DNA of 57,808 nt from Bigelowiella natans CCMP2755 (Eukaryota > Protista > Cercozoa), in NCBI GenBank assembly GCA_000320545.1, contig ADNK01002057.1, positions 1-57,808 on the forward strand, written 5' to 3'. Positions 1 to 57,808 of the stretch are shown one piece after another. The first letter of the stretch is position 1. Every line of letters begins with the position of its first letter. A program made the translations under genes and the position numbers. The notes below the pieces were generated by a model. It saw only the letters and a program-made list of their open reading frames with translations, made no database searches and had not been told where the DNA came from.

Positions 1-89
1 AGGGGGGGGGGGGGGACGGATATTGACAACCAGAGAATGATGATTTCTGAAATGAGAAAGTGTTCCAACCCTCCTTTATTTAACGTTAG

Positions 90-2089
90 GGCCTGATCGT
101 TACTGATACGGTATACAGTGTGCCTCGAGACCCTCCGGAGGTTGGCTTGAATATAGATGAAGAAAAAGAAGAAGAAGAAGAAGGGGGAGGGGGGGAAGGA
201 CTGATATATTAAAACAGACCAAACATAGAGAAACAAACAGAAGATGGGGGAAAGGGCAGTATTCCTTGTAATAGGAGATTTGGACGAAACGATTACCTCG
301 CCACTCGTAAATAATCAGAAGTGAATTATTATTAATATATAGATATATGTAGGTTGTATCCGAGGCGCTGCTCTTGGACGTCGCGCCTGATGATCCGACA
401 AAACCTGTAGAGGATAGTCCGGTCATTAGACAACAAGCGTGGGCCAAGATGGCCTTGCTGGTGGCCTTCTTTATCCCGGCGAGGCAGCGAATAGTCGAGG
501 TCTGGATCAGTAGTAGGGAGGGGGGAGGGTAGTGAGCGTTTGTGGAGGGGAAGATGGAGCTTGGATTTTTCGTCGTGAGCGTCTCTAATTCATTCATAGT
601 GAAGAACGATGCTTTCGAGAGCACACGCACTTTTTCCAGCTTGTTCTCTTTATGTTAAGAAGAAGGAGGAAGAGTTAATCCCTCCAATGGTAGCATCCAT
701 CCTCTCACTGTTCGGAATTATCCTTGCTCCCTCATCCTCCTTCCCCTCCTCTACATACCTATCTCTTCGTTATTTCTCACTACTCTTTCTTGTTGACCTT
801 TTTCATCGCCCGAAAAAGGGAGGAAAGGCCGAGTGGCAGAGCGGCTATATGAAGGCAAATATAACCATCGTTGATGCCCTCCCTCTCTTCCCAACTCTCA
901 TCTCATACGATGAATGTCTGTCATCACAAACACACCGATTTACGAATTTTGCCCGGCAAAAAACAACACCATTATATCGTCACATCTACCACCATCACTA
1001 ACATCATCCCCTCTCTATCCGTGAGAGCGTAATATTTTGCGTCGACAACGAGGATGATGGTGATGTTTCAGAGCTTCGAGATGATAGCTGACGGGCTTCT
1101 CGTCTCACCTATCTTACAAGTACTGGATGGATACGAGAAAGAGCATGAGCACTGCTGCCTGAAGAAAGATAGCAATATTGCTGATATGATGATGATGATG
1201 ATGATGAATAATGGGGATGGGGAAGGGTAGTGGCGCAAAGTTATATGACAATATCAGAATGTAGGAGAGAGTATATTGGATGGCTGTTTTTTAATGTGTT
1301 TCTTTCTTCGGATTGTGTGTATTTCTAGAAATTGGTGTTCGAGAAGGCTGCACCAACAGTCAGAGAATGGGTGATAATATTTCATATCATATCATATGTA
1401 TCTTTTCACACGCATTTGCATAAAGCTACACTCACAGATGCACTGCTTCTGCTACTCATAAAATCATGTCACTGTAAATACGGACAACGCCCTGATATCA
1501 TATCGTGTCGTGTATCGCAACGTATCAGGTGGAAGAGGTTGCGAAGTGGCCTTTCACGCAAATATTTCCAGCCCATTACCAGGCTCCAGGTTTGTTGGCA
1601 CACAAGCTATCTGCTATAATATCATATTTTAGTATTATTTAGTTTTCCTATGATCGTGATAGTTCATGATCTTGTTCTTCCTGCTTCTCCTTCTCATTGC
1701 TCTATCATTGCAGTACAAGCTGGCCCTCGAGAGCTCAGAAAGGCGTTTGGCTTTGCTTATCCCAACGTTGAGGCAAGGGCATTGCCACATGAAGATATGA
1801 AGTATTCAGCACAACACTTATTACTACCACAGCAGTGATGATGAACCTTGATGACGACACTTGATAATATCGATGACAGCAATGAAGGCCGACTCATACG
1901 TCATATCTTCACATTGACTGATCTTTAAAAGAAGCAATCTTTCCAACAAAATTTTGCCTTCTTTTCTCGCCTCTCCCCCCCTGCTCCGCATTGCCTCTTC
2001 CATTTATTCTGGTCTCCTCCCCCTCATGAGCAACGCCTTTCAATAATCCGTCGCTAACCAAACACATCTCTCCTCTTAACACCTTGACG

Positions 2090-2123
<34 letters not shown>

Positions 2124-2490
2124 ATAGAACGCTGAACGACTTGGGGGAGGTCATCCAATCTGTAGGGAAAAGAGATGACGAGGTGCTGTTGGTCGAGCTG
2201 CTTATGATTGAATCACACATAAAACCTGACGAAAACATCACAGCATATTTATTGCCGTATGATTATTTATATGTGGGTGTATTATCATGGCGCAACCCAC
2301 CTTCGTTATTAGGTGTCGTTTGGTTTGTAATTTATGAGTGTGTATATGTATGTGTGTGTGTGTGATGTACACTTTGCTGGTGGCTCATATACAGCTATAT
2401 GGCAAGTTATTTGATAAATTCTTCAAAAATCTGTTCGTCACCAAACCTGGATGGTTGAAGGATAAAGGCGGGGAGGATGGCCGAAACTAA
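90..2490 (+). CDS. DUF4336-family protein, 3' part (spliced; start lies before the window)
   Basis: Hand-spliced exons read GLIVTDTVYSVPRDPPE|VVSEALLLDVAPDDPTKPVEDSPVIRQQAWAKMALLVAFFIP...KAEWQSGYMK|SFEMIADGLLVSPILQ|KLVFEKAAPTVREW|VEEVAKWPFTQIFPAHYQAP|VQAGPRELRKAFGF. These match the LLVTD, LxVxPIL and WxFxxIIPAHxxAP motifs of DUF4336. The last exon (LFDKFF...GRN*, TAA 2488-2490) is tentative. Confidence 0.75.
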
Positions 2491-3043
2491 TTGCAGGATC
2501 GAAGTGCTGAACTATTATGCACACGTGCTTCGGCATTAAATATGAACGCCCACACTGCCACATCCATGAATGCGAACGTACTTTGCACCTTCGCACATCT
2601 TTTAATGGTTTTAAATGGATGAAATTAACAAGACTCGGCTAGCAAGCTGAGATAAATTGCGTTGATTTTTATCATTCGTAATGGAAAGTAAATTGTCATG
2701 TCATCAGAGCACAGTTAAAAGCACTAACAGATAACTGCTTTCGCAATATTTAAATTGGTTTCGAGACCAAATATGTATGTTGTGCAAGCGAAATCAAAAA
2801 AGAAACCTAGTGTTTGCTTTATGATGCTAATGTTTGATGATGAGGCAACGCATCTCGCTTGCACTATAATTTTCATTTGCACGCATGCTAGCTTGTATAC
2901 ATTCACACATACTATGATACACTACATACCGCGTACGTAGGGTTTACAATAACTTAGTCTGACGCAGGAGCGCGTATTGTAATGCATGTCATGGTTTACA
3001 TTATTAACAACGCATCTAACTGAGTGTAGTATAGTTTGTATTC

Positions 3044-3134
3044 GATACAACTTAAGCGCTGTAGCCGCTGCATTGCACAGCTACATTAGGATGACTATTG
3101 AAAAAAAAATTAAACATTTCATTACATCCGTCTC
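3044..3134 (+). mobile_element. 5'-truncated LINE 3'-end insertion with 13-bp target-site duplication
   Basis: Homologous to the 3' end of the LINE at 46371-46515 (...AAGCGCTGTAGCCGCTGCATTGCACAGCTACAT...CATTTCATTACATCCGTCTC). Flanked by the direct repeat ATAGTTTGTATTC at 3031-3043 and 3135-3147. Confidence 0.85.
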
Positions 3135-3467
3135 ATAGTTTGTATTCATTGTTCGTTGTGCGTGCAAGTGTTGTTTGTGTGCTAGTGTGTTGCCCAAACA
3201 AAATTTAGCTTCGCTACGCTTGTCCTATTTGCACGCTGGATATTTGCATGCTGTCGCTCGAGCATGGCAGTGCTGGCGCCGTCAAACGATAACCGCGGGT
3301 AAGACTAGACCAATCATGCATCATTTAACATTAAGCAACTTCAGCAAAAGCGGTATGATGCATCGCAACAAGAAAATAATACTATGCTTTAGTTTTATTA
3401 TTGATAATTCTATAAGCGTGAGCATCATCACATCCATTGCAGCGGCAGATAGCTAGCTGCGACTGTA

Positions 3468-6400
3468 TTACTCAATTCTTTGTCTTTTGTTGGAATTATT
3501 TTGACTACTCGCATCCTCGTTACTACTACTACTACTGCTACTCTTGTTTTTGTTATTTTCATCATCGTTAGTAGTAGCAGTAGTAGTAGCGGTAGTAGCA
3601 GCAGCAGCAGTATCCACAGTCATACTATGGGTACCCACAAGTGATTCTTCTCCAACATTCGAAGCAGCAGCAGCAGCAGCAGCAGCCGCATCATGCGACA
3701 ACTCGATGGAAGAAGGTCTTGAACTTGTTGGTTGGTCGTTCACAGCTCTTTCTTTGTCGTTGATGGCATCATATCTATTCTCATTTCCTCCCTCTGCTTC
3801 TGCACGTTGTTGTTGTGGTTGTTGTACATGATGAGGTTGGCCTGTCACTGATGCTGCTGCTTCTGTCACGACTCGAGCTGTATTATCACTTTGATTCGGC
3901 GCCTGAGCAGTGAGTTTGGTATCTGAGTCAGAGTTGGCAATCATCTTGGGGGGGATCTCCTGCTGCTGCTGCTGCTGCTGCTGTTCGTCTTGTTGTTGTT
4001 CTTCTTCTTGTTGTTGTTGTTTGGGAGTAGTAGTAGAAGTAGTAGGCCTATTCATCATCATATTCGAGGTCACTGGTTGCTGATGCCTTTTCTTTTCCTC
4101 CTCCTCCTGTTGCTGCTGCTGCTGCTGCTGCCCTGTTGGTGGCATGACATCGGAATGCTGATGTTGTTGTTGATGATTACGATGATGGAGGGCAGAAGAT
4201 GGTGCTGCTGTTTCTAGTGCTGCTACTCTGAATGTTTGTTGATGGAGTGGTGGAAGAGGGAGGGAGGGAGGGAGGGAGGGAGGGAGGGAGGGAGGGAGGG
4301 AGGAGGAGGAGAAGGACGACGATGCGCACCCTGCTGCTGTTGTTGTTGTTGTTGCTGTTGTTGTTGTTGCTCAGAAGCAGGATGCTCATAAACCATCACC
4401 TGTTGCTGCTGCTGCTGCTGCTGCTGTGGGCGCCTTCTATGAATAAAGCCCCTTCTCGGATGAAAATAAGTTTGTTGAGTTGTTCCAATGCCGCGTCTAG
4501 ACGTGTTGTTGTCGTCGTCGTTGTTGCTTTTAGTGCTGTTACCACTGCTGCTACTAACATCTCTCCCCACCCCGATAACGGAGGTATTTCCAGTGTGCAG
4601 CTGATGATGGCGTTGCTGCTGCTGCATTCGAGCAGCACTGGTTTCATACCCAACAAACGAGGATGATGATGATGATGATGGCTCCGCTGAGGTTTGATAA
4701 CGATGATGCTGCTGCTGCTGCTGATGATGATGGTGATTTTGTCGGTGATATGAGGGGTGGTGCTGCTGGTGCTGTTGGAGCTCCTGATAGCTTCTCTGTT
4801 GTTCTTCCTGCTGCAGTATCATCTGTGCCTCTTCTCTCAAACGGCTGCTCTGTTGCTCATGAAGACGCTGTTGTTGCTGCTGCTGCATCGATCCAAGGTA
4901 GGAAGAAGAAAGAGGAGGCCTATCATACATCACCATTGCCGCTTGTTGCTGCTGCCGATGATGAGGATGATATCGATCTCTTTCGCTGCTGTCCAACCCT
5001 TTCTCTTCTTCCTCGTCGTTTACATCATAGTGCATGATCTCCCTCCCTGCTACAGCGTATCGTCGTTCATCGTGATAGTACCCTCCTCCTTGCTGCTGTT
5101 GTCGTCTATGCTGCTCCATCATATAGTCCTCCGGATTATGATGATGGCCATGGACACCGTCCTCCATTGAGGAAGACGATTGTATGGAGGTGAAATGATG
5201 ATGGGATTGTTGTAGTTGATGCTGGTGATGAGGGAGAGGAGGAGGAGGCGGAGGAGGAGGAGGAGGTGGGTAAAGAGAGTGATGATGGTGGGGTGAAATC
5301 ATCACCTTGCTGCCTGCCATTTGCTGTTGTTGAGCAGCTAGCGAAGAAGAACGCAGCTCTGATAAATCCCCACCACCACGATTGTGCAGCATGTATTGGT
5401 CATGATCGAGTGGAGGATTGTGATGATAAGGAGGAGGAGGAGGAGGAGGAGGGCCGCCGCTTTGATGGTGACGACGATGATGAGGAGACAGCTGCTGCAA
5501 GATACCCTCAGAATCGTCGTCTGGTTGGCGCTGTTGTTGTTGTTGTTGTTGCTGCTGCTGCTGCTGCTGCGTCGTCAGAAGAAGCGAGTTGCTGCTCTTC
5601 CCATGGCGTTGATTATAAAGCATGAGCTGCCGTTTGAATCGTACCTTGTCCTCCTTCGCCAGTTCATAATACGGCCCCTTCATGTCAGGGAGGAGCTGCC
5701 TCCACATCTCACCAGTCACCTGCGCTATTGTCTTGCCCTCGTTCTTGGCTCTTGCCGTGAGCTCTTTTCCCCTCAATCTTTTGAACTCGGCGACGAAGCA
5801 CTTGTACGGTGTCTTCATGCTGACGGGGTAATCCTTCGGCTTGTTGCTGCGCTTTCTCGATGCCTTCTTCCCTATTTTGGCCTCCTCTCCGCCGCCGCTA
5901 TCGATACCAGCACCACCCGAGGAGCCGCTTCCCCCCTTCTTTGATTGCTTGAAGACATCTTCCACTTGTTTCTTCAGGCATTTCTGAACCAAGTCCGCCC
6001 CGCAAATATCCTGTGCTAACGTCAAGATCTCCTGGCGCAGCTGTGCATTGATCGGGACCAGGTAGAACTCGGAGAGTTTCCCCCATAGCTCCTTGCATGT
6101 GGCCGCGTCTAGATTGCGATTCCTAAGGGAAGAGGACGAGTAGGACGAGAGCTTGTTGTATACGGTTTCAATGAAGCTTTTGGCGGTGGGAAGAGACGAA
6201 GATTGGTTGCGTTTCCTCTTCTTCGCTTTGTCGCTGCTGTCAGCTTGCACCTCTCCCTCTCCAATGTTGTGCTTGTTCGCCGCGATGATCTCCTTCGCGT
6301 CACCAAACTTATACTTAATCTTTTTCTTTATGCAGCACTTTGGACACTGGAAGGACTTGTTGCTCTGCTTGTCAGCCTGCTCCTGCGTCATGTTTATACA

Positions 6401-9400
6401 CTTGGGATGGTACCACTCGTCGCACTCGTCGCAGCCTATCATGAATACGCCGTCAACCCACTCGGACTGGCACAAGCAGTATCTCGTCACAAAGCTCTTT
6501 GCGTGCTCCAGATCGTCTGCCTCAACAAGAAGTTGCGAATTCCTGTCGAATTCGGCCTGATCGATCAAGTCTTGGAACACGTGCTTCGGTGCCTTCTCCT
6601 TGATGGCATCTGCAAGCCTGTCGCTCCACTTGGCAGCCCGCTCTATCTCGACCTCGATTCGAAGCGTCCAGTGTGATACGGTGTCGCCACAGTCATTCCT
6701 GCGTTGGAGTATGAGCTTGCGGAGCTTTGCTAGCGTATCTTTGTTGTTGATGGCTTTTTGCTCCTTCTGCATCCATTTCTTCACGTTGGACACTCGCGAC
6801 GCCACCTTGTGGAGGGAGTCGAAGTTTATGCATGGAAACTTTGACTTGGCGATCTCCTGGAGCTCGATGAGGTCGTAGATCATGTGCCGTTCCCTTTCGA
6901 GCACCTTGGTAGAGGCAGCCACCCACTCACCCGCTTCCTTGACAAATGCGGAGAATCGGGCCCAATCACGGTTGCTGCTGTTGTATTTCTGGACATGCTT
7001 TCCTTCCTTCGTGCTCTGGAGCTCCGAAAACACGTGAATCAGCTCCTTAAAGCTTACCATTTTCTTTTTCTTCGACGCTGCTATCGTCGTTGATGTCTTG
7101 CTCGCATTTCCTCCTCTTACTCCTCCTTCCCCTCCGCCCGCAGGCGGCTTGTTGCTATTATTACTACTACCGCCATTATCGTTTAAGGCGAGAATTCGTC
7201 GTGCTTTTTCCAATCTGAGCATCATTCGAATATGGTCTTCTAGCATATCTTTCGCTGGGATCTCCATCGGGATGGAAAGGCTCTTGCGATGAAAGCTCTG
7301 CAGCACTTCTACATCATCGAGGCGGCTCATGATCTTGCTCTTCTCCTCCTCGTCGACGTCCTTCTTCTTCTCATCCTTTTTAGCAGCGGTAGCAGCATCA
7401 CCTTCAACATTATCGGTTGTTTGCGGAGGGGATTGTGCTTGTTGTGATAAGGCACCCGTCTTCGTTTCGCCGTTGCTATTGCCGTCGTCGTCGTCGTTGT
7501 TGTTGTTGTTGTTTCTGTTGCTGCTGCAATCTTCAAAGGGCAGCAGTGGTTGATCCTGGGCGTAAGTATTTGGTCCAAGACTGCGAATAGCCACTTTACC
7601 TTCCCTCAATAGTTTAGATGGGGAGGAAAACTCTACAGCAACATCATCATCATCATCATCATCATCCTTATCTTTCATATTCACATCTCCGTCCTCCTCC
7701 TTCATCTTGCTTTCTCCATCAGCAGCAGCAGCATCGTCGTCACCGTGCTTGGATTGTTGCTGCTGCTGCTGTGATGATGACGATGACGATGGCGACCTGA
7801 GTAAAATAGCGACTTGTTCGATCCATTTGCGGGCATGCTGGAGATGTCGGCCAACTACGAGGTATTCCATCGAGATAACACCCTCCGGAGACTGGGAGAA
7901 TAGCTCCTCCACTTCCGCAAAAGAAGGCCCTTTCGAGCGAATACGCCTTTTAGATGGCACTTTGTCTCTGAACATAAACGGAGTCTTTAATTTGTACGAG
8001 CAGCTCGGACAGTAAAATTTCTTCGAGATATTGAGACGGCGCGTCGCCTCCTGCTTGGTGCTGTTGAGGCAAATTGGGTGAAACCATTCTTGGCAGCTTT
8101 CGCACTCCATCATGAATTGCCCATCTTGATATGCCTCTTGGCAGTAACAGAAGAGCTGCTCGTTCTCACCCAGCTCCTTTTCAATCGTTTGCTTCTTCTT
8201 CTTGGTCTTTGTTGCTGCGACAACCAGATTCCTATACTCAATCCTTGCTGAGCCCCGCCTCGAAGACCTTCGTGACATTGCCTCTTCTTCCTCCTCCTCC
8301 TCCTCGTTGTCCTCTTCCATTTTACTTGCATCCTTCTCCTCTTCCTGACCTGCCCCCTCCTTCTTCGTGCTGGGGATTTGCTTCTTACTGTTGTCGCCTC
8401 TGCCTTCACCTTCGTCAGAACGTGCTTTCTTGTCTTCATGACTGCCGATTTTCCTTTTCTTTGACGAAGACAACGATGACGATGATATTATCGCAGCAGA
8501 TGAGCCTTCTTCACCTGCATGGTCGCTGCTAGTTGGTAATTGCGCGTAAAGGGGCTCGAAGTCATACACAGTGGATCTCCCAAGGATGCTCTTCGCAGAC
8601 GTCGACCGAGCACCGTATCGCTTCGAAAACAACTCGCGCGCCTTCTCAACCCACTGCAGGCCTTTCAATACGCGCTCCTGAATCCTTAGGATGAGTTGCT
8701 TGTATCTTGCAAAGTAGTGTTGTTGCTCCCCGGTCCTCCTTGCGCGGTGGCGGTGGCTGCTGTCACCAACTTCTTCTCTTTCTTCGTCCTCGTCGTCGGT
8801 GAGCTCGAATTCCTCTCTCAGCTGCCTCCATCGATCTAGCACATCAATCAGCTCTTGAATCTTGCTAGGCTTACTCAGCAACCGCTGTGCACTTTCATGC
8901 CATTCTAAGCGTCTTACGTATGCCGTCATGTCCTCAATTTCATCCAGATACACTTTCAATCGCTTCCCCGCTTCCAGTAGCTCTCTGCTTCGATTCAACG
9001 CCCACGATTCCTTCAACGCTTCCTGCGCCATCTTGACCCATTCCTTGGCCTTTTGTACTCTCTTCTTCACGAAGTCGATCTGTTTGTCGGACTCCTCTTG
9101 ATCTGAGAGCCCTGTGAGAATGATGTTTGAATAATCCCTCTGCTGTTGTTGTTTTTGTTGACCCTCCTCACCCTCCTCCTGTTGCTGCTCTTCCAGAGGC
9201 ATCATCGACACCTTCTCCACGTCGTCTACTCTCCCTAGCAAGTCCTCAAGTTCTTCAATACTTGGCCTATCCTCATCTTCATTGACGCGATAGGCTCTAC
9301 GGGATCTCTTCTTGCTTCTGCTTTTGTCGCTGGAAGGTGGAACGTCCAGCAGCTTCTCGTAAGCCTTATGCCATGCTTTCGCAATTTCGAGTCGCTGATG

Positions 9401-12198
9401 CAAGCTCCTGAGAGGCTCTTCTTGTCGGGAATGACCGATGCTGTTTAGGTTGGTCACCAGCTCCTTCAACTGCTTCAGGCCTACGCATGTCTTGCCTTCC
9501 ATCGCCTCGTTTGCGCGCATGAGAAGTCCATCCAGCTTGTTAAGGAATCCTTGTGCGTGGGTTACCTTGGGGATGTGAAGTAGCCAGAGAGGATTCATCG
9601 TCCTTTTCTTCTTCTTCTTCTTGTTCTTCTTATTCATCTTCTCTTCCACCTTCATCATTGTGCCTTCTGCTGCTGGCTTGGCTTTTAGAATCTTGGGAGC
9701 GGGGCGCTTGAATTCGGGCTGTTCTTTTTTCACCACCTTCCTGACTACTGCTGGGGATTCTTCTCCCTCTTCATCTTTATTCTGCTCCTTTTTTACCATG
9801 GCACCATCATCCTCACCACCACCACCACCACTACCAACATCGATACTGTCATCCTCATCGTCGCCGTCTCCTTCACTGGAAAGGTACCTAGTCCCATAGT
9901 CAACCATGAGTCGCCTCAGCTGAACAAGACTCTTCTTTCGCTCCTTTTGCTCCCTTTCCTTGTAGTTCTTGCTCTCCAAAGACTTCAAGGTTCTGTTAAG
10001 TTTCGTCCTGAAGTCCTTCCCAACTTTCACGATATTCAGCAGCCCTGCCAAGGGATCCCTCCCCGGAGATAACCGGATATCAGATAACTGTGACTGCTGC
10101 TGGAACAGCTGCTGCGCTTTGCTTAAAGAGATCGAATGCTCCAAAATCTCCCTCCCCTCCCCACCGTCTTGGTCATTTTTAACGATGACGCCACCCACCG
10201 ACAACAGGTTGGATTCAGCAAAGAAGGTTCTTACTTGCGCTTCCCATCCCTCACTCTTCTTCACTATCTGTAAAAGCTGATTTTCGGCCTCAAAATGAAC
10301 TCGCAGGCTCTTTAGCTCTTCAAGCAATGCAAGTATCTTGGACACCGTAGTTTTCTTGTTTGAGTACAATCTCTTCGCCCTTCTTTCCAGTCCCTGTGCC
10401 CTCAATATCCTTTGTTGGAGCTTCTTAACCAGTTTTTCCTTGATAGGCGGGTTAGATTTGCACGCATCTTCGACAAGCTCTTCCAGTTCTGGGAGCCATG
10501 GGCCCCGGCGGCCTTTGTTGGTCGCCTTTTGATAAAGAGTTTGGTATTTCTCAAGCCATTTGAAGGACTCTAGCTCTCGGCGTAAGGATTCCATCTGTGG
10601 GGTCTGTAGCTTCAGCCCGGTACCCTGAGCTAGTAAGTTCATGATCTTGCGTTTCGTCTGCAAGGCTTTTGACCCGTCCCCGTCTCCTCGAACAAACATG
10701 TCGACCTCCTTAGCAAATTTGCTCGCTTGTTCCACGTTATGTTCCATGTCGTTCTTGGCATTGACATTGATGAAACTAGCTCGAGTATCTAGCTGCCGCA
10801 GCCATGCTTGAGCATCATGGAGTCGTAGCGGGGTGTTTGCGCGCGATGAGACTCTCGAGTGACCCCTTTTGCGGCTCTTGGAAAAGTCAAAGCTTGAATT
10901 GAATGTAGTAACAAGCTGAACAGCATCTCTGAGTTGCGAAACCTCCGGGACGACGACTTGAGGGAATTCGTTTTTCGCTGCATTCAACCTTCGCCTGGCC
11001 TCTGTTAGAGAAATGACCTTTGTCGTCCCATTTAATATGGGCTCTATGTCATCGATCCATTGTCTGCAGACATCTCGCAATTCTTTGAGTTCTTTGTACT
11101 CCTCCAGCTCGAGTAAAGGTAGCATTGTATCGGCTTTATGCACTAACTCTTCAACTTGCCGAAATGTTCCACCTCCTTGGTGGCCTAGAATCTTGAGTGC
11201 ATTTTTCTTCCATATGTCAGCGCGAGATTTCAGCTCCTTTATAAAGTTTATCGAACCCAGCCTGGACTTATTTCCCCGAGCTAATTCATCTTTGTAGTCT
11301 TGGATGAGGTTGTCGAGCTCTTCTACGTCGCGTCTGGACCCAAGTTCCTTCTTTGCCTACAAACAAAAGGGACGACATGCATCTTAGAACAACATGGATA
11401 TCGATTAGAGTCTAGTCTTGCTATTGCTGTTATTCTTGTGACCCTATCGTGGAGCTTTTGTACAGCCTTTCTCACAAATTTCCTCCGTTTTTCTTCATAG
11501 TTTTGCCTCTTGCAAGCAGCGTCCAACTGTTGATTAATAATGGAAGCCTTGGCCCTGTAACAGCAAGTGACAGGATTTTAGTAGCTGTTTCAAACGCTCA
11601 TCCAAAAATAATCAACTTTGGAATATCATAATCGCATTTCTTGAGTGTGGCCAGCGTAGCATCAGGATATTGCTTGCATCCATCTGGAAGTTGCTTTGAC
11701 ACATCCTTTGAAAACGAAAGATACTCTTCGACCTGTGTTGAAGAGGGGGAGCTATATTAGGCCTCGAGAATGCCATAAATTCTAAACTTAAAGAACACAT
11801 ACTGCTTTACAATCAGTCCGATCGGGATCCCAGACTTGCTGGCACATTATAGTGCGCCTAAGGGAGATCTGAGTAGCGAAAATAATGATTCAGGCAAAAA
11901 ATAATGATAAGGAATAATCTTTCCACCTTCCTCAAATCTACGTCGTCTTTATCCCAATCACAATCTAGCTTGCGAGCCATTCCCTTCACTTTTTCTATGT
12001 GACTTGCGGTAGGCATCTCCAAGAGCACCTTCGTCTTAATCTCACACTAGAACCGGTGCAAAACACAAAATGAATACACACACAAATCAAGATGATAGGA
12101 AGATTGACCTGGAATTTCTGACCAGCAGTGTCAACTCGTGACTCCCGTGGAGGGAACCGGCTAGCGACTTCATCTAAGTGGGGAAGATAATGTATCAT
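3468..12198 (-). CDS. Large chromatin protein: ELM2-like N-terminus, PLU-1-like helical region, two PHD fingers, HMG box, poly-Q/H/P C-terminus (KDM5-related, no JmjC seen)
   Basis: Short 5' exons give MIHYLP...ESRVDTAGQKFQ...QVWDPDRTDCKA|VEEYL...ATLATLKKCDYDIPKA (ELM2-like). One very large exon starts at 11356. PHD1 is CYCQ..MMECESCQEWFHPIC..FYCPSC (~7995-8150). PHD2 is YCLCQ..MIGCDECDEWYHPKC..FQCPKC (~6335-6480). The HMG box is PYKCFVAEF..GEMWRQL..KGPYYELAKEDKVRF (~5615-5835). The frame shifts inside a (GGGA)n tract at ~4257-4300 and continues open to the stop at 3468. Confidence 0.8.
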
Positions 12199-12886
12199 TC
12201 TGAGACGTAAGGAAATGTGATGATAACTTACATGTGAAGTCCTCGGCGCGGTTGTTACCAGACTGGAGTGGAGAGGCAGAGGAGGTGTTTTTCACCATCC
12301 TTTCACTTGGCTGCCTCCCGCGCGGCTGAGTAAAACGTGGAGCTCAACGCTAAATGCTGAGCAACAGCGTGTGCCCGCCTAGTTGCCTTGAGAGTGTCTT
12401 TGCCAGGTGTAAGTAGCGAGCTGTTCCTTGTTGTTGTAATGGCTGTTTTGAAACATGACCTGAAAAATAGGAAGTATTGTGGTTATTTATTCACAAATAC
12501 ATATCTGTAGAACTCGCGGCATATTCGAAATGAGAGGGAGGAAAATTAATGTGCCTAAATTATCCAATTATTGTCAGTGAACTGATCCGTAATTTTTAGA
12601 TCTACTTCCGATTATTTCTCGGATTCCTGTGCTTCGCGCGCTTCGCTTTGGATCACGAGGCGAATATCTAGGAAATCCAGGAAATCTCGAGATATTCTGA
12701 CTCTACAAACACAACCAATGGTGTGACTAATTTCCAAACAGGGGTAGTTTTGTGTGGAAGACTTGATATTTGATCCATATTTCAATGAAAATCTCTGGTA
12801 GAATTCCTGTCCAACTAACCTAGTTGGGCTGTGTTTGTACATTTAAAAAAGACAAGCACCCCGAAGTCGAAGCCAAGGGGGAGGGG

Positions 12887-14293
12887 ATGATCCGGCAATT
12901 TGTGCGAGCGGGCAGTAATGCCGTCTTGTCGAGGACTAGTATAACGAGGCCACTGGGCTCACTGTCATCCAATGATGGGAAGCCGGTTACGCCAGATTTC
13001 AATACTACAGTGAATGTGGCTGACATTCGCCTTTCGAAGCCAAAACCCAAGAGCAACACCACATCACAGAATACAGGCACGTGGGAGGGTCTGAAAGGCT
13101 TGGAGGAAAGAACAAAGGGTAGCCTAATCGATGCGACTCTAAAGGAAATGGAGGACGATGATGACTTTCAGCTGACAGCAGAAAGATTGAAGACTCTCGG
13201 TCAAAAAAAGATGACACAGGAAGAACGGAAGAACCGCCGTCGTGCATTGGACAACTTGGGAGTCCCCGATTTCTACGCGTTTCTCGAAAAAGAAAAGGTG
13301 GCTAACGAGCTTAAAAGATCCCCTTCAGAGATACTTCAGCTCAACATCGGGCTTTACTGCAACCAAGCATGCAGCCACTGCCATGTTGAGTCCTCCCCCA
13401 AGAGAAGTGAGATGATGGACCGCAAAACATCCGAAAGGTGTCTCACTATTTTGAAAAACAGTCCTTCTATCCACACGTTGGACATTACGGGCGGTGCCCC
13501 AGAGCTTAATTCTGAGTTTAGATATCTGGTTACTGAGGCCCGCAAGATCCCTCACGTTAAGGAAATAATCGACCGATGTAACTTGACTATTCTCACTGAG
13601 CCGGGCCAGGAAGACCTAGCCGAGTTTCTTGCTGAAAATGAAGTTAAAGTTGTTGCTTCGCTTCCATGCTACAGTGCTAAAAATGTGAACCAACAGCGCG
13701 GCAAAGGGGTATTTGACCGTTCGATTCAAGCTCTTCGTACATTAAACTCATTCGGCTATGGGAAACAGCACGGTGGTGGCCTCACGCTTGATTTGGTGTA
13801 CAATCCGCTGGGAGCCTTTCTGCCCCCCCCACAAGATGCTCTCGAGGAGAAGTACAAAGAGGAGCTGATGCAAACGTTCGGCATCGAATTCAACAACCTG
13901 TACACGATTACAAACATGCCTATAAAACGCTTCGCCGACTTTCTGTTTCGACGCAACGAACTCCAAGAATATATGAATCTGTTAGTTAACAACTTCAATC
14001 CAGGCACCGTCACAGGATTAATGTGCACAAACACCCTCAATGTTTCATGGGATGGCACCGTGTACGATTGTGACTTCAATCAACAGCTAGCACTGGGTGC
14101 CGGCAGCTACGTTCCTGAAGGAATGGAGGGCAAAGGATTATATGCTAAATCAGGAGGAGAGGATGGGAAAGGTGTGTCTGTGTTTGATTTTGAGTCCGCC
14201 CTTGAGCTTGTAGATACGGAGATAGTAGTGGACAGCCATTGCTTTGGTTGTACTGCTGGTATGGGTTCCAGCTGACAAGGAGCGACCGCATAG
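12887..14293 (+). CDS. arsS: Radical SAM/Cys-rich (DUF3641) ArsS-family arsenosugar biosynthesis protein, predicted selenoprotein (TGA 14273-14275 = Sec), with N-terminal transit peptide
   Basis: LQLNIGLYCNQACSHCHVESSP (CxxxCxxC at 13358-13381), LDITGGAPELN, IDRCNLTIL, ASLPCY, VNQQRGKGVF, LDLVYNP, TNMPIKRF, LMC, YDCDFNQQL and C-terminal HCFGCTAGMGSS-TGA-QGATA-TAG. Intronless. First ATG is at 12887 (MIRQFVRAGSNAVLSRTSITRPL). Confidence 0.9.
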
Positions 14294-14562
14294 ATGTTAT
14301 TGATATGTGGTCATCGTCCATTGCTTATCCCCATCCTCTTTTCCTTATGCCACTTAGAGTTACATGTGCCTAGTATGTTGGAGGAGGCGTGTAAAGCCCA
14401 AACGTGATTTGAAACGTGACTCGTATTTGTTTGCTATCGCGTTGATTTCTCCCTTCCCCAGCCTTTGTGCATGAGATTTTTCGTTCGTTCCATTATTCTA
14501 TGTTGACCGAATGAGGAAAGGGAAACTAGAGAAATAAGAAGCAAGATTCCTTAGTGAATTCT

Positions 14563-14667
14563 AACCATTATATTTACGCGGGTGACGCTAAGCGCTTCGA
14601 AATCTATCTTTGGAACAGAGTCTTCCAAGGACGAAGTGTTTAGTTGAGTGCGATAATCCTAATGGTT
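14563..14667 (+). promoter_or_regulatory. Eukaryotic type II SECIS element in the arsS 3' UTR
   Basis: Helix I is AACCATTA/TAATGGTT plus CGCG/TGCG. The core is GTGAC (14582-14586) opposite TGAG (14645-14648). Helix II is GCTAAGCGCTTCG/CGAAGTGTTTAGT, 13 bp fully paired with G-U. Unpaired AAA at 14600-14602. Apical mini-helix TCTTTGGAA/TTCCAAGGA. Confidence 0.9.
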
Positions 14668-14845
14668 TTCCAAGTAGATTTGATTAAATTGAAATGTCTT
14701 CATACTCCTCGCATGCGCTTTTACTTATGCGCTGAAATAAGCTAACGTCACTGACATATTGCGCACGCTTTGCTGTCATCTGCAGTGTATTGAAAAAGTA
14801 GTATATATTGTGTACAAGCAAGACGACAGCAGGCACTAGGGCGCC

Positions 14846-15133
14846 CTGGAGCTCAAGGGGGGCTCGGGTTTGCGGACACAGCAATCGCAGGCGCCCTGCG
14901 GCCCTGCCGAGCGCCGCCGGCCGAAGCTGACTTGCGGAAATGGCTTCTCTTGGCGCGTTGCGCTATTTCCGCATTTCACCAAGCCAAAACACAGCATTTT
15001 TCTGAAATTCAGTGAAATCTGCAATGGAAACTTGCAAACATCACTGCAACCACCCGAAAATTTTTCGCGATCCGCGCGGAAAAAACACCCCTTTAGCCGC
15101 AAAACCCTCATTTCCGCCCCCCTTGATCTCTAG
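14846..15133. mobile_element. Non-autonomous DNA transposon (MITE-like) relic
   Basis: Terminal inverted repeats CTGGAGCTCAAGGGGGGC and GCCCCCCTTGATCTCTAG match at 16/18. Subterminal GGGTTTGCGG/CCGCAAAACCC. Internal inverted repeat TGCGGAAATGGC/GCTATTTCCGCA. No TSD found. Confidence 0.6.
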
Positions 15134-15824
15134 ATTACCCACTAGCTAGATGATGTGCACATCACATTGCGTTGCTAATGAGGCCAACACTCAATGACTT
15201 TTATTTCTGCTGCTGCTGCTGCTGCTATGGCTTTTGGTCTACTCGCGTACAAAATATCAATGCGACGGCATGCTTGCGTAGTGGTTCAACCAGCTTACAT
15301 GGCATTGCGAGGCGACGCCGCCTTCATAAAAAGCTGGCTATTGGCGTGTAGGATGGATTCCTTACACGTTGGGTGATGACGGAGTACGCAATGCAATCAC
15401 GAACTTGTCACATTTCCCACGCGTAATACGAGTGGCAAACTTTGGTGACTCTAGGACTGCGCACATAGCCTTGACCTAAGGCACGGGAGCGAAAGAGCTA
15501 AATGAAGATGTGTACGACCTTTACAGTCCTGTAAAACACGGCTAGTTCTTATTGGGATAAAACAATGCGACATCGCGCACATGCAGAAAATTACAAAAGC
15601 TGCTGTGGCTGTGCACGCAAATTTGCCAATTACCTCCATCTCAAGATAATTTTGTGTAGCACTAGTAAGTACTTGCGCGTTGTTATTTGTATGTTGTAAC
15701 AATTTCATAGCAAGCATTTGAGCTAACTCTAGAACTCGTTCCCTTTCTACAAGTACAGATCGGATATAGAAATACAGCTAATTGTGTAACTCTGTCACTT
15801 GACCCTTGCTTTCAGGGATATTCA

Positions 15825-16979
15825 TTATGCTTCGGAATCGGAGCTGAGGTCATTGTCATCTCCCCTACCACCGTACTTGGCCATGGCAGCTTTGATTTCC
15901 GCTTCTCCCTCGAGATACTTCACAGAAGTGTCGAACGTCTTCTTGGCAGCCGTGCGTACCATACTCTGCTGCACTGAGAGAAGTGGGCCGACAGTAGCGA
16001 TAAGGGAAGACATGAGGGGCGATGAGACCTTCGTGGCGGTACTCTTGTGCTCCATTACGCGATGAATTGCTGTCAGGAGCGAGCCCTTGACGTGTGCATC
16101 CTCCTCTCTACGGACCTGGGACACAAGATCCTGGATAACGTTGTCTACGCGAGCGTTGTGCTTCATCATCGTCGCCAGTCCCTCCACCGTCTTCTCGCGC
16201 ACCTCAGGTGATTTGTGGTGTAGCGACTTGCGGAAAGTGGTTTGCAGCGCGGAGAAGAACGCCTTGAGTCGAGGCCCGCACCGTGCTAGCAGCAGCGCCA
16301 ACGTCTGCAGGATCGCCACCTTCACTCCCTCGGAGAAATTTTCACTCGCCATTCGAATTAGCGGCCCGGTTATCAGCATAACGTAAGGGTTAAGCGCGGT
16401 GGGTGCAGTGAGTGAAACGAATGTGCCAATCGTGTTTGCAGCCAGCTCCTTTGTATTTTCGTTGCCTTTCATCAGCCCCTCGGTCAGTAGTTGGATGAAT
16501 GGACGCAGCGCTCCGCGCACATTAAGGCCTGGCAGCTCGAATATGATCTTTTGTGTTATGTGTTGTTGCAGAGGGGGGAGAGGAGGAAAGAGATATTTAG
16601 GTGAATGATAAATCAAATCGTCGTCATCATGATTATTACGACGTGCATTATTCTCTTCCTAGACCTCGTAATCACCATCGCAGCGTCATAATTACCTGAT
16701 TTGCACTGATATCATGGGTCACCTCCCGGAGGATGGCAGCCACTTGTTTGATGTATTCTGCGTTTTTGTTTTTCGGCACGAGCTTCATCACGTTGGCGGC
16801 AGCCATTACCGCGTGCTTAAGTACCTGACAGAAAAAATATGGTTGGTTGCGATGTGAATAATGATGATGATGATGATGCGACGGCTATGATTATGATGAC
16901 GACGAAGGCGACGACAACGAAGAGGAAGAAGAGAAAGAGAAGTGGAAAGATGACGATAATGATAACGATAATGATAATA

Positions 16980-17013
<34 letters not shown>

Positions 17014-20000
17014 CAACAACAACAAAAAAAGTTAGCAAATATTCTCTCCTGATACTCTCATCATCACCTCTGCTTCCTTTGCAGCAAAGAGCAGGAGGGC
17101 AGCGTGTAGCATACTTTCCAGATTATGCACTAGATCGCACTTGGACTCCTTAGCAAAACGCTCCAGCAGTTCTACCGCAGCTAGCTTGTCGTGGTTGTGG
17201 GCCTTCGCCCGCGGCGATTGAATAACCTCACAGAGTGTTGCCACGAGCGCATGCACAGCGTCCTGGCGCAGATTCGCGTTCAGCTGCGCCGCGTGCTGCA
17301 GGAACTCCTGGCGGCGAGGTCCGTTACCAGCCACAGCTTCGCGTTCCATCGCCTCAATGAAGGCGCGGGTGACGTTCTCAATGTAGCGGTAGAAGGACGT
17401 TCCGAGCACTTCAGCAAGCGATGCAAGCGCCTGCGCGCGGAAGAGAGAGATCGGGCGCTGCATCAGCTGAGGAACAAGGAAGGGCAGCACCATCCTAGAG
17501 TGTGTCTTCAGAATCTGCCTCATGCCACCCAACACCAGCTCCGGTTCGATGTAACCGTCATCATCGCCATCCTCGTCATCTCCTGCCTCATCTTCATCCT
17601 CATCTAGCTCGTCACCATCTTCTGCTTCCTTCTCCTCGATGTCGTTGTCGTTGGCACCGAGCTGCTTCACTAGGGCAGGAACAATCTCATCGATGGCGTC
17701 CTGGCCAACGATGCTGTGCAGCGTCTGGAAGGCAGCGCCAGCCGCCTCGCGTACGCTCTCCACTTCGTCGCACAGCGCGTCTCGCACGGCGGCGATGAGC
17801 ACAGGCACGTACTCCGAAATACGCTTTTTTGAGGTTGAACGCATGATTTCGCTGAGACCAAGGCACACGCCTTGCCGCGTCGACTCCTCCTCGGAATTGA
17901 GGCGGGTTTGAAGCAACGGCACCACCACCTTCAGCACTCCCACACCCATCTTCTTGACGATGCCGCCCAGCGCTTCGCCGGCGCTATGCTGCTCTGTCTC
18001 GTCGGTGGAAGCGAGCGAGGCGATTATTTCGTTGATCAGCGTTGGGAATATGGAGGTGAGGGTTGCCGGCGAGTTTACGACGACAGCTTTCCACACACGC
18101 CAGGCAACGTTGGCCACCATGTGAATGGAATCTGACCGCATCAAGTAAATCGCTGCCAGGATACGGTCGCGTCGCGGCAGGCCGATCTTGTTGGCCATTA
18201 TCATGTGCACGCGGGTGGTAGTGATCTTGGCACCCTCTTTCTGCTCGTCTGTGTTGTCTACCAACTCCTCGGACTCCGTTTGCGGCACCACCACCTGACC
18301 CGCTGCACCGGCGAGATTGCACAGGTAAGTCCCCATGATGTGGCAAGCACCCATGCGACATCTCCACTCTCCGAGCTTCAGTCCCTCTTCTAGCGCGGGC
18401 AACACGCTCTCGATCTGCTTTGTCTCTGAATATGACTCCGCGATGGAGTGGCCGGCCTGAAGGGCCAGACTACGCACCTCCACCGACTGGTCATCAAGCA
18501 GCTCCAGCACCGAGCGCAGCACGTTGGGGAGGAAGGGCACGAATTTGATGCCGAACGCGTCCGGCAGCGTTATGAAAAGATTTGCAAAACCCTCCCGCAC
18601 CGCAGGGGTTTCGTCGCGAACGCCTTCGAGGATGGTTGGGAGGAACTTCGTCACAGACTCGCTCCCCATCACCACCAGCAGGTAAGCCACAGCCAGGGCC
18701 GCACCCGAACGCTCCACGGCGCTCTCTGGAGCGCGTAGTCTTTCGATCATCTGCTGCATGATGCCAGGCATCTCATCCTCGCCAAGCCCCTTATACAGCG
18801 ACCCGAGTGCCTGAGGGATGGGCAAGGTGATGATACGTCGACGATTACAACGACGAGGATGATGATGATGGTGATGATGATTGTTGTGAGTGTTTGGATC
18901 GTCGGATTGCATTGGTGCTATCTACTGTCTCTAAAATTAACTAACTCCACCACTACTATAAACTACTACAATTCACCACTTTCTTCTTCTTCTTCTTCTT
19001 TTAATGCTCGTTTACCATCGCAGCGACTTTCCGCACGGTAGGATGCACGTCCGCGACAATGCCTTTAATCAGGTCGATGAGGCGCGCCGAGTAGGGCAGC
19101 AGATCGTTGGTGTCCGACACCAGCGAGCAGATTGACCCGGTGATTTGCGCAGCCATTTGCTTCACTTTGCCTTTACGGTCTCGCAGCCCCCTCCAGATGA
19201 TCGGGATCAGTAGCGCCAACGAGGCCGCGTCCACCGCATGGACGAATGACGTATCGATAAGCCTCTGTAGTGCCGCCTCCGTCTTCGCGGGCTTTGCCAG
19301 CGCCGCGAGTATGGCCGGCAGCGACGTGTAGAGCTCTGGATTGCTCACAACGCTCCCTACCTGCTTCAGAGCGCGTCGAGCTCCGCGCTGAACCTCCTCA
19401 TGAGGGTCAGACAGCGACTGCAGAAGGCGCGGGATGATGGTAGGCAAGGCCTGGGAAAGCTGATCGGTGGAACAATGCGCCATGGAGCCTAGCAAACCGA
19501 TGGATTCGAGCTTTGTTCGCCACTTCTTATCGTTGAGGCTGCGTAGCACAAGCGGCATAACGATTTTCATCCCGCTTGACGTGATGTTGGCCATGATCTG
19601 CCGCGAGGCGTCCTGCGTCGCGCGCCGGACGTCCTTGGAGTTGTCACCGAAGCTACGGAGCAGGTGCGGGAGGATGTGAATGAGGCAGGGCTCGAACTTG
19701 TAGCCTAGTGAGCAGAAGAGGCGCTCGTAGGCGAACAACGCGCCCTCCCTTACCTTGTAGCTGCCCTTGTTTGTCACCATCTTGGTAAGCTCCGCGAGAA
19801 TCCCGTGTTCCTTCAGCATTTCCATCCCCAGCCCCTTAACTATACCGCCGAGTCCGAAGGCCGCGCCTTTTCGCACGCCATAGGAGGAGCCCTTTAATCC
19901 TGCAAGGCACTGGTCGATGTAGGTCTTTGCATCGTCGTCGTTTACCGCGGGCATGAGGTGCACAAGGCACTCGCTCACAGCGACCTGGACGTCGTAGGAC

Positions 20001-23000
20001 GGCGTCTGCAGCATCTCGATCAGGAGGGAAATGACGTCGCTTACCTTCGGGCTCTCACTCGGTATGAAGCGTGCAGCGTTTCCAAGGCAGATAACCACGC
20101 CTTCCCGCACCCTGTCCATCATTGCCTTCTCCTCCGCAGACGACGATGTAGCTTTGCTGCTCTTTCCCTTCTTCTTCTCAGCAGCAGCACCGCTACCACT
20201 GAGCGCGAGGTGTGCTTCCAGCATTGGCAGCATGACGTCTGTGTGGCGATCTCCATACTTCTCTATCAACGTTAGTGCAGCGTCCAAGGCTGCGCTCCAG
20301 ACATAACTGACCGCATCCTTGAATGCATGATCGATGAAAAACTGCATGAGCTTTTGGAGCACTTGGCGCCCTGTACTGCTGCTCCTGCTGTCGCTGATAA
20401 CGTACGGCGCCGCCTCACGTATCGCCAGGCACACTGCGTGACGTGTCGGAGAGTTGTCGATGAACGTAGTCGCTTCGTCGTCGTTGTCAAACGCGACCGC
20501 TCCACCTTCCCCCATCCCCCCGTACGTGGGCAGATCCTCCTGCGCCTCTACATGCTCATCGGGTGAGGCAATGAAGATGGCGATGAGTGCATCGAAAGTT
20601 GATTCTACCGTCGTCTTCGTGTGCTGAGACATGGCCTCGGCAATGGCAGAAGCTGCTGCGGCGCGGACGTTGTGTGTTGAGTGCCCGAGCAGATCGATGA
20701 GGCCATATGCCTCGTCCGCGTAGTTTTCTTTCACGGAAAGATTGTTGGTCTCCCACACGCGCGTGGCTGCTCGTTTCACGAATGGGTCGGAGTCGAAGCG
20801 ACCGATCAGCACGCGCGATACATACCCAAGGCTGCCGATCTTCTTCTTTCCTTTTCTGGCTCCGCCGCCGCAAAGGGACGCCGAGAGGAAGGCAGTAGAC
20901 TGCAGCACCATGGCGTTATGCGCTGCGAGACGCGCATCTACGTTGTCGCTGAGCACTCCCAAGTCGCCGAGGAGAACAGGAAGCTCATGCTCCGCGAGTG
21001 CTTGAGAGACTTTGAAGAACGAGTTCCTTATCCTCTTCTTGTTTGCCTGTGCTGTCTTGTTGTCGCAGGCCATAAGACGGAGCAGTAGCTCACTCAACAT
21101 TCCGACAGGGTATCTGTTGTTGATGGAGCGGAGGGGGGGGGGGGAGGAAGAGAGAAGGTATAGGCACGGTTCATATATCAGGATTTAGGAGATCGATCAG
21201 TGTAAAGAACAGCCGCAGCTAGCTTGTGTGAGACGTGTTTCATAGAACGAAGTATACGCGCACATTCACGCAATTTGGGATTGGATAGGGGGGGGATGCA
21301 GGTCATGGAACAGAAGACACCAATAAGGACCAACCACTCAATAATCAATCTACAACTCACCTTGAAACTGCCACGGTTCTTTGTCGCGCATCGTCAACCT
21401 TCCTTTCACTACTGCTACTACTTTTCTTCTTATTTTCCACGAGCAGTCGCTCATTCGCGTGGGCAACGACGATATCGATATAGGCCGTCAACCCCAGAGG
21501 CTTTGGGAGCAGCTTCTCGCCATGATTTTTGTTCTTCGAGCTCATACGAGAGAGATACTTCTCACCGCGATTACCCCCGCTCTTCGCTTTCTTCTCTCCC
21601 AAGGCAGCAGCTTTCGCTTCTGCCTCAGCCTGTTTAGCCTCTCGAATCTTCTTCTCCTCCTCCCACTCACTTCGCTTCAAGTCGCTGTACTCCAGTGCGG
21701 TAGCAGCCAGTCGCAGTAGGTTTCCGACGAAGATCATGGTAGGGGCGGAGAGACCCAGTCGCTGTGGAGGTGTGTCTTCTTTCCCCTCCTCCTCCTCCTC
21801 CTCCTCGTCGTCATCATAGCCTTCATCGTCACCATTGTTGGCCGCTGAGCGTGTTTCAGCTTGCACATTGATCGTCTCACCCTTTACAAGGGAGCATATG
21901 CGGCGGATGCAGCGGGCGATAAGGCTATCCTCCTCCAGCTCGGCGTAGAAACGCTTCATATCGAACAGCACCGCGTCGGTATCAACATCGATGGCGTTGT
22001 CTTCTTCCTCCTTCTCGTCACCCTTCTTCTCCTCCTTGCTCCTTCCCCCCCTTGACTTCTTCTTCTTCATCTTCTTCTTGTCAACGAGGTAGAGCGCGAC
22101 GCGACACACGCTGCTGGTGACGAGGTCGAGCGTGTTGTTGGAGAATCCCGTCGCCTTCGCGCGCAGGTTGTCCAGGCTTTGCCCGCGCAGCGCGTAAGCG
22201 AAGGCGTGCGTCGCGAAGGCTGCCGATGTTCCAATGACAGGGTCAGCGATTCTAGCTTGCACAGGCTGCGAGAAGCTCGGCACAACGCGCTGATGCGCCC
22301 ACTCTGGAGCTGCCTTGCAAATCGTCGCGAGTAGATCCAAGGCTGACGCGATTGGCGCTACGACCTGCCATCGAATCTTAGCTCGGAGGTCCGCCTGCCG
22401 CCTCCTGTCGTCCTCCAGCACCTTCATCTTCTCTTCTTCAAACTTGCTCAGCGCCTCCTTCTGCATCTCCTCGCGGGCCCAGCGCTCCTCCTCAGCCGAG
22501 TAAGCTTTGTTGCGGGACCGCACGTTGGCGGTGTTGATCTGCTTCGCCTGCAGCCGCTTGCGCCGCCCATAGCGTGCCTCGTCGATGACCGCGACCTTCC
22601 TCTCGTCTTCCTCCTCCCCCTCCTTCTCCCCACACGCTCCGCCTTCCCCAGCACAGACTACTGCGATCTCGTAGGGTGTGAGGGCGTCGACATCTTTGCA
22701 AGACTGGAGCAGCTTCAGGATAGGAGGTAGAAGCAGCTTCTCGGTGATGGAAGGACATGTTTTGGTGATGGTAGCGGCCAGCATAATCCATGCTTTCCTC
22801 TGGCAATAGCTCCTAGACCTCAACCCATCGGCTGAGAGCAGCTGCTTAGAGAGAGCATCCCCCTTGCCTTCCTGCTGGACCAAAGAATTGAAGGCGTATG
22901 CAGATACAAGAGACAGTGATGATGACGCCGACTCCTTTCCCTTCTTCTTCTCCTGCTTCTTCTCCTCCTTAGCAGTCTCAAGGCCCCCCTCCCTTTTCCA

Positions 23001-24121
23001 GCGACCGAGCAGTATCTTCCAAGCGGCTGGGCGGAGGCGGGGAATCCCGGATCTACGTCGGTATTGCGCTATGGAGAAGAGAGGATGGTGTGCGGCCAGT
23101 GATATGGACAACACACCACGCTGGGAGCGGAGGCACTGCGCTCCAAGAGCTCCTATCATGCGCGCACACATCTGGAAACGCCCCTCCCCCGACGCTCGTG
23201 GGGTTGTCGATAATACTGCTGATGGAGGGCCCCCGGACGATGACAAAGTAGCAATCCCCTCACTGCTCTCTCCATTTCCTCCAGAGGATGATGAGAGCCC
23301 GCCATCATTTTCGTCGTCTCCCATGAGGAGCTCCGCGCGAGGCTTGGGAGGTGATCGATGGAGTTCGTCGAGAAGGGTGAGGAGGCAAGGCAGCAGCGCG
23401 TCCAAGACCAAAACGCTGCTCTGCTCATTCGTGGATGTAATCATCATCATCATCATCACCATAGCAGCAATGTCAGATAGTCATCGCATTTTGACGTGTT
23501 AGTGCAGATGGATGATATATAGATAAATAGATGATGATGAAGACAAACGCATCATGAGTTTTAAAACACAGGCGTGAGGGAGGAGACAGAGAGATACCCC
23601 AACTCACTATTCTTTCCTCTCCATTTATCATCGTAATTATCATCATCACCACCACAAACTCATTATCCCCTCTATCTTTCTCACGCTGCTGTCCCCCTCC
23701 CTCTCTAATCGCCGTTAATGACTGCTCGCAGAAAAGTAATTGTCATCATCATCATCCTCACCACCACCACCACCACCACCGGTTATTACTTTGATGATGT
23801 CTTCAAATGTCTTTGCAGCCGTTCTTCGGACGATGGAAGATCGATGGAGAAACAGGCAAAGCATCCCCTTGAGAAACGCACTATAGGGAGACCGCAGCGC
23901 TTTTGACCTGGTATTATTAACTTCAAAAGAGATTTGATATGATGATGATAGTAATTTTCAGATGGGTTAAGAGAGGCCATATTGGATCAGCACCCATACT
24001 CTCCGGCCAATATTCATATCCCTACGCGCGCACACACACGTGCGCACCAACAGGGGTTTTTGTGTTTGTTTTCTTACTCGATTTCTTCATCAGTCCACTT
24101 CACTTTCTCCTCTGATGTGCA

Positions 24122-24160
<39 letters not shown>

Positions 24161-25123
24161 TGATGATGGTGATGATGAATAAATGCTATAAACTCAGGAA
24201 CCCCAAAAAACAACAACAACAACAACGACGACGACGAATGTAACACATCATCTTCTGACTTTTCTTCTCATCCGGAGGGTTCTTGGCCTTCGTCCCACCA
24301 CGGGGAGCTGCACCTCGTTTGTTGCCCTTTTTGCCCTTCCTCTTCTTCGCCTGGAGAAAGAGAGATTGAGAGAGAGATAGAGGGGGGAAGAGAGAGGGAG
24401 AGGTGGCCAGTGGGGTATCAGAATCAACGGGGGATGTGATTATAATTATGCACGAACACACATATATTTACACATGTGTGTATTCATTGCGGAAGTGCGT
24501 ACGTCAGGCTTGCTGGTCTTGGTGTCCTGGGAGGCGTCATTATCGCTGCTAGGCGGAAGATCCTCAAATGGCTGCGGCTTTATCATGTCCTGTTGATGTG
24601 AGGAGGAGGAGGAGGAGGAGGAGGAGGAGGAGGAGAATGATGGCCATGTTGCGTGTTGGTCAATGATCTTCGGACAGGTTAATCCTAGTTTTTTTTCTCA
24701 ATGCTTACTGCTGCGAATCATTATCATCATTGTCATTATCATCATCATCATCATCATCATCAACTATGATCCTTCAACGATTTGAGACACACGCTAGCAG
24801 AGCCGGCAACACACCCAATGGTTTTCGATGAGGTGCCTCCCAAGACTCAAGTGACTGAGAGCTCCCTGAGAACCACAAATACACGTCGCAATTATCATCA
24901 CCAGCGAAAATGATTTCCCCTCTCCTGCTGCCCGAGATGACAGCTTACCGTTTCTGAGGACGATAATACGGCCTCTCGATCGTTGAGCAAGCTCTTTTCG
25001 CCTCGGAATACCTGACAATATATCGTTCGTAAATCTAGCTATTCATACTTAGATCTAATGTATATACTCAGCTATGTGCTGTTGTTGCAACAAAGCATGC
25101 TTGAGTCATTTATTGATGAAAGA

Positions 25124-25160
<37 letters not shown>

Positions 25161-25191
25161 TGTGTGTGCGCGCGCGCTGTATGCGAGTCTT

Positions 25192-25247
<56 letters not shown>

Positions 25248-26556
25248 GCACACAGACACTTCGAATATCTCTGTTTCAGTGAACGGCATCATCACCGTTT
25301 GATGCTTTGCAAGCAACGCGGCAGGATCTTCGATCTTGGCGAAGATCTTCCGATATTCTCCGTGCAGGTCGGGATGAAACAGGATACCGAAGGCACCGAC
25401 TGCTTGATCTGTCAATCGCGAGGAGAATATATTATACATCAGCCATCGTCGATAAAGCCAAACACAGCATGTACAACACCAATACAGAAGCTGTTCTCCA
25501 ATGTAAACAGCATTTATTTTGCATCATAAATAATCATATTTTGGTAATATCGATAAGACGGGGCAGTAATTGTGCTCCCCCCCCCCCCTTCCCCTCAGGG
25601 TCATCACCTCGGCGTGCGCTGATGCCAATCCCTTCCGTAGCAACGGTTAGCAATCTTCAACCACAACACCACCCGCATATTAACAAAGATAGCAGATGAT
25701 GATGATATTAATGATGACGATGATGATGATAAGGAGGAGGAGGAGGAGGAGGAGAAGTAAAAGGCAACAAAATGGAGACATTCACACCTCATATACACAT
25801 CCAAAGAGAGAGTTTGGTTCAGTCAACCACAAAGAGAGGGGAGGGGGGACTCATTTCTCACGCTGATTTATGTAAATAAATTGACACTCACTTGTCCACA
25901 TGCGCCTTCGCTGTCTTTTCGTCCTCAAATGGCAGGAATAACCCTAATATAAGCAATGTTATGCACACGGAAGTACAAGCACGCACACACACACACACAC
26001 ACACACAATATATTTATATATAAAGGAAGCTTCAAATATATGATTCCAACATACTCAACGTCGACTCACCACTCTATTGCTGCTACTAGCTACTACTGTA
26101 CCGTTCTTGGCCAAACGTAGCAGCTGCTGCATGTAATGACTGACGATATTCCGATCCTGATTGATATTGAATTTACCCTCATCTCATGATAAGCAGCACC
26201 GAATATTAGAGCTCCGTCGAGAATAGTTGCGAATGAGAAGATCGGGCAACAAAAATGACGATAACAACATCCAAACCATGATAATATCCCGACGAAATCG
26301 ATTATTTATATGCAGGAACTGGCTAATTACTACAACTACTACTATTACTACTACTACCACTACTACTACTACTACTACTACCATTGACTTTGAGTTTGCA
26401 GCAATGCCCTTCTGGAATCGTGCTAGCACTTTCGCAGGTACCACCTAGGAATAACAACACCCCAATGGACGATGGATCACTCAAATGGACAGGGGGGGGG
26501 GTGGGGGGCATCGTTGTTACAACGAGTGCGTGCAAGCGCACAATGGATAACTTCAT

Positions 26557-26587
<31 letters not shown>

Positions 26588-27000
26588 TATATCAATGCTG
26601 AAACGCACTCTCCAGCCAGAAACAGCTCATATTCAAGATTCTGCTCGAAATTACGTGCCTCAGCATCACCACCATCATTAACAGCAGCAGCAGCAGCAGC
26701 ATAGATCTTAGCCTGTGATCTGCCCCTCCATAGGCACTCAGAGAAAGCAAAAATTCATTGGTCTAAAGAAATGACATGGATGAGCTAATCTTCACGTGCT
26801 ATGATACCTTACGATGAATAGTCCATCCAACGATGGTGTCCAAAGCAATGACCCTCACTGCCAAAACAATTTGCTTTAGAATGTAGTGGCGATTAATGGT
26901 GATGACAATTATGGCAACAAGGATGATGACGATTAGAGCGCACTACCGTCATCATGGGATTCTCTCTTCATCAGCGACTGTGAATTCGGTGGCGTGGCAA

Positions 27001-27040
<40 letters not shown>

Positions 27041-27150
27041 ACGTGCGTGTTATAAATTGAAATCAAGTAGTACTTAAGGTGATGCTGGTGGCGACAATGA
27101 TAATGATGATGATGTTTGCGATGATGACGATGACGATGACGATGATGGTA

Positions 27151-27184
<34 letters not shown>

Positions 27185-29181
27185 TGTGTGTGTGCGCGCG
27201 CGCATAATCAATACTAGAAGATCCAATATCGGCCGCGTGCTGAGGTCCTTTAGAGCCTTTTCACCTAGAAGAAAACACCATCATCATCATCATTATCAAC
27301 AGCAGCAGCAGCAGCATATTATCATCCATCGTTATCATGAGAAAATATACTTAGTTTTTTGGACTCGCCAATCACACGAAGTGCCATCACCTGCACACAC
27401 ACACACAAATTGAATATGTAAGCATTTCGGGGAGAGGGGGGAACACAGCGACGAGACGGTGATATGATGAAAATGATGCTGCGACGATATTAGGAAGGGG
27501 GGGTGGGGACATTGGTGTTGTGCATGCTGTTGCTCTTGTACACAGCAGAAGGACAATGAGCTACAAGCTCCATTATTACTAAAATACCATTGTGATCCTT
27601 GTAGCAGGATCGACGATGATAGGACTGCCTTTCTTAGCCGAAAGGGATTCGCCTGGTAGCATGATAAAGTTATGATTTGAGAACAACAGATATTACAACA
27701 TGCATACATGCCGTCATCGATGGCCACGTAAATACCGCTACTTATATTGCTACTGAATCATGAGATGGCTGGTGCATCTAATGTAACGTTATACACTGGT
27801 ACTACGCCTTTTTCTACTCTATTTATCTTCTTTTCACGCATCATCATCATTCTCCTCCCCTTCCTCATCATCATCATCATCTCAATGACCAAGTGTCGTC
27901 GTAAACTTTATCAGCTCTTTCGCATCGATGCATGAGCTCGCCAGACGCTTGACGCATATGAGGGCGTTGTGCCGACGCCACGGAGCCTCATTTTGAAGGC
28001 CGCTTACGAGGAATGGTGACTGAGCGATTTATCATCATGGTCGTTATTATCATCATCATCATAACTTCAATGATATATCATCACATCTCCCGGGTGTTGT
28101 AATTACCAAATCCGTGATGTACTTGCTGAGATCGAGCCGATTATCCCGCAAATATTCACCCTAAATGGCCATTTGATATGAGGGCGTTGGGGAGGAGGAG
28201 GATAGTGATGACAACGATGATGATGATACCGACCCTTTCCCCCCCCCCCCTCCCTCTATCTTCCATTCTTTCTTCTCATACTTACCAGGATCCTCATCGT
28301 TTCGGCAGGAAGCTTCTTGAGATTTTGCATGATTGGCGGCCAGACCGACTTTGCAAACTCTCCCTCGCCAATAGCCTTTGTTTAGTCAAAAATCATTCAC
28401 AGATATGCGGTTGTTTGTTGTCCCCGTATGATGGAATCCGACGATTCTATTTAAAATTAGTCCAAATTACAATCCCCCTCCCTCTTCTCTATCACTACCT
28501 CTATGACGTATTGGTAGGGAAGCAAGGAGAACTCGCTCATTCCCTCCCCCCCTTTCTTCTCAGAGGAGGAGGACGCCGCTGACGATAGGGAGTCCATCAG
28601 GCTGGAAATCATCCATTTCTGACGTGATCAATGTGACACACACAAACACACACGCAGACATATATAATATTTATATTAGCCTTTTAAATACAGAGAGAAG
28701 AACAGTCTCATCTCAAAATATAGCCGAGCGCGCCCTCATCTCCCTTCTCAAATCACTCATGGTGTTCTATTGTTTTTTCAATGCCCCCTCACAGCCGCCC
28801 ATTCGTCCATGGTCACAGGAGCGCGGTGCAGTGGTAGAGAAGAGCAGTTGATGAGTCATCGTCATCATCATCATCATCAAGGGAGGTATTATGTGTAAGA
28901 CTAGTCACCGTCGTTGTGGGGTGCTAAACGATGGTTCTGTCCCATACACATATGCAACACAACCCTATCCGAAGATGGAGACTAACACCATCGCCAAGCC
29001 TTTCGACTACCACAACTCCGCACTCAAATATGGACAATGAAGAGAGCACGAGGAGGGCTTGATGTTGATATGTTTTGCATGCCACTGTCCCCTTCAGTAC
29101 CCCCGTTATTATGGGGGGAGGGAGAGGCGGGACAGGGCATGAGTCTCGGTTCTAATCATCGGGCGCGCGCGCTCTTTCTCC

Positions 29182-29216
<35 letters not shown>

Positions 29217-29329
29217 ATGTATTTCCATTTCTCTCTTTGTGGGAGGCAGGCAGTTGCTCCCTACTCTTATGGGAGGAAAATATGTGGTGTGAAATGTAAG
29301 GAAAGGGTACACCACGTTCTTTATCCGCT

Positions 29330-29362
<33 letters not shown>

Positions 29363-29746
29363 TCATACGAGGTAATGGAGATAATAGTCAAACCATCACA
29401 ACGTTCATCATCATCATCATCATTTTGTACAAAGTATTTATGACTTAGCACCTTAAGAGGTAGCGCTTGAGGAGCAAGCTTTTGGCGGAATTTCGGCTTT
29501 AAAGCAACCTCCTAGTAGGAGGAGAGAAAGAGAAGAACGAAGGGGGAGGAGGAGGAGGAGGAGGAGGAGGAGGAGGGGGGGGGGGGATTAAAGGAGTACA
29601 GACACCGATTGTGCACATGCACAAACAACCGTGACACCCCCCTCCCCCGACCGACCACACACCAACAACTTTATATGTTGCAATGTGTATATTCACACAC
29701 ACACACACACACGCACATGTATAAAAATATTTATATAATTATATAC

Positions 29747-29778
<32 letters not shown>

Positions 29779-30751
29779 GCCCCTATTGCTTTTGCTAGTT
29801 TCGCAGCGCAACAGTGATTCGGACGTGTCCCTCTTCTTACTTGCATCATCCTGAGCGTCATCGAGCGCTTGTTACCCTTCTTCTCTGCAATGCCCAGGTA
29901 TCTGTACAACAGAGCCACCACGCAACGAAAAGGAGGCGTTCAGATTGAAAATATTGGCAGAATGATGGAGATAATGAAAGGAGGCCTCCATTGCGATGTC
30001 TTGTTTGCAGCTGCATTCAGCGAAATCTTACGTCTTGCGCCTAATTTCCTTGCTACCTCTCCCCACCCCCCACAAACCCGCTTACTTTTCTTTAAGTGTT
30101 TTGCTGAGCTTCTCCTCGGCCCCGAGGATGGTGTGAGCAATCCATGCCGATACCTTCATAAGGAGAAATAATAGATCAAACGCTTCAGGTGACACATACT
30201 TTTTGTTCGCAGCATTTGCATGTGATGACAGGAAATTGATGCTATGTGATCGTAGAATTCTTGTCGAGATCTAACCCTATTCATCTCCCCTCCCCCCCAC
30301 CCACACAAACACATGCACAACTCACGTCACCTTCGTCACGACTTTCGACGGGGAGTGTTTCAGCGCCTCGAGGAGCTGACATTGGCCGGTGAAGAAACTT
30401 GGAAATTCTTCCGAGATTAAGGTGTAGAACTCCGGTAATGCACCTGTTTTTTTGTTGCAATTGTGTCCGATGTTGGTGATGATAATGACTCGTGAATTGA
30501 AAGCGGAGGTCGGAAATGACATCCACCATTATCATCATCACAACTACCACTCAGTATCGATGATACTATCATTAAAAGGATCACACCACCGAAGAGAAAC
30601 ATTAGCCCTACCGATAACGTGCAACCACCACCACTACCAACAGCTTACCTCTCAGAAAGGCGAAACTTATCCGAACTATCCTCCCCTGCAAGTGAGCGTT
30701 GGGTTTGCAAAAAAACGAATGAGAAATGCAAAAGTGGAGGAACGAAGAGTA

Positions 30752-30799
<48 letters not shown>

Positions 30800-31734
30800 G
30801 TGACTGTGTATTCGGTCCGTACTATTTTGCTGTAGTCCATCGATTTGGCAGCTGCCGACGCCTTCGGTTTGAAGCTTGCTGCGAATTCCTCCACGAAACT
30901 CTTCCTAATTTCCGGCAGCACCTCGAAACCTTTCTTCTCCCCGCGCATCTGTGGGCAAGCCAAAACCAATCAATTCATCACCACGGCAGTCGTGGTGCTT
31001 ATTTCGTCGCCGTCACGCAGCATTCGGTGTCGGTGAATATCTCTTCTCTGTTCTCTCATTGATTGCTATCTCGATTAGTGAAGAATACCTGCATCTTCCC
31101 AGAGGCAAAGCACGCAACAGCATCCTCGGCGATTCGGACGGCAGCGGAAGCGTTCTGCGAAGAATATTAGCAGTACAAAGCAGCAACACGTAAGGACAAA
31201 GAAGCAGCCATTGGTTTCGAAATTCGAGGAGGGATAGATTTCGACAATTATCTCTTGCATTCAGTCGATTCTGGGCGAGATCGTTCAGCAAGCAACCCAT
31301 CCCCCCAGTAACCCTCTACTATCTTTCTTATCTTCCTTCTATCTTCGCATGTGCGACGACTGATGTGCGACGACTGATTTGCAACCTACCCAGTCCATCA
31401 TTCGATGTACGCCAACAACTAAGGCCTTTCCAAGTCTGACATACGCTTTATTCTTTGCCTTGGTGTCTCCTTCATCTTTCCCCTCAGCCGCAGCTTTCGG
31501 ATCAGCAGCTGCTTCTGGAGGAGTCAGGGCGGTGAGCATCATCTCCGCAACAACTGCCTTTTGCAGCGCCTCACTGCTCTGGGCCTCCACGATATCCGCC
31601 ATACTAAAGCCCAGATCTGCATCGATCACCGCTTGCTCTTTTCTTCTTCTTCTCCCCTTCCGCTTTCTCCTGGCGGCCCTGCCGACACCTCTTCCTCCCC
31701 CCCCTCTTCCACGCCCTCGACCTGGTTGCGGCAT
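15825..31734 (-). CDS. GCN1: eIF2-alpha kinase activator GCN1 (HEAT-repeat protein), multi-exon
   Basis: Large exons contain GCN1 signatures: YGVRKGAAFGLGGIVKGLG, REGALFAYERL..LG..FEPC, WRTKLESIGLLGSMAHC, LIDTSFVHAVDAASLALLIPI, ERSGAAL, RQGVCLGLSEI, ITGPLIR, LQTTFRKSL. Splice joins checked at ~21360/21115, ~19015/18811, ~17068/16825 and ~16697/16548. The many small 5' exons (23790-31734) are assigned by strand and continuity and are less certain. Confidence 0.85.
23430..30800. repeat. Microsatellite-dense intronic zone: (CAT)n, (GT)n/(CA)n, (GA)n/(CT)n, (GAG)n, (TAC)n, (TA)n
   Basis: Examples: (GT)n 24125-24158, (GAG)n 24599-24634, compound (GT)(CT)(CA) 25127-25257, (CA)n 27003-27039, (TA)n 29750-29778, (GA)n 30757-30797. 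Confidence 0.95.
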
Positions 31735-32077
31735 TTTCTTTTTGTTGATCGGAACGGTTGTCGCAGAAACAAAACCGCAATCAATTCCCACTATTCCTTG
31801 CGTCGACGCAGGCGATTTCGGCTAGTCGCAGCCACGGGCCGAAATTTCCGGCCGTATTCGGGCCTCACGGAGATTTTTCGTTCCACTTTCGATCCTGGCT
31901 TATTTCTCGTCGGAGAAACATCTGGGAACCGTGCTCGAATGTTCCAGGTCTTGATCTCATTCGGTTCCGACGTAGAAGCAGACGCTGTTAGATATTTTCC
32001 GCACTAAAAAATGTCCTAAAGTAGTCTGCCCTTCCCTGGAACTGATCTTGCTCGAAGCATCCTCCGCCCCCTTCCGC
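31735..32077. promoter_or_regulatory. Putative bidirectional promoter between GCN1 and the metallopeptidase
   Basis: Only ~340 bp separate the divergent ATGs. The interval is CpG-rich and free of microsatellites. No specific motif was identified. Confidence 0.45.
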
Positions 32078-34753
32078 ATGAGTAGTAACACACGCTACTC
32101 ATTAGCCAATGAAAAAAGACCCTCCCCTACAGAAACAATAGGATACCGGGTGCGTTGCTCCAAGACCCACTCTGGATGGGCATGGGACGTCAAACGCCTT
32201 CGCTTCTTCGGCAAGAACGGCAAAGCGACGTTTCCACTTCGGCCGATCGAATCCGGCAATGCAGGGAAAGGCTACGAAGCGGCAGGGGCCATTCTGGAGG
32301 GTAAAGCAGGAATGTGGGGAGGACGGAGCGATTGCAAAGGCCAGTTTTGGATTGGAGGGGAGTTCCCCATCGGAACGGAGATATCAAGGTACGAGCTGGA
32401 AGAGGTGCAAGATGATCCTCACAATTCTGTCGCAGGCTCTACGCTTCTAGAGCGTCGAGATACTGCTAGCCCTAATAGTACAGATGGTGCCTCCTGGGTT
32501 CCGCATCATACAGCGACGGTGCGAGCTGGTAAGCCTTTTCGCCTAGTGCATAACACGCAGTTAGGATAGGGAGAAAGAAGGAGAAAGGGGGAAGAGGCTG
32601 GGAGGGAGAAGAAATCGTCGCACGCTGTCTCATATCACTAATAGTCATACCATCTACTGCTAGGCACCGACAAGAAGAGCGAAGGAGCGGGGGCCAAAAG
32701 TAGCTCCTCCTCCTCCTCCTCCTCCTCCTCCTCCTCGTCTCCATCGTACAGAGTTCGCTGTTCAGACACCAGCTCAGGCTGGGCCTGGGACATCTGCGAC
32801 CTGCGATTTTTCTCGACCAAGTCGTCGTCAAATATGTCAGGAGGGGGGGGAGTGCAAAGGGTGTATCCACTCAAGCCCATCGAGTCAGGCTCTGCAGGCC
32901 CTGGCTACTCAGCAGAAGGTGCTTTATCAATGGGGAGCGGCCAGCTTTGGGGGGGGCGCAAGGATCCGAACAATGGTGGTGATATATGGATCGGTGGCAA
33001 GTTTCCAGTTGGTACTATAATTTCGCACGTTGAGCTGAAGGAGCATGCTTCTCATCGGGCTGAGGCTGGCAGTCTTTCTCTTGAGTGCCTCAACGAAAAT
33101 GGGCGGTGGATAGCGGTGAAAGACGACGATGGGGCGGACGGAGTCAAAGGTGGCGAGGAAGATGGCGATGAAAGAGAAGGAAAGGAGACTCCCTTCTCCT
33201 TCTCCTTTGCTGGTGGGAGGGAAAAAAAAAAACGGGTAAAGAAAGTTGTGTTCGAGCTGCCAGTGCCAAAGGACGAAGAGTTACTCAGCAAGCCTTCGCG
33301 ACATCTGAATGGAAGAGTCCACTCGGTCTGCTACAAGGTAAATTGATCCCCTTGTCTGCTTACTCGAAGCAGAGAGAGGCAATCACTAGTATGGAAGGGA
33401 CAAGTAGACATTGACGATACTCCTTTTGCCTTCATCATCATCATTATCACCATCATCATCATTTTATCATTCTCCTGCTCACACCCAAAACCCTTCCACT
33501 CACACAGGCCGAACTACACGAGAACCCACTCTCCTCCTCCTCCTCCTCCTCCTCTTCCTCCTCCTCCTCCCTGTCCCCCGCCCCCCCAATTCACGCCGGA
33601 CCGCAAGTTCTACCACGCCGAATGCTGCGAGGGGCTATGGGTGTGCGTGTCACATCGGTGCGGAAAGGACATCCTGGCCAAGGCGTGTGCGCTCGTGAGA
33701 CGTACCATTCCAGAAAAGCAGCGTTCTCTGTGGGGCGCCTTTAGAAGCCCAAAATGGGCGAAAGATCCCGGGCCTATGCGTATTGTGGTGTTAGACAATC
33801 GCACGAATGAGGAGGCAGGCTGCATTCCGGAGCTGCAGGATGGTTCCCGTGGTCGCAACGGCACTTCCTGCCCATTTGTCTTCACCAGCCGCGAGGACTT
33901 CGAAGAGGGGGTGGGGGGGGGTAGCTGGAAGCCTTTCCAGCTGACTGTCCATGAGATGACGCATGGTGCGGATATGGTGATTCGGCAACTCATCGACCCT
34001 TACTTCCACTACCAGGTTGCATTGCTGTGGGAGAAGCACGCGGATAAGTTTCTGATCCAGAGGCAGAAACAGGAAACTTATCGCTGGACTGGTAACTATC
34101 TTGATTGGTTTTTGGGGGGGGGGGGGGGAGGAGGAGGAGGAGGGAAGCCGCCAATAAGTCCATCAGCTGTAACGACATTGTTGTTGTTGTTGTTGTTGTT
34201 CTCTTTTCTCTTTACTCTCGTCGTCGTACTTTCATGCTGTCGCAGCTATCCTCGCCAATGGAAGGCAAGTTTTGAGGGAGGAGCAAGCACCAGAAAGATA
34301 CTGCTACGCTGCTGCCAACCGTGACGAGTACCCCAGAAATCCTTTGAGAGGAAGAGGGAGAGGAGGAGGAGGAGAGCAGAGAGGGAGAAGACGTGTAACA
34401 TTATTATCAGCAAATAAATAATCGGTGTTCCTCCTTACAATGTTGTCCAAAAATCCATTTCGAAATACTCATCAAGCCGTTTCTATTTAATGATTCTCAT
34501 GTAGTATCCCCCCCCCCCCCCCTTTTTCCTTCTCACCTTCCATTGATTCGAAATATGTTGCAATTGGAGACTTACATTCTGGATGCAATTCTGTGATTGC
34601 CCTAGGTTTTTGGCCGAGTGTCACACAATCGCGCAAGGGCTGCATGTACGATCAGACGACTATAAATTGTGCAGTCTGAGCACACCAGAAGAATTGGGCA
34701 AGGCAATGCCCGATGTGGTCGCCCTTCTACGAGCTTACTTCAACCTCCCTTAA
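32078..34753 (+). CDS. Zinc metallopeptidase of the lethal-factor/MtfA-like (HExxH...Y-x-x-x-N-x-x-E-F-x-A-E) type, preceded by two tandem ~120-aa domains
   Basis: LTVHEMTHG at 33950-33964. Downstream spliced exons give RYCYAAANRDE|FLAECH...STPEELGKAMPDVVALLRAYFNLP* (TAA 34751-34753). Both N-terminal repeats read YRVRCSxTxSGWAWD..LRFF..PLxPIESGxAGxGYxAxGA..WGGR..WIGGxFPxGT. A probable 1-nt homopolymer error lies near 33575-33587. Confidence 0.7.
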
Positions 34754-35194
34754 GAAAGCAATGCGACATAGAAGCATGAAATAGATGGGTAATCCGCTTA
34801 AGGACTTTTATCATCCAGAAACAGATTCTACTACTTCCTACGCATGTGCTGCATTCAGAGCCATCATGTACATGTTTGTGCGGCGTGTGTGTGTGTGTGT
34901 GTGTGTGGATATGAATATGTGTTTTGCTTAGGTCACTTCAGGACGCTTCCACCGATAAGCTCTATACAGCTTGTGAGTCAGCAGAAATCTCACATTGTAG
35001 TGCTACGGCTAGGTAGTAGTTCATCTTGGTGGCGTCACCAGTACTGGAATGTTACGTTAAATTAGAAGCTCAAAGCGTGAGTTCTCTGTTTTGCTTGCTG
35101 GTCATTTTCGACATGCGTTATCTGACACTAGTCCTTCTGATATACGCTATCGATCGTGTTATGAACCGAGGAAATACATGCATGGCGACACATG

Positions 35195-35265
35195 TGAGAT
35201 AGATGTAATGAAGTGATTAAATACTTTCAATAGTCATCTTAATGTAGCTGTGCAAAATGTAGCGC
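35195..35265 (-). mobile_element. Degenerate LINE 3'-end fragment
   Basis: GAGATAGATGTAATGAA...TTCAATAGTCATCTTAATGTAGCTGTGCAA matches 46422-46485 in the same orientation. Confidence 0.7.
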
Positions 35266-35607
35266 GTTGGTGGCATCATTCGTGAAATTGGCACGCTAGC
35301 ACGTGCAACGTCGGCTCGATTTCTACATCAATTAAGCTCAAGGCAATGTAGAGCACTGCGATGAATGGGCGCCGTGTTCGATACATGACTCTCAACGGAA
35401 TTTGCATGCACTAGCTTAAGCGCTGTCCATTGGTATGCGCGTCGTTTTCGCTGTGACGCCGCGAAATTGCGGGCTTCATTCCAACGATCGCTACTGTGAC
35501 AATGAGTTTATGACGAACCGCAAGGCGTATACAAAAATGACCTCATCGCTGAGCCACAATGGCTGAATCACATGCACACATGAGCACAAATAGATGGGTG
35601 TCATTAA

Positions 35608-39550
<3,943 letters not shown>

Positions 39551-40305
39551 TCCCGACAGCCGCTCGGGGAAGCAGAGTTGTGCAGGAGAATCCTCGAAAA
39601 CCTACTTTCATTGCCACTTTGTAACAGAGACAATAAAATAATGAGCAAATTCACTGAAAACGGCATCAAATACCAAATCCCGCAACTCTCTTGGCGCGCA
39701 CGTCAACCTCTCCCGTAAAATGATCGTACCAAAATCATCAGGGATTAGATCTAGATCTACTGGATTATCATTCCCGTTGTTCTCCAGTGAAATCCCTGTT
39801 CAAATTTGAGTTCCGAGTACTGGTTAAGCGACAAAGTAAAACAGAATTTTCTCGCGATGATTCCAGTGCATTTTATGTCGCTCAAGGAGGGCAGTTTTCA
39901 TCCCAGAAGACAGAAGGTGGAACGAAACAGATTCTTGATAGACGACTTTGAATGTTGTATGTCTTTATGAAGTTTTGGCTGAAAAAGACAACATTCATTC
40001 ACCATCGAAAAAGGGTCCTCCTCCCGTCCCTTCCCTCCCCCAGCATCATTCCCTTTCCTTACACCATGTTTTCCTAGGATGGAACAGTGTTATGAATTCA
40101 ATTTCTTACGATATTTCAATGTCACGCAATGGTGTTTCGGGCGAAGATATGAGAATCTATTTTTGAAAAAAACTAATTTTCCGCTGCGGTGTCCGTATAA
40201 GGCGCACCACACTTCACCTAGAATATTCTAGCAAAAGTTCTCTTTTGTATTTCAATAAGAATTTTAATTTTAATTTAGGTTAGCAAACTGTAGGCGAGGG
40301 AAACG

Positions 40306-41386
40306 ATGAAGTCGCGTAACAATAAGCTTCAAAGTGCGGCGCGGAAAAAAGTAAAAACATTTATTATTCCTCTTTCGGACATCATTCACACTGGATTTTC
40401 CTGTACATTTAGGAAGCCCAAGGAGGGTCTAGTTGTCACCAATGTAAGAGTAGAAGAAATTGCTCTGATTTGACATACTGTACAAGTAATTTGGACAAGA
40501 AGAAAAAGGTTAGAATATTCTGAAATTATGAACTCGTCATCCAGTTCTCACAAATGCTTTTGGTAAGCAAAAATGCCGGAAAAAGTATTGTGAGCACTGC
40601 CTCCGAAAGTTCTACAGGGAGTCACCGGCACAAATAAATGAGAAACCCACGTAAGCTAATTTCGGGATGATGGGAATGAGATGTATCATTTAAAACTAAA
40701 ATTAATTTCAGGTGGAAGTGTCCTTCTTGCCGGAAGATCTGTTGCTGTGCAGCTTGCAGGCGCCGTGAGATGCGGGATAAAGTAAAAATCAGTTTAGAAT
40801 TAAGCTTGATACTTAAGTGTAACTTCGCTGACAATGGATTAACTGCAACATGCATGAATGTACATCTTTGAAGGAAAATGGAACTTCGAGCGCCACAACT
40901 ACAGCCCCCTCCCACGCGACATCGATCAGCGAGCCTAGAATCGGTATTGTGCTATATTTTATGTGTAGTGAACCCTCTAATTTTAACACTGTCTCTAGCT
41001 TCAACGACACAGCAGAGACCGCCACCATCGATGGGAATTGAATACCCCGCCAATGGGCATGACTCTCCTCCGAGTGAGTAACTTGATTTCTCTTTTTCTG
41101 TGCGTCAATTTTCTGATATATTTGTTCTGTTTCTTCTGTAGGTTTGAATCCTTTTGCGTCATCAGCTTCGTCAACCAGCTCGTTTAAAGCTCTCTACGCC
41201 ATTGCCCAAATGCCCAGCGTTAAGAAACACATAAAATATATCTTAAGCAGGAAGGATATCACGGATGCTCAACGTGTGGAATCAATAGCAACACTTCTTC
41301 GTGGTTCGTCTTCCAAATCTTCAAGGCCAAAACAGGAGGATATGAAAGGAGAGGGTTATAATCATCATATGGGTGGTACAAAATGA
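40306..41386 (+). CDS. Small zf-4CXXC_R1 (CDCA7/R1-type zinc finger) protein
   Basis: Spliced translation: MKSRNNKLQSAARKK|EAQGGSSCHQCKSRRNCSDLTYCTSNLDKKKK|QKCRKKYCEHCLRKFYRESPAQINEKPT|WKCPSCRKICCCAACRRREMRDK|...GGTK*. The Cys pattern matches zf-4CXXC_R1. Confidence 0.85.
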
Positions 41387-42185
41387 GTACATGTTTGAGC
41401 TGTATGGCCTAGAGAAAGAGTCAGTCAATGGAGACTGAAGATTTGTCGTAGTCCAGAACTGGGTTGAATAAATAAAGGCAAAATTGAAAAGAGCTCTCCC
41501 ATATTCATAATTTGAGTGGCTCTTCGATGTGTATTAGATTTAATGATATAAGATGAACGACTACCAGGGGTTTTCACATACACTACCTCTTCCCCCTCCA
41601 GGCCCCTGAGTGCGTGCCAAGATTATTTGTCACACATTTTCCTTGATTCAATAATTGTGCTGTATTTGATGATGCAATGTTAAGTAAATAAATGAATAAA
41701 GGGCTTTGATTATCCAAGTTTTCTGTTATCCCCAGTGCATGCATACGTCGTGGGTGTTTGCACATAAATATCGTTGGTACATAAATGTCATTGGCATATA
41801 TTTTGAACAGCTGGCACAATCGTTGCATTGCTATGCGTACAGAATGTATCAAATCTTCAGTAGCCTGCACTAGCCACATTGCGTAGGCTGCCACCACTAC
41901 CATTTATTTTATAATTTCCATAGCTTGCTGCTCTGGCTAGCTGGGCCATTGTTAGGCGGGTTAGTGTTAGGGGCATAACAGCACCAGCTATAACACATAT
42001 ATGGCGCGTATGTCTTAAGATGTATCGTAGCGCATGGAATGCTAGAATGCTTGAAACACATGGCTAGATGGCATGTGTACATGTGTACGACATGTGCATG
42101 TACTAGTGTAGCTGAAGTACAACACGTGTAGTAGCATTGTATGTGCTGCTAATGTTCTTCGAAAGCGTGTGTTATACACAAAACT

Positions 42186-42234
42186 ACATAAGGATGACCA
42201 TTGAACAAATTTAATTGATTAATTACATCCGTCT
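42186..42234 (+). mobile_element. Very short LINE 3'-end insertion with 11-bp target-site duplication
   Basis: ACATAAGGATGACCATTGAA...ATTACATCCGTCT, flanked by TACACAAAACT at 42175-42185 and 42235-42245. Confidence 0.8.
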
Positions 42235-42406
42235 TACACAAAACTTCTCTATTCTGCATAGCTCTAGAGCTCCGCAGTAACACAAATTTAATTGAAATTG
42301 AAAATTTAGCTAATGCTCACATGTGAATTGATCATATGTCGCGCAGAAATATTTTGGAAATGGTGAAAGCTGGAATATAATAGTTGGCTTGATATCTCAA
42401 AGTACT

Positions 42407-43324
42407 CTAATCCTCTTTGGCATTTACTCCATTTGCGTTATCAATTTCGGGTTGCCTCATATCGCTGTCCGATCCTTCCAGGTAAACTGCGCTTGCATTC
42501 CAGAGTGAGGACGCCATCGTAAATAATATCATAGCCAGATGTGCTTTGTACCCTCCGATAGCCACTAGAGCGGCAATCGAGCAGGTCACGATGGTATAAA
42601 TAAGTTGTATCAACATAAACATAAGTTCTGAGCGAATATCGTCCGGGGACATCCTCTCCTTCTCAGAGAACACCCTCATCCTTCTGGCCAGACTCACAAT
42701 TAAAGCATTGATAGCATTGTCGTGATCAGACGCAATCCATCTGAAGGAAGAGGCGTATCCCTTGTTTCTCTTCATATAATTGGCCAGAAGTACATTCGTG
42801 ATCATAAAGTATGCCAGCTGCCAACCCAAGTAGGTGACCAATACGAGTACCAAATCAGTACTCAGGTCAAATTTACCCGCAAAGGAGGCAGAGGTCTCAT
42901 CAAAAGGATACCAGGCAGTAGCATAAGTTACTAGCATTGGCCAGACATGAACACCTACACTCAGAATTCTCTCAGGGTCGTGAAACGTCAGGCACTGATT
43001 CCAGATTGGTACTGCCAGCGCAACTGGACCATTTGCGTGGATGAAAAGGGCCGCGTGCGCCATGCGCGATAACTCGCCTTCTGGTATGAGCAGAGGTATT
43101 AAGGCACATGACAAATTCACCCAGTAACAGAAATCCAGAACAAAAAGATGCCAGCCTTTTGTGTAGTACGAGATCGCCTTTTCGAATACAGTGAAGACGG
43201 CTAAAAAAACGCATAGTCGCCCGAACATTTCAGGTCGATGTGTCATGAGCTGGAAGAGGGCCGAGAGGGCCATCACCCCAATAACGAACAAGGCCCGCGG
43301 GCCTGTGGTACTTTTCTGCGTCAT
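42407..43324 (-). CDS. GPC1: Glycerophosphocholine acyltransferase (DUF2838/GPCAT family), intronless, multi-pass membrane
   Basis: YYTKGWHLFVLDFCYWVN, NGPVALAVPIWNQCLTFH..ILSVGVHVWP, YLGWQLAYF, YASSFRW, QLIYT, SLWNA. 305 aa. Confidence 0.85.
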   Translation of the reverse strand: MTQKSTTGPRALFVIGVMALSALFQLMTHRPEMFGRLCVFLAVFTVFEKAISYYTKGWHLFVLDFCYWVNLSCALIPLLIPEGELSRMAHAALFIHANGPVALAVPIWNQCLTFHDPERILSVGVHVWPMLVTYATAWYPFDETSASFAGKFDLSTDLVLVLVTYLGWQLAYFMITNVLLANYMKRNKGYASSFRWIASDHDNAINALIVSLARRMRVFSEKERMSPDDIRSELMFMLIQLIYTIVTCSIAALVAIGGYKAHLAMILFTMASSLWNASAVYLEGSDSDMRQPEIDNANGVNAKED

Positions 43325-44131
43325 TACTCGAGCAGTTGTCGAGATGTGTTGAGTAGACTAGAAAATGTTTGTTATTTCATGCCAAAACTAGGATCCGACA
43401 CGGAATCAGCGAGCCAAAACTGAAAAAGCGGTCTGCGTATGTTCGATTGCTTTTGTCGTTGAAGTTAGGATGTCTCTCGGATAGGAAAAAGACTACCGAT
43501 CTTTGTGTAATGGGGGTATCCAACCTGCACAATTACCTGAGACAACTATTTCCAAGCAGCAGAGGAAGGTTCAGGTCCTTTATTGTTCCATATGTGTCAA
43601 AATGATTGACGGTAATAGAAATCGGATACCAATTTTTCCCGGTAGTAATCTATTCAAGTATACTTAATCTGAATCGGTGCATCATACTCGAACAGTCCGC
43701 CCCCGTGGGCTGCATGCCTGCACGCTTACGGAGACAGCAGGCGGCAAATGACACCGTGTCGCTTTTCCGGTGTAGCTGGGAAGAGGCACGAGCATTCCTA
43801 CCTTCGTAGTTTTCGGACAATCCTCTCAAATGAAGAAAGAGAAAAAAAGGTCAAAGCGGGGGTTTCGAGTGAAGGAAAACGCCGTTTCCGGTTCGTTACG
43901 CAGACGGTAGGTGTCCCTTACGTGCCCCTCAACAATAAAATCGTTGTAATATAAAGGATGAATCTACGCATGCATCTGTAGCACCAACTAACGAATATTA
44001 AATATTGTATCTAAAACCAATACTGATGCACTCCTCACGAATTTAGCAACTGGAGGCTTTGCAATGGAAATTGGAAATTAAGTCAGAATTAATGCTTACA
44101 CCCCAACACATCAAATTCAACTGAAAGAACT

Positions 44132-46021
44132 ATGTCAGAACTAATAAATGTTTGTTTCATATGCAGAGATCAAGCTGCTCATCTCCGAAGAACATTTGAT
44201 ATGCTGTTCGGCAACCAGCAACAACAATACCCAAACCATCCTGATCCCAGCATCATTTTCAGACAGAACGAATTCCTTGAACCCTACTTGGAGTTAGACA
44301 AAATTCAATCACGAAGAAATTCGTCGTCATCGTCCTCGTCATCGTTGTCATCGCCATTCAGCAATCTTCCAGGATATCTGTTGCTTCGGGTCTTCAGCTT
44401 TCTTGATGAGCTTAGCCTGCGCTGTGTAACTGGGGTCTCCAAAAGGTGTTACGCAATTGCACTGAAAGATGTTCTTTGGAAACCGCTTCTGGCATCAAAA
44501 TTTGAGATTCCAAATCTGGAGCATGGTATTGCATTGGAACACGAATTCTCCAGGTCATTAAACGTAGTTTTTTTAATAATCAATGTCGATTTTACAAGGG
44601 ACTGGTATTTCATGAATTTGCTGTTTATAACTATTGTAATGCTCAGGTTCAAGCAACATCTCGAACAGATTGAACGAAAACGTAGAAAAGAAAGTTTCCT
44701 GGACAGCAGCATCGATGTTTGCTATCCTATCTACTATCGACTATTTTTTTTAGGCCGATTCGGTAAGAGACTTTAAACTGAACGCAGTTTATCTATTCCA
44801 CAACTAAGTCGCTAACGGTTTGTCTTGATTCTTCCTGTTTGTGGTTATGCAAATCAGCTTACATTCTAGTCCTGGCGACCATTCCGCTAAGCTTTATGCT
44901 TCTAGCATTAGCTTTAGATTCGCACCTGAGTTGTGGCACGTCCTTCTATTGCGCTTGGGCTCCATTGGCAGTAAGTACTTGGACCATGTCGCTTTTCATA
45001 TTCCACGCATTTTTCAATCAATGCGCCAGTGGTTTTTACGTTGGTGGCAATGGATCTTTCACGGGCTATAATAGCAATCCAAGAGTGCCTTCAGCCTGTT
45101 TCGGCTTCTCAACGTCTCAAAAAATTCTTTCTCTAGAGATACTTCTTCTCCGCGACTACGGCTGGCTATGCCTGCGTTTTACCCTCGCTGGCCTCCAGTT
45201 TCTCTTCCTATTACTTCTTGAAATATCTAGTATGGCTCGAGCTTGAATAGATACCAATAATTAGCATCATGGTGATATGAATAATAGTAATGTTCAACTA
45301 TGAGTTACCACAATCTCAATTACACTCACATTGTTCCGAGGACACGATTCGTCTCCTTTATAGAAATTGGGGATCGAAGTAGATACTAATCATTTGCGTT
45401 CCGCGATAATGATCGCAGAATAATCAACACGCGGAATAGAATCATAAGCTTTCTTTCTAGTAGGCCCACTAATATAATAAAAAGAACTAATAAATGCTAT
45501 GATAATGACCAGGTGCCCCAGCCTTGGTTGCCCTACCAACCATTTTGAACGGAGCGCATATGATGGTATATTCTGCGTGGAGACTGATCCTCCCCTTCTT
45601 CTACGATGCTGAATCCATGGAGCGTAAGGTCCTGGCAAAGATAAACCGGCGTCTTGGCGCGTTGATTGCCTCATTTGTTATCGGACTGGGAGTACTATCC
45701 ACAGCTATCCTCCTCGCTGTTCGAGCGAGTGGATCACACCAATTTAGTTACTCGGCTGCTTTCGCACCCGCAACTACATTAATTGGCTGTGTGATAGCAA
45801 CGTCCATTCTGTTATCTTTCCCCTATCACCGACAAAGGTCGAAGCTCATGTATCTCTTCTTCATCTCGTTTGTCTACACGATGGTCTTGCTTGGACTAGA
45901 ACTCGACGGTATAACATCATTGTCATTCGTTGTGGTATTCACTCCTATTTCGGGTTTATTCGCATTCTACGCATTTTGCATAGGCGTAAGAATACTGCGT
46001 GCCACCGCTCTATTGAGATAA
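44132..46021 (+). CDS. F-box protein with C-terminal multi-pass TMEM185/FAM11-like membrane region (spliced; start uncertain)
   Basis: F-box FSNLPGYLLLRVFSFLDELSLRCVTGVSKRCYAIALKDVLWKPL. Repeated transmembrane hairpins LALALD..SFYCAWAPL, LAVRASG..FSYSAAFAP and LGLELDGITSLSFVVVFTPI. Stop TAA at 46019-46021. Confidence 0.7.
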
Positions 46022-46300
46022 AACTTAATTAAAGCAACTGTAACAACTAACATTCCCATCATCAGTCCATAATTTGTCTGATTGCAGCTAGCAGTAGATA
46101 TGGTCAATAAGATGGTGTTGTTGCCAGCATATTTTGGGCTACATATGAAATGTTAGGATATCAATATGCATTGCGATGACCATAGCATCACATCTATGAG
46201 ACTGGCCAGTAGTCGCTAGCTAATCTAGGTAATGTCTAGATGTCTATGACACTAGCCTGCTGCTATGCGTCATCTTATGATGTCTGTGCTGAGTGCGTAT

Positions 46301-46370
<70 letters not shown>

Positions 46371-46371
<1 letters not shown>

Positions 46372-47890
46372 TGAGACGGATGTAATGAAAGATTTAAATT
46401 TTTTCAATGGTCATGTATATGAGACGGATGTAATGAAATGTTTATATTAAATTTTTTCAATGGTCATCCTGATGTAGCTGTGCAATGCAGCGGCTACAGC
46501 GCTTAAATTGTATCTGTTTGTTTCCTTGGTCACATGGCGCATGCATGAAAATGCATCATGTTTTGGTCTAGCATGTCGCGCTTTGCGCGCAGCCTCTCGA
46601 CTTGTTTTTTCTGCGGTTGTGAGGCGCGTGGTCTCATCATTGCGATCCATGATCGCCGTCAGTTGTTTGTTGATTCTGAGTCTCTGTGGTCCGCATTTGC
46701 TGCATTGCAGAATGTGGTCCATGTCTTGCAGTGTGCTGCATGTGTCGCACATTGCTTCCAATTTTGTGCGTTGTCCTCTGGACAGCAGAAATGTTCCAAT
46801 GTTGCCAACACCACAAATGGCGCGCATCCATGATGTGGCAATGCTTGGTAGCTTCAATGCAATTCCTGTTGTCCGAGAGCCAGCTAGCCAGGCATGAAGT
46901 CAAGTTTTTTCAAATGCATGGCCTTGGTTCCCTCTTTGCTCCAACGTGTTTTGAAGTTGGACACCGCGTTCCGCATGATCGTTTTGTTGTGTGCATTCAA
47001 TTTCCTTTTCAGTGTCTTGTTAGTAGCACGTGTTGTGGGGTGTTCCGCTCCAAGCAACATGGTCGTGATCAAACTGAGTCGGCGGTACATGCAAGGACAC
47101 TCTGTTCCACGACCTAGTTGTGTCATGCCATTTGTGTTTGCCAGCAAGGATTCAATGTGGTATCCGAAAGAGCTCCAATTGAGCACTTCTTCTTCCACCA
47201 CGTGTCCGTTGCCATCAACATCCTCCACCCATGCATTGGTTCGTAACCATGTCTTGGCACATTGAACTTGTGTGCGAAAACGTGGTGGTAATGTTCCCGC
47301 TAGTACATGGGGTGTGTCGTTGGAAACAGATCCTGGTAATCCCAGCACTCTTTTGAGTGTTTGTGATTCCATGGAATCTAGCTGCTTCACTTTGAGGTTT
47401 TTCTTGGTGTCCTCCATGTGGGTGCGACATGTCTGCTTGTGGCTGTGAACCACGTGTTGCAAAACTTCAATCTCACATTGAATGGCATGTGAGATCGTGT
47501 GGAGCACAGCCTGAGTAAGAATCTTCTCTTTTTCTGGAGCTTCAGATTTACAACAAGGGCGTGTTTTTCGAAAGTTGATCTTTCGTCAAACCACAGCCCC
47601 AAACATTTGCCACATTCTTTTCTTTTCATTTTTCCTTGTAGGTTGAGTGTTGTGTTCCACAAGGCTTGTTTTTTGTGTGCATCGTTCCTCCTGTCCATGA
47701 GGAGGTGTCCACTCTTTTCCCCATTGAATCTCATTCGCCACTTCATGCACCAGGTTGTCACATTTGTTAGATCTTTTTGCAGCCTGGTTTGCATTTCCCC
47801 CCAACGGGATGGCGCAAATAGTTCATGTGGGGTGACATCGTCGCAATGCATCTGGTAGTCAGCAAATTTGATGTGCTCGTACATGTCGTA
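46371..47890 (-). mobile_element. 5'-truncated, frameshifted non-LTR retrotransposon (LINE): RT C-terminal half plus CCHC zinc knuckle and (TA)n tail
   Basis: HCDDV (YxDD-derived), LQKDL..V..WC.KWRMRFN.EKS, KCLGLWFD (KYLG-derived), LKRVLGLPGSVSN, CDTC..QDMDHILQCSKC. The 3' UTR ...CATTACATCCGTCTC is tandemly duplicated and is followed by (TA)n and (TG)n at 46302-46370. Confidence 0.88.
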
Positions 47891-47929
47891 GCAGGTGATG
47901 AACAAATAGCAGCTAAGCGAGGACAATGG

Positions 47930-48125
47930 TCATGTGCACATGTGTGCATGCATGGATGTACACATGAGACGGATGTAATGAAATGTTTAAATGTACATAC
48001 ATGTGCACATGTGCATGCAACTTGAGCGCTGTAGCCGTTGCATTGCACTGGTGCACAGCTACATTAGCTAGTTAGGATGACAATTGAAAAAATTTAAACA
48101 TTTCATCATTGCATCCGTCTTGCAT
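47930..48125. mobile_element. Two further LINE 3'-end fragments in opposite orientations
   Basis: GAGACGGATGTAATGAAATGTTTAAA at ~47966-47991 (minus strand) and CAACTTGAGCGCTGTAGCCG...TGCATCCGTCT at ~48018-48120 (plus strand). Confidence 0.8.
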
Positions 48126-48791
48126 AAGCATGCATGTGATGCACTGTGTCTGTGCTAGATATCTAAGCTATGTGGTGTGCGCACGGCACACATGCACTGT
48201 AGGCACTACTCTAGTAGTACTGACTAGCTAGCTAGCAGCGTAGGACACAGCGTCATTGGCGCTGGTGCTAAGCTAGTAAGTGCAATCACATCATGACACA
48301 GGGTCGTGATGCACTCATCTAGTCATGTGGCTACTACTGCTATTGCAGACAGAGCGGGGATTATAGAGGATGTTAAGCAGGCTGAGCTGCTAGCTACAAC
48401 CAGGACTGTCTAGACTGCACAAATTGTCTAGACGCCACAACAGGAACAAACAAGCACAACAATTTAAGCGCGTAGCCGCCGCTGCTTTGCATAGCTTAGA
48501 TAGCTAAATAGCTACATTAGCTAGTGATAATGATTGTTGTTTGTAATGTTGAGAGCGCGTTCATGAAATACCAACTAGTAATTCTCCTTAATTTTTATTA
48601 AAAATTAGGGAGACTTGATAGCAAATGATTCCATGAATTACGTTCCATCATAATCGTCTTCCTCAAGCTTAGAGATGAAATACACTCTGCTGTGCATCTG
48701 CACACTCCGCAATGCTCTCGATACGACTTAAATGGCAGGCGTAGTACTCTAACGGATACCCGTATTATAACTCACATTAACCATGTTCAGC

Positions 48792-50113
48792 TCACTTATC
48801 GCCGTAGGTGCAAAGTATACCGAATTTGGAACCTTTGGCAGAAACTGTGCCTGAGGGAATAGAAAGGATAAATTTAATATTGTGGAGATTTGGATGGTCT
48901 GTAGAGATTAATGTTCGTACTGGTAAGCTGGAGTTTCGATGACATGTCTGGAATAGCGTATTCCATGACAGCTCCATAACTGACAGCGCTTTCGAAATCC
49001 TTTTCTCCCTTGGAAAGGCTCAATTCAGTTTTTCCTTGGAGGAGCGTGATGTCGTTGAACTGGTGTTGGACTCCAATACCAATATCGGCGTTCTTCTTCG
49101 CATCCTTCTCAGAGAATTTTCCCTGAGCTCCAAAAGAGGTTTTTTTGGAGCAGCTGTAGAGGAAGCCGGTGGTTAAATCCTTAAGTTGGCTTGAGTAGAT
49201 TCCGAAATTAAGGGCGCCACTTGCGACGTTGGTTCCCAGTCCCCATTTTTTGAGACCAGAATCCTTTTCAGCAGAGAAGTCCATTCCGACAGAGACTCCT
49301 TTCGCGACACCAGCAGAAAGAGCTCCCTCCAAGCATATCTGGTAGAGAAATAATACATGTTAGCGTTTCTTGAAACCGTGGATCAGTGTTTTAGGACCTT
49401 CTTCTGTTCCTTCAGATCGAAGAGCTTATCAGCAGAGCTTGTTGTCAGGAAAACCTTGGCAGACGTAGTTACTGCATCCTGATCAAGGTGCAAGACATCA
49501 TATGGGTCTCGTTCGTGGACAGCATCACTAATTAAAGTTTACCTTCTTGTAAGCAGCCTCCAGTCCAAGCTCAGATCCCAACTTTTTGCTCGCAAGGTGA
49601 GTTGGAATAGCAGCGATGTTTCCAGTGACAGTCAAACCTGCATTCAATTAGCGATTGTTGAATTTCAAATCGAACAGTACTATTACTCCCGACATACCAT
49701 CAGCGAGAGAGGTCGTTTCCAACTTCGATGTAAACTTGCTCTGTGTATCGAGCACAACTTCCAATTTCGATGCTGCAGGCTTGCAGTTGTAGGTGATCTT
49801 CACGGATCCATCAGATCCAGAAGACTTAACCTCAGGATAGTTGCTCATAATCGTAGTCTCGATGTCCTAATAAATGCACGATACTCACGTCACACCGTTA
49901 TTGGAATTCACTCTAGCCGCCTTATATTACCATGCCTGCTCCATCGCTAGTCTTGACCACAAGATCATTGGAGTTGATCTTTTTGTACTTCTTGCCAAGA
50001 AGATCTGCCAGTCAAAGTCTTATTACTCACGCTCGCACGACGAATAGTTACTTCTTGTACGTACCCTTGAATTTCTTAATGTAATCCCCAACTTTAACTG
50101 GAACGAATGACAT
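48792..50113 (-). CDS. VDAC: Mitochondrial outer-membrane porin (VDAC family), spliced
   Basis: MSFVPVKVGDYIKKFK|DLLGKKY (N-terminal helix), then amphipathic beta strands, GIGVQHQFNDITLLQGK and a C-terminal beta signal SKFGILCTYGDK* (TGA at 48792). Confidence 0.75.
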
Positions 50114-50558
50114 GGTTTCTACGTGATTGCATCAAACTCAAATCACATCCGTTATGGAAAATTTTTGGGCAGTTGCTATTTCTATCGTCTTGAAGGAGGT
50201 TATTAAAGAGAAGGGGGGCGGCACACACCGTAAGAAGAGACTGTGGAAGTTGTGTTCAGAGCACTCTGGCAGGGAAAAAAAAAGTCATATTTCCCTTTTT
50301 ATATAATTCGATAAAATAAAACTGATTTTATACCTAAACGGCATTGGAAATAATATATCATGCAAACTTTTTATCCACACTAGATCTGAATGCTCCAGAC
50401 CGCGCAGTGCGTAAAGCCGTACAAATCCCGGTATTCGTAAATTAAAAACGGTGGAGATTCTCTGAGTGAGGTTTCTGTCATATCGGAGAAATCTCTGTGG
50501 CCCCCCTTTCTGTCGGAATCCTCCCCTCTCGGAACACAATCAATCAGTGCGCACGCCG
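50114..50558. promoter_or_regulatory. Putative bidirectional promoter between VDAC and HDHD5
   Basis: About 445 bp between the divergent ATGs of two genes for predicted mitochondrial proteins. Confidence 0.4.
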
Positions 50559-52808
50559 ATGCTCAAAGTTGCTCGATGCAATGTAGCCGGTAGCTCTACA
50601 TCATGCGAACCCGCCCTGGGGGAAACGCAGAGTGCTCCCTCCTTGACCTGGTCATCATCCATTGACTTAGACAGAACATATTTAGGAGCGCGGTTACTTC
50701 GCATGCAGACCCAGCGTGGAATGGCTTCATCGACATTTGCCATCGCCTTCGACGTTGATGGCGTACTTTTGAAGGGGTTTGTACAGCTTGATTGTATTCA
50801 ATATGAATATTCCTTTGCTAATCATAGCTCCCGAGGCGACTTGCGTCATTCCTCATCCCTTTCAACTGCCCCCCTCCCTCACATTTCAAAGAAACGAGCC
50901 TGTGCCTGGAGCAAGGAACGTACTCAGCTACCTTTCCGAAAATAAGGTAAGCATCAATCTACTGAATGATGGTATCGAAGAGAAGTTTACAGTGTGCGCG
51001 TAACACGATCACAAATCCATATTCCACAGATACCGCACGTATTCATGACGAATGGGGGAGGCTCGACAGAAAATATCAAGGTAGCGCAGGCCATCAATGA
51101 CAAATCAAAGCGAGTTTATGATGTAAGCTGTTGCTTTACGGTGTATCATTCTAATTTTTACAGGCGCAATCAATGTCTGAGCGGCTGGATGTTCGAATAG
51201 AGGAGTCCCAAATAGTCCTCGGTAGAACATCGTCAACTCGTTTGCGATTATTTAACGCTCTTAGGATACTTGATGCGGCGTGTTTGTTTGTGATCATAAA
51301 CAGGACATACACCTATGCGCAGTCTAAGACAAAAGCATTCGGATGGTAGCCATTAGCTTTAGAACCAATGTCAAGCGTCAGGTTTTTAACAGCAAACAGT
51401 CTTCAAATATTTATTTCCTCTTTTCTACTCCACCCCTCTCTCTTCCTCCCTGCTACCATCCTCTGGTAGATTCTGTTCTGGTTGTAGGCAAGCATTACGA
51501 AAAACTATCGCCCATATTGCACGAATATGGCATCAAGAACACGATAACAACAGAGTAGTAAACAGATTCAAGCTTTTGACAAAACAGATGAATATTTTCT
51601 GAAGTTTTACGATTTTGTTACTGTTTTGTTAATACATTGTCTCGCACTAATGACCTGCTCTGATTTACACGACTTATTATTATTTCAATTATTATCATCA
51701 TCATTATTATCAATGGTGTCTGCACCTTGCCGCATAGACCTGATAGTGGGTATAACTCTACCAGGGAGTACCACCAGGCACGGCCAAACTCGTACTCAGA
51801 TTTAAAAGCGGAAGGGGGGGAGAGAATGGCGGAAGAGGTGGTTGCCTATGATCCTAAATTAGTCCGAGGGGATTAGGGACGGATGAAGAGGAGGAAGAAG
51901 AGGAAGAAATCAGTGTATCTATCGGCTCTTATTCATCCTCGTCTACATGATCCCATATTCAATGACTTAATCTTCGATCTAATCATTGCATGACTGGCCT
52001 TTATTTACGCGTTTGCTACTTCATCAGCCGGATATAAAAGGAATACAAGCTATTTTCTGCATGAACGACCCGCTCTACTGGGGTTAGGCACGCGAAAGAG
52101 GACAGGAGAAATAAGAAAAAGAGAAAGCGTGCTGCTATCATCACAAACGCCAATAGTTCTAAGATAAGTATATATAGAAGTGTGTGTGTGTGTGTGTGAG
52201 TGTGTGTATGTATCTTCCCATCCAGGGCGCGATCTGCAGATTATGTATGACGTCGTCGTAGATTCAGCCCATCAAGTTCCGGTAAACTTCTTTCCACGAA
52301 GTGATGATGCTAATACTTCTACTACTAGCAGTAACAATCATACAAATAGCACTAACTATACACCCTCTGAGCAGAAGTGGGTAGTATTTATGCTTCAGGA
52401 TCGGGGGTTGTGGATTCAATCCATTTCGTCATGTGCAACATCGAAATGATGATGAATCGTAGTTAGCATCCATGCTTTGTCAGTGACAGCAACGGTCAAT
52501 ACCGTTCTGATTTATACGGCTCACAGACGATAATGTGAGAATGACCATGATATTTCTTCCAGATATATTCGGCGTGTGCAGATTTGCTATACTCCTCAGA
52601 TTATCATCATCCTCGCTTTGGTCATGATGATAACGACGACGATGATGATGATGATCATGCTAGAATCCCCAAATATACATGTTATAGCGCATATTCTATA
52701 GTTTCTTCCAGCGCACCATTCTTTATGCATCACCTTCCCTCTATTGCTGGCATCTTCATCAGCACAGCCTGTTGGAGTGGTAGCAGCAGCGTCGATAATT
52801 TAACTTAG

Positions 52809-52852
<44 letters not shown>

Positions 52853-54037
52853 ACACACACATACAATTCACAGGCAACGGATCCTTCCGCCACGCGTTCA
52901 ATGCTCTCTACGAAGCCGTCCACGGTAAAGTATATATTAGCTGAATCTCCTGTTCATTCCTGCAAACAATCGTAACGGCTTGTTCTCCTCCCCGCGAATT
53001 GCAAGATATATCGTTTCATCAGCTACGCCATGGTGCTCCATCCCGTATCATCAAGCTCTAATTGTGATAAATCGTCTCTCAGGAGAGGAGTATAGCAATC
53101 AAGTTCTCTATGGCAAACCGAACAAGATCAGCTACGATTATGTGGAAGAGCTGGTTATAGTAGTAGTAGTAGTAGAAGAAGAAGAAGAAGAAGAAGAAGA
53201 AGAAGAAGCCGGAGGAGGAGGAGGAGGAGGAGGAAGCAGCGATGAGCTATGTTACGATATTATCCTTGTTTCTATTCGTGATATACGATTAGAAATCAGA
53301 GAAGGATTTCCATCTCACATGCTTGCTAATTCTTCCCTCAGCTCCTTCAGGATCAGCATCATCACATCGAGGCGATATACATGATTGGAGATAACCCAGA
53401 AACCGTGAGTTCGGCTCCGGAAAAAGAGGGAGGGAGGGAGAAGAAGATAAAGAGAGAGAGAAATGTCCAAGAGACTGTACCTCCAAGAATATGCTGTTGT
53501 AGATACACTAGAAGGGCGGGGGTTGGATGACGCCATTCAGCCCCTCTCAGATATTATTCCGTTTAATTATATGTGTCCTCTCTCTGATTCAACGATGGTG
53601 CCTCCCCCCACCCCCCCCAGGATATATTAGGAGCGCGCCTTGCGGGGGGGAAATGGCGGTCAATTCTAACCCTTTCAGGCTTATTCAACGGAGAGGGTAA
53701 TGGAGAGACAGCAATCATGACTCAAACATAGCTTGCAAGCGAAGCTCATGCACATACAGCATAGGGATGTTTGTCGTTGATGCCACAGACACGATACCAC
53801 ACACTCACACACACACACACACACATAAAGAGAGAGAGAGCAGCGACGATTTCAAACCTTTGAATTCGTAAAATGAAACCATTGATTTCTTTACCGTTCC
53901 ACTCTTCCATTGTAAAAGCTTACGTTGTTGTTGTCATTAATATTTGCATTGCCACAGGGGAGCATCATGCCGACGCCTTGGTGTCCGATGTAAACGAAGC
54001 TCTGGCATTCATCAAGTCGAGACATAAGCTACCTTGA
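50559..54037 (+). CDS. HDHD5: HAD-superfamily class IIA hydrolase, HDHD5/CECR5-like, probably mitochondrial
   Basis: FAIAFDVDGVLLKG (motif I), VFMTNGGG, QIVLGHTPM, NDPLYWGRDLQI, ACADLLY..PRFGNGSF, YGKP, YMIGDNPETDILGA, WRSILTLSG. Stop TGA at 54035-54037. Confidence 0.9.
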
Positions 54038-54154
54038 CGATACAACAGCATGTTTAATGTGCGTTTGCGTGTGTGATGAGAAGAATGGTTTCAGATATGC
54101 ATGTTTTTGGAACATGCGCAGAGGATTCCGAGGGATGCATGCATGCTAGCATGA

Positions 54155-54210
54155 TGGGACGGATGAATGAATGATTGTAATTTTCAATCGTTATAGTATC
54201 TTGATGTGTA
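54155..54210 (-). mobile_element. Highly degenerate LINE 3'-end fragment
   Basis: GGGACGGATGAATGAATG...ATTTTCAATCGTTAT...CTTGATGT resembles GAGACGGATGTAATGAAATG...TTTTTCAATGGTCATCCTGATGT at 46421-46475. Confidence 0.55.
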
Positions 54211-54588
54211 AATTTAGTAGCAGACATCATGGGAGGTACGTACATACAATTGTGCACATGTGCAAGCGCTCTTCATCACATTCTTTGTAATTATACATGC
54301 ATAGCGCTATGTCCACGATAGCGATGATGATGTCTGTATTCAAGTTTAAGACAAGATCATGCATGGCCAGCGCAATGAAGGTAAGATAGTCACAGTGCGC
54401 CATCGTGACGTACACGCACGCTGGTACATCATGCAAACAGCCGACGCTCAACGCAGTAGTCTGCGAACACTTGACATGTCTAGATGTAGCTGTGAGATGC
54501 TGCCCCGCGTAACAATTCAAGCAAGCGTTGGTGCTAACTTTAGAATCTTTCTTAGTAGAAACTGTAGCAATTAATTATTAACGGCATA

Positions 54589-57808: not shown

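What the first reader, a model, noticed from the sequence alone, without database searches (positions are those of the whole stretch)
14200..14667. Eukaryotic ArsS-family radical SAM enzyme is a selenoprotein: in-frame UGA at the conserved Cys plus a SECIS
Seen: the ORF stops at HCFGCTAGMGSS-TGA, but five more codons (Q G A T A) follow before a TAG. About 310 nt downstream is a canonical eukaryotic SECIS: GUGA/UGA core, 13-bp stem, AAA and an apical mini-helix. Established: bacterial ArsS/DUF3641 proteins end in a C-x-G-C-T-A-G-x-G-S-S-C-x-G motif, and some bacterial members carry Sec. ArsS adenosylates methylated arsenic in arsenosugar synthesis. Inference: the true protein is 468 aa ending GSSUQGATA, and automated annotation would truncate it. 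It would link selenium to algal arsenosugar chemistry, using a eukaryotic 3'-UTR SECIS in place of the bacterial in-frame type.
Basis: partly seen in the sequence, partly recalled or inferred. Interest (0 to 1): 0.9.

Follow-up and report, generated by a model that had tools for sequence, protein, structure and literature searches.

The report
Algal ArsS selenoprotein gene with SECIS
The marine alga Bigelowiella natans has one expressed gene for the arsenic-sugar enzyme ArsS, and its apparent TGA stop almost certainly encodes selenocysteine; many protists and marine animals share this feature, and public protein sets cut it off.

Summary
The window is Bigelowiella natans contig C1680. A single-exon, polyadenylated mRNA (12853-14702) carries an ORF (ATG 12887) that scores as ArsS (TIGR04167, 409 bits, cut-off 300). 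It ends ...HCFGCTAGMGSS-TGA, followed by Q-G-A-T-A and TAG.

- The TGA sits at a position that is Cys (TGC/TGT) or TGA in every homologue read, and never anything else.
- All 16 orthologue loci whose called protein stops at GSS have TGA followed by a conserved Q-G-x-T-[A/V/T] tail. Third-position changes in that tail are synonymous.
- A SECIS-type hairpin lies 307 nt downstream, inside the mRNA: GUGA/UGAG core, 13-bp helix II, AAA bulge, 9-bp apical helix. It is the only strict-pattern hit on either strand of the window, with about 0.0015 expected by chance in this UTR.
- The genome has tRNA-Sec(TCA), SelD, SepSecS and TGA-containing GPx genes. One of those GPx genes also has a GUGA-core SECIS.

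The true product is therefore 468 aa ending GSSUQGATA; the JGI model stops at GSS.

The novelty is moderate. Sec-containing ArsS is known in bacteria. An algal "Fe-S oxidoreductase" selenoprotein family is already catalogued and may be this one. The link to ArsS and the animal orthologues appear in none of the papers I could search. Other follow-ups of this scan report further B. natans selenoprotein genes on other contigs, not this one.

The parts
12853..14702 (+). Intron-less polyadenylated mRNA of the ArsS-like gene
   Evidence: Transcript contigs from 4 studies cover 12853-14702, 12859-14677 and 12870-14673. The X1 contig runs on into 24 non-templated A after 14702. No variant is seen at the TGA.
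12887..14272 (+). Coding sequence up to the Sec codon (462 codons): N-terminal extension, radical SAM core, DUF3641
   Evidence: TIGR04167 ArsS scores 409 bits against a cut-off of 300, over residues 142-462. Pfam gives Radical_SAM plus DUF3641 1-130/134. 12887 is the first ATG of the transcript.
13358..13381 (+). Radical SAM cluster motif CNQACSHC (Cys158/162/165)
   Evidence: Motif located; these Cys are invariant in 47 homologues.
14024..14071 (+). C-x9-G-x4-C motif (Cys380, Cys395), of the twitch/SPASM auxiliary-cluster type
   Evidence: Located and invariant in A3. Structural neighbours are twitch/SPASM radical SAM enzymes, Z 15-17.
14237..14272 (+). C-terminal motif H-C-F-G-C-T-A-G-M-G-S-S preceding the Sec codon
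14273..14275 (+). UGA read as selenocysteine (residue 463)
   Evidence: The codon is TGC 45, TGT 19, TGA 8 and nothing else in 72 metagenome loci. All 16 orthologue loci truncated at GSS have TGA. The six-frame TIGR04167 match runs through '1 TGA' to profile position 302/303 at 412 bits.
14276..14293 (+). Translated tail Q-G-A-T-A and the true stop TAG (14291-14293)
   Evidence: The tail Q-G-x-T-[A/V/T] is conserved with synonymous third-position changes in 17 of 17 TGA-type genes. Cys forms end CQGATA or similar.
14577..14652 (+). SECIS element, form 2: helix I, GUGA/UGAG core, 13-bp helix II, AAA bulge, 9-bp apical helix
   Evidence: Fold. It is the only strict-pattern hit in the window, with 0.0015 expected by chance, and lies inside the mRNA. 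A GUGA core also occurs in the B. natans GPx SECIS (L011).
14683..14702 (+). ATTAAA (14683-14688) and poly(A) addition site (about 14702)

Best explanation
This is the single nuclear ArsS gene of Bigelowiella natans, and it is a selenoprotein gene. The mRNA (12853-14702, no intron) is translated from ATG 12887. At UGA 14273-14275 the form-2 SECIS in the 3' UTR (14577-14652), acting through SBP2/eEFSec and tRNA-Sec, directs insertion of selenocysteine. Translation then continues through Q-G-A-T-A to UAG 14291. The product is a 468-aa enzyme ending GSSUQGATA.

Shown: gene, transcript, family membership, the Cys/UGA alignment, conservation of the tail, a SECIS-shaped hairpin inside the mRNA, and part of the Sec machinery.

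Inferred:
- Actual Se incorporation.
- That the enzyme, like cyanobacterial ArsS, adds the 5'-deoxyadenosyl radical of SAM to dimethylarsenite to make the arsenosugar precursor DDMAA.
- That Sec463 replaces the last Cys of a C-x2-C-x7-C motif in a twitch/SPASM-like C-terminal domain. There it would either ligate or flank an auxiliary Fe-S cluster, or bind the As(III) substrate.
For: Family:
- TIGR04167 scores 409 bits (cut-off 300) and 412 bits when read through the TGA.
- It is the only copy in the genome.

Sec codon:
- Of the 120 best homologues, 67 stop exactly at GSS and 51 continue C-Q-G-x-T-x.
- All 16 GSS-stop loci I could read as DNA have TGA and a conserved, synonymously varying tail. 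They include Triparma, Chrysophaeum, Branchiostoma floridae and marine metatranscriptome and metagenome contigs.
- The codon is only TGC, TGT or TGA in 72 loci.
- The Cys is invariant in 47 Cys forms.
- Bacterial TIGR04167 is a listed selenoprotein with motif GxxU.

SECIS:
- Structure, uniqueness in the window and chance expectation of 0.0015.
- The same pattern finds a GUGA-core SECIS 309 nt 3' of a TGA-containing B. natans GPx.
- Rfam SECIS_1 hits lie 3' of the amphioxus and L020 orthologues at 32.4 and 32.3 bits.

Expression:
- Poly(A) is added at 14702, downstream of the SECIS.

Machinery:
- tRNA-Sec scores 68.5 bits with anticodon TCA.
- SelD and SepSecS exons are present.
- Four GPx loci and one Sep15/SelM locus carry an in-frame TGA.

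Enzyme chemistry:
- ArsS adenosylates DMAs(III) to DDMAA (PMC13598754; bioRxiv 10.64898/2026.04.29.721666).
- The fold is closest to twitch/SPASM radical SAM enzymes, and the alignments run to the C-terminal Cys motif.
Against: - There is no direct evidence of selenium in the protein.
- Rfam SECIS models do not match the hairpin, and SECISearch3 could not be run.
- Helix I is only 4 bp, and the core is GUGA rather than AUGA.
- PSTK was not found with TIGR03575. eEFSec and SBP2 were not searched.
- My pattern found SECIS-like elements in only some of the protist orthologues, so SECIS conservation across orthologues is only partly shown.
- ArsS activity has been shown only for bacterial enzymes.
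Confidence: 0.9

Rival explanations
1. The TGA is an ordinary stop. The enzyme ends at Ser462 without the last Cys, and the downstream hairpin is a chance or unrelated UTR structure.
For: Rfam finds no SECIS here. Public gene models end at GSS. Helix I is short.
Against: All 17 of 17 TGA-type genes keep the Q-G-x-T-x tail in frame with synonymous variation and a stop at the conserved C-terminus. No homologue has TAA or TAG at this position. The Cys is invariant in Cys forms. Only 0.0015 pattern hits are expected by chance. This is the only ArsS copy.
Confidence: 0.04
2. The UGA is read through by a near-cognate tRNA (Trp, Cys or Arg) rather than by tRNA-Sec; the UGA-C context is leaky.
For: All orthologues have UGA followed by C, a context known to favour readthrough (my own knowledge).
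Against: A SECIS-type element lies in the UTR. Sec is documented at this same position in bacterial homologues. The Sec machinery and other selenoprotein genes are present. SECIS_1 hits lie 3' of the animal orthologues.
Confidence: 0.03
3. The gene is a selenoprotein, but the eukaryotic clade does not make arsenosugar precursors; it catalyses a different radical SAM reaction.
For: Eukaryotic members carry a conserved N-terminal extension of about 110 aa that is absent from the bacterial profile. The family is also present in animals not known to synthesise arsenosugars. ArsS activity has been tested only in bacteria.
Against: The score is well above the equivalog cut-off. All catalytic-domain Cys are conserved. 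An ArsM-like methyltransferase is present in the genome. Arsenosugars are typical algal products (my own knowledge).
Confidence: 0.2

Closest known systems
Bacterial ArsS / TIGR04167 'arsenosugar biosynthesis radical SAM (seleno)protein' (rSAM_SeCys; 'Radical SAM domain protein', motif GxxU)
   Same: Same domain architecture (radical SAM plus DUF3641), the same C-terminal C-x2-C-x7-[C/U] motif, and Sec at the same position.
   Different: Here Sec insertion is directed by a eukaryotic SECIS 307 nt downstream in the 3' UTR of a polyadenylated nuclear mRNA, not by a bacterial hairpin next to the UGA. The protein has an added conserved N-terminal region of about 140 aa.
Algal selenoprotein family 'Fe-S oxidoreductase' (FeSoxR): Aureococcus selenoproteome (Gobler 2011/2013) and 'The algal selenoproteomes' (PMC7539508)
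   Same: It is an algal Sec-containing Fe-S enzyme family. UniRef names several DUF3641 homologues 'Fe-S oxidoreductase', including the TGA-type pelagophyte Chrysophaeum. B. natans was reported to have 23 selenoprotein genes.
   Different: I could not see the sequences or per-species tables, so identity with this family is unproven. In prokaryotic lists 'Fe-S oxidoreductase-like' (motif UGH) is a separate family from the radical SAM one. None of these papers mentions radical SAM, DUF3641 or arsenic.
Eukaryotic selenoproteins with Sec close to the C-terminus (thioredoxin reductase GCUG, SelK, SelS, SelO)
   Same: The UGA lies a few codons before the true stop, with one SECIS in the 3' UTR, and annotation truncates the protein at the UGA.
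   Different: This is a radical SAM enzyme, not a thiol oxidoreductase. Its Sec sits in a Cys-rich motif of a twitch/SPASM-like domain.
Twitch/SPASM radical SAM enzymes (SkfB, BtrN, anSME, CteB, SuiB, MoaA)
   Same: These are the best structural matches, Z 14.6-17.1, with alignments that run to the C-terminal Cys region. The C-x9-G-x4-C motif is shared.
   Different: There is no Pfam SPASM match. The C-terminal motif is C-x2-C-x7-C/U rather than C-x2-C-x5-C-x3-C. No auxiliary cluster has been shown for ArsS in the papers I could read.

Membership tests
ArsS (TIGR04167, radical SAM + DUF3641) | Score above the curated equivalog cut-off | tested here: met
   409 bits against a cut-off of 300; 412 bits in the six-frame read-through, profile 2-302/303.
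ArsS (TIGR04167, radical SAM + DUF3641) | C-x3-C-x2-C radical SAM cluster motif | tested here: met
   CNQACSHC at residues 158-165; invariant in 47 homologues.
ArsS (TIGR04167, radical SAM + DUF3641) | DUF3641 domain ending in C-x-G-C-T-A-G-x-G-S-S-[C/U]-x-G | tested here: met
   Pfam PF12345 scores 159 bits over 1-130/134 without the tail. The Cys-form relative covers 1-134/134. Motif and tail are seen.
ArsS (TIGR04167, radical SAM + DUF3641) | Adenosylation of DMAs(III) to DDMAA | not testable with these tools
   Known only for bacterial ArsS.
ArsS (TIGR04167, radical SAM + DUF3641) | Partner arsenite methyltransferase ArsM in the genome | tested here: inconclusive
   NF008823 matches exons on C2571 (101 and 41 bits) and C2246 (85 bits). 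None passes the whole-protein cut-off, because the gene is split by introns.
Eukaryotic selenoprotein gene | In-frame UGA aligned with Cys (or Sec) of homologues | tested here: met
   the bacterial Sec motif GxxU.
Eukaryotic selenoprotein gene | Protein-level conservation downstream of the UGA | tested here: met
   17 of 17 TGA-type genes keep Q-G-x-T-[A/V/T] with synonymous codon variation.
Eukaryotic selenoprotein gene | SECIS element in the 3' UTR of the mature mRNA | tested here: met
   Core, helix II length, AAA spacing and apical helix; unique strict-pattern hit; chance expectation 0.0015; inside the poly(A) transcript. Caveat: there is no Rfam SECIS hit, and Rfam also misses the B. natans GPx SECIS elements. 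SECISearch3 was not available.
Eukaryotic selenoprotein gene | Sec machinery in the genome | tested here: met
   tRNA-Sec scores 68.5 bits with anticodon TCA; SelD; SepSecS; other genes with an in-frame TGA. PSTK was not found with TIGR03575. eEFSec and SBP2 were not searched.
Eukaryotic selenoprotein gene | Selenium actually incorporated | not testable with these tools
   Needs 75Se labelling or mass spectrometry.
Twitch/SPASM-domain radical SAM enzymes | C-terminal Cys-rich domain that binds auxiliary Fe-S cluster(s) | tested here: inconclusive
   The C-x9-G-x4-C motif and seven further invariant Cys are present. The best folds are SkfB, BlsE, anSME and BtrN at Z 15-17. There is no Pfam SPASM hit and no cluster data.

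The most novel reading that the evidence does not exclude
ArsS-like radical SAM enzymes form a widespread, largely overlooked eukaryotic selenoprotein family. It occurs in chlorarachniophytes, stramenopiles and many marine animals (sponge, amphioxus, hemichordates, bivalves, brachiopod, annelid, nemertean). Its Sec is an auxiliary Fe-S cluster ligand or a direct As(III)-binding residue. If so, marine arsenic biotransformation, including in animals, would depend on selenium.
Probability: 0.35. Interest if true: 0.8.

Novelty: new member of a known kind. Interest (0 to 1): 0.6.

Why it matters
- **Annotation.** The finding corrects a systematic error. The JGI model of this gene, and RefSeq or GenBank models in dozens of protists and invertebrates, end at GSS and so lack the invariant Cys/Sec residue and the tail.
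- **Biology.** It places a radical SAM enzyme among eukaryotic selenoproteins, which are otherwise mostly thiol oxidoreductases.
- **Testable links.** Arsenosugar synthesis in some algae, and perhaps arsenic metabolism in marine invertebrates, may be selenium-dependent. Sec may sit at an auxiliary Fe-S cluster or at the arsenic-binding site.
- **Evolution.** At least 7-11 Sec/Cys switches within the clade make it a good system for asking what Sec adds to this chemistry.

Tried and rejected
- **Rfam SECIS models on the window.** They gave no hit. I do not count this as evidence against, because Rfam also missed all four B. natans TGA-GPx loci while finding the two animal-type ArsS SECIS elements.
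- **Covariance model from orthologue SECIS elements.** I abandoned this. MAFFT misaligned the 3' halves (A1, A2), so no model was built.
- **Looser SECIS scanners.**
  - The relaxed pattern gives about 9 hits per window, too unspecific to use.
  - The constrained-fold versions missed known elements.
  - Only K-turn-like AUGA/UGAU candidates were seen in L021, L026, L028 and L030. Nothing convincing was seen in L003, L004, L019, L027, L029, L031, L032 or L055.
- **Closest TGA-type relative.** P0002 (MMETSP, 76% identity) has no contig on record, so SECIS conservation in a close relative could not be checked.
- **PSTK.** It was not found with TIGR03575.
- **Solved structures.** No relative exists beyond the generic radical SAM core.
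- **Literature.**
  - The Gobler 2011 and 2013 papers are not held.
  - The supplement of the algal selenoproteome paper has no family table.
  - Whether 'FeSoxR' is this family therefore stays open.
  - No held paper combines ArsS, arsenosugar and selenocysteine, and none describes a eukaryotic radical SAM selenoprotein.
- **Read-through product.** The Cys-form relative P0003 was folded instead.

Full report
**Source and gene.** The best protein match is the JGI Bigelowiella natans model Bigna1/55107. The genome has 3736 contigs, the same as assembly ADNK01 used in 'The algal selenoproteomes'. The window is contig C1680.

The ORF runs from ATG 12887 to codon 14270-14272 and ends HCFGCTAGMGSS. 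TGA follows at 14273-14275, then five codons (QGATA) and TAG at 14291-14293. The 462-aa part scores 409 bits on NCBIfam TIGR04167, whose cut-off is 300. That family is named 'arsenosugar biosynthesis radical SAM (seleno)protein ArsS'. The match stops five positions before the end of the profile. Pfam gives Radical_SAM plus DUF3641 1-130/134.

A six-frame search of the whole genome finds this as the only copy. That match runs through '1 TGA' to profile position 302/303 at 412 bits.

**Expression.** Contigs from four independent studies were laid on 12000-15600. They cover 12853-14702, 12859-14677 and 12870-14673 without any joint or variant. One contig continues into 24 non-templated A after 14702.

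The runs are recorded only as 'RNA?'. However, the neighbouring minus-strand gene shows two spliced joints with GT..AG ends, and the poly(A) tail is not encoded in the genome. The contigs are therefore transcripts. ATTAAA lies at 14683-14688.

**Is the TGA a Sec codon?**
- Among the 120 best homologues, 67 end exactly at GSS and 51 continue with C-Q-G-x-T-x.
- I fetched DNA for 16 loci of the GSS-stop type: Triparma laevis, Chrysophaeum taylorii, Branchiostoma floridae, and marine metatranscriptome and metagenome contigs. All 16 have TGA, then Q-G-x-T-[A/V/T], then a stop.
- The third positions in that tail vary synonymously (CAA/CAG, GGA/GGC/GGG/GGT, ACA/ACC/ACG/ACT). This is what a translated tail under purifying selection looks like.
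- In 72 metagenome loci carrying the motif, the codon is TGC 45 times, TGT 19 times and TGA 8 times, and nothing else.
- In 47 Cys-form proteins the Cys is invariant (C446 of A3).
- A 2026 review lists bacterial TIGR04167 as a selenoprotein with motif GxxU, the same G-S-S-U position.

**The SECIS.** The stretch 14577-14652 folds into the following parts:
- helix I, 4 bp;
- an internal loop with G-U-G-A opposite U-G-A-G;
- helix II, 13 bp;
- a 5' bulge beginning AAA, 14 nt after the core;
- a 9-bp apical helix.

The MFE is -29.6 kcal/mol and z = -2.8. This is the anatomy of a form-2 eukaryotic SECIS.

I defined a strict pattern: [A/G]UGA, at least 9 helix II pairs with at most one defect, AA 10-15 nt from the core, and helix I of at least 4 bp. 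It hits once on both strands of the window, at this site. In 17.3 Mb of first-order Markov sequence it hits 0.34 times per 100 kb. That gives 0.0015 expected in the 427-nt UTR, and no simulated hit had 12 or more perfect pairs.

The same pattern finds two other elements:
- a GUGA-core element 309 nt downstream of a B. natans GPx gene with an in-frame TGA (L011);
- the element downstream of the amphioxus orthologue.

Rfam SECIS_1 independently scores the amphioxus element at 32.4 bits, and the element downstream of another animal-type orthologue, L020, at 32.3 bits.

Rfam does not match the window's hairpin. It also misses all four B. natans TGA-GPx loci, so I treat that negative as uninformative. 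In the other protist orthologues I found only partial, K-turn-like candidates. SECIS conservation across orthologues is therefore only partly shown.

**Sec machinery.**
- tRNA-Sec scores 68.5 bits on Rfam, and ARAGORN calls tRNA-SeC with anticodon TCA.
- SelD exons lie on C2120 and SepSecS exons on C309/C310.
- Four GPx loci and one Sep15/SelM locus carry an in-frame TGA.
- PSTK was not found with TIGR03575.
- eEFSec and SBP2 were not searched.
- The literature reports 23 selenoprotein genes in this species (PMC7539508).

**Enzyme function and the role of Sec.** ArsS adds the 5'-deoxyadenosyl radical from SAM to dimethylarsenite, giving DDMAA, the arsenosugar precursor (PMC13598754; bioRxiv 10.64898/2026.04.29.721666). 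An ArsM-like methyltransferase is present in the genome, but only as exon-level matches.

The Cys-form alignment shows several invariant features besides the radical SAM triad: C220, C250, C368-x9-G-x4-C383 and C435-x2-C438-x7-C446.

I folded the Cys-form relative P0003 from Amorphochlora (pLDDT 78, pTM 0.82). It is closest to radical SAM enzymes that carry auxiliary clusters: SkfB, ChlB, BlsE, CteB, SuiB, anSME, MoaA and BtrN. Z is 14.6-17.1, and the aligned ranges reach the C-terminal Cys motif. Pfam gives no SPASM hit.

My inference, not shown, is that Sec463 takes the place of a Cys that ligates or flanks an auxiliary Fe-S cluster, or that it binds the thiophilic As(III) substrate.

**Distribution.** I built a FastTree of 118 eukaryote-type sequences, with the Sec/Cys columns removed and P0001, P0082 and P0112 left out. 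It needs at least 11 Sec/Cys changes, of which 7 are forced by well-supported branches.
- B. natans groups with a TGA-type MMETSP sequence and with Cys-type Amorphochlora.
- A well-supported animal clade roughly follows animal phylogeny. The GSS-stop form occurs in a sponge, amphioxus, hemichordates, bivalves, a brachiopod, an annelid and a nemertean. The Cys form occurs in echinoderms and a priapulid.
- The 'Sec' label was verified as TGA only for the loci I read as DNA. For the rest it is inferred from truncation at GSS.

**Novelty.** Sec-containing TIGR04167 is known in bacteria. Algal selenoproteome surveys list an 'Fe-S oxidoreductase' (FeSoxR) family, and UniRef gives that name to several DUF3641 homologues. 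This algal Sec form may therefore already be catalogued under another name; I could not verify this.

The 2012 survey of six invertebrates lists 40 amphioxus selenoproteins in 21 families, and no such enzyme is among them. No held paper links ArsS or arsenosugars with selenocysteine, and none describes a eukaryotic radical SAM selenoprotein.

I rate it a new member of a known kind, of moderate interest. Other follow-ups of this scan have reported further B. natans selenoprotein genes on other contigs. I used them only as context.

I submitted no read-through protein to any search or fold. The gene has no intron, so no spliced model was needed.

Noticed in passing
L005:9310-9556 (Branchiostoma floridae CM022886.1); also P0013, P0018, P0024, P0028, P0029, P0033, P0055 and many bivalve proteins: Animal orthologues of this ArsS-like gene also stop at GSS. 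In amphioxus the stop is TGA, followed by QGSTVS and an Rfam SECIS_1 match (32.4 bits) 180 nt downstream. The family is absent from the 2012 list of 40 amphioxus selenoproteins, and RefSeq calls these genes 'uncharacterized protein'.
   Followed up: partly
window 12887-13309 (residues 1-141): Eukaryotic members share a conserved N-terminal region (PDFNT..., RTxGSLI, EERKxRRRALDxLGVP) that the bacterial TIGR04167 profile lacks. In the AlphaFold model of P0003 it forms helices at residues 61-125 with good confidence. The first 25 or so residues look like a targeting peptide.
   Followed up: no
L011 (G000:C2359:78619-81957), minus strand, SECIS core at locus position 1192: A B. natans glutathione peroxidase gene with an in-frame TGA has a compact SECIS with a GUGA core, not AUGA. 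GUGA cores therefore seem to be in regular use in this species. Rfam SECIS models miss it.
   Followed up: partly
L013:294 / L016:491 (G000:C3163, about 1 kb upstream of a TGA-containing GPx): The strict SECIS pattern hits with an unusually long span (112 nt) upstream of the GPx gene. It may be a false positive or the SECIS of a neighbouring gene.
   Followed up: no
window 12000-12378, minus strand: The neighbouring gene is spliced, with two very short introns (12047-12108 and 12174-12231, 62 and 58 nt, GT..AG on the minus strand), as seen in a 4340-nt transcript contig.
   Followed up: no
window 14839-15028: Short, low-depth transcript contigs begin at 14865 with loose ends of unrelated G+C-rich sequence in two studies. 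The stretch 14820-14960 is G+C-rich and may be part of a repeated element.
   Followed up: no
G000 whole genome: The eukaryotic PSTK model TIGR03575 found nothing, although tRNA-Sec, SelD and SepSecS are present. The gene may be divergent, split by introns, or missing from the assembly.
   Followed up: no
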